Part shown: positions 1 through 63,890 of the stretch, piece after piece | Layout: each line of letters begins with the position of its first letter | Numbering within the stretch: the first letter of the stretch is position 1 | Source of the DNA: a virus | Lineage: Duplodnaviria; Caudoviricetes | Virus record (IMG/VR): IMGVR_UViG_3300033182_000816 | Location: 1 to 63,890 of that record | DNA: 63,890 bases | Reading direction: 5' to 3' (one strand) | The notes under the pieces: model-generated | The model's input: the letters and a program-made list of their open reading frames with translations, nothing else | Databases searched by the model: none | What the model was told of the DNA's origin: nothing | Translations under genes and position numbers: made by a program

Positions 1-1254
1 AGCATCGTAATGAATATCCCAGGTGCCGGTGGCGCTGCCGCAACAATGATTGACGGGTTTCCTATGTCAAGACGCGGCGAGGCAGCGAGAGCATTAAGTG
101 CCGCGATATCAACAAGTTGGATTAATGGTTTGATCTGGGGTTTGTTGGTATTTTTGTTTTTACCTTACTATACACAGATAGTACTGTATTTTGGAACTAA
201 AGAAATGTTTACGTTCCTGATATTTGCTATGACGTGTGTAGTGTTTATTAGTAGCAAATACTATGTGCGCGGATTCATTGCTCTTGTAGCAGGTTTCCTT
301 GTAGGACATATTGGTATGGATCCGGATACGGCTGCTCCACGATGGACTATGGGTTGGGATTACTTAGGTGAAGGGATCCAACTTATTCCAGTAATGGCAG
401 GTGTATTAGCGTTCCCAGAGTTGTTAAGTGCCTTGTTTATGAAAGCAGAGCATATTAAAATTGACAACAAAACTATTAGACACCAACTTTGGCAAGGTAT
501 CAAGGACAGTTGGAAGTACAAGTGGGATGGTGCGAGAGGCGGCTTTATTGGTGGCTTCATAGGACTTATTCCAGGTATTGGTGGCAACATTGCTGACTGG
601 TTTGCGTATTCGCAAACAGCCGCTGCCGCTGGTAGTAAGGATCCAATTGGACAAGGCAACGTGCGAGGTGTCGTAGGTTGCGAAGGTGCTAATAACGCAC
701 AAAAGGCAACATCATATGTACCAACTATACTGTTTGGTATTCCAGGTGCTCCTTTTGAAGTTATTGTTATGGGCTTATTAATGTATGTAGGCCTTGAGTT
801 AGGTACTCCGGCAGTGTTAGCAGACGAGAAGTTTTTTGATCATTTGCTTTCAAGTTATTTGTGGAGTATTGTTATTATCTTACCTATTGCGTATGGTTTC
901 ATTCGTTATGCGGTTAAGATTACAAACATTCCATTCCAGTGGTACTTTTGGCCTATCTTAGCAAGTTTAATTTGGTCAAGTGTACAGTATACTGGCTTGT
1001 GGGAAGATTACGCTATGTTCGCAATCTGCGCACTTGTTGGATTAGGCCTAAAGGCCTTTAAGTTTAGTCGTGTAAGTTTCTTAATTGGATTTATTCTTTC
1101 AGCACGTATAGAATCCAGTTATGTACAATTTACAGGACTTTACGAATGGCAAGATCTATTAACCAGTCCTCTTGCGCTGGCATTTGTAGTTCTCGCTGTA
1201 GCCGCTGCCTACTGGGGAGCATTTATTAATAAAGCAAGAATTGACTTTGTATAG
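1..1254 (+). CDS. tctA: Tripartite tricarboxylate transporter large permease (TctA family), 5'-truncated by window edge
   Basis: Frame open from base 1 (SIVMNIPGAGGAAATMIDGFPM, the TctA signature); also GLIPGIGG, EGANNA and GIPG motifs; many TM helices. Confidence 0.9.
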   Translation, partial: SIVMNIPGAGGAAATMIDGFPMSRRGEAARALSAAISTSWINGLIWGLLVFLFLPYYTQIVLYFGTKEMFTFLIFAMTCVVFISSKYYVRGFIALVAGFLVGHIGMDPDTAAPRWTMGWDYLGEGIQLIPVMAGVLAFPELLSALFMKAEHIKIDNKTIRHQLWQGIKDSWKYKWDGARGGFIGGFIGLIPGIGGNIADWFAYSQTAAAAGSKDPIGQGNVRGVVGCEGANNAQKATSYVPTILFGIPGAPFEVIVMGLLMYVGLELGTPAVLADEKFFDHLLSSYLWSIVIILPIAYGFIRYAVKITNIPFQWYFWPILASLIWSSVQYTGLWEDYAMFAICALVGLGLKAFKFSRVSFLIGFILSARIESSYVQFTGLYEWQDLLTSPLALAFVVLAVAAAYWGAFINKARIDFV

Positions 1255-1263
1255 GAGAAAATA

Positions 1264-2391
1264 ATGAAGAAGTTAATTATGGGTTTGGTAGCATCCGTAA
1301 TCATCGCTACTCCGGCATTAGCCGATTATACGTTTATTGTTCCGCAGAAGCCTGGTTCAGGTACAAGTGTGTGGACTTCAATCGTAGCAAAAGAACTTGA
1401 AAAGCACTTAGGTGAGCCTATCAAGATCGTACACATTCCTGGTGCAAACGATATTCCAGGTTTTAATAAGTTCCACAACGAACTACAAAACGACGAAAAG
1501 ACCGTAATGGTATCACACGGTGGTAATGGTGTTTCTTACTTAGTTGACCAAGTTGACTATGACTATTATCAGTATGATCCAATTGGTATGATGAACTTGA
1601 CTATTATTAATGGTCATCGTGTAGAAGTTGATCCTTACAAAGAAAAGATCATTTTCTCAGCAGGTTCTGGTATGAACCCAGATATGATGGCACACATCTT
1701 GTTGAAAGGTGGTCCTGGTCTAACTATGGCTCGTGCTAAAGAAATCTTTGAAAATGATTATAACTTTGTTAAAGGTATGAGCGGTGGCGAAAGACGTCTT
1801 GGTTTCCAACGTGGCGAACTAAACGTTACTCGTGAGTCTACAGCGGCTTATAACAAGTACTACACTGGCAAAGACTACTCTAAGGTATGGTTCTCACAAG
1901 GTGTATACAACTTAGAAACTGGTCTTGTTGACAAAGATCCTAACTGGCCTAACCAATCAATCCACGAAGTGTTTGAACAAAAGTGGGGCGAGAAGCCAAG
2001 TGGTGAGTTCTGGGACGCATTTGTACTTGTTCGTAACTTCCGTGACGTAATGCAGAAAGCACTATGGACTAAAGCAAACAACCCTAACACTCCTGCGTTA
2101 GTTGCAGCATTTAAGAAAATGGCAGCAGACCCAGAGTCAATGGAAAAGATTTACGTTAAGACTGGTAAGTATGATTGGATCATCGGCGACGATATGAAGA
2201 AAGCACTTACTCAACTACGTGGTCAGATCCAGCCTACCACTTATGCTAACTTAGTAGACTTCCTACAATTTACTGGTAAGCCAGCAGTGTACAAAGAAGC
2301 ACTTGCAGGCGCTAAACCTCAAGCAACAGTTGCAGAAGAAAAAAGTTTAGCAGAGACTGCAATCGATAAAGTGTACGGCTGGTTTAAATGA
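1264..2391 (+). CDS. tctC: Tripartite tricarboxylate transporter substrate-binding protein (TctC/Bug-like)
   Basis: Signal peptide (..ATPALA/D), IVPQKPGSGTS and VHIPGA motifs typical of Bug proteins, adjacent to tctA, SD GGAG. Confidence 0.8.
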   Translation: MKKLIMGLVASVIIATPALADYTFIVPQKPGSGTSVWTSIVAKELEKHLGEPIKIVHIPGANDIPGFNKFHNELQNDEKTVMVSHGGNGVSYLVDQVDYDYYQYDPIGMMNLTIINGHRVEVDPYKEKIIFSAGSGMNPDMMAHILLKGGPGLTMARAKEIFENDYNFVKGMSGGERRLGFQRGELNVTRESTAAYNKYYTGKDYSKVWFSQGVYNLETGLVDKDPNWPNQSIHEVFEQKWGEKPSGEFWDAFVLVRNFRDVMQKALWTKANNPNTPALVAAFKKMAADPESMEKIYVKTGKYDWIIGDDMKKALTQLRGQIQPTTYANLVDFLQFTGKPAVYKEALAGAKPQATVAEEKSLAETAIDKVYGWFK

Positions 2392-3014
2392 AACCAACGC
2401 TGGTCATTATGACCGGTCCTCAGGGTTCAGGTAATCATCTTTTCAGTAAGGTGCTTGCTTTGAACCCTGAAATACAAGGCTGGCAAGGTTTGCTAAATTC
2501 TTATTGGATAGGACACGATAAAGAGCCGTTTTCCAAATATTGGAAATATCCAAACGAGTTAGCAAACTTTGACTGGTCTACTCATAAGGTTTTTGTTGCG
2601 AGCATAAGTTGTCCATATATAGACAACGGAGAAGTAACAGAGCCCAATTATAAAGATTTTATACAAGAAGCAAAGAAACACGCTAACGTAAAAATACTTA
2701 TAATTGGACGAGATCAAAACATACTCAACCATCAACAAACACGAGTTCGTAAATCAAACACAACTCACATATTCAAACAAAACATTCCAATCTTATTAAG
2801 TAATGATGCATTGTTTATTTCGCAAGAACTGCTGTATTTGTACAGACTTGAATACTTGAACTATATTGAGGATTATCTCTGCGTAGAGCGCACTACACAC
2901 AGCGACAGGGTAGAGAAAATACTGGAGTCCGATGCAAATAAAAAATACATTAAACCAATAGAAGAATTTTGGTTAGACGAGGAAGTCAAAAAGGCATCAC
3001 AGAAGAGGATTTAA
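2388..3014 (+). CDS. Sulfotransferase-like P-loop protein
   Basis: N-terminal beta strand + TGPQGSGNH loop; downstream ILIIGRD (3'-phosphate-binding Arg position) and ISQELL. Confidence 0.55.
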   Translation: MKPTLVIMTGPQGSGNHLFSKVLALNPEIQGWQGLLNSYWIGHDKEPFSKYWKYPNELANFDWSTHKVFVASISCPYIDNGEVTEPNYKDFIQEAKKHANVKILIIGRDQNILNHQQTRVRKSNTTHIFKQNIPILLSNDALFISQELLYLYRLEYLNYIEDYLCVERTTHSDRVEKILESDANKKYIKPIEEFWLDEEVKKASQKRI

Positions 3015-3238
3015 TGAATCACATTATTTTTATTAAATATGCCAGTGCATTAACAATTTTATGCGCAATGGTATTACACGTTCAAGGAATTACTCCTTGG
3101 AACAGTTTTTTACAAATTGCTGGAGCAATAGGCTGGGTATATGTTGGCTATCGTTGGAATGAAAAAGCCATTATACTAAACTTCCTACCTCAATTGTTTA
3201 TTATCATCCCAACTCTAATTTATATGTATTATTTGTAG
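3014..3238 (+). CDS. Small three-TM membrane protein (DUF6552-like)
   Basis: ATG overlaps upstream TAA; hydrophobic helices with PWN..LQ..GAIGW..VG..W.EKA pattern. Confidence 0.55.
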   Translation: MNHIIFIKYASALTILCAMVLHVQGITPWNSFLQIAGAIGWVYVGYRWNEKAIILNFLPQLFIIIPTLIYMYYL

Positions 3239-3250
3239 GGTAAATACGAT

Positions 3251-3901
3251 ATGGAAAAAAGTAATTGGGAAATACAAAAATCAAAATCATCTTATCACTT
3301 TGATAATAACATAATCGACGAACGCTACGATTGTGTTCGCGAATTAGGCAGATTTAATGGGGTCTGGCAAGACGAAATTGATCAAGTTTTAAAAAGTGCA
3401 AGACCAGTGTCTTGGAGAAATAGGTCAAAAACTGGTAACCCTAACAGACTTGTTAGAGCGGAAGAATATGACTTAGAAGCAGCAGGAGCAGATCCTAATA
3501 TGATTATTTCTAATTTGGAATATAATCTCACTCCAACATTCCAAAAAATGGTTGCTGTTATCGGATTAGACAATGTTGAAAGTCGCATACACGTTCAATG
3601 GCCTGGTCAGGTTTTTACAAAACACATTGATAAGTTAGAAAAATATTGCCCAGAAGATCCAAGTAGGGTAATGCGTATTGTGGTTATGTTAACTGACTGG
3701 GATCAAGGACATTACAATCAATACGGTAACTTTACATATGAACATTGGAAGGCCGGTGATATACATACATTTGATTGGATGAATGTTCCGCATAGTTCAG
3801 CAAACTCAGGACTTACTCCAAGAGTTAGTTTACTAACAACTGGAATTATATCAGAAACGACAAGAAAGTTACTTTCGGGGAATTGGAGTCTTGACATCTA
3901 A
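3251..3901 (+). CDS. 2OG-Fe(II) oxygenase / cupin, family A paralog 1
   Basis: HVQWPGQ, H-I-D...PH facial triad, DW..GH...GN...W.AG, terminal PRVSL Arg. Confidence 0.75.
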   Translation: MEKSNWEIQKSKSSYHFDNNIIDERYDCVRELGRFNGVWQDEIDQVLKSARPVSWRNRSKTGNPNRLVRAEEYDLEAAGADPNMIISNLEYNLTPTFQKMVAVIGLDNVESRIHVQWPGQVFTKHIDKLEKYCPEDPSRVMRIVVMLTDWDQGHYNQYGNFTYEHWKAGDIHTFDWMNVPHSSANSGLTPRVSLLTTGIISETTRKLLSGNWSLDI

Positions 3902-4406
3902 AATTACTTTTGTTGTTGGAGCACTCGGTGAAGGGAGAGAAAATTATGCTAAACTAATCTCCAAGCAACGTACCGGTACACGATTAAGATCTATTGGATC
4001 GTTATCTTGTTTAGATAACTGGGGAGGTATTTCTGCCTTAACATTAGAATTTTGTTTAGAAGAAATACATCAAGGTTTAACACACCGAGTCGGCAATAGA
4101 CAGAAACTGCTTAACGAAGTTATTTTTAATGGAGTAGGTATATCGATGTATATTAATGAACTTATAGAAATGTTTCCTAAATCTTCTATACATCTGGTTA
4201 GAAGCGATACCTGTAAGTTTGATACAAGCGTTTTGTGGAAAGAAAAAATCCTTATGACAACAGACGATATTACAGACGAGTGGGTTTACAATAACAATAA
4301 ATCAGTGAAAGATTTTATACAGAAATTTGCCAATGATCACTCGTTAAAATGGACTAAGATTGACAACATACCCGAAGATGCAGAGGTTGCCATCTATGGA
4401 GAATAA
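3891..4406 (+). CDS. Hypothetical protein, degenerate P-loop-like family X paralog 1
   Basis: FVVGALGEG N-terminus; VIFNGVGIS...EMFP motif shared with 10175..10717. Confidence 0.5.
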   Translation: MTSKITFVVGALGEGRENYAKLISKQRTGTRLRSIGSLSCLDNWGGISALTLEFCLEEIHQGLTHRVGNRQKLLNEVIFNGVGISMYINELIEMFPKSSIHLVRSDTCKFDTSVLWKEKILMTTDDITDEWVYNNNKSVKDFIQKFANDHSLKWTKIDNIPEDAEVAIYGE

Positions 4407-4977
4407 ATCAAGAGCCTTTAGTGATATTCATAAACCTTATATGAATAATCCAAGGACATGGGTTATAGATTATGTTAACCAGTTAAATCCAAACCTTGTT
4501 ATAGACGCAGGTTGCGGAAGGAACCAATATAAGAATAAAATACCTAATCTTATTGGAATAGATCCTGGTGATTATCAAAATGTTGATATGAATGTATCAA
4601 TATTAGATGCTCCGTTTGAACCAGAATGTGCAGACGTAGTTATGGCTATTGGCAGTATACAGTTTGTAAGTTTTAAATTTATTAGACTAAATGTTTCTAA
4701 AATTGTAGATTGGGTAAAACCAAGCGGACATATTGTAATGCGAGTAACTATGAGAACCGACGACACCCTTAAAAGAATACGATTTGACAATAAAGTAAAA
4801 TTAGTTCCATGGACTGAAGAATTGATAAAAGAAATAACAGAACTAAACAATTTAAAATTAGTAGTACAGCCGTTTGAAGAAAAGGTTACTTATTTAAAGA
4901 AACCAGCAAACAATCTTACACGGGTTTATCCTGCAATTAAAAAATACTGGGTATGGCAAAAACCAGAGAGAAAGTAA
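4396..4977 (+). CDS. Class I SAM-dependent methyltransferase
   Basis: VIDAGCG motif I, LIGID motif II, ADVVMA, VKPSG; start taken at ATG 4396. Confidence 0.85.
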   Translation: MENKSRAFSDIHKPYMNNPRTWVIDYVNQLNPNLVIDAGCGRNQYKNKIPNLIGIDPGDYQNVDMNVSILDAPFEPECADVVMAIGSIQFVSFKFIRLNVSKIVDWVKPSGHIVMRVTMRTDDTLKRIRFDNKVKLVPWTEELIKEITELNNLKLVVQPFEEKVTYLKKPANNLTRVYPAIKKYWVWQKPERK

Positions 4978-4985
4978 ATAAAAAT

Positions 4986-5240
4986 ATGCTAAAATGGTTT
5001 AAACAATCGAGAGAACATTTAGACGAAACTGAGTGGACATACTGGCAACACTTAAGACACAGTGTAATGCAGAGTAACCGCTTGGTCGCTACTGCTGTTA
5101 AAAGTTATATCCATGGTGTTTTTCCAATGTGGTTTAAAGCAGATGGTCCTAAAACCGTGTTCCGTATGTACCATCAAATTAAAAGAATACGCCACATTGA
5201 AAAAATGGAAAGAGAAATGAAAGATAGGGGAGAACTATAA
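4986..5240 (+). CDS. Small hypothetical protein (DUF6356-like)
   Basis: HL.E....Y.QH....IHG.FP..F pattern; start at ATG 4986. Confidence 0.55.
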   Translation: MLKWFKQSREHLDETEWTYWQHLRHSVMQSNRLVATAVKSYIHGVFPMWFKADGPKTVFRMYHQIKRIRHIEKMEREMKDRGEL

Positions 5241-5827
5241 TGGATGTAATGAGTTTACACAGCATTCTCTCATCATACGGCGATGTTGTTGAATTAAATT
5301 ATAAATTTAATAGTGAACAAACCATTAACGAATTAAAACAAATTGAAGATTGGTTGCCGGGCCCAAACGGTAAAACCGCAATCAACTTAACGGGCCCTAT
5401 TGAAGATTTGGGGTTAGATGCTCCGCCCGAAGTTAAACACGCTCGTAACCAACCCTATAATGAAAATTTAGATCGCTGTCCGAGCATTGTAAAGTTTTTT
5501 GATAAGTGGACTGAGTTAGCACGTTGTAGAGTTGCTACTATGAATAAAGGTAGTTTTTTTAGATTGCATAGAGATGCCTATCGACTAAACGATCAATTTA
5601 GAATTTTTATTCCGTTAAACAAAACAGACGATGACGATTGGGTATTTCTATACGATGGTAAAATACAACGATTTAAGCCTGGTGTTCCATACATTTTAAA
5701 TACACGAAAGGTACACGGAAGTTTTGCTATGGCTGACGACATATATCACGTACTTATGAGTGTTTATCTAAACGAACGTAATTTAAAAACTATCGCTCGT
5801 ATGCTTCCAAACTGCGAGGAAAACTAA
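5240..5827 (+). CDS. Asp/Asn beta-hydroxylase-like 2OG-Fe(II) oxygenase, family B
   Basis: GSFFRLHRD, RIFIPL, G.PY.LNTRKVH. Confidence 0.75.
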   Translation: MDVMSLHSILSSYGDVVELNYKFNSEQTINELKQIEDWLPGPNGKTAINLTGPIEDLGLDAPPEVKHARNQPYNENLDRCPSIVKFFDKWTELARCRVATMNKGSFFRLHRDAYRLNDQFRIFIPLNKTDDDDWVFLYDGKIQRFKPGVPYILNTRKVHGSFAMADDIYHVLMSVYLNERNLKTIARMLPNCEEN

Positions 5828-6348
5828 TGGCATCTGCAAACGAAATACATACTAAGTTTGGTAATGTTTTTGCTATGAACATTTTTGCACCTCTTGAAGA
5901 TGTGCATACCAATTTAATTGACCAAGAACGTTACAGAGGCCATCTTGGAAACAAAGTTGCATATCGTTATATTAAAGCACCAGAGAGTTGGGGTATACAA
6001 GGAAAGCACCAAAAAGCAGTACACGTTGAACTGAATGCAGGAAGTTTCTTTGCTCCGCATAGAGATTTCTTTGGTAATACAAATTCGCGCTGGTTACGTT
6101 TAAATTGTTTTGCTAACCATAGTCACCCCGAAGAATGTACATACGTTGTAGATGGACAAATACAACATTTTAGGTCAGGGCAATGGATGTGCGTGAATAC
6201 ATCGTTGGTTCATTATAGTTTTACATTTAAAGACAATACAGTGCATTATATTGTAGATGTTGACATAAGTGATAGAGATACTCTCGATTGGTTTTTAAGT
6301 AACATCGAACACTGTCAGAGACCAAAAGGTGCTGAAGGTTATAAATGA
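5827..6348 (+). CDS. Asp/Asn beta-hydroxylase-like 2OG-Fe(II) oxygenase, family B (tandem paralog)
   Basis: GSFFAPHRD, G.W..VNTSLVHYSF; aligns with the preceding gene. Confidence 0.7.
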   Translation: MASANEIHTKFGNVFAMNIFAPLEDVHTNLIDQERYRGHLGNKVAYRYIKAPESWGIQGKHQKAVHVELNAGSFFAPHRDFFGNTNSRWLRLNCFANHSHPEECTYVVDGQIQHFRSGQWMCVNTSLVHYSFTFKDNTVHYIVDVDISDRDTLDWFLSNIEHCQRPKGAEGYK

Positions 6349-7040
6349 AATGTTTAACAGTAGTTGTTGCAATGAGCGGGCACGGTGGACACGGCCTTGC
6401 GAGAAAAATTGCTGAAGGGAATCCAGACTATCGTTGGTACGATCACCCAAGAAACAACCCAGATCACCCCAGACACTTTCCAGAATTAGATTTAGCACAA
6501 AATCATTTTAGAAAACGGTTTGCAGATAACAGTGTGTTACCTCACCTCTTTGATAGAATTGAAAGTTTAGTAACTAACTTAGATGAATATTACAATATAG
6601 CATCATTAGAAATAGAAAAATTAAGTCAAGGTAAAAAACTTATTTACGTGTGTCACGATACACCAAAGCATATCAAAGAACGGTTTCCTGAAGCAACTGT
6701 TGTACAAATATTACCAACATCTAACATTTTAGAAAATGTAATTGATAGACACATGATTACTCACATGGAATATCCTGTACAAACTGGCTTACACAAAATA
6801 GAAAATAGAAGACATTTATTAAACAATCTATACTGGGAAATGAATAATTGGAGTATGTCAACTGACCATCCAAGTTTAACAAATTTCCGCAAATATTACT
6901 ACGACAAAACCACAGAAGAAGTCACATCCGACGAGAGAGGCTTCCAACGAGAGTTATATACTAAGCAACTTGAAACAACAGAATATGCTGATGTTTCCGT
7001 AATAGTTGAAACTGTTGAAGAGGCTTTAGAACAATTCTAA
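6345..7040 (+). CDS. Sulfotransferase-like P-loop protein, subfamily B
   Basis: AMSGHGGHGLAR loop, WY...RN, HDTP....RFPEA; paralog of 14239..15105. Confidence 0.5.
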   Translation: MKCLTVVVAMSGHGGHGLARKIAEGNPDYRWYDHPRNNPDHPRHFPELDLAQNHFRKRFADNSVLPHLFDRIESLVTNLDEYYNIASLEIEKLSQGKKLIYVCHDTPKHIKERFPEATVVQILPTSNILENVIDRHMITHMEYPVQTGLHKIENRRHLLNNLYWEMNNWSMSTDHPSLTNFRKYYYDKTTEEVTSDERGFQRELYTKQLETTEYADVSVIVETVEEALEQF

Positions 7041-7741
7041 TGATTGATGAAAGTAAAATAATTTTTTATACAGGTGCTCCGGGGAGTAAATGGAGTGCTA
7101 CTGCTCATTTGATTTCTTTCAATGAAAAGTACCCTATTAACAAATCAGATTATAATGACGATCGTTATTATTTCCATGACGATGTAGGTGTTGCACATCA
7201 CGGCGCTTATTGGGGACCCGGTAATGGTTTTGGTGAAAACTTCCATCAATTGCATACAATGTCTAAAAATGAAATCATTAATGAGATTGAAAAACCATAT
7301 GACGATAAAAACTGGGAACAATATAGATTGATAAAATGTCATCATTTTAGTTCTCAACTTGATTATATTAAAGAAACATTTCCCACAAGTAAAATTATCA
7401 TTGTACTGCGTCCTGACATTCAGTGTTATCGAGGATGGTTAGGTGCTGGCGGGTTTGATAAAATTTCTTACCCAGACTATAAAGCATTTTATAAGAATAG
7501 AGAAACAATGGAAGAATTATTAGTTGAAGAAAACACAGCAGCGAAACAATTCATCCACGATAATGATTTAGACATACACGTTATACGTGAAAAGTATTGG
7601 AGAGACTTTTGGGGCATTGAACGTAATACTGACGAGATTGATACATACATTCGTTCAGTTGAAATGCGACAAACAAGAGGTAAGGCAAGACTGAACTACG
7701 ATGCATTAATCGCACATTATAATTTTGAGGATTTAAAATGA
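7040..7741 (+). CDS. Sulfotransferase-like P-loop protein, subfamily C
   Basis: FYTGAPGSKWS, HHGAYWGP, IKCH, FP.SKIIIVLR; paralog of 11675..12382. Confidence 0.55.
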   Translation: MIDESKIIFYTGAPGSKWSATAHLISFNEKYPINKSDYNDDRYYFHDDVGVAHHGAYWGPGNGFGENFHQLHTMSKNEIINEIEKPYDDKNWEQYRLIKCHHFSSQLDYIKETFPTSKIIIVLRPDIQCYRGWLGAGGFDKISYPDYKAFYKNRETMEELLVEENTAAKQFIHDNDLDIHVIREKYWRDFWGIERNTDEIDTYIRSVEMRQTRGKARLNYDALIAHYNFEDLK

Positions 7742-8751
7742 GTAATAAAACGGCACAAGACTTTGCTAACATGATGGCGAATATGGATAAAAGTATTGAA
7801 GGGGATGCAAATAATCGCAACTATTCTTCTGGAGAACTTGTGTCAGATCTTGTTCCAAAATCAGTACCTGATTTTCAAGAAGGAGTAAACATCGAAGATA
7901 CAAATTACGAAGATGAACTTTATTCCGATGCGCAACTAAAACGCCACGACGAGGCAAATATGAATGCATTTACAGTTGATGGGATTCCAAGTAGATGGTA
8001 TCATAATAAACTTCGTTCTACTTGGCATTTTAACCCTAAAGCAGATCCTCAAGAAGAAACTTTTAAAATTCTTTGTACATACAAAGGAGATTGGAGTGCG
8101 GGTATTGAACGTGCTATTAGCAGATCGCAAGAACATACAATTGGCAACTATCGAAAACGCAATCAATCTAAGCAAGACCAAATGTTGCACGACGGCGAAA
8201 TGATGGATATCAAGAGAGGTTCTGGACGAGATGATGTAAGTTGTATGTATTACGATACAATTTGCAATTTAAAAGGATTTGACGACAACGGAAAAGAAAT
8301 TTGGAAAATTGACGACCACCCTGCGTATAAACCTTTCTTCAATATGTTTAAAGCCATTGGTATGTACGATGTTCATATGTCGAGAGTACACATTCAACGT
8401 TTAGGGCAAGTTACACCATTCCACATTGATCAACAAATGCGCTATGCTCGTAGCCATTGGCGTAAACGTTGGATTGATGCAGGAGCGGATAAAAATCCTT
8501 TAAAACTACGTAGGGTATTAATTGCACTAACTGACTGGGATTACGGTCACGTATGGCAAATGGGTAACACATATTATCAAGGTTATAACGCAGGCGAATG
8601 CATGGTATACGATTGGACAAATATGCCACACGCAACCGCTAATATGGGATACACTCCTCGCATTACTTTACAAGCAACTGGGTTTATGGATGAAGAAACC
8701 TTTCCGTACTTATTGAAGCACGGATCTAAAGATCATATTATTGAGGTGTAA
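7738..8751 (+). CDS. 2OG-Fe(II) oxygenase / cupin, family A paralog 2
   Basis: HIQRLGQ, HID, LTDWDYGH, GN.YY, WTNMPHATAN, PRITL. Confidence 0.75.
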   Translation: MSNKTAQDFANMMANMDKSIEGDANNRNYSSGELVSDLVPKSVPDFQEGVNIEDTNYEDELYSDAQLKRHDEANMNAFTVDGIPSRWYHNKLRSTWHFNPKADPQEETFKILCTYKGDWSAGIERAISRSQEHTIGNYRKRNQSKQDQMLHDGEMMDIKRGSGRDDVSCMYYDTICNLKGFDDNGKEIWKIDDHPAYKPFFNMFKAIGMYDVHMSRVHIQRLGQVTPFHIDQQMRYARSHWRKRWIDAGADKNPLKLRRVLIALTDWDYGHVWQMGNTYYQGYNAGECMVYDWTNMPHATANMGYTPRITLQATGFMDEETFPYLLKHGSKDHIIEV

Positions 8752-9514
8752 TAGTTTTATAAATTTTCTCAGCGAAGTTTTTATGTGATACTATTCCCGG
8801 ATGTGCATTATCTCTTGCAATATCAACTACTTCTTTCTTAGTTAGAGTTACGGTTTTAAAATGTCTGAAGTCGGGCATTTCAATTCGAAATGCTCTCCTA
8901 TAGCAATATGCCAGTACAAGTTCTGCGTTAGGGAATAAATCTTTTAGATACGATTCAAACATTAATAAAAAGTTTTTATCGCACTCTACAAATACATCTT
9001 TATAAAACGGTCTCGATTCAAAATTTTTTTGTTTGTAGATATCCAGCAACACCCACCCATATCTTTGTATAAACCTCGGATCGCTAATAACAACAAGATC
9101 TGGATCAAAACCTTTATAATCTTTCAACGGTTGAAGTAAATCCGACAACGTATCAACATCACTAAAATTAAGATAAGTTGCATCCATCATTTTAGATAAG
9201 ACATAAGGAAAAGTATGCTCAACAGGAAGGCCACAACCAAAACTTAAACTTCCGCCGGCGAATAAAATTTTTTTCTTTTTTGTATAATCTGGTTCTGGGC
9301 CTCTTAACCCTAAACTATTCCACTCATATTCAAACGGTATTGTGTCCCAATTTGTTGACTGCTTAACATGACTTGTAAATACATCTGATCCTGTAACTCC
9401 ATATAGGAAACTCGATCCAGTATCCTTTGAGTATGTCGTTGATTTACTGTGGGGTTCCTTAAACAACTCTTTAGGTTGTTTAAGATTGGTAGCATCTAAA
9501 TTATTTTTTTCCAT
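8738..9514 (-). CDS. SGNH/GDSL hydrolase-like protein
   Basis: NSLGLRG, FAGGSLSFGCG (nucleophile block), C-terminal RDNAHPG (D-x-x-H); start placed at second Met, 5 nt after a TAAGTA box. Confidence 0.65.
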   Translation of the reverse strand: MEKNNLDATNLKQPKELFKEPHSKSTTYSKDTGSSFLYGVTGSDVFTSHVKQSTNWDTIPFEYEWNSLGLRGPEPDYTKKKKILFAGGSLSFGCGLPVEHTFPYVLSKMMDATYLNFSDVDTLSDLLQPLKDYKGFDPDLVVISDPRFIQRYGWVLLDIYKQKNFESRPFYKDVFVECDKNFLLMFESYLKDLFPNAELVLAYCYRRAFRIEMPDFRHFKTVTLTKKEVVDIARDNAHPGIVSHKNFAEKIYKTITPQ

Positions 9515-9519
9515 ACTCA

Positions 9520-9538
9520 TACTTAGCCATCATAAATA
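9520..9538. promoter_or_regulatory. Back-to-back T4-like late promoters (TAAGTA on -, TAAATA on +)
   Basis: rc TAAGTA 9520-9525 and TAAATA 9533-9538 in the short gap between divergent genes. Confidence 0.55.
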
Positions 9539-9546
9539 ACAACGAG

Positions 9547-10173
9547 ATGAAATCAGATAGTAACTTAAACAAAAAATTTGATCCTGAAAACTGGTCTGGT
9601 TGGAAGGCTTTTAGACATTACAAATATACTGGATTTAATTTAGTTGACGAAGTAAATGCTTTAGATCCAGACCTTGTTATTGATGTAGGCTGTGGACATA
9701 ACAGATTCAAAGGACACATACAAAATCTAATTGGCTTTGATCAAGAACCGTTTCCATTTGCAGACCTTCACGGCAATATAGGACAGATGCTATTTAGACC
9801 TGAAAGTGCAGATGTTATTATGGCATTAGGAAGCGTTCAGTTTGGAGACAAAGAGTTTGTAAAATCAAACATCGCTAAACTTAACCGTTGGCTCAAACCC
9901 GGTGGGTTTATGATCATGCGTACAATGAAAGACTGGTTCCGACGAGAAGAATATCCTTTCATGGACGAACATTATATTTGGTCGCATGAAGACATTGAGG
10001 AAATAGGAAAAGAAAACAGTCTAAAATTAGTTAAAGGTATATGGACTGAAGAAATTAGAAAACCCAGTGGTCGACTAACAAGTACACGCCTTGCGTGGTG
10101 GTGGCAAAAAGAAGGTGAACTCACCAAACATAAAATAGATATTACAACGTGTAAAATTTTACCCAGGGGATAA
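9547..10173 (+). CDS. Class I SAM-dependent methyltransferase (paralog of 4396..4977)
   Basis: VIDVGCG, LIGFD, ADVIMALGSVQF, LKPGG. Confidence 0.85.
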   Translation: MKSDSNLNKKFDPENWSGWKAFRHYKYTGFNLVDEVNALDPDLVIDVGCGHNRFKGHIQNLIGFDQEPFPFADLHGNIGQMLFRPESADVIMALGSVQFGDKEFVKSNIAKLNRWLKPGGFMIMRTMKDWFRREEYPFMDEHYIWSHEDIEEIGKENSLKLVKGIWTEEIRKPSGRLTSTRLAWWWQKEGELTKHKIDITTCKILPRG

Positions 10174-10174
10174 C

Positions 10175-10717
10175 ATGAAATTATATTTTTTTGCAAGCTC
10201 TTTTTACGGCGGGCGTCAAGTAAGAGTTATGCAACGATTACTTGAGAATTTAAAAGAAAAATACGATACAAAATTAGGTGTTGTATTTACAGACGAATCC
10301 CACTTTAATAATCCGTCAAAGGAAAGTATATTAGAGTTAGTTGCAGATAAAATTAACGAATCTAAAGATTATAAAGATTTGTTATTATTTTCAGGAGTAG
10401 GTATTTCTCTTCATATAAAAGCATTGTGGGAATTATATCCGGATGCACAATTTTTTATGATGAAACGCCACGGTAGAAACAAAGAGAATAATGATAAAAT
10501 TTTAATAGGTATAAACGATCCTAATGCAGATACTTCATGGATCAATGATTATAATCTTAATGTTAGACAAGGGATGAATTATGTGGCATCAGAAGCTGGT
10601 GCTTCGTGGGGATTTATAGATAGGCCAATTTTTAGAAGAAACGGCAGAGTTAATTATACTGAAGATAACCAAGCATCAGAAGAAACAACGGTACAAGTTA
10701 TTACGGTAAATATTTAA
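10175..10717 (+). CDS. Hypothetical protein, family X paralog 2
   Basis: LLFSGVGISLHIKALWELYPDA matches 3891..4406. Confidence 0.5.
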   Translation: MKLYFFASSFYGGRQVRVMQRLLENLKEKYDTKLGVVFTDESHFNNPSKESILELVADKINESKDYKDLLLFSGVGISLHIKALWELYPDAQFFMMKRHGRNKENNDKILIGINDPNADTSWINDYNLNVRQGMNYVASEAGASWGFIDRPIFRRNGRVNYTEDNQASEETTVQVITVNI

Positions 10718-10718
10718 A

Positions 10719-11687
10719 ATGAGTAAAAATATTACCAGAATCATCCCACACGATGAATGGGTAGAAAAACAAAAGGATCTAACTATTCGTCAGGCTGAGT
10801 GGTGGAAGAAAAAATTAAAACATCGTAAAGGTAAAGGACCTAACCCAGGAAGACCGCCAAGAGATTGGATTGACCCAGATACAGGGAAACAGAGCCGTTG
10901 GCTACAAGCAAAAACATTCAGCAATTATGACGAAACAAGATTTGGTCCTGACCCTATAGATACCGTTATCGATAGGCTTGGAATATTTGAAGGCCTTGAC
11001 TTCCAAAAAGATATAGCATATGGCGAAGAACATAACTTTGGACCTACTACGTTATTAGACAGAACCGGAACTCCAGAATACAGAGATCCTAATAGTTCTC
11101 ACTATCCAGGTAGTATGGTAAACGATGCAGAAAAAGTAGGTTTAAATTTAAATGACTTGCCAATGTTTGATAGTGCCCAGGGCGGAGAAAATTGTCAACT
11201 TATTTCTGAGTTTATTGGTTTAGATTATGATGCAGCACAAGCCGGAGCCCAACGTGACTATGGATACGATAGTTTTCATATTCAAAGACCAGGTCATTTT
11301 TTAATGTATCATCATGATCTGTATTATGCCGTTATACGTGATGCAGATATGGAACTTGGTTGGAAGCCTGAGAAATTAAGACGGTTTGTTATTTTCATGG
11401 AAGATTGGAAACCAGGCCATGTATGGATTGTAGGTAATACACATTACAGCCACTGGAGAGCCGGTGAATGCATTACTTGGAATTGGCAGGATATGCCACA
11501 CGGCACTGCTAATTTATCGTCAAGTTCGAGATACAGTTGGCATTTAACTGGATACATGACTGAGAAAAGTTTTAACTTTTACAATAATGGAAATAAAGAT
11601 ATGCGTTATGTCTTAAATGCCAACGGAACAGGGTTTGATACATATATACAAAGAGAGGATGGTAAGAGAGATTTATGTTCAATGTAA
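10719..11687 (+). CDS. 2OG-Fe(II) oxygenase / cupin, family A paralog 3
   Basis: HIQRPGH, HHD, EDWKPGH, GN.HY.HWRAG, WQDMPHGTAN, SRYS. Confidence 0.75.
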   Translation: MSKNITRIIPHDEWVEKQKDLTIRQAEWWKKKLKHRKGKGPNPGRPPRDWIDPDTGKQSRWLQAKTFSNYDETRFGPDPIDTVIDRLGIFEGLDFQKDIAYGEEHNFGPTTLLDRTGTPEYRDPNSSHYPGSMVNDAEKVGLNLNDLPMFDSAQGGENCQLISEFIGLDYDAAQAGAQRDYGYDSFHIQRPGHFLMYHHDLYYAVIRDADMELGWKPEKLRRFVIFMEDWKPGHVWIVGNTHYSHWRAGECITWNWQDMPHGTANLSSSSRYSWHLTGYMTEKSFNFYNNGNKDMRYVLNANGTGFDTYIQREDGKRDLCSM

Positions 11688-12382
11688 CATCAGAAAATTC
11701 AACTTTATGGTTTGTTGCAGGTGCCCCAGGGTCTGCTTGGAGTATGATCAGCCACAGATTGAAAAAGACATCGAAGTCTTTTGATTACTCAGACGAAACT
11801 CCAGAGCGTCAGTACAATCTTCCTGAAGAGCATAAAGAAAGAAGTTACGATATTGAAAATGATAAATGGAAAGGGAAAACACACATAGGGAGTTATTTTG
11901 GCCCATATCACGAGTTTGGCGAGCATTTTGATGATTTAACATATTACGATAACAACGTTGAAGATTTCTACAAAGAATGCTTAATTCCGTTTTCAGAGCC
12001 AATGGCAGAAGATAAAATTATTCGTTCTCATTGGTTCGCATACAACCTGGATTGGCTCTGGGAAAATTGTAAAGGACATAAAATGTTGCTCGTCTGGAGA
12101 GAACCCGTTGCTACTAAAAATTGGTGGTATCAAATGGGGGGATGGAATATTCATTTTCCTGTATATAAGTGGTACGACAACGACGAACGTATGTGGGAAA
12201 AAATTCAAGAAGAAAGTAACGCTATTTGGGAGTTTGGACAACGCAAAGGAGTTCAGTGGTTAGATTACGACAACGACAGCGAATGGATTGTAGAAATATT
12301 AGGGAGGAAAAGACATAGACCTAATGCTGCTAATCCAATAATGGAAGATATTATTAAAATAGGTTACCTTGAAATTTCTTAA
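11675..12382 (+). CDS. Sulfotransferase-like P-loop protein, subfamily C
   Basis: FVAGAPGSAWS, HIGSYFGP, IRSH, LLVWR. Confidence 0.55.
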   Translation: MFNVTSENSTLWFVAGAPGSAWSMISHRLKKTSKSFDYSDETPERQYNLPEEHKERSYDIENDKWKGKTHIGSYFGPYHEFGEHFDDLTYYDNNVEDFYKECLIPFSEPMAEDKIIRSHWFAYNLDWLWENCKGHKMLLVWREPVATKNWWYQMGGWNIHFPVYKWYDNDERMWEKIQEESNAIWEFGQRKGVQWLDYDNDSEWIVEILGRKRHRPNAANPIMEDIIKIGYLEIS

Positions 12383-12416
12383 ATTTGGTTAAATATACGA
12401 TAAAGGATGTAAAAAT

Positions 12417-13004
12417 ATGCCACAACTTCATATTATTATTGCAAAAATTGGATCAGGTTTTTCTTATGTTGCAGACGAATTAGAAAAGGCGCTGGTTGAT
12501 AAGCACAGCGATAGCAACAAAGTTGCTCAAGTAGGCAACGGCGGAATGAAACAATGGAAGCGTTTTATTCAAAACCCGGATGGTTCGAGCCCGAGCAGAG
12601 CAGTGCTAAGTTTTGTATCGGAAAGATTTCCAACATTTGTATCATTAAATCCTGAAGTTGAAGATCTTGTTCTTAGTGGGCCAGTTGTAATGATGAACTT
12701 AGATGCAATTATTAGAGACTATCCTGGATCTATCCTTTATTTTATTGACCGTGTTTCATCAGAAGAACTTAGCAATCAAGCAAGTAATTTTTACGCTAAT
12801 AACCCAACTAACGACGACGATGCATGGAACGCTCTTAATGCAGCCATTAATGATGCGTACGATAGTGCAGAGTCAACACACGGCCCGTCTATGCAGGTAT
12901 ATAAAAACTTTTTCTGGGATTTAGATGAAGAGGCAATTGTGGTTGAGCCAAGCGAAAAAACTACTTTATCTTATCTAAAACGTGTTGGAATAGTTACTTT
13001 ATAA
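12417..13004 (+). CDS. Hypothetical protein, family X paralog 3
   Basis: IIIAKIGSG N-terminus; DLVLSGP...RDYPGS motif. Confidence 0.45.
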   Translation: MPQLHIIIAKIGSGFSYVADELEKALVDKHSDSNKVAQVGNGGMKQWKRFIQNPDGSSPSRAVLSFVSERFPTFVSLNPEVEDLVLSGPVVMMNLDAIIRDYPGSILYFIDRVSSEELSNQASNFYANNPTNDDDAWNALNAAINDAYDSAESTHGPSMQVYKNFFWDLDEEAIVVEPSEKTTLSYLKRVGIVTL

Positions 13005-13559
13005 GTAAGTTCCGTCTACGTCAACTACGAGATGAATTCTGTCAGTAGAGCCGCCATTAACAACTCTATGTTCGAACTCTAAGTTTCTAACTTCATAAAC
13101 TGTATCGAGTTTCATATTAACTCTTAATTTTCCTCCATACCAATAACAGTCGTTGTTAGTTTGGATAGGAATATGAAATCTATGAATGTTTTCTGGATGA
13201 GGGTATACGTCTACGTGTTTATACACTTCTTGTCCTGCTGGTAGCATAATCAAACAAGCAGCCCACTCGCCAACATTCATTACATTACGTAATTCGTTCA
13301 ATACGCTGTTAACTTCGGGCGCAAACGTTGGCATGATATCATGCTCTAACATATGGCCTTCTTCAAAGTACATATCAGCATCTGTTTTTCCTGCAGGATT
13401 TGGAACAGATCTTAAAAAGATACTTTTTGTATGTCTATGCGGTGAAAACGTTTCCTGTCTACCAGTAACAAGATCCCACATTTCGTTAGTAACTTTAGCC
13501 GCCATTCCTGCTGAAATGTGACTATTTAATTCAAATAACTTTTTAATAGGTGTGTTCAT
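12999..13559 (-). CDS. Asp/Asn beta-hydroxylase-domain 2OG-Fe(II) oxygenase
   Basis: LPAGQEVYKHVD, RFHIPIQTN, EHRVVNGGSTDRIHLVVD. Confidence 0.85.
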   Translation of the reverse strand: MNTPIKKLFELNSHISAGMAAKVTNEMWDLVTGRQETFSPHRHTKSIFLRSVPNPAGKTDADMYFEEGHMLEHDIMPTFAPEVNSVLNELRNVMNVGEWAACLIMLPAGQEVYKHVDVYPHPENIHRFHIPIQTNNDCYWYGGKLRVNMKLDTVYEVRNLEFEHRVVNGGSTDRIHLVVDVDGTYL

Positions 13560-13564
13560 ACTAC

Positions 13565-13586
13565 TATTTATGCCTTAGAATAAATA
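13565..13586. promoter_or_regulatory. Back-to-back T4-like late promoters (TAAATA on both strands)
   Basis: rc TAAATA 13565-13570 and TAAATA 13581-13586 between divergent genes. Confidence 0.55.
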
Positions 13587-13635
13587 CAACTATAAAAAGA
13601 CTTATCCATATTTGACAGTTAAGCAAGGAGAAAAC

Positions 13636-14280
13636 ATGAACTATCATCTTGTATATACACTTCCCGGACAGGGCGGTCAATACGTTACAGAATCATTAAT
13701 TAGAAAATTAGGAAGAAAAAACGGAAGTCGGTTTAGTGCTGAACTTTTTCAATGGGGAGCATACAGTAAGTGGCGTCCTACTACTCCTTATGACGTTGAT
13801 AAATTTTTAAGAAGATTACAAGAGCGAGTAGATAAACACGAAGGTCAACAGCCCGGCGGATATATTTTACAAGATGTGGTTATTACAGGTCCTGGACTGA
13901 TTCACCCAGCAAACTTTTTTGAAGCCTTTCCGTCATTAGAAAATCAAAAAAGATACTATGTGGCACCAGCAGAGTGGTCAGGACAAGCAAATAAAATATT
14001 AATTAATAAGAATGCACAATTTTTAAATAATGTTAATGCATATAGAAATCTTCGTGATAGAGTAGCCAACTCTAAGTTAGACGAAACTGTGCTATCTTCA
14101 GTGTCGGCTCCGTTTAGAGACTTAGTTTCTAAATATTATCAAAACCTATCAGAATTAGGAAGACCTTTTGTGCCATTTGAGTCTTGGGCTCTTGACGAAT
14201 CAAACGAGATTGTTGTAAATTCAGTTGACGGCAAGCCTTTAAGACACAGCGACAGAAATATTAAAATCGCTATCGCTTAA
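13636..14280 (+). CDS. Hypothetical protein, family X paralog 4
   Basis: SD AAGGAG then ATG 13636; LVYTLPGQGG and DVVITGPG...EAFP motifs. Confidence 0.45.
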   Translation: MNYHLVYTLPGQGGQYVTESLIRKLGRKNGSRFSAELFQWGAYSKWRPTTPYDVDKFLRRLQERVDKHEGQQPGGYILQDVVITGPGLIHPANFFEAFPSLENQKRYYVAPAEWSGQANKILINKNAQFLNNVNAYRNLRDRVANSKLDETVLSSVSAPFRDLVSKYYQNLSELGRPFVPFESWALDESNEIVVNSVDGKPLRHSDRNIKIAIA

Positions 14281-15105
14281 TAATATTTTGTACCTGTCGT
14301 CTACATTATCGAGAGACAGGTACATTTTTATTTCTTCAATATTAATACTATTCCAATTAATGTTTAGTACCTTTGTAGATGTATTCTCTTTTTGAACTGT
14401 TACGTTGTTAATATATTCAAAAAGCCATTTTGTATATTCAACATCAAATGAACTATCATACACAGGTACATTTTTAACTGTCCACGCCCAATAATCTCTA
14501 TAAGTTGCATCTTTATTTTTAGATAATAACTCGTCTACAACATTGGCATACTCGTTTTTATATGCTGGCTTTAATTTTTTATTTCTTAAAATTATAGGAA
14601 ATAATGCGGTTGTACTTTTATAACGTTCTACAACACTACTAAAATCAGAATCAATAAGATTTATAATTTTTGCATTTGGAAATCGAGAAGCAATATAGTC
14701 CGGCGAGTCGTGTACAACCCAAGACACGTAGACGTCTTTATTGAGTAAATCTTGAGCGCAACACATTTTCATTTGCTCAAACCACACAGTATTATAAAAA
14801 TATTCTAAATCTTCAACATTCCAATAACGTTCAATCCTTTCGCCAACAAGTGGAATTGTTGTTCCGTTAACATATCGATCATAATGGTAGGGACTAATGT
14901 CTTTTCCAGTAACTCGCTGGTCGCCTTCACTATTAGGTCTATTGCAAAATATGTCCCAAGGAGATTTACCATTTCGGTCATCAGCATACCAATGTACCTT
15001 GTCGAAACAACTTACTAATCTACCCAAGCGAAACCCGCCTCCGGCTGGACTTGCACATATAAACAACAATTTGTCGCTGTTAATAATGTCGTTGCCCATA
15101 TTCAT
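14239..15105 (-). CDS. Sulfotransferase-like P-loop protein, subfamily B
   Basis: FICASPAGGGFRLGR, WY...RN, HDSP....RFPNAKII; paralog of 6345..7040. Confidence 0.5.
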   Translation of the reverse strand: MNMGNDIINSDKLLFICASPAGGGFRLGRLVSCFDKVHWYADDRNGKSPWDIFCNRPNSEGDQRVTGKDISPYHYDRYVNGTTIPLVGERIERYWNVEDLEYFYNTVWFEQMKMCCAQDLLNKDVYVSWVVHDSPDYIASRFPNAKIINLIDSDFSSVVERYKSTTALFPIILRNKKLKPAYKNEYANVVDELLSKNKDATYRDYWAWTVKNVPVYDSSFDVEYTKWLFEYINNVTVQKENTSTKVLNINWNSINIEEIKMYLSLDNVDDRYKILLSDSDFNISVAVS

Positions 15106-15658
15106 CTCTTGCTTGTTTATACTTAGAAATATTTAACTTCCATACACTTTGGTCTGTATAGAAAAGTTCCATCTTTTCTACAACACATTCTACAATACCT
15201 TGCCTTTCTAATAATTTAAAAATGCTATGACTTTTTGACATGGACTTAATACCATCTGGATTACTCCAATTTGTAGTTATAACAATATCGTCATATCCTT
15301 CCATGCTTGCCCATGTAATCTGTCTCGGTAAATGAAAAAAGAATGGGATAGAATTCATGTGTGTTTTTGTTAACTTTCCTGTCCAGTTTTGATATTTAGG
15401 CAACGTTGCTCCTCTAAACAACCCTCTATACACATTACCAACTTCTGGTAAAGGGTGGCACCCGCTTACAGACACGATCTTATGATAATTGTCATCCCAA
15501 GTTAGGTAGAACTGTCCGTTGTTTTCGAGACACCAATCAAGTCTCATTGCTTTTAGACTCTTGTTATTATCGTAACCCAAGTGTTCGCATTCCTTACAGA
15601 ACTGTTCCAACTTGGGGATATCATTTTCAGTAAACGGAGTTGTTATTAAATTCATCAT
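15080..15658 (-). CDS. GNAT-like acyltransferase
   Basis: IVSVSGCH beta strands, R..FRGATLPKY motif A-like segment, IVITTN. Confidence 0.5.
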   Translation of the reverse strand: MMNLITTPFTENDIPKLEQFCKECEHLGYDNNKSLKAMRLDWCLENNGQFYLTWDDNYHKIVSVSGCHPLPEVGNVYRGLFRGATLPKYQNWTGKLTKTHMNSIPFFFHLPRQITWASMEGYDDIVITTNWSNPDGIKSMSKSHSIFKLLERQGIVECVVEKMELFYTDQSVWKLNISKYKQARDEYGQRHY

Positions 15659-16344
15659 GCTCTTCCGTTGTAGTATAAGTTTGAATTTTGAAAAATTACC
15701 TTATCGCCTGTATCATACCAATCGTCGTATATAGAAATATCTCCTCTTACAAAAAGCCTACCGTCTACAACTCTCCATATACAAAAATAATTATTACCTA
15801 AGATCGTTGTTCCTGCCGGAGAAGTATTTTCATCAATTTGATCTATATCAATGTATGTTTTATTGATTGCTATTGGCCCAACTTCTGTCATTCCCCAGTT
15901 AGCAATAAACGTTGCTCCCCGTTTGACAAATTCTCTAATAATGTTCCATTCTACTCTATCGCTACCACAGGTAACGGTGATACCATTAAAGGTTGCTTCC
16001 CTAAAACCTTTAGTACCCATTATTGCTTTTGCATGATCTGGAGTTAAATGCGTATGTGTGTAATTATGTATTACTCTCATAAAACGATAAGCATTAAAAT
16101 CTTCAATAGTAACTTTTGCTCCTATACTATGTGCAGGTAATGTTTGTGCCAAGAGCCCACCTGCGTGTTGCGTTTTGCAGACTGTATATACCTTGCTATT
16201 TTTGGATAACTTTTGACTTTCAATTGCTGCTCGATTAGCCGCCCGAAGTTTTTCCGGAGTTTGGAACAACTGTTTTGGAGTTCCTGTGGTACCAGAACTT
16301 AAAAGTGTAATACCATTTTTTAATATACTATCTAAATTGAGCAT
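15655..16344 (-). CDS. Minimal ANL-family adenylation (AMP-binding) enzyme
   Basis: SSGTTGTPK (A3), HAGG (A4), NWGMTE (A5), YDTGD (A7), GR (A8); ends there. Confidence 0.8.
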   Translation of the reverse strand: MLNLDSILKNGITLLSSGTTGTPKQLFQTPEKLRAANRAAIESQKLSKNSKVYTVCKTQHAGGLLAQTLPAHSIGAKVTIEDFNAYRFMRVIHNYTHTHLTPDHAKAIMGTKGFREATFNGITVTCGSDRVEWNIIREFVKRGATFIANWGMTEVGPIAINKTYIDIDQIDENTSPAGTTILGNNYFCIWRVVDGRLFVRGDISIYDDWYDTGDKVIFQNSNLYYNGRA

Positions 16345-16374
16345 CGTTCTTCTGTTATTTAACAACCACATCTA

Positions 16375-16402
16375 TTGACATCTACATATCTGGCTGTATA
16401 AT
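16375..16402 (+). promoter_or_regulatory. sigma70-type early promoter
   Basis: TTGACA-N16-TATAAT. Confidence 0.7.
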
Positions 16403-16454
16403 TAAAAGTGTGGCAGAATTGTTTTGTCACGTATTTTTAAGGAAAAATATAGTT

Positions 16455-16637
16455 ATGAATACAACAGAACAACTACAAGCAGCAATGGAAACATATCTTG
16501 CTGAAAATGAAAAGCACGCAGGCGGCAATGGTGCTGCTGGCACTCGTGCTCGCAAGGCATTGCAAGAAATGGCTAAACTTGTTAAAGAACGTCGTAAGGA
16601 AATTACTGACGAGAAGAATGCACGAAAGGCTGCTTAA
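16455..16637 (+). CDS. Histone H1-like protein (Hc1 family)
   Basis: GNGAAGTRARKAL.E..KL.KE.RK resembles the Hc1 GNKAA..R.R motif. Confidence 0.65.
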   Translation: MNTTEQLQAAMETYLAENEKHAGGNGAAGTRARKALQEMAKLVKERRKEITDEKNARKAA

Positions 16638-17203
16638 TGGAAATAGACAAGGATGCGTTTTCTACAAGCCAAGTATTAAGTAAACTTTGGTTAGCAGAAA
16701 AGTTAGAGCAGGTTGTTAAATTTAACGATGTATCTAATCCATTACGCATACTTTGTTTAGGTGGTTGGTACGGGCTTACTAACTTTATTTTACAATCAAG
16801 AAACAATTTAAATATCGAACTGTTTCGAAGTGTAGATATAGACGAAGAAGCCTGTACCAATGCCGATTTAATTAACAAAGCCTGGGAATGGCAAGCATGG
16901 CAATTTAAATCTATTGTCGACGATGCAAACACATTCCAATACACTAAGGATGATTTTAACCTTGTGATTAACACAAGTTCAGAGCATATAGGATCAACCC
17001 AGTGGTTTGATAACATACCAGAAGGAATTTTAACTGTTATACAAAGCAACAATATGCCGCACGATGATCATTGTCATAATCACACATCAGTGGAAGATTT
17101 ATCAAAAGAGTTTCCGTTAACAACAACATTATTTGAAGGATCGAAAAATTTTGTTTACCCGGACTGGTCTTTTGATCGTTACATGATTATAGGGGAAAAA
17201 TGA
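16637..17203 (+). CDS. SAM methyltransferase-like protein
   Basis: LCLGGWYG motif I variant, SVDID, VINTSSEH. Confidence 0.65.
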   Translation: MEIDKDAFSTSQVLSKLWLAEKLEQVVKFNDVSNPLRILCLGGWYGLTNFILQSRNNLNIELFRSVDIDEEACTNADLINKAWEWQAWQFKSIVDDANTFQYTKDDFNLVINTSSEHIGSTQWFDNIPEGILTVIQSNNMPHDDHCHNHTSVEDLSKEFPLTTTLFEGSKNFVYPDWSFDRYMIIGEK

Positions 17204-17601
17204 TGGGAGATGACATTAAAATTGATCTCGATGCATTAGACGACTACGTAACTGATTACGATGATAGAGCAGCCAATTCTTACACCATTACAATAGGTGA
17301 CGATTATTCCAACCGTTACGGCGTAACTGGTATGAGCGGTGATTTTGGTAACATTACCTGGGGACACGACAGTACATTTAATAAGGGATTAAACATCGAC
17401 GAAGATGGTGATATCACATTAGGCAAAACAAGTTTAAAAGACTTTATAAGCAAAGTAGAGAAACGTCTTGCTATTTTGCAACCAAACGAAGAACTTGAAG
17501 AACAGTGGGAAGAATTAAAAGCACTGGGCGACAAGTATAGAGAGCTCGAAGCACAACTTAACGAGCGTAACAAAATTATGGATATTTTAAAGGAAAAATA
17601 A
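17200..17601 (+). CDS. Hypothetical phage protein (C-terminal coiled coil)
   Basis: Coupled ORF; no recognised motif. Confidence 0.55.
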   Translation: MMGDDIKIDLDALDDYVTDYDDRAANSYTITIGDDYSNRYGVTGMSGDFGNITWGHDSTFNKGLNIDEDGDITLGKTSLKDFISKVEKRLAILQPNEELEEQWEELKALGDKYRELEAQLNERNKIMDILKEK

Positions 17602-18272
17602 TGCAGGTAAAATTAGTTTCGTATTCGCAACCCACAGAGGAGTTTGCAGCACAAGGTATCGATAACGCACAAGAACTGATTGCATTTTGTGCGAGGGTTT
17701 CTAATCCGAGTAATCAAATGAATACCGAAACAAGCGAAAAACTTATTCGCTATCTTATTAAACACGCACACTGGTCGCCACTTGAGATGGTAAGTGCTAC
17801 ATTAGAGATTGACACTACACGAGATATCGCACATCAAATTGTACGTCATCGTTCATTTAGTTTCCAAGAGTTTAGTCAACGGTATGCTGACCCTGCTGAG
17901 TTTGGTAATCAATTTGTTGTTCGCGAAGCACGACTGCAGGATATGAAAAATCGGCAGAACTCTATTGAAACTCAAGATAGCCAACTAATTTTAGATTGGG
18001 AAGAAAAACAACAAGAAGTTATCGATGCCGCTAAAAAAGCATACAGGTGGGCAATTGACCACGGCATTGCTAAAGAACAGGCTCGTGCAGTATTACCAGA
18101 AGGTTGTACTAAAACACGACTATATATGAACGGTACATTACGTTCGTGGGTACACTACATTGAACTGAGAGGTGCAAATGGAACTCAAAAAGAACATATG
18201 GAGATCGCTAAAGCCTGTGCTAAAGTCATCGCGGAAATCTTCCCCATGGCGGAATCACTTATCGATGGATGA
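17601..18272 (+). CDS. thyX: FAD-dependent thymidylate synthase
   Basis: ARVS, H.SPLE, RHRSFSFQEFSQRY signature, EQARAVLP. Confidence 0.97.
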   Translation: MQVKLVSYSQPTEEFAAQGIDNAQELIAFCARVSNPSNQMNTETSEKLIRYLIKHAHWSPLEMVSATLEIDTTRDIAHQIVRHRSFSFQEFSQRYADPAEFGNQFVVREARLQDMKNRQNSIETQDSQLILDWEEKQQEVIDAAKKAYRWAIDHGIAKEQARAVLPEGCTKTRLYMNGTLRSWVHYIELRGANGTQKEHMEIAKACAKVIAEIFPMAESLIDG

Positions 18273-18648
18273 GAAACGTAAAACTTTCCTCGACAGATAC
18301 GAAGTTAAAGTTCTAAACGACGATAAGCCTTGCCTACGTAGAAGTCGAAAATATAAGTTCTTTTCAGATCCGAAAAATGCTTCTTATATTACAGAAGAAC
18401 CTGAGAAAACAGAAGTAGATAGATTAGTAACTTTACAAATACCTGAGTTCTATCTTAACAGACTTATTGAAATAGAAAACAAGTTCTTTGCCGGCGAAAG
18501 TAATAACGATGTTGTTCGACGTATGTTTGATACTTTTATAGATAAAGAGTTTGAAGAAGCAGCATTAAGAAACAACAGCGAAGCAATACGTAAAGCCTAC
18601 GAGCATTACAGTATGCTCTTACACCTGGCAGGAAAGGAAGCAAAATGA
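18265..18648 (+). CDS. Hypothetical protein
   Basis: Start at ATG overlapping the thyX stop region. Confidence 0.55.
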   Translation: MDEKRKTFLDRYEVKVLNDDKPCLRRSRKYKFFSDPKNASYITEEPEKTEVDRLVTLQIPEFYLNRLIEIENKFFAGESNNDVVRRMFDTFIDKEFEEAALRNNSEAIRKAYEHYSMLLHLAGKEAK

Positions 18649-18812
18649 AACTACTCTTGGCACATATCTTATTCTATTTTGGAGATTTTGTATCCAAAAT
18701 AATGTATCTCCCATTGACAGGGTGGCTCTATCCAGTGTATAATAAGTTAATGATTTGGAGTTCAAACTTAGACGACGACGGTGTAATATGGAAAAAACCC
18801 GATGGGCAATAA
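18645..18812 (+). CDS. Small hypothetical protein (55 aa, not in ORF track)
   Basis: ATGA coupling and SD AAGGA; MKLLLAHILFYFGDFVSK...WKKPDGQ. Confidence 0.5.
   Translation: MKLLLAHILFYFGDFVSKIMYLPLTGWLYPVYNKLMIWSSNLDDDGVIWKKPDGQ
18714..18743 (+). promoter_or_regulatory. sigma70-type promoter inside a small ORF
   Basis: TTGACA-N18-TATAAT. Confidence 0.55.
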
Positions 18813-18991
18813 TGGTCTGCATCGATGTAGATGAAGACGATTGGATTTACGTCACTAAACAAAAGGATGCTTGCGCTTGGCCAGAGCCGGTGCTATTTGA
18901 TAACATAGAAGAAGCATTCAAATACTCAGATGCTTGGCGCTTGCCAGGTAAAGAACAAAATGTACAGGTGGTAGCATACAATGACACTTAA
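18788..18991 (+). CDS. Hypothetical protein
   Basis: ATG 18788, coupled to next gene. Confidence 0.5.
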   Translation: MEKTRWAIMVCIDVDEDDWIYVTKQKDACAWPEPVLFDNIEEAFKYSDAWRLPGKEQNVQVVAYNDT

Positions 18992-19172
18992 AGTTTTTCC
19001 AACCGAGTTTGAGATATATGATGACGAAGCCGGACTTGTACTTGGCACGATCAAAGCATTCGATGATGTGTCGTTGGATGTTGAGATCAAACAGATCATG
19101 ACTTCAAAAGATATGGCGGAACTTGCTGTTGTGATGGAAAAGATTGAACAACTTCATAAGGACGGTGTATGA
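18981..19172 (+). CDS. Hypothetical protein
   Basis: Overlapping small ORF in operon. Confidence 0.5.
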   Translation: MTLKVFPTEFEIYDDEAGLVLGTIKAFDDVSLDVEIKQIMTSKDMAELAVVMEKIEQLHKDGV

Positions 19173-19191
19173 AGCGGCATGAGAGATAAAA

Positions 19192-19353
19192 ATGATTGTT
19201 TGTAGTTGTAGGCGAATAAGCGACCGTGATTACAAATGTGCAGACGATCTAAAAAAACGTTTGTTAGAACCAGACTTTGACTGTAAAAAATGCTTACAGT
19301 ATGTAAAGGCACTGGAATGCGATTGCAAAGATTGTAGTAAGGAGAAGAAATGA
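19192..19353 (+). CDS. Bfd-like [2Fe-2S] small protein (53 aa, not in ORF track)
   Basis: MIVCSCRRISD...CKKC (C-x-C / C-x2-C as in Bfd) plus an extra CDCKDC; TGA overlaps the next ATG. Confidence 0.55.
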   Translation: MIVCSCRRISDRDYKCADDLKKRLLEPDFDCKKCLQYVKALECDCKDCSKEKK

Positions 19354-20066
19354 AGGTAAAAATTGGAAATTATACCTCCTGGTACGGGCCATATCAGTTA
19401 GCGAAAACGCTGATGTTCTGGGTACCTGATGAAAAAGACGAGTACGGCTTTCCGCACACTGCGGAGCGTGTACACAAGTTTGGTGAATGGCTTGCTCACG
19501 GTAGCATTGAGCCAGAAGCAGAAGTGGGCGAGATTCGTTCTTGGGATCGCGAGCGTCATCACACACTGCTTTCTCGTTTCTTGTCGTGGATCCACAGCAA
19601 ACAAGAGCGTACCATTAAAGTACAGATTGATCGTTGGGATACCTGGAGCATGGATCATACTCTTGCCTACATCATCTTGCCTATGCTCAAACAACTAAAG
19701 GAAAACAAGCAAGGTGCTCCGTTTGTTGATCTAAAGGATGTGCCTAAAGAACTACAACCAAAGAAACAGACCAAAAAGCAAAAAGAAAATCACGAAACTG
19801 ATAGCACACACTTTGAACGCTGGGACTGGGTGTTAGACGAAATGATCTTTGCGTTTGAAAGCAAACTTGACGATTCGTGGGAAGAGCAGTTTGAATCAGG
19901 TGAAAGCGACATTCAGTGGAAGAAACTGGAAGATGGTTGTAGTGAAATGATTCGTGGACCTAATGATACTAAAGTGTATGATTGGGAAGGAAGGAAGAAA
20001 TATGAAGAACGCATCGCAAACGGCTTTGCTCTTTTTGGCAAGTATTATCAGTCTCTTTGGACTTAG
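19350..20066 (+). CDS. Conserved hypothetical phage protein
   Basis: SD AAGGAG; D.WDTWSMD.TLA..I.PML...W.W.LDEMIFAF...G..LFGKYY..LW. Confidence 0.65.
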   Translation: MKVKIGNYTSWYGPYQLAKTLMFWVPDEKDEYGFPHTAERVHKFGEWLAHGSIEPEAEVGEIRSWDRERHHTLLSRFLSWIHSKQERTIKVQIDRWDTWSMDHTLAYIILPMLKQLKENKQGAPFVDLKDVPKELQPKKQTKKQKENHETDSTHFERWDWVLDEMIFAFESKLDDSWEEQFESGESDIQWKKLEDGCSEMIRGPNDTKVYDWEGRKKYEERIANGFALFGKYYQSLWT

Positions 20067-20178
20067 TGGATGCTCAACTGCGGTAGCAGTAGCAGATGTA
20101 ACTGCGACTACTGCTATCTATGCTGGTAAAACAGTAGTAAACACCATTGACGCAGTTACACCAGATATAGTGAATTAA
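20002..20178 (+). CDS. Small lipoprotein
   Basis: Signal peptide with lipobox LSG/C. Confidence 0.6.
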   Translation: MKNASQTALLFLASIISLFGLSGCSTAVAVADVTATTAIYAGKTVVNTIDAVTPDIVN

Positions 20179-20191
20179 ATAGGAGTGAATA

Positions 20192-20383
20192 ATGGACCGA
20201 CCTGAATTTTTAAAGAATTTTGGATTACCTAACAAGCCTTTTCGTACATGGCTACAAAAGATATATTTTGAAAATCAAAAAGAGCGTGAAATCTTCAAAG
20301 ACGACTGCGTAACACTAAAAGAATATTTTAACCAAAATAAATGGTGGTTAAAAAATAAGTACAAACAAGAAATCAATTCTTGA
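20192..20383 (+). CDS. Hypothetical protein
   Basis: SD AGGAG, 63 aa. Confidence 0.55.
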   Translation: MDRPEFLKNFGLPNKPFRTWLQKIYFENQKEREIFKDDCVTLKEYFNQNKWWLKNKYKQEINS

Positions 20384-20408
20384 CATTGTTTTTTTCTGAT
20401 CGTATAAT
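20380..20408 (+). promoter_or_regulatory. sigma70-type early promoter
   Basis: Perfect TTGACA-N17-TATAAT. Confidence 0.8.
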
Positions 20409-20443
20409 ATATACATACTGTTAACACTACAGAGGATTAAGTA

Positions 20444-21715
20444 ATGGCTGTTGCTACACGCAAGAAAAAGAAAGTAATTCGTGCTCCAAAGGCGAAGAAA
20501 CAAACGTTCGATTGGACAGGGTGGGAAGAACTTTCAGGAGAACAATTTCATCGTAAGCGTCGTGAAGCGATCGATCATTACTATTCTGAGCACAAAACTT
20601 CGGATCTTATCGCCCATTTTTATGACTGGATGAAAAACAACGAATACACCAAAGAGGATATCCGTTGTGCAAAACTTGCCAGTACTGGTGGAATGACTAC
20701 AGCGGCTATTATGGCACGTTGTATTTCGGACGGTATGCCTGATTATAATGAAAAGCACAACGAGCACTGGAACAGTCTTGCAGGAACCTTTGGGGACGTT
20801 AAACCTGTCTCCGAAAGTCTACACAAATGGGCAAAAGAAGCAGTAAAGGTTGGATCTAAGGTAGTCGAAGAAAAAGAAGAAGAGGCAAAGCCTTCGGGTC
20901 CTGTAAAAACTATTCAACAACGTATGCAGGAAACTGCCGCTGGTATGTGCGAACCGATCGAAGATCACTTAAATGAATTGTTTAGTGATCCTAAATCTTT
21001 CGATATGAAGGGTGTTAAGATTATTAATCTTCTTCGCGAACGAGAAGCAAAGGCTGCTCACGCTCGTGTGATCAAAGGTTTTTATACAAAAGAACGAGAA
21101 GAGTTTGAGGAACTGCTCAACTATCCAACTAAAGCACAATTAGAAAAAATGGATGAGCAAGAACGAGATATGTGGGAACAACTTAAAGAAGGTTATTCAC
21201 ACCTTGATAAACCCGCAATTAAGAAATTTATCGCCTTTTACAGTGAAGTCGAAGAAGCCTGTGATATGTTGGCTGCTTCTCAGAAAGCAACACGCAAGCC
21301 ACGCAAGCCTAAAGAAGTCAAGAAAGATAAACTTGTCGCTAAACTGAAGTACAAGAAAGAAGATACTCCGCTGAAGCTCGTATCTGTTAATCCTATTGAC
21401 ATTATTGGAGCCGCAGAGCTTTGGGTGTATAATACAAAAACTCGCAAAATAGGCAAGTATGTTGCGTCTAACATTGATCCTACTGGGCAAAATCGTGCAG
21501 GAAGCGGTCTAAGCGTTAAGGGCACAACAATCCAAGGATACAACGAAACTGAAAGTATCCAAAAAACTCTGCGTAAACCTGCAGAACAACTTTCCGATTT
21601 TAAAGGCGCAGGTAAGGTTAAACTACGCAAGTTTTTAGATGAGATCAAAGCGGTAGATATTAAACTAAATGGCCGTATCAACGCTGATGTAATACTACTC
21701 AAAGTGTCAAATTAA
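20444..21715 (+). CDS. Conserved hypothetical phage protein (basic, early-expressed)
   Basis: 423 aa; LWVYNTKTRK, SVKGTTI, QKTLRKP, LNGRIN motifs; downstream of a consensus promoter. Confidence 0.7.
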   Translation: MAVATRKKKKVIRAPKAKKQTFDWTGWEELSGEQFHRKRREAIDHYYSEHKTSDLIAHFYDWMKNNEYTKEDIRCAKLASTGGMTTAAIMARCISDGMPDYNEKHNEHWNSLAGTFGDVKPVSESLHKWAKEAVKVGSKVVEEKEEEAKPSGPVKTIQQRMQETAAGMCEPIEDHLNELFSDPKSFDMKGVKIINLLREREAKAAHARVIKGFYTKEREEFEELLNYPTKAQLEKMDEQERDMWEQLKEGYSHLDKPAIKKFIAFYSEVEEACDMLAASQKATRKPRKPKEVKKDKLVAKLKYKKEDTPLKLVSVNPIDIIGAAELWVYNTKTRKIGKYVASNIDPTGQNRAGSGLSVKGTTIQGYNETESIQKTLRKPAEQLSDFKGAGKVKLRKFLDEIKAVDIKLNGRINADVILLKVSN

Positions 21716-21735
21716 TCAAAATGATAAATACTGTT

Positions 21736-22563
21736 ATGGAAAACAGTATCGACAAAGCCCTTGAGGCACTTTCAGAAGCATTGAAAACAGGCGGCGCAGG
21801 AGCCACTGCTCCTATCGCATTTAAGCAAGACATCTACGGTAAGGGGTTCTTGTGGGCAGGAAAGAAATATACAAAGCAGTTTGTGGTAGTTGACGGCCCT
21901 GACAGGATTTTTAGTTCTGAAACTATTGACCTTGCTAAGGATAAGAGTTTTGCTATTAACAATGCAACTGTTCTTTCAGCAACTGAATTAGGGCAGAGCG
22001 TTACGAAGAGTAATCTGCGCGAAGTAGGCAAGTTAAAAGGCCTTATTGTAGATGGTTCTGTTTCCATTAACCAGTATGTATTTTTTGATTCATACACAGA
22101 TAGATTAGGCTTAGGCACTGATGAACCAAACGGTGCATTAAGTATCGCAGAAGGCGGCATTGAAGTTGTTGTAGGAACAAAAGACTACAACAGTGGCATG
22201 ATTGGAACTTTCGCCAGCAACGATTTCCATATCGTAACTGATGATACGCAACGAATTACTATCACAGCAGGCGGTGATGTTGAAATTGGTGACAATTCTA
22301 AAGCACCAATTAAAACAACAATCCATGGTAAATTAAGTGTTGGTGTTGAAAATCCTGATCCTAATGTTGATCTTCACGTTAAAGGTTCTGTTAAGTTTAA
22401 CGGAAACACTCAAACTAAAGGCACAAGTGCTCCACAACATGGTAACTGGAGGCAAGGTGATATTTGTTGGAATGCTAAACCTGCTCAAAGAGGCTATATT
22501 GGTTGGGTATGTATTCAAGCAGGCGCTCCAGGTGTATGGTGTGCTTTCGGTGAAATCCACTAA
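21736..22563 (+). CDS. Putative virion fibre/tailspike-like protein
   Basis: RLGLGTDEP fibre-type repeats; C-terminal W.QGDI.WN..P...GYIGWVC..AG.PG.W..FG domain; late box 5 nt upstream. Confidence 0.55.
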   Translation: MENSIDKALEALSEALKTGGAGATAPIAFKQDIYGKGFLWAGKKYTKQFVVVDGPDRIFSSETIDLAKDKSFAINNATVLSATELGQSVTKSNLREVGKLKGLIVDGSVSINQYVFFDSYTDRLGLGTDEPNGALSIAEGGIEVVVGTKDYNSGMIGTFASNDFHIVTDDTQRITITAGGDVEIGDNSKAPIKTTIHGKLSVGVENPDPNVDLHVKGSVKFNGNTQTKGTSAPQHGNWRQGDICWNAKPAQRGYIGWVCIQAGAPGVWCAFGEIH

Positions 22564-22571
22564 GTAATTTT

Positions 22572-23171
22572 ATGTTAAATTCTTTAGTAGTCGGCAACGG
22601 CGAGAGTCGTGCAGGTATAGATCTCACTTCTTTTAAAAACGATTATACGTTAATTGGGTGTAATGCCATACATCGAGATATGCCAGTAGATCACCTGGTA
22701 TGTTGTGATCGAAGAATGGTAGAAGAAGCCGTTAAAAGCAAAAATACGTTAGATACATCCATTCATGTTCGTCCTGATTGGTACAGATATTTCCGTAAAA
22801 TACGAAAAGATAAACGGATACATCAAGTTCCAGATTTGCCCTACAACGGAACGTTAAAGCAAGATCAACCATTACATTGGGGGAGTGGCACTTATGCTGT
22901 TTTACTTGGCGCGATGCTTTCTGATGTCATTATACTAACTGGTTTTGATCTGTATTCAAATACAGGCAAAGTTAACAACATTTATAAAGATACAGAAAAT
23001 TATCTATCCTCTGATAAAAACTCAATTGATCCAAGTTATTGGATTTATCAAACATCTAAAATATTCGAAGCCTTTCCGTCAAGAGATTTTATAATCATAA
23101 ACGATAAAAATTGGCAAGTGCCTAAAGAATGGAAATTTAAAAACGTCACTTTTGAAGAAATTTCTAAGTAA
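22572..23171 (+). CDS. DUF115/MptE-like or sialyltransferase-like Rossmann protein
   Basis: VVGNGES, IGCNAI, DHLV..D, SG..A, ILTGFD. Confidence 0.55.
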   Translation: MLNSLVVGNGESRAGIDLTSFKNDYTLIGCNAIHRDMPVDHLVCCDRRMVEEAVKSKNTLDTSIHVRPDWYRYFRKIRKDKRIHQVPDLPYNGTLKQDQPLHWGSGTYAVLLGAMLSDVIILTGFDLYSNTGKVNNIYKDTENYLSSDKNSIDPSYWIYQTSKIFEAFPSRDFIIINDKNWQVPKEWKFKNVTFEEISK

Positions 23172-23175
23172 ATGG

Positions 23176-23204
23176 TTGACAACATAAATAAAATCAGTTA
23201 ACAT
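23176..23204 (+). promoter_or_regulatory. sigma70-type promoter with an embedded TAAATA late box
   Basis: TTGACA-N17-TAACAT; TAAATA at 23185-23190. Confidence 0.6.
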
Positions 23205-23220
23205 ATACACATATTAACAA

Positions 23221-23287
23221 AGTGGCCTTTATGCTCGTCCCACTATAAAACTCCGCGCATCAAACTTACTCATGACGTTAAAGGAGG
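23221..23287 (+). ncRNA. Candidate preQ1-I-like pseudoknot riboswitch in the queD leader
   Basis: Stem AGTGG/CCACT, 14-nt loop with ATGC pairing to downstream GCAT, A-rich tail ATAAAA, CTCC complementary to SD GGAG. Confidence 0.4.
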
Positions 23288-23293
23288 CAAGAG

Positions 23294-23890
23294 ATGTCTA
23301 TTAAAGTAAAAAGCACAAAAGTATTTAGAAATTTACCATGCGGTCACGCTCAGTTCTTTGATAAGGAACCGGACGGTAGCCCGGGCGAGTGTGCAAGTGT
23401 ACACGGATACGATCGTTCAGTAGAACTTACCTTTGCAGGCACACCAGACGAGATGGGCTGGATCGTAGCATTTGGTGATGCTACTAAACCTATTAAGAAG
23501 TTCTTAGAGTATTACTTTGACCATGTTACGGTACTACCTGCAAACGATCCACGCTTAGATCTTATTGATCGAATTCCATCACTTACTGAACCAGGTGGTG
23601 TATTAGGTACGCTTCGAGTATTACCAAGTGGTGTGTCAATGGAAATGAGTTCGCTGTTTATTTGGGAACACGTTAATCATTATGTCTATAAAATTACAAA
23701 TGGACGTTGCTATGTAGAAGGTGTACGAGTATACGAACATGAACGTAATGACGCAATGGTTGTCGTAGACGAAGCGGATGCTAAGATGTCTGCACAACGA
23801 AAGATAACAGCAGACGCAGCACTACTTCCAGAATGCCCGCGTTGGGATTGGGAATCACCAGCAGACGCTATTAAACGATTGGAAGATTAA
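23294..23890 (+). CDS. queD: 6-pyruvoyl-tetrahydropterin synthase / QueD family (T-fold)
   Basis: GHAQ, C...HGY, W..FG, FDH, SME, VYE motifs. Confidence 0.85.
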   Translation: MSIKVKSTKVFRNLPCGHAQFFDKEPDGSPGECASVHGYDRSVELTFAGTPDEMGWIVAFGDATKPIKKFLEYYFDHVTVLPANDPRLDLIDRIPSLTEPGGVLGTLRVLPSGVSMEMSSLFIWEHVNHYVYKITNGRCYVEGVRVYEHERNDAMVVVDEADAKMSAQRKITADAALLPECPRWDWESPADAIKRLED

Positions 23891-24669
23891 TGAGAGTAAT
23901 AGCAGGACCTTGTCAACACGAAGACTATCGTCACAGTTTAAAAATTGCAGAAGAATGTAAAAGAGTCTGCGACAAATACGGAGTTGAATATTATTTCAAA
24001 GCCAGTTATGATAAAGCAAACCGTACTAACGTTAACGGAATGCGAGGCGTTGGTCTTAGACAGACCATGGACGATTTTTATCTTATCAAAGACAAATTAA
24101 AATGTAATATTTTAACAGACGTTCATGATATACAACAAGTAGAATTAATTAAACATAATCATAATGATTGTGTAGATGTGTTGCAAGTTCCTGCATTCCT
24201 ATGCCGACAAACAGATTTAATCCAAGCAGTCTGTCAAACAGATAAAGTAGTAAACATTAAGAAAGGGCAGTTCCTTGCACCTTGGGATGTTGAAGGAATA
24301 CTAAGTAAAACCGAAGGAGCAAAAGAAGTATGGATTACAGAAAGGGGAACGAGCTTTGGTTACAATACTTTGGTTGTCGATTTTACCGGCCTTAATTATA
24401 TGCTTGATAATTTTAGTTGTCCTATTGTTTTGGACGCCACGCACAGCGTACAAAAGCCAGGTGGCAATGGAAGTAGCAGCGGCGGGAATAGGTCTTATGT
24501 TCCTGGTTTGGTTCGTGCAGCAAGTGCTTTGGGCGTTACAAACTTTTTCTTAGAAGTTCATGACGATCCAGATAACGCACCGAGCGATGGACCAAATATG
24601 GTTCGCTTAGAAGATTTTGAAAGTATCGTAAAAACTATGGTGGATATTAATGGAGTTGTCAAAGGCTGA
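23890..24669 (+). CDS. kdsA: KDO 8-phosphate synthase
   Basis: IAGPC, KASYDKANRT, QVPAFLCRQT, NIKKGQF, ERG, DATH, EVH..P..A.SDG. Confidence 0.95.
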   Translation: MRVIAGPCQHEDYRHSLKIAEECKRVCDKYGVEYYFKASYDKANRTNVNGMRGVGLRQTMDDFYLIKDKLKCNILTDVHDIQQVELIKHNHNDCVDVLQVPAFLCRQTDLIQAVCQTDKVVNIKKGQFLAPWDVEGILSKTEGAKEVWITERGTSFGYNTLVVDFTGLNYMLDNFSCPIVLDATHSVQKPGGNGSSSGGNRSYVPGLVRAASALGVTNFFLEVHDDPDNAPSDGPNMVRLEDFESIVKTMVDINGVVKG

Positions 24670-25456
24670 ACGCAAGGCTGCTAAAGCAGAAAACCGAGCA
24701 AAAAAAGAAAGAGAAAGGTTAGAAAGAGAATTTGAAAAAAACACTTCTTCTTCTCCTGTTATGGTTACAATACTCTGTGTTCGCTTTGGTAACAAGTATG
24801 GTCCGGAATATGTAGAACGTCTTCGAAATATGATTGAACGTCATATCACTATTCCGTACGAACTTGTTTGCTTAACTGACGATCCTACTCCCATTGCTGG
24901 TGTTAGAATTTTAACAAAAAGAAATCAAGGCTATGCCAAAGGCTGGTGGCACAAAGTTCATATGTTTGATCCTACTCTTCCTTTAGAAGGAAGAATACTT
25001 TATATGGACTTAGATGTTATTATATGCGGTAATATTGATAAGATAGCCACATATAAAAGAAATGATTTCTTAGGTCTTCGTGATTTCAATAGAGCATTTT
25101 TTCCTACGTGGAAACGATTAAACAGTTCTGTGTTGTCGTGGAATGCCGGAACACAAACACATATATGGACTGAGTTTAATAAATCCCCCATGGCTGCAAT
25201 GCAATTACACGGTGATCAGGATTGGATATGGAAAACATCTCAAAACATTCTTACATTTTTCCCAGACGAATGGATTCAAAGTTACAAATGGGAAATACGT
25301 GATAAGACCGAACTTGTTGTTTACAATGGCAAGAGGAAATTTAAAGAGGCGAGAGACGACATTGTAATTCCTAAAGATTGCTCAATTGTTGTTTTTCATG
25401 GAGAACCAAACCCAAGCGAAGTGAATGATTCGTTTGTAACGGAGAACTGGAAATGA
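24650..25456 (+). CDS. GT-A fold glycosyltransferase (GT8-like)
   Basis: G.KY..EYV, CLTDD, GWW.K, YMDLD (DxD), NSS, GDQ, VFHG.P.P. Confidence 0.8.
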   Translation: MELSKAERKAAKAENRAKKERERLEREFEKNTSSSPVMVTILCVRFGNKYGPEYVERLRNMIERHITIPYELVCLTDDPTPIAGVRILTKRNQGYAKGWWHKVHMFDPTLPLEGRILYMDLDVIICGNIDKIATYKRNDFLGLRDFNRAFFPTWKRLNSSVLSWNAGTQTHIWTEFNKSPMAAMQLHGDQDWIWKTSQNILTFFPDEWIQSYKWEIRDKTELVVYNGKRKFKEARDDIVIPKDCSIVVFHGEPNPSEVNDSFVTENWK

Positions 25457-26163
25457 GAGTAGGATTTACTTGTAGTTCTTTTGATTTGCTACACGCAGGC
25501 CACGTTGCTATGTTGCGTGAATCAAAAGAAAACTGTGATTATTTGGTATGTGGACTTAATATTAATCCTTTTAAAAACGGACGATATGCTGTACAAACTG
25601 TTGCAGAACGATATATGCAATTAGAAGCAGTAAAATATGTAGACCGTATCATTCCGTATAGTAGTGAAAATGAACTTATCGAAGTTCTAAATGTTGTTAA
25701 CCCTGATGTTCGCTTTATTGGGGAAGATTACAAAGGAAAGCCGTTTACAGGTGATGATTTAGGTATTGAGATTTTTTATAATACTCGCAAACACAACTAT
25801 TCAAGTAGTGGACTAAAAGAACAAGTTGTACAAAGTCAGCAAACTCCGCCACTTGTAGGTAAGACCGTAAAAGATAACGATGTTTATACTATTATTGATA
25901 ATACAGAATTAAATGCTCTTACCGTTAGTACAACAACACTACACCCCTCGCAAGAAACAAGCGGACATAGTCATCCAGGCATTGAAGAAGTTTACACATT
26001 CTTAAGTGGCACTGGCGTAATGCAGATTGATGGGGAAGAGTTTCCCGCAGAGAAAGGCAAAACATTTACTATTCCAGACGGCTCTTTCCATAAGGTTTAC
26101 AACAACAGTTCAGACGAAGACCTGTTATTCATATGTGTATTCAATAAACGAAGGAACCACTAA
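25453..26163 (+). CDS. Cytidylyltransferase (TagD/RfaE-like) fused to a cupin domain
   Basis: FDLLHAGH, G.DY, YSSS; C-terminal H.H...EE.Y....G.G...H cupin. Confidence 0.85.
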   Translation: MRVGFTCSSFDLLHAGHVAMLRESKENCDYLVCGLNINPFKNGRYAVQTVAERYMQLEAVKYVDRIIPYSSENELIEVLNVVNPDVRFIGEDYKGKPFTGDDLGIEIFYNTRKHNYSSSGLKEQVVQSQQTPPLVGKTVKDNDVYTIIDNTELNALTVSTTTLHPSQETSGHSHPGIEEVYTFLSGTGVMQIDGEEFPAEKGKTFTIPDGSFHKVYNNSSDEDLLFICVFNKRRNH

Positions 26164-26909
26164 TGAAAAAATTTATTTTTGACGTAGACGGCACATTAAC
26201 CCCAAGTCGAGGAGTAATTGATAGTAACTTTAAAACTTTCTTCAATAAGTTCTGTAATGATAATGATGTTTATCTTGTTACAGGCAGTGACAAAACAAAA
26301 ACTGTAGCACAAGTGGGATTAGATATTTACAATCTATGCAAACGTGTTTATCAATGCAACGGAAACGATGTATGGCATGGAAATAATCGTCAGTACACAA
26401 ATCAATGGTGGCTTAAAGGCAAACCACATGATTGGTTAGCAGAACAACTTACACAAAGCGACTTTCCTGTACGCACAGGCAACCACTTTGAACATCGTCC
26501 AGGTATGTGTAACTTCAGTGTTGTAGGTCGTAATGCTACACACGAACAGCGTCAACACTATGTTAAGTGGGATAAAGAACGAGACGAAAGAAAGAATATT
26601 GCTTCAATGTTTAATAGTTTCTTTCCGTTACTTGAAGCAAAGATTGGTGGCGAAACAGGCATTGACATTTCTTTAAGAGGTATGGACAAGAGTCAAATTT
26701 TACAAGACTTTGATAAACATAACGATGAAATATATTTCTTTGGTGATGCTATATTTGAAGGCGGCAACGACGAGCCTTTGGCTAACGCAATACTTGACTT
26801 AGAACACGGTTACTGCTATAATATACAAAATTGGTTGCAAACTTGGGACTTACTAAAAGATATTTCTAATGGAATTACCGTTTATAAAACAACGCTTTCA
26901 GAGGCATGA
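26163..26909 (+). CDS. HAD-family (eukaryotic-type) phosphomannomutase
   Basis: FDVDGTLT, VTGSD, E.R.GM.NFS..GRNA, GG..GIDI, DK, FFGD....GGND. Confidence 0.85.
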   Translation: MKKFIFDVDGTLTPSRGVIDSNFKTFFNKFCNDNDVYLVTGSDKTKTVAQVGLDIYNLCKRVYQCNGNDVWHGNNRQYTNQWWLKGKPHDWLAEQLTQSDFPVRTGNHFEHRPGMCNFSVVGRNATHEQRQHYVKWDKERDERKNIASMFNSFFPLLEAKIGGETGIDISLRGMDKSQILQDFDKHNDEIYFFGDAIFEGGNDEPLANAILDLEHGYCYNIQNWLQTWDLLKDISNGITVYKTTLSEA

Positions 26910-27369
26910 CGCAGTAAAAGATCACCTATTATTGTTGATAGAGCAGCACAATACCACTGTGACAGAATACGACACACATATTACTAACAGTGATTATTTT
27001 GATAAGGATAAGATGAATCATCCTTACAATCTATTAGCAAGTCCGTTATTATTAGAACACACAAGAAGCATTTTTAATACCGACGATGTTATTGTTAACG
27101 AGGTTTGGTTTCAACAGTATCTTACCAATGATACACACACCTGGCATATTCACAATTCTTGTCATTTTACAAATGTGTATTTTTTAGAACTACCAGATCC
27201 TGCATTTAAAACAGAAATACGAGAATTTGGTTCGGAAAATTTATTCTTGTATGAAGCAGAAGAAGGTGATATAATAACACTTCCAAGTTGTTTATTTCAT
27301 AGATCACCTGTTCTTAAATCAGATGAACGTAAAACAGTAATTGCATTTAACTCGAGTTTATTATCATGA
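26869..27369 (+). CDS. Putative 2OG-Fe(II) oxygenase
   Basis: WFQQY....H.WHIH, VYF, EGD....P....HRS, VIAFN. Confidence 0.75.
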   Translation: MELPFIKQRFQRHDAVKDHLLLLIEQHNTTVTEYDTHITNSDYFDKDKMNHPYNLLASPLLLEHTRSIFNTDDVIVNEVWFQQYLTNDTHTWHIHNSCHFTNVYFLELPDPAFKTEIREFGSENLFLYEAEEGDIITLPSCLFHRSPVLKSDERKTVIAFNSSLLS

Positions 27370-28436
27370 CACAGAAGCGTATCGGGTTTGCGTGTAAGTA
27401 TATGCACCCGGACCAAACACAAAAGAAAAAAGTATTAGAAGAATTACAACGTCCGTTAAACACAAAAGCAACTACTGTTGCATGGCTCAATAGACAAACT
27501 CGTGATGTCGCCGAACAACGCCTGTGGGATATCATGACACACAATATTCAGGCGTATTACAATTTGGTAAAATATGTAGGGGGGTTACCGCATGATTTAC
27601 GAATGGTCAGACTTGGTAGCGATGCTTTGCCTGTTTACACTCACGACTTATGGAGTTATTATTGGCGTAAAAGCGATGTCCGTGCTTACTGCGAACGTGA
27701 ATTCGCAAAAGTCGGTGAATTGGCTCGACAACTTGATGTTAGGCTCAGTATGCATCCTGGTCAGTTTACCGTCCTTGCTTCTGATAATGACGATATAGTA
27801 AATAGAAGTATAGAGGAGTTTGAATATCATGTGGACATCATTCGGTGGATGGGGTATGGACAGACATGGCAAGATTTCAAGTGTAACGTCCACATATCGG
27901 GTCGAAGAGGTCCACAAGGCATCATCGACGTCCTCCCAAGGCTATCGCCCGAAGCACGAAATACGATCACAATCGAAAACGACGAAATGTCGTGGGGCAT
28001 CGACGCAAGCCTCAAACTTGTCGACCATGTTGCACTCGTTCTCGATATACACCATGCGTGGGTCGCTACAGGTGAATACATACAGCCCACCGATCGTAGA
28101 TTTGCTCGCATAATTGATTCTTGGCGTGGTGTCCGTCCTGTGATACACTATTCTGTATCGCGTGAGGAATTACTAAAAGAAACTTGGCCTGATGATGTTA
28201 AGCCAGATATGGAATGGTTGCTAATGAATGGCTACAAGAAACAAAAACTCAGAGCTCATTCGGACTATATGTGGAATACAGCCGTTAACGAATGGGCAAT
28301 GAGTTTTTGGGACTATGCTGACATTATGGTAGAGGCCAAGGCAAAGAACCTTGCAAGTCAGGCGTTATTTGAATCATCATCTGATTTAGTATTTTCTACA
28401 CCTTTACCATCTCCAATCGAAATAATGCCGGTGTGA
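27366..28436 (+). CDS. uvsE: UV-damage endonuclease (UvdE/UvsE)
   Basis: RIGFAC, RL.S, RLSMHPGQFTVL.S, NVH, IENDE, VLDIHH, HYS, RAHSD, DIMVEAK.K. Confidence 0.93.
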   Translation: MTQKRIGFACKYMHPDQTQKKKVLEELQRPLNTKATTVAWLNRQTRDVAEQRLWDIMTHNIQAYYNLVKYVGGLPHDLRMVRLGSDALPVYTHDLWSYYWRKSDVRAYCEREFAKVGELARQLDVRLSMHPGQFTVLASDNDDIVNRSIEEFEYHVDIIRWMGYGQTWQDFKCNVHISGRRGPQGIIDVLPRLSPEARNTITIENDEMSWGIDASLKLVDHVALVLDIHHAWVATGEYIQPTDRRFARIIDSWRGVRPVIHYSVSREELLKETWPDDVKPDMEWLLMNGYKKQKLRAHSDYMWNTAVNEWAMSFWDYADIMVEAKAKNLASQALFESSSDLVFSTPLPSPIEIMPV

Positions 28437-28488
28437 CCTTCGGCTATGTAGACAAAGAAGTCTACTACACGATCAAAGAACCTTTTCA

Positions 28489-28734
28489 TCAGTCTGCTTT
28501 CTTTGGCTTAGGACCACGCTTTTTAGCAGGTGCTTTCTTAGTTGTGGTCTTCTTTTTGGCAGGGGCTTTCTTAGTTGTGGTCTTCTTTTTGGCAGGGGCT
28601 TTTTTCTTAGCAGCAGGCTTTGCTTCTGCTTTATTAGCAGGGATTTCAATTGGACCGTCGTCGGTACCTACTACCTGCGGCGCAGTCGAATCCTCGCCTC
28701 CAAAACCAAAAAGTGATTTGATAAATTTAATCAT
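28489..28734 (-). CDS. Small Lys/Ala/Pro-rich histone-like protein
   Basis: SD AGGAG upstream; amphipathic N-terminus then KAPAKKKTTTK repeats. Confidence 0.7.
   Translation of the reverse strand: MIKFIKSLFGFGGEDSTAPQVVGTDDGPIEIPANKAEAKPAAKKKAPAKKKTTTKKAPAKKKTTTKKAPAKKRGPKPKKAD
28532..28602. repeat. 33-bp direct tandem repeat (2 copies plus partial), coding
   Basis: GCTTTCTTAGTTGTGGTCTTCTTTTTGGCAGGG x2; encodes an 11-aa Lys-rich unit on the minus strand. Confidence 0.9.
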
Positions 28735-28758
28735 TTTTTATTTTCTCCTATTTAGGGA

Positions 28759-28775
28759 TACTTATTTACTAAATA
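28759..28775. promoter_or_regulatory. Back-to-back late promoters (TATTTACTAAATA)
   Basis: rc TAAATA 28763-28768 and TAAATA 28770-28775 between divergent genes. Confidence 0.55.
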
Positions 28776-28796
28776 TTTGCACAAAGGAGAACAGAT

Positions 28797-28961
28797 ATGA
28801 TTCAAAAGTGGATTAATGCTCGCATTAAAGAGCGTACAACATTAGACGGTGCTATTCTAATTGGCGCTGGTATTGCATTTCTAATTTTCAAACCAATCGC
28901 AAGTTTAGTTGCGTATGTTGCAATTGGATACGGTGCTTGGACACTTTGGAAATCAGAGTAA
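28797..28961 (+). CDS. Small two-TM membrane protein (54 aa, not in ORF track)
   Basis: SD AAGGAG; MIQKWINARIKERTTLDGAILIGAGIAFLIFKPIASLVAYVAIGYGAWTLWKSE. Confidence 0.7.
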   Translation: MIQKWINARIKERTTLDGAILIGAGIAFLIFKPIASLVAYVAIGYGAWTLWKSE

Positions 28962-29043
28962 TGTGGGGGCTGGTTTGTATCAATCCTTGGTACAAAACGT
29001 ATTATAATAGAGTAACGGGTGAACTGAGACACGATCGTTATCG

Positions 29044-29331
29044 TTAAAACTTGCTAACAGGCAAGTCCATACTCGCTGGCATATCCCAAATCTTTTTCTG
29101 CTCAACGCCTTTGCGTTGGGCAAATCTTTTAGCATCGCAGTTAGAACACACATGAAAGTAGTTGTTGCTTAGGCGCTTTCTTTGCATCTTTTTTAGGTCA
29201 CGCCGAAACTCTGTATCGCAATTATCACACTGAAATACAGCAACTGTCTTAGACCTTTCATACTCGTGAACCTTGCCTAACTTGCTTTTACGAGTATATT
29301 TTGTCTTTTGTTCTTCTGTTTTTATGAACAT
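29044..29331 (-). CDS. Basic zinc-ribbon protein
   Basis: CDNC...CSNC; late box 5 nt upstream. Confidence 0.65.
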   Translation of the reverse strand: MFIKTEEQKTKYTRKSKLGKVHEYERSKTVAVFQCDNCDTEFRRDLKKMQRKRLSNNYFHVCSNCDAKRFAQRKGVEQKKIWDMPASMDLPVSKF

Positions 29332-29423
29332 ATATGTATTTACATTAGGCTTTTAAAACTTACTGATAAATAAGAATAGCAACAATCTACACGTGAAAAC
29401 GTTCAGTAACCTTAGGGAAGAAT

Positions 29424-32400
29424 ATGGCCAGAAAAATCGTTGATATTGGTACATTAGGAAATGATGGTACCGGTGATAGTATACGTGATTCGTTTCGCAA
29501 AGTAAACGATAACTTTAGAGAATTATATAGTTCGTTAGGTTTAGGAGAGCGTTTAACGTTCATCACTCTTGACGATACTCCAGATACCTATATTGGTAAC
29601 GAGAACGCTGTTCTTGCAGTTAACCAAACTACAGATGGTTTAAAGTTTAAACAAATTACTGCTGGTACAGGTGTTTTCATTGATAACACTACCAACCAGA
29701 ATGAAATCATTATTTCTACAGAGTTCTCTGAGATTTCAGGAGACCCTGCTCCGCAGTTAGGTGGCGATTTATCTGCACGTTCAGGTGGTAATCAATACAG
29801 AATTAAAGATCTTGTTATTCCTGTTTCCAACGACGAAGCAGCAAATAAAGAGTATGTAGACACAAAGATCTCAAAAGCAGGTACTACAGCGGTAAACCCA
29901 GAAACAGGATTGTCAGATGCATCTTATGGTACTATGACAGGTCCGCTTATTCTTGCAAGAGATCCGGAGCCAGACGATGACGACGTTTATGGCGGTTTGA
30001 TTGCTGCTACAAAACACTACGTTGATAGTTCAGCATTTGGATCTCACGTTAACCTTTATGTTGCTACATCAGGACAAGACGAACGTCCGGGTGTTAAACC
30101 AGATCTACAAGGTCGTGCATTAGCATATGCTTATCGTACATTAGAAGCAGCACTAAAACGTGCAGAAGAATTAATGCTTCAATCACGTAACGATATTGGT
30201 CCATATAGAAAACTTTTAACGTTTAATGACGGTGCTGGCATTTGTATTCTAAACAATTTTGACTCATCGCCATTGTCGGGTGACGGCTTCCAAGGTTACG
30301 CAACTATGAGTGTTGACACCATTTCAATTAAGTCACCAGGTGTTAACTATAACATTGGTGATGTTATTGAATTACAGGGCGGAACAGGCACTCCGGCAAA
30401 GTACGAAGTACTTTCTACTGCTTCTACTCCTGGTGCTGTTGTTACTTTTAGACAGTTATCATCAGGTGTTTATACAGATTTACCAGGTTCAAATAATGTA
30501 ACTACATCTTCAAATTCTGAATTTGGTTATGGATTAGAATTTGATGTAACGTATAAGGTTAATAATGTTACAGTTACAAACGGCGGTAGTGGTTACTCAC
30601 TTGTTTCTGTGCGTATTATTGGCGGCGGTTCATTAGATCCTGCATTTGGTACAGCATTCATCGAAAACGGTGAAATTACATCTATTACAGTTACAGATAC
30701 AGGAAGCGGCTTTACAAGTGTTCCAACCGTTGAAGCAGACTTGCCTCGCTTCTTAATTAAAACAGAAAACTATAGAACAGATTATACAGGTGATGTAGAA
30801 ACAGACACACCTGTGGCATACAGAGGACGTGATATCCGAGAAGGATTATACCTACAAGGTGTTGAGTCAGGTGCACTGGCACAGATTTTAGCACACTCTG
30901 GCGAACTTGATTCAGAAGGTAACGAGATCTTTGACGTAGACATTCAATATGGCCAGTTCCACGTTGGCGAACCTATTGCATACGGTGACGTTGCTAAGAT
31001 TGACCAGGTTACAGTATTAGTTGAAAGCGGCGAATATCACGAAAACTATCCGTTAAAAGTTCCTCAAAACGTTTCTATTGTTGGTAACGAGTTTAGACGT
31101 GTAATTATTAAACCAAAACAAGGAACTTCGAGTTCACCGTGGGCATTCCAAAAGTTCAGACGCGATCAAGTTATTGATGGAATGACTCTTAATAACGACG
31201 AGTATGGATATCATTACTTACAAGATGCGAGTGCTCCAGTATATCCAAAAGTTAGTAACCCTGGCTTTTACAATGCAGCAGCATCATTGATTCAATTAAA
31301 CAAAGAATTTATTCAGAATGAAGTTGTTGGCTGGATTAATAATCAAATCTTAGTAGAGAACGCACCGTTTACAGCAGACTTTGAATATAATCAATCACTA
31401 TGTAAAAGAGATGCAGGTTTAATTATCGATTCTATGATCTTCGACTTACGTTATGGAAGTTACAATAGAACAATTTCAGCATCGTTAAAGTACTTTGAAA
31501 GCGCAAGTAGTAGAATTGCTATTACAGATCAACTTTCGCAAACTACTGCTTCTATTCAGTATTTGTCTAACTTAGTAAAACAAGTTATTTCTAATACTGA
31601 AATTACAACAACATATCAAACTACGTATCCGCAAATCATTGACGGGGCATTTATTACAGAAGCAAATGCAAGTACAGTTGTTGACGACTTAACATTAACA
31701 ATTATTGATATTATTAGTGCGTCGGGCGGTGTTAACTATCCTAAAGAAAACGAAGAAATGGACGTTTTCTTATGTAATGACTCAATTCGTTTACAGGCTA
31801 TTTCGTGTATCGGTCACGGCGGCTTTATGATGGTACTTGACCCCGAAGGTCAAATTCTTTCAAGATCGCCATACGCTCAAGAGTGTGCCTCGTTCTCACG
31901 TAGTAAAGATAGACAAGTATTCGCAGGCGGTATGTTTGTTGATGGTTTTGCTGGTAACTTAGAATTTAAAATTACTGGCAAGGATAGCAACACAAGAATT
32001 AGAGTTTCAGGTCTCGACAGAAAGCCGCAACTACCATGCTCCTTTATATTTGAAGGTATTGTATATCGCGTTAACTATATTCGCGATTATGTTTATAACG
32101 TTGAAGGTTTTTATTACAACCAAGATAAGTGTTCGAGAGACGTAGGCTTAATTGTCAATGCCGTTTTGGACGATTTAGTATTTGGAACTAACTATAGATC
32201 AGTTACAGCAGGTCTTGCATACTTAAGAAGTTATTCTTCAAAGGTTACAGACGAACAAAAATCACAGACAATATCCGGTTTAAACAAAGCACGTGATCTT
32301 GTACTAAACTATCTCATTGATAACACTGCTAAAACTGCAATTACAAACAGCATGGCTATTGTCAATGACATTATTGATAACGTATCGCCTGCCGCTGCTC

Positions 32401-35400
32401 CATCATTGACATGGACAAATCCTGTGGGAGTTGCCGCTGGGGTTATTAATTCAGCAGCAGAAATGGAAGCAAACCGTGCATTCCTTGTAGAAGAAGTTAT
32501 TTCGTATATTGACGAAAACCTACTTCCTGCAACTATTGTAGGATACGACGAAGCAACTTGCGCTCGTGACGTAGGTTACCTAATTGATGCGATGATATTT
32601 GATACCTACTACGGTGGTAACTCTGCTACAATAACAGCAGCACGTGCCTATGCAGACGGTAATACAATTATTCTTGGAGTTGAAGAAAGAACTCCTACTG
32701 TACAAGCATTACAACGATTAAAGAGTGTAATTGGGTTTATCATCGCAGGTGACTTAGGTTGGAGTAAATCAATCAATAACGGCTTAACCCAAAGTACTGT
32801 TGCCGGTGTTGGTACTGAAAGTACTGCGGTAGAGAACTTAATTCAAATTGCTATTGATGTTATAGATGTAGGTACGAGCAGCATTCCATCGACTACTAAC
32901 CCGACACTATCAAGAGGTGCTGATTACGTAACGCACACATCTTCAAGAACACTGGCGCTCAATAACTTAGAAACTGTACAAGAAAATGTTATTGCATTCT
33001 TAAATAGAACATACGCAGACAATACAGGTTCAAGTGCTACGTTTATTTTAGACGAAACCACACCGTGGCCGTTCCCAGTATTCAGTTACAACGAGGCAGT
33101 GTGTCATCGAGACGTAGGTTTAATTATTGACGGTCTTGGATACGATCTTGTTTTTGGCACAAACTATCATGCAAGACGTTCAGGACTATCTTATCGACAA
33201 GGCAATACACACGTTGTTATCGACGACCAATTATCAATAACAAGACGTGCTATTAGATACGCACACGATGTGGCGGCAGGTTATGTTGATTCTCAGTTTT
33301 CTGATATCATTGACGAAACATCAGATTCAATTGTTACCACAGTTACACGCGGTGAATTATATGCTCCTATTGTTAGTATTCCGTCTCCAGCAGGATTAGA
33401 TATTGACGTTTCAAATGCTAAAGATATCCTGTTAGCAAACTTAGAATTTATTAGAGACGAAACTGTAGGTTGGATTAACAATCAAATTGCTACAAACGGA
33501 GCACCGTTTACTAATGCATTTGAATATGACGATACCAAGTGTTCAAGAGATACCGGTTATATTATTGAAGCACTTTGTTATGACTTAGCATATGGCGGTG
33601 ATTCACAATTAATGGCAATGGCCCAGAAATACATTGACGGAGTAGGCGATGCTATTGTTGATAATATTGCAGGTCAACACGACGAAACACTTGCTGCAAT
33701 AGATTATGTTAAGTATCTTGCTAAACAAGTTATTGTTAATGCTCCACCGGCGGCAACATTTACTGGAACTCCACAAGTTACTTCAATGACTGCATCTACT
33801 GCTATAGTACAAGGCTTAGTCGAAGACATGATGGCGGCTATGAAGACCAACTTAGATGGGCTGCTATCAGGAACTGTTACACAAGAAGATCTTTGGGCAT
33901 TAATCACATATCCAGATTTAAATGCGTATGCTTACGATGCAGATGCTGTGACAGCAAGAGGATTGTTACAAGCAAATAGAATTGATATCCAAGATACTGT
34001 TGTTTCGTGGGTTAACGATAATGCAAGTAAGTACGAATTGTTAGCACCTGGTAACAGATCGATGCTGGCAAACGACTTTACACAGATTAACGATATGGGT
34101 TATGGTGTACTTGCTACTAACGGCGGCTTGTCAGAAGTTGTATCTATGTTTACATACTATTGTTACGTATCATATCATTCAATTAACGGTGCGCAAATAC
34201 GTTCAGTAGGCGGTTCATCATCACATGGTGTATACGCATTGATTGCTGAAGGTGCTGACCCATTAGAAGTACCAACACCGACAACATTATATTATGATTT
34301 TGCTCAGCGTGCTGACTGTTACTACCCAACAGCATCTTATGCAAATACTCCAGGTGGCTTGTTCTTGTACGTTTACAACTACGATTACACTCCACTAAAC
34401 AACTCAGAGCTCGAAGTTGACCACGGTAACGTCATTTATAGATACCCAGTTACGTCAGTTTCAACTAATGATCTGCCTGCTGGTGTTGCAAGACTCAACT
34501 TAACATCAGATGACTCAGGTAACTTTGATGGTATCTTTAATCAAATACCACACGATACGGTAATGACATTACGTGCAAGTTCGCAAGTAATGCTTACAGG
34601 ACAACTTGAAGATGTTGCTACAAGACCTTCAACAGGTTTGGTTCTTGCAGAAAAAGACGAAGTATATCGTGTACTACAGTTTGAAGCAGACACAGATTCT
34701 AAAGGACCATATGAAATAGTTGCTTCAATTGCAGACGAAACAATTATTAAAGTTTTAGATACTGTTACTGAGATTGATACTGATGTTATTACATTTGATC
34801 TTAAGCACGGTTTGAGACTTAATGACAAAATTATTCCTCAAACAAGCGGAAACGGCTTGACAGCAGGAACAACTTACTACGTTATTGAAGTTCCTAATTA
34901 TTACAGTATTAAAGTTTCTACAACCAAAGGAGGTACTTCTGTATCGTTAGGTAATGGTACAGGATTGAGCATCAAGTGTGCTATCTCTCATAACTTAAAC
35001 GCAGACTTTACCATTGCATTTAGAACAACTGATACGCTTCCTGCAGGATTGGACGCAGCAAAAACATACTATGTTCTTTCTGTAGGACTAACTGAAACAC
35101 AATTTAAGATTTCAACATCAAGAACAGGAACACCGGTAACAGTTACTGACGCAGGTGTAGGCACTCATACTTATATTATGGAAGGGTTAACTAAAACAAC
35201 CCTGCGTGAAAACTACAACTACGTAGATCTGACTCTTAATACTCCAGGCGAATGGGTAACCACAAATGGTAGAGTTTGTAGCATTAGTATTGCAAGTCCT
35301 GCTATTATTACAGACATTGGACACGGACTGAGTGTAGGTGATGCTATTTCATTCTATGCTACTAACAATCTCCCAACAGGTCTTAGCGAAAGTAGAAACT

Positions 35401-37736
35401 ACTTTGTTAACCAAGTATTAAGTGCAGATACATTTACAGTATCGCAAGGCTATCCAGGTCAGCCAGGAACAGTTGAAGCAGATACCGCTGGAGCACTTTC
35501 AGGCATTTTCTACTATGATTTAATTAAAGGTCGTGCAGGAGATACGCAAGTTCCAGTTGTTCCGGTTGCTCCGTTAGAACGTGTAAGAATGCTTGGAACC
35601 AAATTTATATTCTTAGGTAAAGAATATATTATCCAATCTTACGAAAGTGAAACACAAACAGGTAAACCATACGGTAGAATTACACTTAACAGACCATTAG
35701 AAGATAGTATGCTTGCATATTCTTCTGCATACACCATTAAGTCTGCTGTTCCAGCAAGAAGTTTTGGTGCAGAAGGTACACTAACAATTCGTATTGCATT
35801 GACTCGTGTTACATCACATGACTTGCTTGAAATTGGTACTGGTTCGTATGCAGATACTAACTATCCAAAAGAAATTTATGGTGCTTCTGTTAACGCATTT
35901 AACCCGGACGCAGAAGTTGAAGAACGTGACGTAGGTCGTGTGTTCTATGTAACCACTGACCAATATGGTAACTTTAGCGTTGGTCCTTACTTTAAAGTTG
36001 ACCAGGGTACAGGTTCTGTAACATTTGCTGCATCAATTGCACTTTCAAACTTAGATGGTATCGGCTTTAAACGTGGTGTTCCGATTGCTGAATTCTCAAC
36101 AGACTCAGGTATGACTGACAACGCTGTTGATACTGTTCCAACAGAAAACGCAACAAGACTTTACATCGAAAGACGTTTAGGATTATCGCACACTGGTGAT
36201 GTTATTCCTCCAGAGAGATTGATACCTCCAGATTCAGGCGGCTTTATGTCACTTGATGGCCAATTGGCCATGAAAGGTACAATGGACATGGACGGCAACA
36301 CCATTACAAACGTTGCTGATCCTGTTAATTTAGGTGATGTTGTTAATCTAAGAAGTTTGGTATTTGCTAACTTCCAAGAATATACAATTAATAACTTACA
36401 AGCAAACGACTTGTTAGTATTTACAGGTGCCGGAAACGAAGCAATTAACGCATCTGTTGTTGGAGATATTAGTTTAAACATCGATAGTACCGCTAATACT
36501 ATTGATGCACAAATTAATCCAGATACTATTTTAAACGCAGATGTCCATTTACCAGTTGACAATACAGAGTTTGTAGGTAACGCAATAACGCAGTCTAAGT
36601 TAAATATGAACAAGGCTATAACTGCTGCGGCTGCTCCTACAGGAACTGAACAACAGAAACAAGGAACACTTGGTGTTGCAAGTTTTAATAGCGCAGAATT
36701 TGTTGCAACTGACGGTTGGCTTCAATTAAAAGACAACGGATTTAACATTGGAAAAATCCAACAACAGCCTACTAAAACGGTACTTGCTAACCCAAGTTTA
36801 ACAACAGGTAACGTACAAGCAGTAACTTATGCTTCTGTTATTAATGACGGCGGCGCTGTTAAAAAATCACAATACTCGGGTATAGGTTTCTTACGTAGAA
36901 TTAGCACTATCAGTTATCAAAACGATAGTGACTACGAAGTTGTACAAGCAGGTTCAGGTAGCTCAACAGTTCCAGAAGGCGGAAAACTTGTATTAAGAAA
37001 TTCATTTGGTGACTTTGGTGGTAGAAACGTTGATGTTTCTAAACTTAAAGTTGACACTATTGATGCTGTAGAAACAGGTTTAACATCAACAGGCGGTTAC
37101 CTAAGACTTTACAACTACGGTGGTAACGGTGGTATCTACTTACAAAACGGAACACTTGCTACTGATAAGAGAACGTATTACGATAATGACTTGCATCATT
37201 TCCGTACTGAAAATGGTCTTGCTGATGCTCCTATTAAAGCATCGCAAATTGAAGTAACTTCAATTACAACAGGTGGAAATACTACAGCAGGTACAATCAC
37301 AGGACGCTGGACGCTAACTGGTACTTCGCCAAACGAATCAAGACTACAAGCAACTTACTCCGCTGACTTAGCAGAATACTACGAAGGTGACAAAGAATAC
37401 GATGTAGGTACTGTACTTGTATTTGGCGGTGATAAAGAAGTAACCGTAACACACGAATGCGATGATAGACGTGTAGCAGGTGTTGTTTCTAACACAGCAG
37501 CATTTGCTATGTATGAAGGATGTCCAGGACTTAAGAATCTAATAGCACTACAAGGTCGTGTGCCGTGTAAGGTTGTTGGTAAGATCGAAAAAGGAGATAT
37601 GCTTGTTACATCTGCATACCCAGGAGTGGCTATGGTCAATAACGATCCTAAGCCAGGAACAATTATAGGTAAGGCATTAGAGAATTATGATTCAGAAGAT
37701 GTTGGCACAATTGAAGTAGCGGTAGGGAGAAACTAA
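29424..37736 (+). CDS. Giant virion tail fibre/structural protein (2770 aa)
   Basis: T4 gp9/gp10-like N-terminus (IG...NDGTGD..R..F.K.N.NF.ELY), GSGY beta repeats, five C-x-R-D-x-G helical repeats, HGL..GD repeats, C-terminal ADLAEYY...GRVPCKV.G.I.KGD intramolecular-chaperone/peptidase G2-like domain. Confidence 0.85.
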   Translation: MARKIVDIGTLGNDGTGDSIRDSFRKVNDNFRELYSSLGLGERLTFITLDDTPDTYIGNENAVLAVNQTTDGLKFKQITAGTGVFIDNTTNQNEIIISTEFSEISGDPAPQLGGDLSARSGGNQYRIKDLVIPVSNDEAANKEYVDTKISKAGTTAVNPETGLSDASYGTMTGPLILARDPEPDDDDVYGGLIAATKHYVDSSAFGSHVNLYVATSGQDERPGVKPDLQGRALAYAYRTLEAALKRAEELMLQSRNDIGPYRKLLTFNDGAGICILNNFDSSPLSGDGFQGYATMSVDTISIKSPGVNYNIGDVIELQGGTGTPAKYEVLSTASTPGAVVTFRQLSSGVYTDLPGSNNVTTSSNSEFGYGLEFDVTYKVNNVTVTNGGSGYSLVSVRIIGGGSLDPAFGTAFIENGEITSITVTDTGSGFTSVPTVEADLPRFLIKTENYRTDYTGDVETDTPVAYRGRDIREGLYLQGVESGALAQILAHSGELDSEGNEIFDVDIQYGQFHVGEPIAYGDVAKIDQVTVLVESGEYHENYPLKVPQNVSIVGNEFRRVIIKPKQGTSSSPWAFQKFRRDQVIDGMTLNNDEYGYHYLQDASAPVYPKVSNPGFYNAAASLIQLNKEFIQNEVVGWINNQILVENAPFTADFEYNQSLCKRDAGLIIDSMIFDLRYGSYNRTISASLKYFESASSRIAITDQLSQTTASIQYLSNLVKQVISNTEITTTYQTTYPQIIDGAFITEANASTVVDDLTLTIIDIISASGGVNYPKENEEMDVFLCNDSIRLQAISCIGHGGFMMVLDPEGQILSRSPYAQECASFSRSKDRQVFAGGMFVDGFAGNLEFKITGKDSNTRIRVSGLDRKPQLPCSFIFEGIVYRVNYIRDYVYNVEGFYYNQDKCSRDVGLIVNAVLDDLVFGTNYRSVTAGLAYLRSYSSKVTDEQKSQTISGLNKARDLVLNYLIDNTAKTAITNSMAIVNDIIDNVSPAAAPSLTWTNPVGVAAGVINSAAEMEANRAFLVEEVISYIDENLLPATIVGYDEATCARDVGYLIDAMIFDTYYGGNSATITAARAYADGNTIILGVEERTPTVQALQRLKSVIGFIIAGDLGWSKSINNGLTQSTVAGVGTESTAVENLIQIAIDVIDVGTSSIPSTTNPTLSRGADYVTHTSSRTLALNNLETVQENVIAFLNRTYADNTGSSATFILDETTPWPFPVFSYNEAVCHRDVGLIIDGLGYDLVFGTNYHARRSGLSYRQGNTHVVIDDQLSITRRAIRYAHDVAAGYVDSQFSDIIDETSDSIVTTVTRGELYAPIVSIPSPAGLDIDVSNAKDILLANLEFIRDETVGWINNQIATNGAPFTNAFEYDDTKCSRDTGYIIEALCYDLAYGGDSQLMAMAQKYIDGVGDAIVDNIAGQHDETLAAIDYVKYLAKQVIVNAPPAATFTGTPQVTSMTASTAIVQGLVEDMMAAMKTNLDGLLSGTVTQEDLWALITYPDLNAYAYDADAVTARGLLQANRIDIQDTVVSWVNDNASKYELLAPGNRSMLANDFTQINDMGYGVLATNGGLSEVVSMFTYYCYVSYHSINGAQIRSVGGSSSHGVYALIAEGADPLEVPTPTTLYYDFAQRADCYYPTASYANTPGGLFLYVYNYDYTPLNNSELEVDHGNVIYRYPVTSVSTNDLPAGVARLNLTSDDSGNFDGIFNQIPHDTVMTLRASSQVMLTGQLEDVATRPSTGLVLAEKDEVYRVLQFEADTDSKGPYEIVASIADETIIKVLDTVTEIDTDVITFDLKHGLRLNDKIIPQTSGNGLTAGTTYYVIEVPNYYSIKVSTTKGGTSVSLGNGTGLSIKCAISHNLNADFTIAFRTTDTLPAGLDAAKTYYVLSVGLTETQFKISTSRTGTPVTVTDAGVGTHTYIMEGLTKTTLRENYNYVDLTLNTPGEWVTTNGRVCSISIASPAIITDIGHGLSVGDAISFYATNNLPTGLSESRNYFVNQVLSADTFTVSQGYPGQPGTVEADTAGALSGIFYYDLIKGRAGDTQVPVVPVAPLERVRMLGTKFIFLGKEYIIQSYESETQTGKPYGRITLNRPLEDSMLAYSSAYTIKSAVPARSFGAEGTLTIRIALTRVTSHDLLEIGTGSYADTNYPKEIYGASVNAFNPDAEVEERDVGRVFYVTTDQYGNFSVGPYFKVDQGTGSVTFAASIALSNLDGIGFKRGVPIAEFSTDSGMTDNAVDTVPTENATRLYIERRLGLSHTGDVIPPERLIPPDSGGFMSLDGQLAMKGTMDMDGNTITNVADPVNLGDVVNLRSLVFANFQEYTINNLQANDLLVFTGAGNEAINASVVGDISLNIDSTANTIDAQINPDTILNADVHLPVDNTEFVGNAITQSKLNMNKAITAAAAPTGTEQQKQGTLGVASFNSAEFVATDGWLQLKDNGFNIGKIQQQPTKTVLANPSLTTGNVQAVTYASVINDGGAVKKSQYSGIGFLRRISTISYQNDSDYEVVQAGSGSSTVPEGGKLVLRNSFGDFGGRNVDVSKLKVDTIDAVETGLTSTGGYLRLYNYGGNGGIYLQNGTLATDKRTYYDNDLHHFRTENGLADAPIKASQIEVTSITTGGNTTAGTITGRWTLTGTSPNESRLQATYSADLAEYYEGDKEYDVGTVLVFGGDKEVTVTHECDDRRVAGVVSNTAAFAMYEGCPGLKNLIALQGRVPCKVVGKIEKGDMLVTSAYPGVAMVNNDPKPGTIIGKALENYDSEDVGTIEVAVGRN

Positions 37737-39580
37737 TGGCAAGAAAACATTTAACACCAGGAAATCCTCCCTTACTGTGGAATAGCGTCAAAGAAGCGTT
37801 TGATGACATTAATACTAACTTCCTCGAACTGTATGCATCAGTTGGAAGCGGTAATGCTATCGACTTAACACAATTAGAAACAAGTATGATTCCAGGAACC
37901 ACTGGAGATTATGTTTTAGGTCAATACGACAAACGTTGGAAAGAAGTTCATATAAATGAATACATTTCCGGTACAGGAGAAACAAACGGACTTTGGCTTG
38001 GATTAGCTCAAATAAAAGGTATGGGCTCAACAGTTGATCTTCCAATTAATTCAACTGTAGGCGGAGAACTAATTAATAATCCAGACTATACATTCTTTAA
38101 AGAAGTACAGGTTGACAACGACAGTGTTGTAGTTGCAAATGAAGTTGTAGACAGTATTAATTTGTTAAGCGGCACTGCTATTAGAATGTCTGTTGACAGT
38201 TCTGCTGAAAGCATTACTATTGATAACATTGGTGTTACAACCGCTATTGCCGGTCAAGGTATTAGTGTTAGCAGTGCAACAGGTGCAGTAACAGTTAGAA
38301 ATACAGGCGTACTAAGTTTAACAAACGGTAGTGTACTACCTCCAGGACTTGCATCTGGAAGTGGTATTAAAGCAAGTTCGTCTACAGGTAATATTGTATT
38401 AACAAATACAGGTGTAATTGATATTGACCAAGGTTACGGTATTACTGTTTCAAGAGATGACTCAACTGGTATTGTAACAATTACCAACTCTGCTCCAATG
38501 CAGGTTGCATTTAGAACACTTTATGTAACAGGAACAAATTTAGTTACTGATGGTATAGTTGCTGATAGCACATCGGATCAATTAAACTTTACAGCAGGAT
38601 ACGGTATGATTTTAACTCCAACTGCTGTTAATGATACATTAACATTTAGTATTGATCAACACATTGATATTTACGGTAGTGTTTTCGCTCCAGACAGTAG
38701 TGTAATGGTTGATACTATTGACCAGAAGATTAATGCCGTGGGAGGTTTTACTGGTGACTTAACCGGTGACGTAGTTGGTAACGTAACCGGTAACGTTCAA
38801 GGTGATGTAACTGGTGATGTAACTGGTAACGTTACAACTAATAGCATTGTAAGCACAAGCGGAAACATTGTAATAGAAGCAGACAACTATGTTACAATTA
38901 ATAGTGCCAATAACGGCCAACTTGAAATTGGAACAGCAAGTGGCGCAGGAAACGTCATCATTGGTAATAAAACCAACGGCACAGACGTTAACATCAATGG
39001 TGATGTTATTATGGATGCTGGAACTACTATTACTGGTGATTTAATTGGTGATGTAACTGGTAACATTAGTGGAACAGCACATACAGGTAACTTAACTGGT
39101 AATGTTACAGGTAATGTCGTAGGTAATGTAGTTGGTGACTTAACAGGTTCAGTATTTGCAGACGATAGCACAATGATTGTTAACAGCACTGATGGAACTG
39201 TTCATGCTAAGATTTATACACAATCTGTTGTACACAGCACACTCGAAAGTGTAGGTGGTTCAGATGCATCAAATCCTACAGCACTTGACTTAACTAAGTC
39301 AGTACAGGTACTTGATTCAGCAGACACCAACGATGATACATTTAGTTTAGCGGACGGGGAGGAAGGTCAAATTATGTACTTTGTTCCAAAGGGAACAAGC
39401 ACAGCAGGTATCTACATTATTGTAGATAATGCACGAAGATGGAACGCGACACAATTTGAAACTACGGCAACGTTTGCTTGGGTTCCATTTGATGTAGACG
39501 GCGGCACAAACTTTAAGAGTTTAGCAATGGCAGTGTTTACAGACGGTGCCTGGAACTTAGATGGTTACGTGGCAGGTTAA
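37736..39580 (+). CDS. Tail fibre protein
   Basis: AF..IN.NF.ELY N-terminus, G.GI.V repeats, G(D/N)(V/L)TG runs, GSVFADDS. Confidence 0.75.
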   Translation: MARKHLTPGNPPLLWNSVKEAFDDINTNFLELYASVGSGNAIDLTQLETSMIPGTTGDYVLGQYDKRWKEVHINEYISGTGETNGLWLGLAQIKGMGSTVDLPINSTVGGELINNPDYTFFKEVQVDNDSVVVANEVVDSINLLSGTAIRMSVDSSAESITIDNIGVTTAIAGQGISVSSATGAVTVRNTGVLSLTNGSVLPPGLASGSGIKASSSTGNIVLTNTGVIDIDQGYGITVSRDDSTGIVTITNSAPMQVAFRTLYVTGTNLVTDGIVADSTSDQLNFTAGYGMILTPTAVNDTLTFSIDQHIDIYGSVFAPDSSVMVDTIDQKINAVGGFTGDLTGDVVGNVTGNVQGDVTGDVTGNVTTNSIVSTSGNIVIEADNYVTINSANNGQLEIGTASGAGNVIIGNKTNGTDVNINGDVIMDAGTTITGDLIGDVTGNISGTAHTGNLTGNVTGNVVGNVVGDLTGSVFADDSTMIVNSTDGTVHAKIYTQSVVHSTLESVGGSDASNPTALDLTKSVQVLDSADTNDDTFSLADGEEGQIMYFVPKGTSTAGIYIIVDNARRWNATQFETTATFAWVPFDVDGGTNFKSLAMAVFTDGAWNLDGYVAG

Positions 39581-39593
39581 GGAGCGAAGATAA

Positions 39594-39863
39594 ATGAGTA
39601 AGCAAACAGTAAACATAGGTACAAGTGCTAACGATAGAACAGGTGATAATCTTCGTACTGCCTTTAATAAGATTAATGAAAACTTTACGGAGTTATACAA
39701 AGGCGTAATTACACAAACAGTTCCAACAACAAGTGCAGGAGCAACTGGCGATGTTGCAGGCATGATGGCTATCGATAACGATTACATTTATATTTGTGTT
39801 GCTGATTACGATAACAGTACACAGATTTGGAAAAGAATTCCATGGTCAGACGATTCGTGGTAA
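39594..39863 (+). CDS. Small fibre/baseplate adaptor protein
   Basis: gp9/gp10-like N-terminus; D.DYIYIC...IWKR C-terminal motif. Confidence 0.7.
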   Translation: MSKQTVNIGTSANDRTGDNLRTAFNKINENFTELYKGVITQTVPTTSAGATGDVAGMMAIDNDYIYICVADYDNSTQIWKRIPWSDDSW

Positions 39864-39877
39864 CAGGAGAGCGATAA

Positions 39878-40432
39878 ATGGCAGACTTACAAACAATTAA
39901 TATTGGTAACTTAGTAAATGACGGGCTTGGCGATGATTTGCGCACCGCTTTCCAAAAAGTAAATGCTAACTTCGAATCGCTCAATGCGGCATTAACTGTT
40001 ACAGCAAGTAACTTAGGTACAACAGGCGTAAATGTTTTTAAACAAAAAACAGATTCTAATTTAGAATTTAGAAAACTTGTTGCTGGCACAAAAATTTTAC
40101 TTGACGAGCAAGATAGTGGCATTGTTATTAGCTCAACAGTAGCTCAGGCATTTGAACGCATTGATACAAATGCAGGGGTTGTTCAAGCAAATGCATTTAA
40201 AAACATTACATTACAAGGCGGGGACGATATTGATGTAAGCGCATTAGGCGGTGTACTTACTGTTAACAACGTTATTCCTGTAACACATATTCTAACATAT
40301 TATGATTTTGGACCAATTGGCGGAGAGTACGAAAACTCAGTACAACTGGCATTACAATCGTCAAATATGGATTTTGGAACATTTACATATGAATCAATGT
40401 TAAACGTTGATTGCGGACCGTTGTTAGTATAA
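39878..40432 (+). CDS. Fibre/baseplate protein
   Basis: INIG...NDGLGDDLRTAFQKVN.NF; LEFRKLVAG. Confidence 0.7.
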   Translation: MADLQTINIGNLVNDGLGDDLRTAFQKVNANFESLNAALTVTASNLGTTGVNVFKQKTDSNLEFRKLVAGTKILLDEQDSGIVISSTVAQAFERIDTNAGVVQANAFKNITLQGGDDIDVSALGGVLTVNNVIPVTHILTYYDFGPIGGEYENSVQLALQSSNMDFGTFTYESMLNVDCGPLLV

Positions 40433-40443
40433 GGGGGTACTAA

Positions 40444-42078
40444 GTGGCAGTAACTTGGACAACAGCAGGCGGTGATTTAGGTACACTTGTTGAAAGACAA
40501 ATTGTTCAAATTCCACTCCAAGCAAGCTCTGATGTTGGCGATATTACATACAGTGTTATCGCTGGTGCACTACCTAACGGATTACGATTATCAGAGAACT
40601 TTATCGTAGGAAGCCCTACTGAAGTTAGTCGGTTTACTGAAAAACGGTTTGTTATAAGAGCAGACGACGGTGTAGATAAAAAAGATAGAACATTTAATTT
40701 AAAAATTGACGGTGCTGATATTCCTGAGTGGATCACAGAAGCAGGGTTCCTTAATGTTGGCCAAGGACAGGCATACTTTGTGCTTGACAACAGTCATGTT
40801 GATTTCCAACTTGAGGCGACCGACACTGATATTACAGCAGGAGAAACATTAAGTTATTACTTGGTTCCAAATGGCGGCTTGTTACCTGCAGGGTTATCAA
40901 TGTCCAGAGATGGTAAAATTTCTGGATTTACACAGCCTATATTCTTTACAGATTTTAATAACAACCCTAACGGAGCATACGATACACAATCATATGATAG
41001 TATGCCTCATGATATTGCACAAGCAAAGTCAAACGGTTTTGATACATTCTTTTATGATAATACAACATATGATTATAATGAGCCCAGTAGAACTCCTAAA
41101 AGATTAAGCAGAGTATATTCTTTTACGGTTGCTGTTACAGACGGTGTAAATGTTGTAACAGAAATATTTAAAATTTACGTTGTAACTGAAGAATTCTTAC
41201 AAGCAGATAATAGTATCTTACAAGTTGATACTAACTTATTCCAAGCAGACTCTGCTGCTGATAGAGTTCCATTCTGGGTTACAGATCCATATTTAGGCCG
41301 TTGGAGAGCAAACAACTTCATTACCATACGTTTAGATGTGTATGATCCACCAAGTTTACCAGGGACAATCACGTATTTCTTACTACCTGAAAATCCAGAC
41401 GGATCGCCGAGTGTGTTGCCACCGGGCATGGAAATTGATTCTATTACAGGAGATATTGCAGGTAAAGTTCCTTATCAGGCTGCTGTAACTAAAAACTATC
41501 AATTTACAATGCAGGCAGTAAACTTTCCAGCGGTACTTGCAGAAACAAATTACACACTAAGAGGCACGTGGAGTTCGACAACTACGTATGCTCAAAATGA
41601 TGCTGTTAAGTTTGACGGGTTTATTTACATATCTTTACAAGATCATAGAAACCAATTACCAACAGAGCCCAATAGTGCTTATTGGGAATTAGGTGTAACA
41701 ACTTCAGAAAGAACATTCTCAATTGATTTAATTGGTGAAATTGAAAGTGCTATACAATGGGTGTCAAACACTTCATTAGGTACAATCAAACCTAATCAAC
41801 CAAGTAAACTAAAAGTTGAAGCACAATCTGCAGGATACGGAAACAGAGTTAGTTTTGAAATTATTGACGGAAAACTACCACCAGGGCTACAATTTTTACC
41901 ATCGGGCGAAATTGTAGGCAAGGTTAGACAGTTTGCTACTACAGCAGAATTTGGTTTAACAAGAATTATCGAAGGTGGCGGCATAACAGTTGATATACCT
42001 TATATTGACACAATTAACTTTAGTAGTTCAGTCACATCATTTGACTCGCTAAATATTACATTCGACGGAGACTTTTAA
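40444..42078 (+). CDS. Ig-repeat (He_PIG-like) baseplate protein, N-terminal part, with inserted CBM5/12-like module
   Basis: Four G.LP.G(L/M) Ig repeats; W.STTTY..ND.V...G..Y...YW module at 41569-41691; fourth repeat incomplete. Confidence 0.7.
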   Translation: MAVTWTTAGGDLGTLVERQIVQIPLQASSDVGDITYSVIAGALPNGLRLSENFIVGSPTEVSRFTEKRFVIRADDGVDKKDRTFNLKIDGADIPEWITEAGFLNVGQGQAYFVLDNSHVDFQLEATDTDITAGETLSYYLVPNGGLLPAGLSMSRDGKISGFTQPIFFTDFNNNPNGAYDTQSYDSMPHDIAQAKSNGFDTFFYDNTTYDYNEPSRTPKRLSRVYSFTVAVTDGVNVVTEIFKIYVVTEEFLQADNSILQVDTNLFQADSAADRVPFWVTDPYLGRWRANNFITIRLDVYDPPSLPGTITYFLLPENPDGSPSVLPPGMEIDSITGDIAGKVPYQAAVTKNYQFTMQAVNFPAVLAETNYTLRGTWSSTTTYAQNDAVKFDGFIYISLQDHRNQLPTEPNSAYWELGVTTSERTFSIDLIGEIESAIQWVSNTSLGTIKPNQPSKLKVEAQSAGYGNRVSFEIIDGKLPPGLQFLPSGEIVGKVRQFATTAEFGLTRIIEGGGITVDIPYIDTINFSSSVTSFDSLNITFDGDF

Positions 42079-43766
42079 TGGCGAAAAGTATAATCTATAC
42101 AGGCTCACAATCAAACGACGGAACAGGTGATTCGCTCCGTAGCGGTGCAGCCAAAATTAATAACAACTTTACTGAGATTTATAACAAACTTGGTGATGGT
42201 GCAGAACTGCTGACAAAAGATTTAGACTTAGGTGAAAACAAGATTTACTTTAAAAATAGTGTTGCTACACCAACAGAATTAAATTCATTTAATGGATCAA
42301 AATATCAAGGAATGGTAATTCATGTAGAATCCGAAGGTGCATTATATTACGGCACTAACGGCACATGGAGAAAGATAATTACAGACACATCTGATGGTTT
42401 ACAAACGCCATATGTAAATCCATTAAGTACTGTTGCGTATACTGGTCGATTAACAGACTTAGGTATTGATGATGGTGTGCAAGATGATGTTCTTACTTCA
42501 AATGGCGACGGAACATTTTCTTTTAAGTCAGTATCAGCAGCAGCAAATACAAACGCTTTCACACTCGAAGGACAGGTTGGAAGTTATTACCTGAATTGGT
42601 CTAACTTTACTAATACTCCGTCTACTTTGCAAGGTTATGGAATTACAAATGCATTTAGTGGTAACTACAACGACTTGTCAGGAAAGCCTACACTTTTTGA
42701 TGGGGACTATAGTAGTTTAACAAACAAACCAACTATTCCTGAAGACTTATCAGATTTAACTGATACTACAGGATTAGTGTTTAGTAAAGATTATAATGAC
42801 CTTACAAACAAACCGATAATTCCAGCAACAATTGACGATTTAGGAGATGTTAGTTTGTCAGGAGTTGCATCAGGAAAAACTCTTGTATGGAATGGATTGC
42901 AATTTATTCCACAAACTCCATTCAGCGGTAGTTATTTAGATTTATCAAATACTCCTCAGTTTTCCGCAGTAGCAACATCCGGTGATTATGCAGATTTATC
43001 AAATACTCCTTCTGCGTTTGATGCTATTTCAATTACCAATGCTTCGAGCATAGGGTTCGCAGTTGGTGTTGGCATTAACGAATTTAGTAGCGATATTACT
43101 CTTGCTGGAAACAGTAACCTTGCTGTACCAACTGAAAAGGCTGTAAAGAATTATGTAGACACAGCAATTGCAGGGTTCAGTGCTGTAGGTAACTTTGACT
43201 TTACAGGTAGTACGATTAGTACTGCTGATAGTTCTGCTATTATAGTTCAACAAAGTGTGCAACTTTACAGTGATCTAAATGTTGGCAATAATGTTATTAT
43301 TGATAATGATTTAGACGTAGCGGGAAATCTTACAGCAGGAGAATTTCATTCTACAGGAACAGGATCTCCTCAGATTATTTCAGAAGGTGACATTACACTT
43401 ACTGCTCCGGGACAAATTAACTTAGACACACCAACATTAAGTGTTACATCGGTTTCTTTTAACGGTAACATTACATTTGTTAATAACTTAAACAACGTTA
43501 TGAGTGTTTCAAACGGTGGCACACAAATTGGTCTAAATGGATCAAATGTTGAGATTGGATCACTTAATTCAACTTGTACATTTGTCAACGGCACACAAAC
43601 TATCATGAATGTCTATCAATTAGTTGTTAGGACATCAGAACCACCAAGTCCAACTAACGGAATGGTTACTATTGCAGACGGAACAACTTGGAATCCAACA
43701 GGTACAGGCGTACAAACTATGGTAGTTCGTTTAGGTGGCGCTTGGAAAACAATAGCATCAGCATAA
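42078..43766 (+). CDS. Tail fibre protein
   Basis: gp9/gp10-like N-terminus; five (F/S)..(D/N/S)Y.(D/S)L...P repeats; INEFS.D...VPTE.AVK.YVD. Confidence 0.75.
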   Translation: MAKSIIYTGSQSNDGTGDSLRSGAAKINNNFTEIYNKLGDGAELLTKDLDLGENKIYFKNSVATPTELNSFNGSKYQGMVIHVESEGALYYGTNGTWRKIITDTSDGLQTPYVNPLSTVAYTGRLTDLGIDDGVQDDVLTSNGDGTFSFKSVSAAANTNAFTLEGQVGSYYLNWSNFTNTPSTLQGYGITNAFSGNYNDLSGKPTLFDGDYSSLTNKPTIPEDLSDLTDTTGLVFSKDYNDLTNKPIIPATIDDLGDVSLSGVASGKTLVWNGLQFIPQTPFSGSYLDLSNTPQFSAVATSGDYADLSNTPSAFDAISITNASSIGFAVGVGINEFSSDITLAGNSNLAVPTEKAVKNYVDTAIAGFSAVGNFDFTGSTISTADSSAIIVQQSVQLYSDLNVGNNVIIDNDLDVAGNLTAGEFHSTGTGSPQIISEGDITLTAPGQINLDTPTLSVTSVSFNGNITFVNNLNNVMSVSNGGTQIGLNGSNVEIGSLNSTCTFVNGTQTIMNVYQLVVRTSEPPSPTNGMVTIADGTTWNPTGTGVQTMVVRLGGAWKTIASA

Positions 43767-43775
43767 GGTTAAAAT

Positions 43776-45782
43776 ATGTCAGAAACTAAAGTCTATCAAA
43801 TTAGTGTTAACGAACCAGCAGACTGGGAAATTGTTCATGAGTTATTAACAAGAGACGGAACATTAGAAGATAATATTCCTCCTCGAGGCGTCGCGGCTAC
43901 TGATACAAAAGAACACAGTCCAACACGTTCATCATATTTAATGACTGAAGAGGAAGCACTTGAGTTAAGTAAGCACCCTAAAATACAGTTTGTTAATATT
44001 GATTACAACTATTATAAGGACGACTTTAAAGCGCCGCCGGAAGAACTTGCAACGTTAACACCTCAGTTGCAAGAACGATATCAAACAAATGTAAGAAACT
44101 ATAGAGAATTTGAGAATAGTAACCTGCTACCTAATCTGGCAGATTGGACGCCGGAATATAATAGATCCGGATATCAACTATTAAGGTGTCAGCAAAAACG
44201 AGATCCGTGGATTGCAGGATCGTTAGCAGATAATGCTGTTATCTCCAGTAACATAAGTCAATACGGAACCGGTAAAGATGTTGATGTAATAGTTGGTGAC
44301 GACGGTTGTTGGTTTGGCCATCCTGAATTTAATAGTGCAACCGATTATCCAAAACCAGATGGATATACAGGTGGCAATGTATTACCTGGGAACGGAACTT
44401 GTGATGTATTAGATTTATTATTAGATAGTCCGTATTATTTAGATCCTGCTTGGTTTAACGCTGATCCAGGTAACAGACTCGAAACACGCTGGGACGGAAC
44501 AATTGTTCCACAAGAGGCAGAAGCGTTAAATTGGTGGGCTCTTACCGCAAATAGATCTGCAGCGTTTTCTGCAATGGGTACTGTAGATTTAAGACTTAGT
44601 GGTTATACACGATCAAGAAATAATGGTTCTAATACTTCACTATCTACATATGGACAACACGGAACTCCGTGTTCTGCATTAACATTTGGAAGATCGCAAG
44701 GTTGGGCTTATAATGCTAATAAATGGTTTGTTCAGGTGTATAACTATTACGGAACAGACATTGAACCATACTTCGATCTTTTAAAATTATTCCATCAATA
44801 TAAACCAGTTAACACAAAATACGGAACAAAAAATCCCACTATTAACTCAAACAGTTGGGGATATCGTGCAAGTAAAGGTGTTACAAACGGATACTATCAT
44901 CATAGGAATGTAGCGACCCAATACGGTGGTGTTAGTAACGAACCTGACTTTATTTCACATTTAGGGCAAACAGGTGACGGGGGACGTTGGAAATCAGAAA
45001 TGTACGATAACAGTTACACTCAAGCCGGTAAAGAAATGATCGATGCTGGTGTAATTTTTGTTGTCGCTTCTGGTAACTCTAACCAAAAACAAGTTGGAGA
45101 CACACATCCTGATTGGGAGAACCGTGTAAGTGCAAACGAAACTGACGGTGTTTATGATAGTACGTTTTACGAGTTTGGCATTGCTACTACAGGTACAACA
45201 AACAGGCGTGGGTTTCCTCAACAGTTAGGAAAGTACACAGAAGCCGGCCATGTTGTTTATCCTGCTATTAATGTAGGTGCTCTCGACGACGAGTGGAAAA
45301 CTGGTAAAGAATGTAAAGTTAACTACAGCGACCGAGGTGAACAAATTGATTTGTTTGCGCCTGCCGACGGGACACTTGCTGCTAATCACAGTTACGCCTC
45401 AGAAGGTTGGTATCCGGTAGCATATCCGGGACTGACTATTTCTGCAACCGATTGTGCGTTTGGTGGTACATCAGCAGCGTGTCCGGTAGCAACAGGGTTT
45501 CTTGCAACTGTATTAGAACATAATAGAGGATGGACGTGGCAAGATATAAAGAATTGGCTTGCTTCTTTAGATGATCAAGATGCGGCTGACTTTTATGTAG
45601 GGACAGAAACTACAACACCAACATCATCTAATTGGTTCGATTACAATAGTTTAGAAGGTGCATCTCCGAGAGTAATATATCAAGGAAACATTCAAATTTC
45701 TTCGAGAATGATTGCTTCAAGAAAAACTATTTCAGGTAGCGGGTTACGCATCAGCGGAAACTTAACAATAAAAGGCGGATAA
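43776..45782 (+). CDS. Subtilisin-like (S8) serine peptidase, probably virion-associated
   Basis: VDVIVGDDG (Asp), HGTPC (His), VASGN (oxyanion Asn), FGGTSAACP (Ser). Confidence 0.88.
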   Translation: MSETKVYQISVNEPADWEIVHELLTRDGTLEDNIPPRGVAATDTKEHSPTRSSYLMTEEEALELSKHPKIQFVNIDYNYYKDDFKAPPEELATLTPQLQERYQTNVRNYREFENSNLLPNLADWTPEYNRSGYQLLRCQQKRDPWIAGSLADNAVISSNISQYGTGKDVDVIVGDDGCWFGHPEFNSATDYPKPDGYTGGNVLPGNGTCDVLDLLLDSPYYLDPAWFNADPGNRLETRWDGTIVPQEAEALNWWALTANRSAAFSAMGTVDLRLSGYTRSRNNGSNTSLSTYGQHGTPCSALTFGRSQGWAYNANKWFVQVYNYYGTDIEPYFDLLKLFHQYKPVNTKYGTKNPTINSNSWGYRASKGVTNGYYHHRNVATQYGGVSNEPDFISHLGQTGDGGRWKSEMYDNSYTQAGKEMIDAGVIFVVASGNSNQKQVGDTHPDWENRVSANETDGVYDSTFYEFGIATTGTTNRRGFPQQLGKYTEAGHVVYPAINVGALDDEWKTGKECKVNYSDRGEQIDLFAPADGTLAANHSYASEGWYPVAYPGLTISATDCAFGGTSAACPVATGFLATVLEHNRGWTWQDIKNWLASLDDQDAADFYVGTETTTPTSSNWFDYNSLEGASPRVIYQGNIQISSRMIASRKTISGSGLRISGNLTIKGG

Positions 45783-46697
45783 ATGGCAATTGGCGAAATA
45801 ACACAATTCGACGGCGGCAACACAACATTCGATTTAGATTATCGCTTTACTGTTCGTGCGAGAGACTTTTCTGGTGTAGCTCAGAGAGAAAAAGATTTTA
45901 CTATATCTATACAGTCAGATACATCTATAAGTTATGCAAATGTTTTTGTTAAAGCAATGCAGAAAAAAGAAAAACGTCTAAATTGGTTTGACTTTATTAC
46001 AGATGCTACTATTTTTAAACCTAACGATATTTACAGATACGGTGACCGAAACTTTGGTGTACAAGCAGAATTAAAAATGCTTTTATTTGCAGGCATTGAA
46101 AGTGTAGATGCTGTTAGTTTTGTACAAGCACTGAGTAAAAATCATTACAGAAAACGTTTACAGTTTGGCGAAGTAAAACTTGCAAAAGGCAGAGATCCTG
46201 AAACTCAAGAAACGTTATATGAAGCAATTTATGTAGATATTATTGACCCTTACGAAAAAGAAGGAAAAAGTATTAGCGAAACTGTAAACCTATCGGATAA
46301 AATAGAAAGTAAGGTATTAGTAAGTTATGATGCTATTAAAATTGATAGCGACACTCCGTTAGTAAGTGACAGCGATCATCAAAGAATCTTTCCTAACTCT
46401 ATTAAAAATATGAGAAGAAGAGTTAAGAACGTAGGGGAGAGAGATAGAGAGTTCTTGCCATTATGGATGCGTAGTATTCAGGACAACACATTTGTAGAGC
46501 CTGGTTACACCAAAGCACTCGTTTTATGTTATGCTAAACCCGGTACAGGGTTAAATATTATGGCGAGAATTAGAGCATCTCAGTTTGATTTTAAAACGAT
46601 TGACTTTGAAGTAGATCGTTATATCATAGATATTATTGACGGGAATATTGAAGATAAATACCTTGCATTCCCTCAACGTGGAGAAAAAATACCGTGA
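45783..46697 (+). CDS. Baseplate protein, apparent C-terminal part of the 40444..42078 Ig-repeat gene
   Basis: Starts with FDGGNTTFD and YRFTVRARD (the missing end of an Ig repeat); IYR..D..FG, PNSI.NMR, LPLWM.S.Q. Confidence 0.65.
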   Translation: MAIGEITQFDGGNTTFDLDYRFTVRARDFSGVAQREKDFTISIQSDTSISYANVFVKAMQKKEKRLNWFDFITDATIFKPNDIYRYGDRNFGVQAELKMLLFAGIESVDAVSFVQALSKNHYRKRLQFGEVKLAKGRDPETQETLYEAIYVDIIDPYEKEGKSISETVNLSDKIESKVLVSYDAIKIDSDTPLVSDSDHQRIFPNSIKNMRRRVKNVGERDREFLPLWMRSIQDNTFVEPGYTKALVLCYAKPGTGLNIMARIRASQFDFKTIDFEVDRYIIDIIDGNIEDKYLAFPQRGEKIP

Positions 46698-47278
46698 GTA
46701 GCAATATAAATTATTTAAGTATTAATGAAAACTTTCCTGTGGCAGGTCAAGACAACGACACGCAGGTTTTTAGAGATAACTTTAACACTATCAAAAATAG
46801 TCTTAGAGAAGGTCAAACTGAAATTAGTGACCTACAGGAATATACAGCAAAAGTAAATGCAGATAATGATTTTAATCTTTATAAAATTCAAAATGCATTA
46901 TTACAGAACAACAGAACACAGAAGTTTGACGCTGGCGCTGTTTCGGCAAGTCCTACAACTATTGATTTCCAAAACGGTAGTTATCAAATTTATCGTGTAA
47001 GTGCTAATATCACAATGGACTTTTTAAACTTCCCAGGAGACCCTGTTTATACAGCAGAGATTACTCCTATTGGCGCAGGCGGAGTGAGATTAGAACTTTA
47101 CAGCACTGGTGGAAACTTTAATATTACATTCCAAACTTCAGGTGCAACAGTAATTAAGAAAGACGCAAGTTTTCCTTCAATCCTTACTTTAACTTCAGCA
47201 TCAGAACCTGTGTTCATTGATGTATGGAGACACAGTGCAGACGTTATCTATATGCGTTATTTAGGCACATTTGCATAA
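46694..47278 (+). CDS. Virion structural protein
   Basis: FPVAGQDNDTQVFRDNF..IK N-terminus; within the tail module; late box upstream. Confidence 0.6.
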   Translation: MSSNINYLSINENFPVAGQDNDTQVFRDNFNTIKNSLREGQTEISDLQEYTAKVNADNDFNLYKIQNALLQNNRTQKFDAGAVSASPTTIDFQNGSYQIYRVSANITMDFLNFPGDPVYTAEITPIGAGGVRLELYSTGGNFNITFQTSGATVIKKDASFPSILTLTSASEPVFIDVWRHSADVIYMRYLGTFA

Positions 47279-47520
47279 TGCTACACCCACTTGTTGATGA
47301 CCTATCCGAGCTCAAAGATTCTGAAGTAGAAGAAAAACTTCAAGAATTGAATAAAAAATACTTCACGGCTTCTCGGTTAGGCAATAATCAGGTCTTGACA
47401 CAACTGTCAACTCTTGTTACAATATACAGAGAAGAACTACAAAAACGTTATCTTGCTCAGAAAATTGCATTACAAGAGAACGACGGGGAAGATCTGGATA
47501 ACTTAATCAATGTGGACTAA
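47278..47520 (+). CDS. Hypothetical protein
   Basis: TAATG coupling; 80 aa helical. Confidence 0.55.
   Translation: MLHPLVDDLSELKDSEVEEKLQELNKKYFTASRLGNNQVLTQLSTLVTIYREELQKRYLAQKIALQENDGEDLDNLINVD
47395..47423 (+). promoter_or_regulatory. sigma70-type promoter with an inverted repeat over the -35
   Basis: TTGACA-N17-TACAAT; TTGACA-caac-TGTCAA palindrome 47395-47410. Confidence 0.6.
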
Positions 47521-47980
47521 AACAAACACGTTAGAACAATTAACAAACGGAATTGTAAGGCATGGTACTCAAATTATTGAGAACTGTTTAATTTCTGATG
47601 ATTTTAAACAATACGTCGATCGTGTTTATGACGAACATTTAAATTACCCTGTTCCTCCTACTGAAATTGATCACACTCAATGGTATATGCCTGCTGAGTA
47701 TAGAAAAATGGATATCTATGGATTCTTAGAGCAGCAATGTAATACTCAGGAAGAGCGCATTCGTTTAGATCAAGAATATCAAGAATTTGAACGTAGAGAT
47801 CTTGTTCTTCTTCTAAAACAAATGAAATATATAGTAGATACATTGAGAAAAAATAATATTGTTTGGGGTGTAGGCCGCGGATCGAGCGTGGCAAGTTTAG
47901 TTCTTCATTTATTAGGGGTTCACAAGATTAATCCGATTAAATACAATATACCAATTGAAGAATTTTTTAAGGAGATCTAA
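47510..47980 (+). CDS. dnaE: DNA polymerase III alpha (family C) stand-alone fragment
   Basis: R...E...F......YIVD......GVGRGSSVASLVL.LLG...INP.KY. Confidence 0.8.
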   Translation: MWTKTNTLEQLTNGIVRHGTQIIENCLISDDFKQYVDRVYDEHLNYPVPPTEIDHTQWYMPAEYRKMDIYGFLEQQCNTQEERIRLDQEYQEFERRDLVLLLKQMKYIVDTLRKNNIVWGVGRGSSVASLVLHLLGVHKINPIKYNIPIEEFFKEI

Positions 47981-47982
47981 TC

Positions 47983-48201
47983 ATGGTAATTAAAAGTATG
48001 CGAGGCAAAGAGGTTGATATGGAAAAACTCAACCTTAAGAATGAGTTGCTACCTGCTGTTGGAAATATGAAAGTAAATGCTCGAGGTGACGAGTTAGGCC
48101 AAGGTGGCCAGATTGTTAAGACAAGAGAACAAATCTTAGCAGACTATTATAAGAAAAATCCAAAAGTAGCGAAGGAAGAAGTTCCAGCACGTAAAAAGTA
48201 A
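47983..48201 (+). CDS. Hypothetical protein
   Basis: SD AAGGAG; AVGNM.VNARGD.LG.GG. Confidence 0.6.
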   Translation: MVIKSMRGKEVDMEKLNLKNELLPAVGNMKVNARGDELGQGGQIVKTREQILADYYKKNPKVAKEEVPARKK

Positions 48202-48221
48202 AAATTAATTAAGAGGGTAAA

Positions 48222-48629
48222 ATGTATAATCCAATTAAGGCTAAAGTCGTTAGAGCAATTCACGACGATGTGCTAATCACAAATATGCACATGGGCGAAA
48301 TGAAAACTAAAGGTGGTATTATTATTGGTTCAGATGATGGTAAAAATCATGGAGTTAAACCACGTTGGGGTCAGGTATATGCTATTGGCCCTGAGCAAAA
48401 AGACGTTAAAGCAGGAGATTGGATTCTTGTTGAACACGGACGTTGGACCCGTAAATTTCCTGTTGAAATAGACGGGAAAATAATTGAGCTTCAAAAAGTT
48501 GAAGTTAAATCAATTATTGGCTGGCAAGAAGAAGAACCTGATGTAAACTACTTTGGGCAAGAGTACGAAGACGGTGCCGGATATGACATCGATCCTTCAG
48601 TTTTCCTTGATCAAAACCATGGGCTTTAA
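48222..48629 (+). CDS. groES: Co-chaperonin GroES-like
   Basis: KTKGGIII mobile loop, G.V.AIGP, VKAGD.IL. Confidence 0.8.
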   Translation: MYNPIKAKVVRAIHDDVLITNMHMGEMKTKGGIIIGSDDGKNHGVKPRWGQVYAIGPEQKDVKAGDWILVEHGRWTRKFPVEIDGKIIELQKVEVKSIIGWQEEEPDVNYFGQEYEDGAGYDIDPSVFLDQNHGL

Positions 48630-48855
48630 GCAACCAGCAGACGTTTCTCACATCATTAGCGAAATTAGAAGAATAGCGAACGAATGCAGGAGCCCGTATA
48701 ACGACGGTTATATTTCCTTTGGACTTAAGAAAGACCTCTATTTAATAGATCACGTATTAAAAGAGTTAATCAAAGACTGTCCTACTTTTGCAGGAGAAGA
48801 GGAATGGTTGACAGAAATAGAGAAAGAACGTATAATTAACTACTTAAAGAATTAG
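48619..48855 (+). CDS. Hypothetical protein
   Basis: ATG 48619 overlapping the groES end. Confidence 0.55.
   Translation: MGFKQPADVSHIISEIRRIANECRSPYNDGYISFGLKKDLYLIDHVLKELIKDCPTFAGEEEWLTEIEKERIINYLKN
48808..48836 (+). promoter_or_regulatory. sigma70-type promoter inside a coding 3' end
   Basis: Perfect TTGACA-N17-TATAAT. Confidence 0.7.
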
Positions 48856-48864
48856 TAGGTAAAA

Positions 48865-49647
48865 ATGCAAATTGGTATTATTGGTTATGGCTATGTTGGG
48901 TCAGCAGTTTCATGGGCGCATAACAACGACGAGTTACTTATAAATGACCCATCTTTAAAAGAAAGCACACCTTTAGAAAAGTTTGTCTCTTGTGATGCTG
49001 TATTCATTTGTGTTCCGTCTCCAAGTACAGATGACGGGCACTGTGATACTTCTATTTTAGAAGACGTTCTTAGCAAACTGGAGGTTCATGAAAGTGTTCC
49101 GCTAATTTCAAAAGTTACGGCTCCGCCCAACATTTATGAAAAGTTACAAGAACAATATCCTAACTTAGTACACGCACCTGAGTTTCTTACAGCAAAAAAC
49201 AGCGTAAAGGATTATATGTCTCCACACTTAATTGTAGTAGGTGGACATGAAACATTTGCTGATGCTGCTTCTAACATTATTGCATCGGCGGTTGATACAT
49301 CGAGAGCAGAAATATTAATTACGGATATAAAATCTGCTGCTCTTTTCAAATATATGATGAACAGTTATCTTGCCACTAAGGTAACATTTATGAATGATTT
49401 TTTTAATTTGGCACAGGCAGAAAATATAGATTGGAAAGAAATCTGCGACATTGCGCAATTTGATAAAAGGATCGGTTCCTCTCATATGGGTGTACCAGGA
49501 AATAACGGAGAATTTGGTTGGGCAGGTGCTTGCTTTCCTAAAGATATCGATGCTATAATAAACTATGCTAAAGACAAAAATATATCATTTGACTTTTTAA
49601 AAAGTGTCAAAGAAGTCAACAAGAAACACAGGAGTAAAAATAAATGA
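48865..49647 (+). CDS. ugd: UDP-glucose/GDP-mannose dehydrogenase family (short form)
   Basis: GYGYVG, FICVP.P, PEFL, K...N..LA.K..F.N, D.RIG, G.CFPKD; lacks the C-terminal domain. Confidence 0.85.
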   Translation: MQIGIIGYGYVGSAVSWAHNNDELLINDPSLKESTPLEKFVSCDAVFICVPSPSTDDGHCDTSILEDVLSKLEVHESVPLISKVTAPPNIYEKLQEQYPNLVHAPEFLTAKNSVKDYMSPHLIVVGGHETFADAASNIIASAVDTSRAEILITDIKSAALFKYMMNSYLATKVTFMNDFFNLAQAENIDWKEICDIAQFDKRIGSSHMGVPGNNGEFGWAGACFPKDIDAIINYAKDKNISFDFLKSVKEVNKKHRSKNK

Positions 49648-50018
49648 CGAATCCGTTCGCTGATCAACAAGATTTTATGAATGCTTGCGAGCAAAGTACA
49701 ATTAAACTTAACAATGAACAATACAGCCTATACCTTGATCTAATTCGAGAAGAGGTTGAAGAACTTGAACTGGCTCTTATTGGCGACAACCGAGTAGAAC
49801 AGCTCGATGCACTTATTGACATTCTCGTTGTTACAATTGGCGCTATTCATTCAGCAGGGTTTGACGGCGAAGGTGCGTGGAACGAAGTAATGAAAACAAA
49901 CTTTGCTAAAATTGATCCTGAAACAGGAAAAGTACGCAAACGTGAAGATGGAAAAGTGCTTAAACCGGAAGGGTGGAAGGCACCGGAACTTGAGAAATTT
50001 TTATTAAAATCAAAATAA
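49644..50018 (+). CDS. MazG-like / PRA-PH nucleotide pyrophosphohydrolase
   Basis: LI.EE..E, DAL.D..VV, EV...N..K, REDGKVLKP. Confidence 0.85.
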   Translation: MTNPFADQQDFMNACEQSTIKLNNEQYSLYLDLIREEVEELELALIGDNRVEQLDALIDILVVTIGAIHSAGFDGEGAWNEVMKTNFAKIDPETGKVRKREDGKVLKPEGWKAPELEKFLLKSK

Positions 50019-50028
50019 AGGAGAGATA

Positions 50029-50217
50029 GTGAGCATCGTAAATTCAAAGCAGGCAGTTGCGTGTATGCATGACATTGCACGTTACGTAGAACATCATATA
50101 GGCAGTGGCTCGTTATCATCAGATATTCGCCAAGTGGCGGATAGGCTACACGAAGTATCTACAAAAGAACTTCGTAAACCAGTTCCAACAGCAGCAAGTT
50201 TAAAGGCAAAACAATGA
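50029..50217 (+). CDS. Hypothetical protein
   Basis: SD AAGGAG, GTG start. Confidence 0.55.
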   Translation: MSIVNSKQAVACMHDIARYVEHHIGSGSLSSDIRQVADRLHEVSTKELRKPVPTAASLKAKQ

Positions 50218-51131
50218 AAGAGTTATGGGTAGAAAAACACCGTCCTAAGACACTCGACGGTTACGTGTTTAGAGATTTAGCACAAAAGAAACAAATTGAA
50301 GGTTGGGTCAAAGACAAAAGTATCCCACATCTGTTATTGAGTGGTAGTGCAGGTCTTGGTAAAACAACTCTTGCTAAAATCCTTGTTAACGAACTTGAAA
50401 TCCAAGAACACGATGTATTAGAAATCAATGCATCGCGTACAAACTCAGTAGACGATGTTCGTGACAAGATTACTAACTTTGTACAAATGATTAGTTGGGG
50501 ATCACCATTTAAGGTTGTGCTACTCGACGAGGCTGATTATTTGTCGCCAAACGCACAGGCTGCATTACGTGGGGTTATGGAAGAATACCATGCGACTTCA
50601 CGTTTTATTCTAACGTGTAACTATCCTAATAGAATTATTCCAGCGATCCATTCACGTTGTCAAGGTTTCCACGTAGAGAAACCAGATATGGGTGAATTTG
50701 TAACTCGTGTAGCAAGTGTATTAGCGCAAGAAGAAGTAAGTTTCAAAGACGAAGATTTGTTAACTTACATTGAAGTAACCTATCCAGATCTACGTAAGTG
50801 TCTTAATATGGTTCAACAAAATGTACACGACAACCAATTAGATCCTCCTCACAAAGGAGACGCAGGTGAGGCTGATTGGAAGTTTGAAATGGTTGAACTG
50901 TTTAAGGCAGGTAAGATTCAAGAAGCACGTAAGATGCTTTGTGGAAAGATTCGTGCAGAAGAAATGGAAGATGTGTATCGTTGGCTGTATGATCATTTAG
51001 AAATTTTTGGAAGTGAGGATCAACAAGATAAAGCGGTGCTAATTATTAAGCAAGGATTAGTAGATCATACGCTTGTTGTAGATCCAGAGATTAACTTAGC
51101 CGCAGTATTAATTAAATTAGGAAGGTTATAA
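50214..51131 (+). CDS. Sliding-clamp loader AAA+ subunit (RFC small / T4 gp44-like)
   Basis: WVEKHRP, GSAGLGKTT, EINAS, LLDEAD, AQAALR, SRC. Confidence 0.93.
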   Translation: MKELWVEKHRPKTLDGYVFRDLAQKKQIEGWVKDKSIPHLLLSGSAGLGKTTLAKILVNELEIQEHDVLEINASRTNSVDDVRDKITNFVQMISWGSPFKVVLLDEADYLSPNAQAALRGVMEEYHATSRFILTCNYPNRIIPAIHSRCQGFHVEKPDMGEFVTRVASVLAQEEVSFKDEDLLTYIEVTYPDLRKCLNMVQQNVHDNQLDPPHKGDAGEADWKFEMVELFKAGKIQEARKMLCGKIRAEEMEDVYRWLYDHLEIFGSEDQQDKAVLIIKQGLVDHTLVVDPEINLAAVLIKLGRL

Positions 51132-51460
51132 TGGCATACGTAGTAGATGATAAATGTATTAACTGCAAACACTCAACCTGTGTATCGGTTTGTCCTGTAG
51201 ATTGTTTCTTTGAAGGAGTTAACATGATTGTTATTCACCCCGAAGAGTGTATTGACTGCGGAGTATGTGTTCCGGAATGTCCAGAAGATGCTATCTATAA
51301 AACAGACGACAAAGACGATAAATGGTATAAACACAACCTATACTTTGCAGAAATTTGGCCTAACATCACTGAAGAAAAAGATCCATTGCCAGATTACGAA
51401 AAATGGTCAATGTACAACGGTGATAAAACAGAATTCTTTAAAAAGGATGCTGCTGAGTGA
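51131..51460 (+). CDS. fdxA: 7Fe ferredoxin (FdxA-type)
   Basis: MAYVV...CI.CK...CV.VCPVDCF, CIDCGVC.PECP..AI, WPNIT. Confidence 0.9.
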   Translation: MAYVVDDKCINCKHSTCVSVCPVDCFFEGVNMIVIHPEECIDCGVCVPECPEDAIYKTDDKDDKWYKHNLYFAEIWPNITEEKDPLPDYEKWSMYNGDKTEFFKKDAAE

Positions 51461-51873
51461 AGCAGAAGTTTATAGATGCTTATATGGACGTTGCTGAACG
51501 TTTCGCACAACTAAGTTCAGCAAAGCGTTTGAAGGTTGGGGCGATTGTTGTAAAGGATGATCGCATCATCTCCATTGGCTACAATGGTATGCCAAGTGGT
51601 TGGGATAATTGTTGCGAAGATGAAAACAATAAATCAAAGCCAGAGGTACTTCACGCAGAAGCGAATGCATTGATGAAACTTGCAGGTAGTCACGAAAGCG
51701 GAAAAGACGCTACCTTGTTCTGCACACACTTGCCTTGTATAGACTGTGCAAAACTTATATATCAAAGTGGTATTACCACTGTGTACTACAAAAACGACTA
51801 TCGCAGTACACAGGGTGTAGAATTTTTACAAAAATCAAATATTGAAGTTAAAAAGTTAGGTAACAAGGAATGA
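51457..51873 (+). CDS. dCMP deaminase
   Basis: VGA.VV, GYNG.P, HAEANA, PCIDC. Confidence 0.93.
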   Translation: MKQKFIDAYMDVAERFAQLSSAKRLKVGAIVVKDDRIISIGYNGMPSGWDNCCEDENNKSKPEVLHAEANALMKLAGSHESGKDATLFCTHLPCIDCAKLIYQSGITTVYYKNDYRSTQGVEFLQKSNIEVKKLGNKE

Positions 51874-52109
51874 ATAATAGATATATGTTTGTAACATACG
51901 TCCCGGATAAAGAAGGAACGTTTAGTGAACTGACAGAGTTTCGTCCCCAAGCAAAAGGGCATCACAAAAAGAATGCTCAGATTGTATTAGACTTTAAGAA
52001 AAAAAGAGTAATAAAGAACACTATCAATCCAGATGCTGGATTTCAAGACCTTGTAAATTATTATCATAAGGTATTAGGGGATCACTTGACCCCCTATCTA
52101 CCAAAATAA
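51870..52109 (+). CDS. Hypothetical protein
   Basis: ATGA coupling, SD AAGGA. Confidence 0.55.
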   Translation: MNNRYMFVTYVPDKEGTFSELTEFRPQAKGHHKKNAQIVLDFKKKRVIKNTINPDAGFQDLVNYYHKVLGDHLTPYLPK

Positions 52110-52110
52110 G

Positions 52111-52821
52111 TTAATCTTCTCCGTAAATTGACAATATCTCCTTAACTGCTTCATGACGTTCAACATCTTTTGCTGTGAACTCGCACATATCTACATAACG
52201 ATGATTTTGGAAGTTGTTATACAATTGAAGGAATTCTAATAGTCCGTTGTTTGTCGGTCGGTCAGCCTGCTGTAGATCACCGGTGACGACCATCTTAGAT
52301 CCTTCTCCTATCCTGGTTAGTAGCATTTTCATTTGACTTGGAGTCGCATTTTGCATTTCGTCGGCAACAATAACTGCCTTTTTAAACGTTCTGCCTCGCA
52401 TATATGCTAAAGGACTTGTTTCGATGTAGCCCTCCCTTACTAACCTTTCTACTTCTTTAGCATGAAAATTTTCTGCGAATACATCAAATATCGGCCGAGT
52501 CCAAGGCTCCATTTTTTCCTGTAATGTTCCAGGTAAGAACCCATGTTGTTCGTCGACTGATACAGCAGGGCGTGTGACTACAATCCTATCTACAAATCCT
52601 GATTTAAACTCATTGATTGCCCATTGAACTGCCAGCATGGTTTTACCCGTACCAGCAGGGCCTATCGCAAAGACGATGTGTTTTTGCTCTTCATTAAGTT
52701 TTAAAAGGTAATCTTCTTGGCTCCTGTTTCGAGGAATTAGTTGAATTCTTTTTGATCTGTGATGATTAATTTCGTACACGTTATCCGCTTGTGCTTGCTT
52801 TTTTCGCTTCATATAGGACAT
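52111..52821 (-). CDS. phoH: PhoH-family ATPase
   Basis: GPAGTGKT, TRP, GFLPG, YMRGRTF, DEMQN, LTRIG, TGD..Q.D. Confidence 0.95.
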   Translation of the reverse strand: MSYMKRKKQAQADNVYEINHHRSKRIQLIPRNRSQEDYLLKLNEEQKHIVFAIGPAGTGKTMLAVQWAINEFKSGFVDRIVVTRPAVSVDEQHGFLPGTLQEKMEPWTRPIFDVFAENFHAKEVERLVREGYIETSPLAYMRGRTFKKAVIVADEMQNATPSQMKMLLTRIGEGSKMVVTGDLQQADRPTNNGLLEFLQLYNNFQNHRYVDMCEFTAKDVERHEAVKEILSIYGED

Positions 52822-52843
52822 TGCTCCTTTGTTGATTATAAAG

Positions 52844-52882
52844 GTGTTCTATATCCGAGCATCGTGCTCGGACTCCGAACAC
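52844..52882 (-). other. Stem-loop in the phoH 5' leader
   Basis: TCCGAGCA-tcg-TGCTCGGA (52854-52872) flanked by GTGTTC/GAACAC. Confidence 0.5.
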
Positions 52883-52958
52883 AAAAGTATTTAACCCAGG
52901 ACAGCGAAAAATATAGTGTTATATAATAATTTTACATAAATACTATTGGAGATTATTA

Positions 52959-53501
52959 ATGGCAGCAACTATCAAAGATATTATCAAAAACATCGAACAA
53001 GTGTACGGTTCAAATAACAGTCTTTCAATGTTACAAGATTTTGAACGTGTGATCGACGAATTAGACGTATATGTCTACGATAACTGGATTGACGGCGAAT
53101 TAGTATCGGGACCAAAAGAATCTCGCTATTTCATTGAATGCACATTTATGTGGCCAAAAGACAAGATGCCTGAGCCAAAGGGCGGTCAGCGGTTGCTTGA
53201 ATATAATTGCAAAGTACAATACGCTGAACAGACACTTGCTAAAGTTAGGAAGATTAAAACTCCGGATGATATTCGTCCAGGTACTAAGAAAGGCAAGATC
53301 GATGTTGAAGATGTCTGGATGGTTAAGATTCAAATGCCAAAACGTTTAATTCAAAATATTCAGCGAGGATACAATGAATTAGATAAAAATAAAGTTGAAG
53401 ATATTCTTACATCAGTTGCTGTTAATCCGCAGCAACTTGATCAAGCATCAGAACTACAAGCAGCAGCAGAAGGAGGCGCAGATGAGCAACCAGCCGCTTA
53501 A
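52959..53501 (+). CDS. Conserved hypothetical phage protein (late)
   Basis: TAAATA and SD upstream; DFERV.DE...Y...NW..GELV.GP. Confidence 0.65.
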   Translation: MAATIKDIIKNIEQVYGSNNSLSMLQDFERVIDELDVYVYDNWIDGELVSGPKESRYFIECTFMWPKDKMPEPKGGQRLLEYNCKVQYAEQTLAKVRKIKTPDDIRPGTKKGKIDVEDVWMVKIQMPKRLIQNIQRGYNELDKNKVEDILTSVAVNPQQLDQASELQAAAEGGADEQPAA

Positions 53502-54222
53502 TGAAGGTCTAAGAGCAGACGATCTTAAAGATAACATTTACCCTATGTTCGAAGTTGATACATTTCGTTCTAAGATGGGTGAAGATCAAGATGTATGCGT
53601 ATTAACATTCCAAGCAAAAGATAGATATCCTGCAAGAGATATGATGGAATTTGTAGAGAAAGGTTATCCTTTTGTCTTAGATGCAGACGTTAGTGCTGGT
53701 GAAAATGACAAAGGCGAGTATGCTATTTTTGTTGAGATCGAACGAAATGAAAATATTGCAGAAAACATTGAAGAATTAACATACGGGTTGTCTAAACTCA
53801 CAGGCATACACGATTGGGAATTCAAGTACTATAAAGGAAACAGAACCTACGAAGCGTCTGGAGACAACCTTCGGGAGGTTATTCCGTCAAACAAATTAGC
53901 CTATAACGAGGCAGTTAATAAAGTAAAAACAGAAAATGTTAAGTCGTTCTTTACTAAAACGTTAATGGATGATCTAACGTTAGACGGAAATATAATTACT
54001 ATTCGTAAACCATTTGGAGTGACAGTACAGCTCGAAATGGTTAGTGAAGATGATCCGCAGTCTATATTAGAAAATACTGAAGATACAACAACTGTAGATC
54101 ATAATTCTGTCAGTGAAGTGTTTTGGTTAACAAAGGTGTTAGGCGACTACAGCATTGACAAACTCGGCGAGAACTTCATGTTTGTAAATGGAGATCGCGC
54201 CATGCTATTAAAGAGGGTATAA
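53482..54222 (+). CDS. Conserved hypothetical phage protein
   Basis: SD GGAGG, ATG 53482; LNEGL....L, SKMG.D, F.EKGY.FVLDADVS.GE. Confidence 0.65.
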   Translation: MSNQPLNEGLRADDLKDNIYPMFEVDTFRSKMGEDQDVCVLTFQAKDRYPARDMMEFVEKGYPFVLDADVSAGENDKGEYAIFVEIERNENIAENIEELTYGLSKLTGIHDWEFKYYKGNRTYEASGDNLREVIPSNKLAYNEAVNKVKTENVKSFFTKTLMDDLTLDGNIITIRKPFGVTVQLEMVSEDDPQSILENTEDTTTVDHNSVSEVFWLTKVLGDYSIDKLGENFMFVNGDRAMLLKRV

Positions 54223-54226
54223 CAAA

Positions 54227-54739
54227 ATGGCACAAGAAAACTTCGATCGCTGTTTAGCGATCATCCTTCATCACGAAGGCGGTTATGTAAATCATCCTAA
54301 AGACCCAGGCGGCGAAACTAACCTGGGTGTAACTAAACGTGTATACGAAGAATGGGGTGGTACTAAAGATATGCGTGATTTAACAGAAGAAGATGTGGCG
54401 CCAATCTACAAGAAAAATTATTGGGATCGAGTAAAGGGCGACGATCTTCCAAGTGGCTTAGACTTAGCAGTTTTTGACTGGGCAGTTAACAGTGGTACAG
54501 GTCGTGCTGCTAAGAAACTACAGTCTATGATTGGTACTGTTGCTGACGGCGGTATTGGTCCTAACACATTACGCATCTTAGGCGAATACATCGACGAACA
54601 CGGTGTTGAACAAACTATTCGCAACTATCAAGAAGTACGTCAAGCGTTTTACGAATCGCTAAGTACTTTTGAAACATTTGGTAGAGGTTGGACCCGACGC
54701 AATGAAGAGACAGCAGAAACCGCAATTGAGATGAGTTAA
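54227..54739 (+). CDS. Endolysin, glycoside hydrolase family 108 with PG-binding domain
   Basis: HEGGYVNHP.DPGGETN.GVT, FD.AVNSG, DG.IGP.T, F.RGW..R. Confidence 0.93.
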   Translation: MAQENFDRCLAIILHHEGGYVNHPKDPGGETNLGVTKRVYEEWGGTKDMRDLTEEDVAPIYKKNYWDRVKGDDLPSGLDLAVFDWAVNSGTGRAAKKLQSMIGTVADGGIGPNTLRILGEYIDEHGVEQTIRNYQEVRQAFYESLSTFETFGRGWTRRNEETAETAIEMS

Positions 54740-55218
54740 TGTTTAGTTCAGTTAGAATTGTAATGATTGTTGTTATGTTAGGTGGCCTTACAGGCGGGGC
54801 TGCCTACATATATAAACTCAAAGCAGACAATGAAGTGCTTAAGGCAAACAATGCTAAACTTGAAAATGGCATTGCTGAACAGAAAGCAGTCATTGAACAG
54901 CAAATGAAAGACTTCAAAGCAATCACTGCGGCTAACGATGAACTAAGAGCATTAAACAGCACACTCAAAAAAGAGTTTGAATTTTTAGATAAACGTTTCA
55001 ACAAGGACGGTAGAGACATTGGCAACTTAGCAGTCAAGAGACCAGATTCCATCCAACGTATTATTACAGGTGGTAGTAAAAATGCTATGCGTTGTGTAGA
55101 GATTGCTATGGGCAGTCCTTTAACAGAAAAGGAAAAAACTGCTACAAAGAAAAGTGAAATCAACACAGAATGCCCAAGTTTAGCAAATCCATCATATAAG
55201 GCGTATAACAATGAATAA
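54739..55218 (+). CDS. Putative i-spanin
   Basis: N-terminal TM helix then coiled coil; follows the endolysin. Confidence 0.65.
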   Translation: MFSSVRIVMIVVMLGGLTGGAAYIYKLKADNEVLKANNAKLENGIAEQKAVIEQQMKDFKAITAANDELRALNSTLKKEFEFLDKRFNKDGRDIGNLAVKRPDSIQRIITGGSKNAMRCVEIAMGSPLTEKEKTATKKSEINTECPSLANPSYKAYNNE

Positions 55219-55570
55219 GGTTATTATTGTAGCACTATCATTATTATTCCTTTCAGGTTGTTCTACTATCTCCGAACTTGAAATCTTCAAAACTGAAGTA
55301 AAACGCACTCCGCTTAACTTAGCACTTCCAGATACACCTAAAATGGAAGACCTACAATGGCTTGTTATCACAAGTAAAAACGCAGATGAAGTATTTGCTA
55401 AGATGGAAAAAGAAGGCAAAGACCCTGCTGTGTTTGGTTTAAGCGACGAAGACTTCCAATACCTTGCTAAAAACTTTGCTCATATTAGAGCATATATTAT
55501 TCAACAGCAAGAAATCATCAAGCAATACAAAGACTATTACGAGCCTGTGGAGGAGCCCAAAACTGAATAA
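55211..55570 (+). CDS. Putative o-spanin lipoprotein
   Basis: Lipobox LSG/C, Pro-rich segment, overlaps the i-spanin. Confidence 0.65.
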   Translation: MNKVIIVALSLLFLSGCSTISELEIFKTEVKRTPLNLALPDTPKMEDLQWLVITSKNADEVFAKMEKEGKDPAVFGLSDEDFQYLAKNFAHIRAYIIQQQEIIKQYKDYYEPVEEPKTE

Positions 55571-55603
55571 ATAATAGTAGTTGTTATTTAAGGAGCGAAA
55601 TAA

Positions 55604-55936
55604 ATGGCAGACGAAGAGATCAAAAAAGCAGGGTTTCATCCTGCAGACACAAATGGCGACGGAGTAGTATCCGACGAAGAAAAAGAAATGTACTTAGAGT
55701 TCAAACGTAAAGAACTCGAAGATGCAGATGCACGTCGCGACGCGATGCGTATGATGACTTGGTTTGCATTATTAGGTATGTTACTATACCCGTTAGCAAT
55801 TCTTATAACCTCATTAATGGGGCAAGAAAAAGCCGCTAACATTATTGGCGACATTGCACCTACTTATTTTGTTGCAATTTCTGCATTGGTAGCAGCATAC
55901 TTTGGTGCTAACGCATACACAGACAAGAAGAAGTAA
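55604..55936 (+). CDS. Two-TM membrane protein (holin candidate) with an N-terminal EF-hand loop
   Basis: DTNGDGVVSDEE loop, two TM helices, basic C-terminus, adjacent to the lysis genes. Confidence 0.55.
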   Translation: MADEEIKKAGFHPADTNGDGVVSDEEKEMYLEFKRKELEDADARRDAMRMMTWFALLGMLLYPLAILITSLMGQEKAANIIGDIAPTYFVAISALVAAYFGANAYTDKKK

Positions 55937-55980
55937 TCACTTATAACATTATCTAATAGTTCATACAGATAAGTATTTGT

Positions 55981-56814
55981 ATGGACTATTATTCTTTACT
56001 TGGCGTTAATAAAGGCGCCACAGCAGACGAGATTAAAAAAGCGTATCGTAAGGCTTCTATGAAGTATCACCCCGATCGCGGCGGTGATGAGGCGCAATTC
56101 AAAAAAGTTAACGAAGCATACGATACTCTAAGCGATCCACAGAAAAAACAAATATATGATATGGGCGGCAATCCGAATCAGCAAGGCGGGTTTGGAGGAA
56201 ACGGGCACGGCGGAGATCCGTTTGAGTTTCATTTTAACTCAGGCAATTTTGATGACATTTTTGGAGGGTTTGGGTTTGGCCGCAGACAAGCACGAAACAA
56301 AAGTGTTAACATTGTAGTAACCGTTACCTTAGAAGATTTAATATTTGGTAAGCAAGTTCACGCTGAAGTATCAATGCCTGGCAACAAGAGAAAATTAGTA
56401 ACAATTGATATTCCAAAAGGAATCGATGACGGACAACACATACGGTATAGAGGCATGGGCGACGACACTATACCTAACGTTCCGCCAGGAGATTTAATTG
56501 TTAACATTAGAGTCGCGCCGCATCCACTGTACAAACGCACAGGAAATGATCTATTCTCTGAAAGAGAAGTTAGCATTTGGGATTGCATCTTAGGTAGTAG
56601 CATAGATATTTTAACTGTTGACAGACGAAGTTTAAATATCAGTATACCTGCTGGATGTCAGCCCGGAACTGTATTACGTGTTACAGGAGAAGGAATCCCA
56701 AATGTTCGATCAGGAAAACGTGGTAACCTTTTGATAAAAATTAAAACGTCTGTTCCAAAGAACCTAACAGAAGAACAAAAAAGAATTATCAAGAATTTAA
56801 AAGATAGCCTTTAA
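55981..56814 (+). CDS. dnaJ: DnaJ-class (type II) co-chaperone
   Basis: J domain with HPD, G/F-rich linker, C-terminal domains; no zinc finger. Confidence 0.92.
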   Translation: MDYYSLLGVNKGATADEIKKAYRKASMKYHPDRGGDEAQFKKVNEAYDTLSDPQKKQIYDMGGNPNQQGGFGGNGHGGDPFEFHFNSGNFDDIFGGFGFGRRQARNKSVNIVVTVTLEDLIFGKQVHAEVSMPGNKRKLVTIDIPKGIDDGQHIRYRGMGDDTIPNVPPGDLIVNIRVAPHPLYKRTGNDLFSEREVSIWDCILGSSIDILTVDRRSLNISIPAGCQPGTVLRVTGEGIPNVRSGKRGNLLIKIKTSVPKNLTEEQKRIIKNLKDSL

Positions 56815-56830
56815 TTGGCAGCATACTATA

Positions 56831-56859
56831 TTGACTTTTTAAATATAAAATAGTACAAT
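56831..56859 (+). promoter_or_regulatory. sigma70-type promoter
   Basis: TTGACT-N17-TACAAT. Confidence 0.6.
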
Positions 56860-56885
56860 ATATAAAAATAAATGAGGAATACTTA

Positions 56886-59234
56886 ATGATAGAACCAAGT
56901 ACATCACTACAAGCCTGCTTCGATCACGCTGTTGAAACAGCAAAAGAGTTAAAGCACGAACACATCACAATAGAACATATTGTTCATAGTATTGTGAGTC
57001 ATAACGAAGCATACAACGCTCTAAAAGAATACGGCGCCGATGTTGAATATATCAGGCAAAACATTGACCATTATCTAAGAAATAATCTTAACGATATTAT
57101 AACCGACGAAGAGAATTTTAAACCTACAAAAACAAATGCTGTAGAACGTGTATTGAATAGATGTTTTACACAAGTTTTGTTTAGCGGTCGTTCAAAGATG
57201 GAAATTGCTGATGTATTGATTAGTGTTCTATCAGAAAAGAATAGTTTCGCATATTACTTCTTAACCAAAGGTGGTGTTTCTAAAGAAAAATTTGCTGCAC
57301 ACTTCCAGCAAGTTATCGAAGGTGATCCAGAAGTAGATGCAGACGACACTCTTCCTGCAAATCTAAATCAAAGTCAGGTTGATAAGATCATTAATAAATT
57401 TTGCACCAACCTATCAGTAAAAGCAAAACAACGTGAAATTGATCCTGTTATTGGACGAGATAATGAATTAGAAGAAATTGAACTTGTACTTGCACGACGC
57501 AATAAATGTAATGTACTAATGGTAGGTGATCCGGGTGTAGGTAAAACTGCTATTGCAGAAGGTCTTGCACTTAAAATCCTACAGAAGAAAGTACCTAAGT
57601 TTATTCAAGACCATACTGTTATTAGTTTAGATGTTAGCTCGGTTGTTGCTGGGTCTAAGTATAGAGGCGATTTTGAAGAAAGAATGAAAGCGATCCTCGG
57701 CGCACTGGAGCGCAAAGGAAAAGTTATCTTGTTCATCGACGAAGCACATATGATGAATGGCGCAGGCGCTGGCGGCAGTGACAAGTCAAATGACATGGCT
57801 AATATGCTAAAGCCTGCTCTTACTAAGGGTAAAATTAAATTAATTGCATCTACTACTTGGGAAGAATATCGCAAATACTTTGAAAGCGATAGAGCACTTA
57901 TGCGTCGATTCCAGCGTGTTACCATTGACGAACCAAGCAAAGAATTAACTGTTAAAATTATTAAAGGTATCCGAAAGTATTACGAAAAACATCATGGTGT
58001 AAAAATTACAAATGCTGCGGTAGAACAGGCTGTAAAACTTTCTATCAAATACATGGCTGACAAGAAATTGCCAGACAAAGCAATTGATATTATTGACTGT
58101 GCGTCAGCCCGTTATAAATTAACCGACGACGAAACTATGGAAGGCGTACAACAAATTGTTGACGTAGAACAGATTAGTTTTGAACTTTCTAAAATGGTTA
58201 ATATGCCTGTAGAAACTGTTGCAGAAAAAGAAACACAAAAACTTGAAAAGTTAGAAGAAAATCTAAAACAAGCAGTATACGGACAAGATCACGCAGTTGA
58301 TAACATTTTAGATAAAATTTTTGTATCACAGTCAGGCATGAAGGCTCCTAATAAACCTGTTGGTACATTTTTATTCTTAGGGCCCACAGGATGTGGTAAA
58401 ACAGAAACTGCTAAACAACTTGCAGATAAAATGGGTTTAGAGTTGTTACGATTTGATATGTCAGAGTATCAAGAGAAACATAGTGTAGCAAGACTAATTG
58501 GTGCTCCTCCGGGCTATGTAGGTTATGAAGATGACGCTGGTCAACTTATTACTAAACTGCAAGAACATCCTAATGCTGTATTGCTACTTGACGAAATTGA
58601 AAAGTCGCACAAAGACGTTTCAAATATTTTGTTAGGATTGATGGATAACGGCTTTGTTACAGGAGGCAACGGCAAGCAAGCAGACGCTCGTAACTGTATC
58701 CTTATTATGACATCTAACTTAGGTGCTGCTGACAATGAACTTAACACTATTGGATTTGGTGACCTTGAACGCACCGGAGAGGACGATAAAGCAATTAAGA
58801 AATTCTTCCCGCCAGAGTTCCGTAATAGACTTGATGCTATTATTAAGTTCGATAAACTTTCTCAGGATGTTGTACAAAACATTGTAGGTAAATTTATTGG
58901 CGAACTCAATGATCAACTTAAAGATAAGAATATCGAAATCATTCCAGATCAAGATACAATTAAGTGGTTAGCAAAACACGGGTACAACAAGAAGATGGGT
59001 GCTCGCCCGTTAGCACGATTAATTGACGAGAAAATTAAATCGCCGCTCTCACGCAGAGTTCTGTTTGGTGACTTAATTGACGGCGGACGTGTTGATGTTT
59101 CTATTGTAGACGACGAACTTTCGTTTGCTGTCACTGAGATGCCTAAACCATTAACCAAAGAAGAGAGAAAGGCTATGAAGGCAGCGATAAAGGAAGAGAA
59201 AATTGCTAACGACACCACAGACGACGAGTCGTAA
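56886..59234 (+). CDS. clpA: ClpA-type Hsp100 ATPase
   Basis: Clp N domain, GDPGVGKT, FIDEAH, LPDKAID, GPTGCGKT, RFDMSEY, LLDEIEK, IGF loop, GARPL; no ClpB M domain. Confidence 0.93.
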   Translation: MIEPSTSLQACFDHAVETAKELKHEHITIEHIVHSIVSHNEAYNALKEYGADVEYIRQNIDHYLRNNLNDIITDEENFKPTKTNAVERVLNRCFTQVLFSGRSKMEIADVLISVLSEKNSFAYYFLTKGGVSKEKFAAHFQQVIEGDPEVDADDTLPANLNQSQVDKIINKFCTNLSVKAKQREIDPVIGRDNELEEIELVLARRNKCNVLMVGDPGVGKTAIAEGLALKILQKKVPKFIQDHTVISLDVSSVVAGSKYRGDFEERMKAILGALERKGKVILFIDEAHMMNGAGAGGSDKSNDMANMLKPALTKGKIKLIASTTWEEYRKYFESDRALMRRFQRVTIDEPSKELTVKIIKGIRKYYEKHHGVKITNAAVEQAVKLSIKYMADKKLPDKAIDIIDCASARYKLTDDETMEGVQQIVDVEQISFELSKMVNMPVETVAEKETQKLEKLEENLKQAVYGQDHAVDNILDKIFVSQSGMKAPNKPVGTFLFLGPTGCGKTETAKQLADKMGLELLRFDMSEYQEKHSVARLIGAPPGYVGYEDDAGQLITKLQEHPNAVLLLDEIEKSHKDVSNILLGLMDNGFVTGGNGKQADARNCILIMTSNLGAADNELNTIGFGDLERTGEDDKAIKKFFPPEFRNRLDAIIKFDKLSQDVVQNIVGKFIGELNDQLKDKNIEIIPDQDTIKWLAKHGYNKKMGARPLARLIDEKIKSPLSRRVLFGDLIDGGRVDVSIVDDELSFAVTEMPKPLTKEERKAMKAAIKEEKIANDTTDDES

Positions 59235-59883
59235 ATTTTACAACAAATGGTTGTATAAAGTGACATTAAAAGTTCACGGCGCAGGACTTATGCGCCAGTG
59301 GACTGAGCCTCAGATACTTAAATTTTGCAACAGTAATACTCGACAACCGGGTAATTCTTCGTATAACTACTGGAAAGAAAAGGCATGGATGTCGAGAAGC
59401 GAAATAAAAGACATAGTAACATTTCTACAGGATTGGAGCAGCGACCAGTGGACCAGACGAATTGAAAATAATTACTTTGACCTATACACCAATAACAAAG
59501 AAATGTTTGAACAGTTTTCTTCTAAATTTGAAAAAATCATTGTACATAGATTTGCTCCAGACGAAAAAACAATAGATCGATTAAATGAAAGAAATGGTAA
59601 AACTATCGTAGGTAAAAAATTACCGCATAACAGATATCAGTTCAAAGCATATCTGTATCCTCACAAAATTGCCGATCGTTCCGATCGCCAATCATTCGTT
59701 AACTGGGTTGAGATGCAAGATCAAAGAATTAAAATGACAGATTCTGTAAAAAACTGGTTCATCAATACAACGGTTTCCTGGGACCGTCGCTACGTTCTTG
59801 TAGAAGACGAAGGAACACTTATGCTTATGAAAATGAGAAATGCTGATGTTGTTGGTTCAGTATATAAATTTGAAATAGCATAA
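59203..59883 (+). CDS. Hypothetical protein
   Basis: Long ORF overlapping the clpA end; KFYNKWLYK. Confidence 0.6.
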   Translation: MLTTPQTTSRKFYNKWLYKVTLKVHGAGLMRQWTEPQILKFCNSNTRQPGNSSYNYWKEKAWMSRSEIKDIVTFLQDWSSDQWTRRIENNYFDLYTNNKEMFEQFSSKFEKIIVHRFAPDEKTIDRLNERNGKTIVGKKLPHNRYQFKAYLYPHKIADRSDRQSFVNWVEMQDQRIKMTDSVKNWFINTTVSWDRRYVLVEDEGTLMLMKMRNADVVGSVYKFEIA

Positions 59884-59890
59884 ATATAGT

Positions 59891-60229
59891 ATGGCAACTG
59901 AAATCTTATTATCAAATATCACTACGATTGTTTCAGATTCATCGTTCTCTTACGGTGATAAGAAAAAAGGTGCGGGCTATCACAAAAACAATGATGGTGT
60001 GCATACCGCTGTCTACGATTTAAACGGGTTCGTAGGTACTGTTAAAATTCAAGGAACTTTAGCAACTTATCCTGGAGATGAGGATTGGATTGATATTATA
60101 GACACTGAGGCAAACTCAGGGGACCCTATTAACAACTTTAGTTGTACATTTACCGGCAAATTTGTGTGGATTCGTGCTGCACACAACCTACACGCTGGCT
60201 CTATTACTGAAATCCGTTATAATTACTAA
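59891..60229 (+). CDS. Hypothetical late protein (beta-rich)
   Basis: TAAATA 4 nt upstream; DG.HT..Y....F.G...IQG.LA..P...DW...FTG.FVW.RA. Confidence 0.6.
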   Translation: MATEILLSNITTIVSDSSFSYGDKKKGAGYHKNNDGVHTAVYDLNGFVGTVKIQGTLATYPGDEDWIDIIDTEANSGDPINNFSCTFTGKFVWIRAAHNLHAGSITEIRYNY

Positions 60230-60276
60230 CTTTACTTTTGGCATAAATATAGTATAATATTTAGGATTGTACTATT

Positions 60277-61188
60277 ATGCGTGACCTTTTAGATATTCTA
60301 TCAACCATTGATGAAGATTCTTCTTTTCAAATTGGTGATGAGTTTGGTATCAGTCTGTCCGAAGACTTTGAAATCGGCACAACAATCACAGACCTCGTTG
60401 AGGATGGCATAGTCATTGACTTAGATGAGGAAGCCTTAGAGTATCTTACACAAAATGGTGTTAAGTTTCTTGAGGGCGAATTAGTAGAAGCACACGGTAA
60501 CAGCAAAGTCTATGACAAGTGCTGGAAAGGGTACAAAAAAGTACCTGGCAAGAAACGTGGCGAAGAAGGTAGTTGTGTTAAAGAAGAAGACGAACCAGCA
60601 AATCCACGTGAAGCAGATATGCTTGACAATCAAGTTGCATTTATCAAATACGCAGTCGATGAAATTGAAGAATTTGTAAATATGGGTGGAACGTTTCCAG
60701 AATGGTTCCAAAATAAAATTTCTGGAGTGCATGAAACTGTTAAAATGCTACACGCATATACGGAAGGCGAAAAACGTAGCGATGAAAGCACAGAAGAAAA
60801 ATCCGATAACGACCTGTTAAGCAAAATGTCTGACTTTGTATTACGTACAACCGGACAGGGTACATCTAATGCTAAAGGTCAGAAGATTGTATACGAACCA
60901 AAAGGTCCTAAAATAGAGAAACCCAAAAAAGACGATAACGAAGTAGACGAAGCAGAATACCAAGGAAGAAAAGTTCAACTCGGAAAGAAAATGGCAGGTG
61001 ACGTAAAGAAGTACAAAGTTTACGTAAAGAATCCTAAAGGTAATGTTGTCAAAGTAAACTTTGGCGACAAGAAAATGCGTATTAAAAAATCTAATCCTAA
61101 ACGTAGAGCATCATTCCGTGCTCGTCATAATTGTTCCAAACCTGGACCAAGACACAAGGCACGTTATTGGAGTTGTAGGAACTGGTAA
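60277..61188 (+). CDS. Multi-module hypothetical protein, probable capsid-internal protein
   Basis: CWKGY...CV module; C-terminal basic KVNFG...SFRARH.C...ARYWSC domain (DUF6321-like). Confidence 0.6.
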   Translation: MRDLLDILSTIDEDSSFQIGDEFGISLSEDFEIGTTITDLVEDGIVIDLDEEALEYLTQNGVKFLEGELVEAHGNSKVYDKCWKGYKKVPGKKRGEEGSCVKEEDEPANPREADMLDNQVAFIKYAVDEIEEFVNMGGTFPEWFQNKISGVHETVKMLHAYTEGEKRSDESTEEKSDNDLLSKMSDFVLRTTGQGTSNAKGQKIVYEPKGPKIEKPKKDDNEVDEAEYQGRKVQLGKKMAGDVKKYKVYVKNPKGNVVKVNFGDKKMRIKKSNPKRRASFRARHNCSKPGPRHKARYWSCRNW

Positions 61189-61189
61189 T

Positions 61190-61528
61190 ATGTTATTAAA
61201 AGAATTATTTTCCCCTATCGGCGCACCAAAAGAAAAAGAACAAGATATCAATTGGGTTGAAGATCTAAAGTACTTTATTGATAATGATAGTGAAATGCTT
61301 TCTCAATCTTTATTTCCTGCAATTAAAAAACATAAACAAATGGGCGATCATCATGATGCGTATAAGTTATACATTAAACCCATTATGTCTTGTAAAGAAG
61401 TCTACACAAATAAATTCAACGTTGAAGAGATTGAAAGCAAGATTTCTAAAGGCGATATTATTGGATTAGCCAAAACCTTTGCAGAAGAACAAAACAAACA
61501 TATAAAGAACGGCGACTATGAAGATTAG
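61190..61528 (+). CDS. Hypothetical protein
   Basis: ATG 61190, MLLKELF N-terminus. Confidence 0.55.
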   Translation: MLLKELFSPIGAPKEKEQDINWVEDLKYFIDNDSEMLSQSLFPAIKKHKQMGDHHDAYKLYIKPIMSCKEVYTNKFNVEEIESKISKGDIIGLAKTFAEEQNKHIKNGDYED

Positions 61529-62966
61529 GCATCTATTTGAAGAAGAAGCAAAACACGTAACATTCTGCTTTGGCAGAATGAATCCTCCTACGATTGGTCA
61601 TAAAAAACTATTAGACACAATGAAATCAGTGGGCGGTGAGATGCGTATATTTGTAAGCCAAAGCCAAGATCCTAAAAAGAACCCACTTAGTTATTCAGAA
61701 AAAATTAGTTTCATGCGTAAACTATTTCCTGAATATTCAAAAGACATTATAGAAGAACCTACACTAAACACATTACCTAAAATTGCAGAGTACCTAAACA
61801 ACAATGGGTATGACCATGCTACTTTTGTAGCAGGAAGCGATCGTATAGACGATATGAAAAAAATGCTCGAAGCATACAATGGCAAAACAGAAGGTAAGAA
61901 AGGCCCACTTGCTACTACTTATAAATTTGAAACATTAGACTTTGTATCAAGCGGAGAAAGAGAAGATGGTGGTGGCGGTGTATCTGGTATTAGTGCATCA
62001 GGTGCAAGAGCAGCGGCAGCATCTGGAAACTTTGAAGAGTTTGTTCAAACAACCGGTGCTGGCGAGGCTGCGAAAGATTTGTACAATGCTGTACGTAATG
62101 GTATGGGTATTGAAGAGAAACGAGACATTGAAGAACGCTTTTCAAATAAATTAGCATACGTTCTTTCTGAAAAGAATGATGTTGATTGGGATTCTATATA
62201 TAAAGGTATTAACAGTGCTGAGTTTAGAGGCATAAAACCCGGCAAAGACGGAAGAGCACATTTTATTCGAACTAAAGGTGTTGATCCGAACGATAAAAAA
62301 TCTGTAGGATCAACTGCATACGGTCCTGTACAATTAACAGGCAAAACACTTAATGACTTAAGGAAAAGACATCCAGAGTTATTTAAAGGTGTTAATCAAA
62401 ATTACTTAGATAAGTTTTCTCAACAGGCTAAAGATTTTGCTAAACACGGAAGAAACAAAGGCAAAATTTCCGATTACGATCCAAAGTTTGATTATGGTTC
62501 AGCAGGCTCTTTAAGTGGTCCTGAATTTGATAAAGATTACAAAGATATGAGTATCGCAGCATTTAAAGCAAAACACGCAGATCTTGTAAAGAAAGGAAAT
62601 ACAAATCCGTCAGCAACAGACATTGCAACTGCATGGAGGGGAGTTGGACCAGATAAGGATCCTGAATATTTTCACGCATTTGATAAAGGACGCTTACCGA
62701 AGCCAACCGGAAGAAATGTTTCTATGACCAACAGTGAAACTAACGAAGATGGTGGACTCGTAATTCCAACAAGCACCGTTCGTGGTGTAATCATAGATAT
62801 GATCGCAGACAAGATTATGAAAACAAATGATTACGATAAAATAGCAAAATGGTTGAAACTAATTGTAGGTAAAGATTTAAAACCAAAAGGTCAATCAAGA
62901 TATATAATTACATCAGCAGATGTAAAAGAAGCAATCGGTATTGTAAAAGAACGCATAGGAAAATAA
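61518..62966 (+). CDS. Cytidyltransferase-like nucleotidyltransferase fused to a lysozyme-like domain
   Basis: FGRMNPPTIGH, KNPL, VAGSDR, ISAS..R; downstream AE...STAYGPVQL. Confidence 0.7.
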   Translation: MKIRHLFEEEAKHVTFCFGRMNPPTIGHKKLLDTMKSVGGEMRIFVSQSQDPKKNPLSYSEKISFMRKLFPEYSKDIIEEPTLNTLPKIAEYLNNNGYDHATFVAGSDRIDDMKKMLEAYNGKTEGKKGPLATTYKFETLDFVSSGEREDGGGGVSGISASGARAAAASGNFEEFVQTTGAGEAAKDLYNAVRNGMGIEEKRDIEERFSNKLAYVLSEKNDVDWDSIYKGINSAEFRGIKPGKDGRAHFIRTKGVDPNDKKSVGSTAYGPVQLTGKTLNDLRKRHPELFKGVNQNYLDKFSQQAKDFAKHGRNKGKISDYDPKFDYGSAGSLSGPEFDKDYKDMSIAAFKAKHADLVKKGNTNPSATDIATAWRGVGPDKDPEYFHAFDKGRLPKPTGRNVSMTNSETNEDGGLVIPTSTVRGVIIDMIADKIMKTNDYDKIAKWLKLIVGKDLKPKGQSRYIITSADVKEAIGIVKERIGK

Positions 62967-62967
62967 T

Positions 62968-63360
62968 ATGAAAGCAACTGATTTTATGAGCAATCAACAA
63001 TTTGAAAGTTGGGGCAAAGGAAAGAAAAAGAAAACGGAAGATACAGTGGACGAAGTCAACTACGATCATCCAGGTGCTAAAAAACTTGCTGAAATCGGAC
63101 GCAAAGTAATGGATATGTCTATTAGCATCAAAGACGATAAAACATCTAACTTAGTTTCTACTGTTGGCAACGAGCTTACTATGTTTGGCGGTCCAGGTGG
63201 GGCACAGAGCGCACAGGAATTAGAAAAACGTTGTGGCTGTCCTATGAGTTTAATTGAAAAAATTATGAAGGCTGCTTCTAAGCGTCCTGACGTATTAGAT
63301 AAAGTTAGGGATCCTGTTCCTTCTAAAGACGATGAAGAAATCGGAGACTTTGAGCAATGA
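62968..63360 (+). CDS. Hypothetical protein
   Basis: Coupled ORF, MKATDF N-terminus. Confidence 0.55.
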   Translation: MKATDFMSNQQFESWGKGKKKKTEDTVDEVNYDHPGAKKLAEIGRKVMDMSISIKDDKTSNLVSTVGNELTMFGGPGGAQSAQELEKRCGCPMSLIEKIMKAASKRPDVLDKVRDPVPSKDDEEIGDFEQ

Positions 63361-63890
63361 AGATAAGTCAGTTATTTGAAGGTTGGGGGGCAGACGAAAT
63401 TACTCCGTATTCAAATGGATACACTATTTGGCATAAGAAGCAATCAGCAGTTCGAGGAGAAGGCAATCATTGGGTCTACAAAACTCCAGATGAGTTTAGT
63501 GATTGGGACGATAGTATGAAGTGGGATCTTGAAAAGACTATTAAGTCATCAGAACCTATTGCTAAAGCATACTCCCATCAAGAAGCGGCTGATATCATGA
63601 AAAAAGCGGCTTCGGGCGAGACAGAATCTTTAGAAGAAAATCCTCTTCTTTACGGAACTGCTGCTGCTGCGTTTAAAGCACTCAGAGCTCTGAAAAAATT
63701 TAAACACTTACCAGACGAGACTATTAAAAAAATGTCTCATGAAGTTGTGAAAAAACAAAATAATCCAGTCAAAAAACCAAACCCTACAGCAAAAAATCAA
63801 TATAAAACAGATCAAAAAAGTTTAGACGACGAACAATTTAAACAAAAGTACGGTTGGGACAAAACTGCTGAAAAGGGCGGTCTTGACGAT
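63357..63890 (+). CDS. Hypothetical protein, 3'-truncated by window edge
   Basis: ATGA coupling; MKISQLFEG...; open to the end of the window. Confidence 0.6.
   Translation, partial: MKISQLFEGWGADEITPYSNGYTIWHKKQSAVRGEGNHWVYKTPDEFSDWDDSMKWDLEKTIKSSEPIAKAYSHQEAADIMKKAASGETESLEENPLLYGTAAAAFKALRALKKFKHLPDETIKKMSHEVVKKQNNPVKKPNPTAKNQYKTDQKSLDDEQFKQKYGWDKTAEKGGLDD

Follow-up and report, generated by a model that had tools for sequence, protein, structure and literature searches.

The window analysed here, 63,890 nucleotides long, is the entire IMG/VR virus record IMGVR_UViG_3300033182_000816 (CheckV completeness, 18%), and the phage carrying the split gene described below is large and myovirus-like. 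The locus consists of two halves of an Ig-repeat gene, A and B, which are separated by a tail fibre gene and a peptidase gene and flanked by the syntenic genes U and D:

39878..40432, plus strand: gene U, upstream syntenic gene, 184 aa, with a gp9/10-N-like N-terminus; directly 5' of the fused gene in relatives.
40444..42078, plus strand: half A, 544 aa; He_PIG Ig-like repeats 1-3 in full, then repeat 4 as its N-terminal two-thirds, a 37-residue tail and a stop.
41716..41964, plus strand: incomplete Ig domain 4 of A (residues 425-507), the last two strands missing.
41965..42075, plus strand: tail of A (residues 508-544, IIEGGG... to ...ITFDGDF), with the left FD motif inside it at 42031-42075.
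42078..43766, plus strand: first gene of the insert, encoding a 562-aa tail fibre whose N-terminus has a T4 gp9/gp10-like adaptor motif.
43776..45782, plus strand: second gene of the insert, encoding a 668-aa peptidase of the S8 subtilase family, full length by comparison with relatives.
45783..46697, plus strand: half B, 304 aa; opens with a leader of 5 residues and the right FD motif, followed by the last strands of Ig domain 4 and a conserved 250-residue body.
45798-45842, plus strand: right FD motif in B.
about 45840-45920, plus strand: last two strands of Ig domain 4, in B.
46694..47278, plus strand: gene D, downstream syntenic gene, 194 aa; directly 3' of the fused gene in relatives.

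Repeats 1-3 of half A are complete, each carrying G.LP.G...I.G and closed by a strand of the RFVIRADD, YSFTVAVTD or YQFTMQAVN type, and the He_PIG profile (PF05345) matched A in three stretches (E 2.6e-19; 69.9 bits against a Pfam gathering threshold of 24). Repeat 4 (GKLPPGLQFLPSGEIVGKV) lacks the closing strand, as the sequence-only reading had claimed: the last 120 residues of A (425-544) covered only positions 6-68 of the 96 in the profile, in a match below the Pfam cut-off (E 0.0069), and no complete domain of about 96 positions is formed by this repeat in one chain. The missing strand was likewise found where that reading had placed it, at the opening of the ORF at 45783, the N-terminus of B being MAIGEITQFDGGNTTFDLDYRFTVRARD. 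The closing strands of Ig domain 4 are assigned to B on account of homology to gp329 of Agrobacterium phage Atu_ph07, in which the He_PIG match (profile positions 30-95) runs contiguously across the break point. A CBM5/12-like stretch in A stayed below threshold. Together A and B comprise 848 codons without stops or frameshifts, and among the columns invariant in 56 fused homologues A retained 103 of 106 and B all 72 (the leave-one-out minimum of this retention among the fused homologues themselves was 0.968).

The body of B (residues 47-297) adopts, by structure comparison of its predicted model, a two-lobed 2H phosphoesterase-like fold. The best VIA-align match was Usb1 (Z 11.6, rmsd 3.6, 172 aligned residues), and all 20 matches with Z of at least 7 were 2H-fold proteins, the next match having a Z of 4.6; support from Foldseek was weaker (E 1.6e-3). 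The hallmark of the 2H phosphoesterase superfamily is a pair of catalytic H-x-T/S-x motifs. No such pair was found in the body of B, since no His was invariant among the 50 aligned sequences: H121 occurs in 38 of them, followed by K/Y and then R, and H199 in 11.

In related phages, as had been expected, the place between these flanking genes is taken by one uninterrupted homologue (815-1434 aa), usually a chain of about 820 aa, and the order U-[AB]-D is conserved. The split arrangement was found in none of 170 related loci and none of 122 distinct ORFs, and every complete locus held one continuous ORF. Among the IMG/VR loci with a relative of B, A and B formed one complete ORF in 87 of 90, one more was cut by the contig edge but still in frame, and the other two were edge-cut peroxidase variants. 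Metagenome loci were fused in 64 of 80 cases and edge-cut in the remaining 16, with none split.

The gene is interrupted within the fourth He_PIG Ig-like domain, where a long loop of low model confidence ends, which agrees with the proposed interruption in mid-domain. In the alignment, the end of A and the start of B share 15 columns immediately ahead of the FT(I/V)(K/R)A(R/K)D strand. For the corresponding segment of a fused homologue (L064), AF2 modelling gave block-mean pLDDT values of 76-88 for the Ig4 strands at residues 19-75, values below 50 for residues 89-118, and 83-87 for the strands at 120-144. At the same loop position another relative (L051, 1434 aa) carries a complete An_peroxidase domain in frame (E 2.3e-105), and this uptake of a whole domain marks the Ig4 loop as a site where tail proteins accept modules.

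An FD...TFD motif of 15 aa is present at both junctions (A 530-544; B 6-20), with 8 of 15 residues and 26 of 45 bases identical by hand count and a longest exact run of 8 nt. The gene boundaries are as tight as first described: the A stop and the fibre start share bases (TAATG, 42076-42080), the start of B follows the S8 stop without a gap (TAAATG, 45780-45785), and the fibre and S8 genes are separated by 9 nt. Purine-rich SD-like stretches lie 6-9 nt upstream of all four starts (A, fibre, S8, B), and this packing on one strand suggests that the four genes are probably co-transcribed and translationally coupled. Searches of these four ORFs with Pfam and PHROGs revealed no transposase, homing-endonuclease or intein families, and an Rfam scan of 40000-47500 yielded only three sub-threshold, unrelated chance matches and no intron features, in line with the sequence-only reading.

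The fibre ORF at 42078 matched PF07880 over residues 5-50 (E 3e-7; 31.1 bits against a cut-off of 25) and phrog_677 (E 1.7e-16), and the ORF at 43776 matched PF00082 (E 1.6e-14; 54.3 bits against a cut-off of 21.8) and phrog_9158 (E 1.1e-92), with 283 S8 relatives in IMG/VR that include full-length matches (1-666). Among relatives, the fibre-S8 pair is found at several distinct positions. In podovirus-like contigs (L100/L102, L129, L137, L144, L171) it follows a gene of 155 aa, and the window fibre and that of L100 share 38% identity over 488 aa. The C-terminus of this 155-aa gene gave a short, ungapped BLASTP alignment with residues 508-543 of A (17 of 36 identical; E 1e-4, one comparison), and tblastn gave a match at 41965-42072. 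Moreover, the TRI.EG.G signature was present in all stand-alone A proteins and in none of 115 fused ORFs. From these similarities, the left recombination junction most likely lies about 37 codons upstream of the A stop (GLTR, then IIEG at nt 41965), and the last 37 codons of A, with the left FD motif, were most likely imported together with the cassette. An origin of the FD motif of A as a target-site duplication is disfavoured by the homology of the tail to the 155-aa gene.

Protein searches revealed eight further stand-alone A cluster representatives of 542-545 aa with the same type of tail (TRI.EG.G plus an FD tail ending at the stop), one 5'-partial protein with this tail, and five stand-alone B proteins of 302-309 aa that start 5-14 residues before the FD motif. 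The lengths of the halves recur on independent contigs, and the split alleles have diverged to 55-82% identity yet kept them. P0124 (A, 82% identical) and P0173 (S8, 78% identical) each occur on two contigs, the longest of 7061 nt, and P0132 (A) and P0045 (B) are each reported on a 9018-nt contig. Judged by protein length, M start, shared tail and matching contig sizes, the split is not a one-off, the tail-marked allele being present in several metagenomic lineages; two pattern scans of IMG/VR for split-type motifs returned no matches. The AU test rejected monophyly of nine split A bodies (p 0.005), and A and B of the window were each sister to the fused L064 (SH-aLRT 92 and 99). Since the split bodies do not form one clade, their history needs recombinational spread of the junction region or repeated events.

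Considering this evidence, we favour, with a probability of roughly 0.75, the joint reading that one ancestral chain was split by an imported fibre-S8 cassette and that A and B reassemble non-covalently by strand sharing, presumably within the virion. The baseplate location and essential role proposed from the sequence are assumptions. The ancestral gene would have encoded one chain of about 820 aa, with He_PIG Ig-like repeats 1-4 followed by the conserved C-terminal body, and its repeat 4 would have contained a long flexible loop with an FD...TFD motif preceding the last two strands. A foreign operon fragment may have recombined into this loop, the presumed direction of transfer being into the Ig-repeat gene, and would have brought the last ~37 codons and stop of a small fibre-preceding gene, the fibre gene, the S8 peptidase gene, and then a start codon, its ribosome-binding site and a small number of codons. 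From the partial gene at the 5' end, half A could thereby have gained a new C-terminus and stop, and the 3' end of the cassette could have given half B its own start. The N-terminal beta-hairpin of B (residues ~17-46) would then supply the two strands that Ig domain 4 of A lacks, completing the fold in donor-strand fashion and restoring a two-part protein.

Strand complementation, as proposed from the sequence, agrees with the complex prediction and stands as a predicted property: the median ipSAE was 0.66 (runs 0.69, 0.25 and 0.66) against 0.00 for the best of three controls. The predicted interface sets the partial Ig domain of A (residues 435-496) against residues 17-46 of B, with contacts of A 471-476 to B 22-26 and of A 443-447 to B 39-42. 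Of 80 solved complexes, 58 attained the mark for this score, as did 2 of 110 mismatched pairs; this calibration is only rough here because our own alignments were used. Weak points of the prediction are a partner pLDDT of 43-48 and a between-run contact agreement stated as 'at least 0%'. Halves of a split domain can score high merely because the model knows the Ig fold.

It is improbable that the split is real and the halves no longer cooperate, with B alone functional in the virion and A a free or decorative Ig-repeat protein, or the reverse. The B module is found behind varied N-terminal parts (He_PIG repeats; in Atu_ph07 and Phosso, S8 plus He_PIG; or peroxidase) and so behaves as an autonomous module, and AF2 models B by itself with confidence (mean pLDDT 85.1), its N-terminal strands folding as a hairpin. 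However, invariant residues are kept in both halves, the cut Ig domain included, the partial Ig domain of A and the two strands of B are present in every split allele seen, and the predicted interface is specific when set against its controls. Decay of one or both halves, with an intact fused copy in the unsequenced ~80% of the genome supplying the function, would fit the low completeness of the record and the presence of only one B match in the whole 63.9-kb window, but it is very unlikely given the uninterrupted codons, the retained invariant columns, the unchanged lengths of alleles at 55-82% identity and the location of the halves at the syntenic U-[ ]-D locus. An assembly chimera or sequencing artefact, conceivable for a metagenome-derived record, can hardly be credited: the reading frame is kept at each junction, where stops, starts and SD-like sites are properly placed; JGI, ENA and Logan assemblies supply stand-alone A and B proteins broken at the same points; and P0124 and P0173 resemble a second genome, ~80% identical, with a stand-alone A and an S8 gene. 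Covalent rejoining, through an intron, trans-splicing split inteins or DNA excision between the FD-motif repeats, is suggested by the direct repeats on both sides of the insert and by the fractured genes with split inteins described from metagenomes (PMC2677866), yet is scarcely plausible, as the insert is filled by two closely spaced conserved ORFs, Rfam shows no intron, Pfam found no Hint or intein domain in A or B, the 5-residue leader that precedes the FD motif of B could not accommodate an intein fragment, and the repeats share just 26 of 45 bases, with no exact run above 8 nt.

Split genes in phages are known mainly as enzymes cut by homing endonucleases. The split tail gene described here widens gene fission to a structural protein cut within an Ig domain by a putatively foreign operon fragment, whose partial end genes would supply the stop for A and the start for B and would thus offer a simple route to viable fission. 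Among the T4-like genes-in-pieces described in PMC2988022, nrdA of Aeromonas phage Aeh1 is split by mobE, the T4 topoisomerase 39/60 by mobA, and gene 43 is split in phages 25 and 44RR, with reassembly of two polypeptides shown for NrdA and gp43. The likeness to these cases is a gene that is contiguous in relatives and present as two ORFs cut by inserted DNA. In the cases described there, the split gene encodes an enzyme and the intervening DNA is a free-standing homing endonuclease gene or an untranslated spacer (PMC2988022), whereas here a structural Ig-repeat protein is cut by a 3.7-kb fibre and peptidase fragment that also appears to donate a new C-terminal tail to the upstream half. No homing endonuclease (GIY-YIG, HNH or LAGLIDADG) was found in the insert, for which Pfam and PHROGs gave only gp9/10-N fibre and Peptidase_S8.

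In chaperone-usher pili, incomplete Ig folds are completed by donor-strand complementation. The predicted arrangement would resemble this in that a C-terminally incomplete Ig-like domain is completed by the N-terminal extension of another polypeptide; in contrast to the pili, two strands rather than one are supplied, the parts arose by fission of one gene, and there is no chaperone or usher and no pilin homology. As the split allele persists and has diversified, it may serve as a naturally occurring case in which beta-strand complementation of a virion protein can be put to the test. Among the closest known layouts are the gp329 'protease' of Atu_ph07 (YP_009612994-region record NC_042013, 1251 aa) and the S8 family peptidase of Sinorhizobium phage Phosso (1287 aa), which share with the present locus the He_PIG repeats, a C-terminal module after them that has 30% identity to B (E 9e-24), and the association of an S8 peptidase with that module. 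Unlike here, a single chain unites the N-terminal S8 part, the Ig repeats and the B module in both, and the last Ig domain is unbroken, with a short loop.

The Ig4 loop site is also relevant to engineered display sites on phage tails and to the spread of host-recognition cassettes between unrelated phage families, which are described as sharing such modules (e.g. PMC10579305). The present case is alike in that a fibre and accessory cassette with an adaptor tail occurs in podovirus-like contigs and in the myovirus-like group, and differs in that the insertion point of the cassette lay within a coding sequence, which was thereby split. A tentative extension, doubtful when its parts are taken together, is that the FD-repeat tail could be a portable docking peptide that receives the product of the fibre gene immediately downstream, so that the tail with its stop, the fibre and the S8 gene might form a self-contained host-range cassette moving between podoviruses and jumbo myoviruses and grafting a fibre-attachment site onto the upstream protein at each landing place. 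In the present lineage, landing in the Ig loop would then have produced a two-piece, donor-strand-like protein plus an extra tail fibre. Contexts fitting this extension are the 155-aa podoviral gene, the split-type A proteins, and L009/L010, in which the B protein has an extra C-terminal extension directly before the fibre gene.

The 39.9-47.3 kb region of the window is tightly packed with genes, on the + strand throughout. Two of its ORFs, designated A and B, are the halves of a protein that is encoded by one gene in relatives, and they are separated by a fibre gene and an S8 peptidase gene and flanked by the syntenic genes U (upstream) and D (downstream).

Genes of the A-B locus and two genes downstream of the tail module (window coordinates)
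39878-40432, + strand: U, 184 aa, gp9/10-N-like N-terminus
40444-42078, + strand: A, 544 aa, He_PIG Ig-like repeats
42078-43766, + strand: fibre, 562 aa, T4 gp9/gp10-like N-terminus
43776-45782, + strand: S8, 668 aa, subtilase-family peptidase
45783-46697, + strand: B, 304 aa, no match to a Pfam or PHROG family
46694-47278, + strand: D, 194 aa, no family found
50214-51131: clamp-loader gene, downstream of the tail module
56886-59234: ATP-dependent protease homologue, 782 aa, downstream of the tail module (phrog_4871, E 2.5e-248)

Pfam searches assigned three He_PIG stretches to A (E 2.6e-19), a T4 gp9/gp10 N-terminal domain to the fibre, and Peptidase_S8 to ORF 43776, in agreement with the PHROGs assignments (fibre families for ORF 42078; phrog_9158 for the peptidase, E 1.1e-92). 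Every repeat string quoted in the sequence-only reading was found in the window, and the coupled starts and stops it described are present, with the stop of A overlapping the fibre start (TAATG) and the stop of S8 abutting the ATG of B (TAAATG). Purine runs resembling Shine-Dalgarno sites precede all four starts (A, fibre, S8, and B). Within 39500-47600, the terminator scan detected no terminator-like site on the + strand, and promoter-like sites were no more frequent than in shuffles. As the window spans an entire IMG/VR virus record, estimated by CheckV to be 18% complete, and related contigs reach 341-353 kb, the phage is probably jumbo myovirus-like.

A single contiguous homologue had been predicted for related phages, and all complete related loci indeed carried the fused gene, with none of 170 split. 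The IMG/VR scan with B returned 10 loci, and in the eight with full upstream sequence a single ORF of 815-887 aa, flanked by U and D homologues, contains the counterparts of both A and B. Moreover, among the best 80 of 478 relatives in the IMG/VR profile scan, A and B were in a single open frame in 80/80 (79 complete and one cut by a contig edge), and the best 80 of 374 relatives in the metagenome scan, which probably include some of the same contigs, comprised 64 fused loci, 16 cut by contig edges, and no split locus. Altogether, 122 distinct B-containing ORFs were present across these IMG/VR and metagenome loci. In the protein collection (1062 representatives at E <= 1e-3), the B module was otherwise nearly always located at the C-terminus of longer proteins (700-1650 aa), as judged from the best 150. 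Searches of cultured phages by tblastn yielded no match for A, and the only matches for B were Atu_ph07 (two records) and Phosso, both cultured jumbo rhizobiophages. Gp329 of Atu_ph07 (1251 aa; L001 5238-8993) and its Phosso counterpart (1287 aa; L002 5151-9014) each combine an S8 domain, three He_PIG stretches, and a contiguous C-terminal module 30% identical to B in one polypeptide of ~1250 aa adjoining tail-fibre genes. Because relatives and more distant homologues are contiguous, the fused state is the prevalent form and, judged against the outgroups, the ancestral one.

The S8-B association recurs in different architectures, since S8, He_PIG, and the B module are one polypeptide in Atu_ph07 and Phosso. 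The main text of PMC6102473, in which virion status was looked for, makes no mention of gp329. The Atu_ph07 fusion of S8, Ig repeats, and B raised the possibility that S8 and B are the true split gene; this was rejected for the lineage of the window, as the S8 of relatives is full length (a match over 1-666), C-terminal tail included, and is fused to B in 0/170 related loci.

To locate the cut, fused homologues were aligned with A and B as separate rows, revealing that the last 15 residues of A and residues 6-20 of B occupy the same columns, which in fused proteins hold the conserved TFDGG.T(S/T)FD(K/R)KF directly before the strand FT(I/V)(K/R)A(R/K)D. In the AF2 model of the corresponding segment of a fused homologue, L064 (mean pLDDT 54.8), the start of Ig repeat 4 was confident (strands within 19-75, block means 76-88), residues 89-118 fell below 50 without secondary structure, and two confident strands followed (120-129 and 135-144, block means 83-87); its Foldseek neighbours were cadherin and Ig domains. 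Furthermore, the last 120 residues of A matched only positions 6-68 of the 96-position He_PIG profile, and in Atu_ph07 the He_PIG match continues unbroken through the corresponding point as far as position 95, the loop there being short. Given the alignment, the L064 model, and the partial He_PIG match of A, the cut is placed at the end of a predicted long, probably flexible loop within Ig repeat 4. In a 1434-aa homologue (L051 5593-9897), a complete animal-haem-peroxidase domain (PF03098, Pfam E 2.3e-105) is inserted in frame in this loop, and a peroxidase also occurs there in the edge-cut loci L009 (3-1655) and L010 (1-1323) and in the protein P0086, so this loop is a permissive insertion site. 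A phage tail protein carrying a peroxidase is unusual in itself.

Regarding the inserted genes, S8 has 283 relatives in IMG/VR and >1400 in the protein collection, and because these are full length, the C-terminus of S8 is no remnant of an Ig domain. In 80 loci around S8 homologues (L094-L173), S8 almost always came immediately after a fibre gene, and the conserved last ~100 residues of these fibres resemble residues 375-480 of the window fibre. The fibre-S8 pair was found on both myovirus-like and podovirus-like contigs. Ten loci from the window's own phage group have it upstream of U, whereas L150, L151, L159, and L009/L010 have it between the fused gene and D; elsewhere its contexts are unrelated. 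Some S8 copies are 865-883 aa long with an extra insert of ~200 residues. Putative roles for S8 include fibre maturation, a chaperone-like function, or depolymerase activity, all of which are possible.

Five podovirus-like contigs carrying tail-tube and terminase genes (L100/L102, L129, L137, L144, and L171) have the order 155-aa ORF, fibre, S8, with a fibre 38% identical to that of the window over 488 aa (E 1e-90). The C-terminal end of the 155-aa ORF (IIEGTPEQVFINTNVETNFSATGFTFDSDTITFDGE) aligns without gaps to that of A (IIEGGGITVDIPYIDTINFSSSVTSFDSLNITFDGDF) with 17/36 identities (BLASTP E 1e-4, a single comparison), and the remainder of the 155-aa protein had no match in the window. Moreover, among 115 fused ORFs with G(L/M)TR, I.EG.G followed in none and 113 go on with F, while I.EG.G follows G(L/M)TR in every stand-alone A protein. 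The simplest reading of these sequence comparisons is that the incoming DNA would extend from inside a gene of the 155-aa type, through the fibre and S8, to just past the start codon of the gene after S8, with both ends joined in frame. The left junction would then lie at ~nt 41965 rather than at the stop of A, and the left FD motif (FD...TFD) would have been imported rather than duplicated at the target; which way the DNA moved, and from which donor, is likewise inferred. A target-site duplication was set aside for that motif, as the whole 37-residue tail matches the C-terminus of a putative donor gene and is missing from 115/115 fused ORFs. In addition, the B module of L009 (1500-1660) and L010 (1170-1325) bears an extra C-terminal extension of ~50 residues, ending in an FD-repeat tail (…FDSETASFDNAAITWDRGF) that resembles split-type A tails such as that of P0131. 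As a fibre gene and an S8 gene immediately follow this tail, the extension suggests that the FD-repeat tail may travel with the fibre cassette. The 3' half of S8 (window 45000-45750) has a G+C of 0.41-0.45, versus 0.34-0.39 in the flanking genes, as would fit a cassette that came from a foreign source.

Stand-alone forms of both halves were detected elsewhere. A search for stand-alone B limited to 167-532 aa gave 153 matches, and 5 of the 17 examined among the 120 matches listed were stand-alone B proteins of 302-309 aa (P0009, P0016, P0045, P0055, and P0068), each starting with M and reaching the FD motif 5-14 residues on. A search with A 200-544 (length window 189-604 aa) gave 57 matches, including eight cluster representatives of 542-545 aa (P0124, P0127, and P0130-P0135), all with an FD-repeat tail and ending 31-37 residues past TRI.EG.G; one 5'-partial protein shares this ending. 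Independent contigs from the JGI, ENA, and Logan assemblies show these lengths again. P0124 (82% identical to A) and P0173 (an S8 78% identical) are each reported from two contigs, the longest of 7061 nt, and P0132 (A type) and P0045 (B type) each from a 9018-nt contig, suggesting from the matching contigs that the same gene order may exist elsewhere. More distant stand-alone B-like proteins were P0409 (311 aa) and P0317 (405 aa). The IMG/VR scan with P0045 found fused loci only, two degenerate-pattern scans for split-type motifs gave no match in IMG/VR, and L175 (cut inside B) was the only locus close to P0045 among the best 80 metagenome loci.

Trees of the A body (tail columns left out) and of the B module agreed in placing all split genes in one well-supported subclade that also includes fused genes, with the window and P0124 grouping as sister to L064, a fused gene. 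An AU test rejected monophyly of the nine split A bodies (p 0.005, for a group set by trait and a test run after the tree was seen). Since tail signature and split state coincide without exception, it is likely that the junction-plus-cassette region spread among related phages via homologous recombination within the adjoining A and B sequence, or that some phages regained fused alleles; several separate fissions, each importing the same tail, seem less likely. The split can be regarded as an allele that has a history of its own.

Both halves are conserved: at columns invariant in 56 fused homologues, A keeps 103/106 and B 72/72, within the leave-one-out range of the fused genes (minimum 0.968). 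Complex prediction with A 425-544 and B, using separate alignments, scored 0.69, 0.25, and 0.66 (median 0.66), and all three controls scored 0.00; the score mark was reached by 58/80 solved complexes and 2/110 mismatched pairs, counts that apply only approximately here owing to the use of own alignments. By this benchmark the model supports binding of A to B and does not show it. Partner pLDDT was 43-48 and contact agreement between runs was 'at least 0%'. Confident contacts joined A 471-476 (FEIIDG) to B 22-26 (FTVRA) and A 443-447 to B 39-42, the predicted pattern if the first two strands of B complete the Ig sandwich of A. Since the two halves derive from a divided Ig fold, part of the score may stem from what the model has learned about Ig domains in general. 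With a deeper alignment, B alone reached a mean pLDDT of 85.1, and its residues 13-45 formed a hairpin. A and B are unlikely to be rejoined as RNA, DNA, or protein, since no intron (Rfam) and no intein family (Pfam) was found and the flanking FD repeats, though similar, are identical at only 26/45 bases with a longest exact run of 8 nt. Reassembly of A and B via strand complementation is thus the preferred reading of the models, with a probability of roughly 0.7.

The closest parallels come from T4-like phages, whose genes-in-pieces (nrdA of Aeh1, genes 39/60 of T4, and gene 43 of phages 25 and 44RR) are described in PMC2988022 as encoding enzymes that are split by homing endonuclease insertions and whose parts reassemble. 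Like these, the A/B gene is contiguous in relatives and split in the window; unlike them, it is split without an endonuclease, and it encodes a structural protein cut mid-domain. The predicted mechanism of reassembly resembles donor-strand complementation, known from pili. In a non-exhaustive search of the literature on split phage genes, He_PIG, and Atu_ph07, none of the titles and abstracts listed described a He_PIG tail protein that is split.

The conserved body of B (residues 47-297, window 45921-46673) has a 2H-phosphoesterase-like predicted fold, matching Usb1 best (Z 11.6, VIA-align), followed by CPDase, LigT, AKAP18, poxvirus cGAMP PDE, and phage Acb1 (all Z >= 7), with the next match at Z 4.6. 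The two H-x-T/S motifs are absent, and none of the columns of 50 aligned sequences holds an invariant His. In A, a sub-threshold CBM_5_12 carbohydrate-binding match (E 0.0042) covers residues 375-402 (window 41566-41650), and several PHROG 'tail fiber' matches map to this same stretch of ~45 residues, which separates Ig repeats 3 and 4. A gp9/gp10-like motif (…IG…NDGTGD.LR..F.K.N.NF.ELY or a variant) opens at least five neighbouring ORFs (window 29424, 39594, 39878, 42078, and 46694; also 37736), including that of a 2770-aa giant protein, which points to a putative protein family using one common attachment domain.
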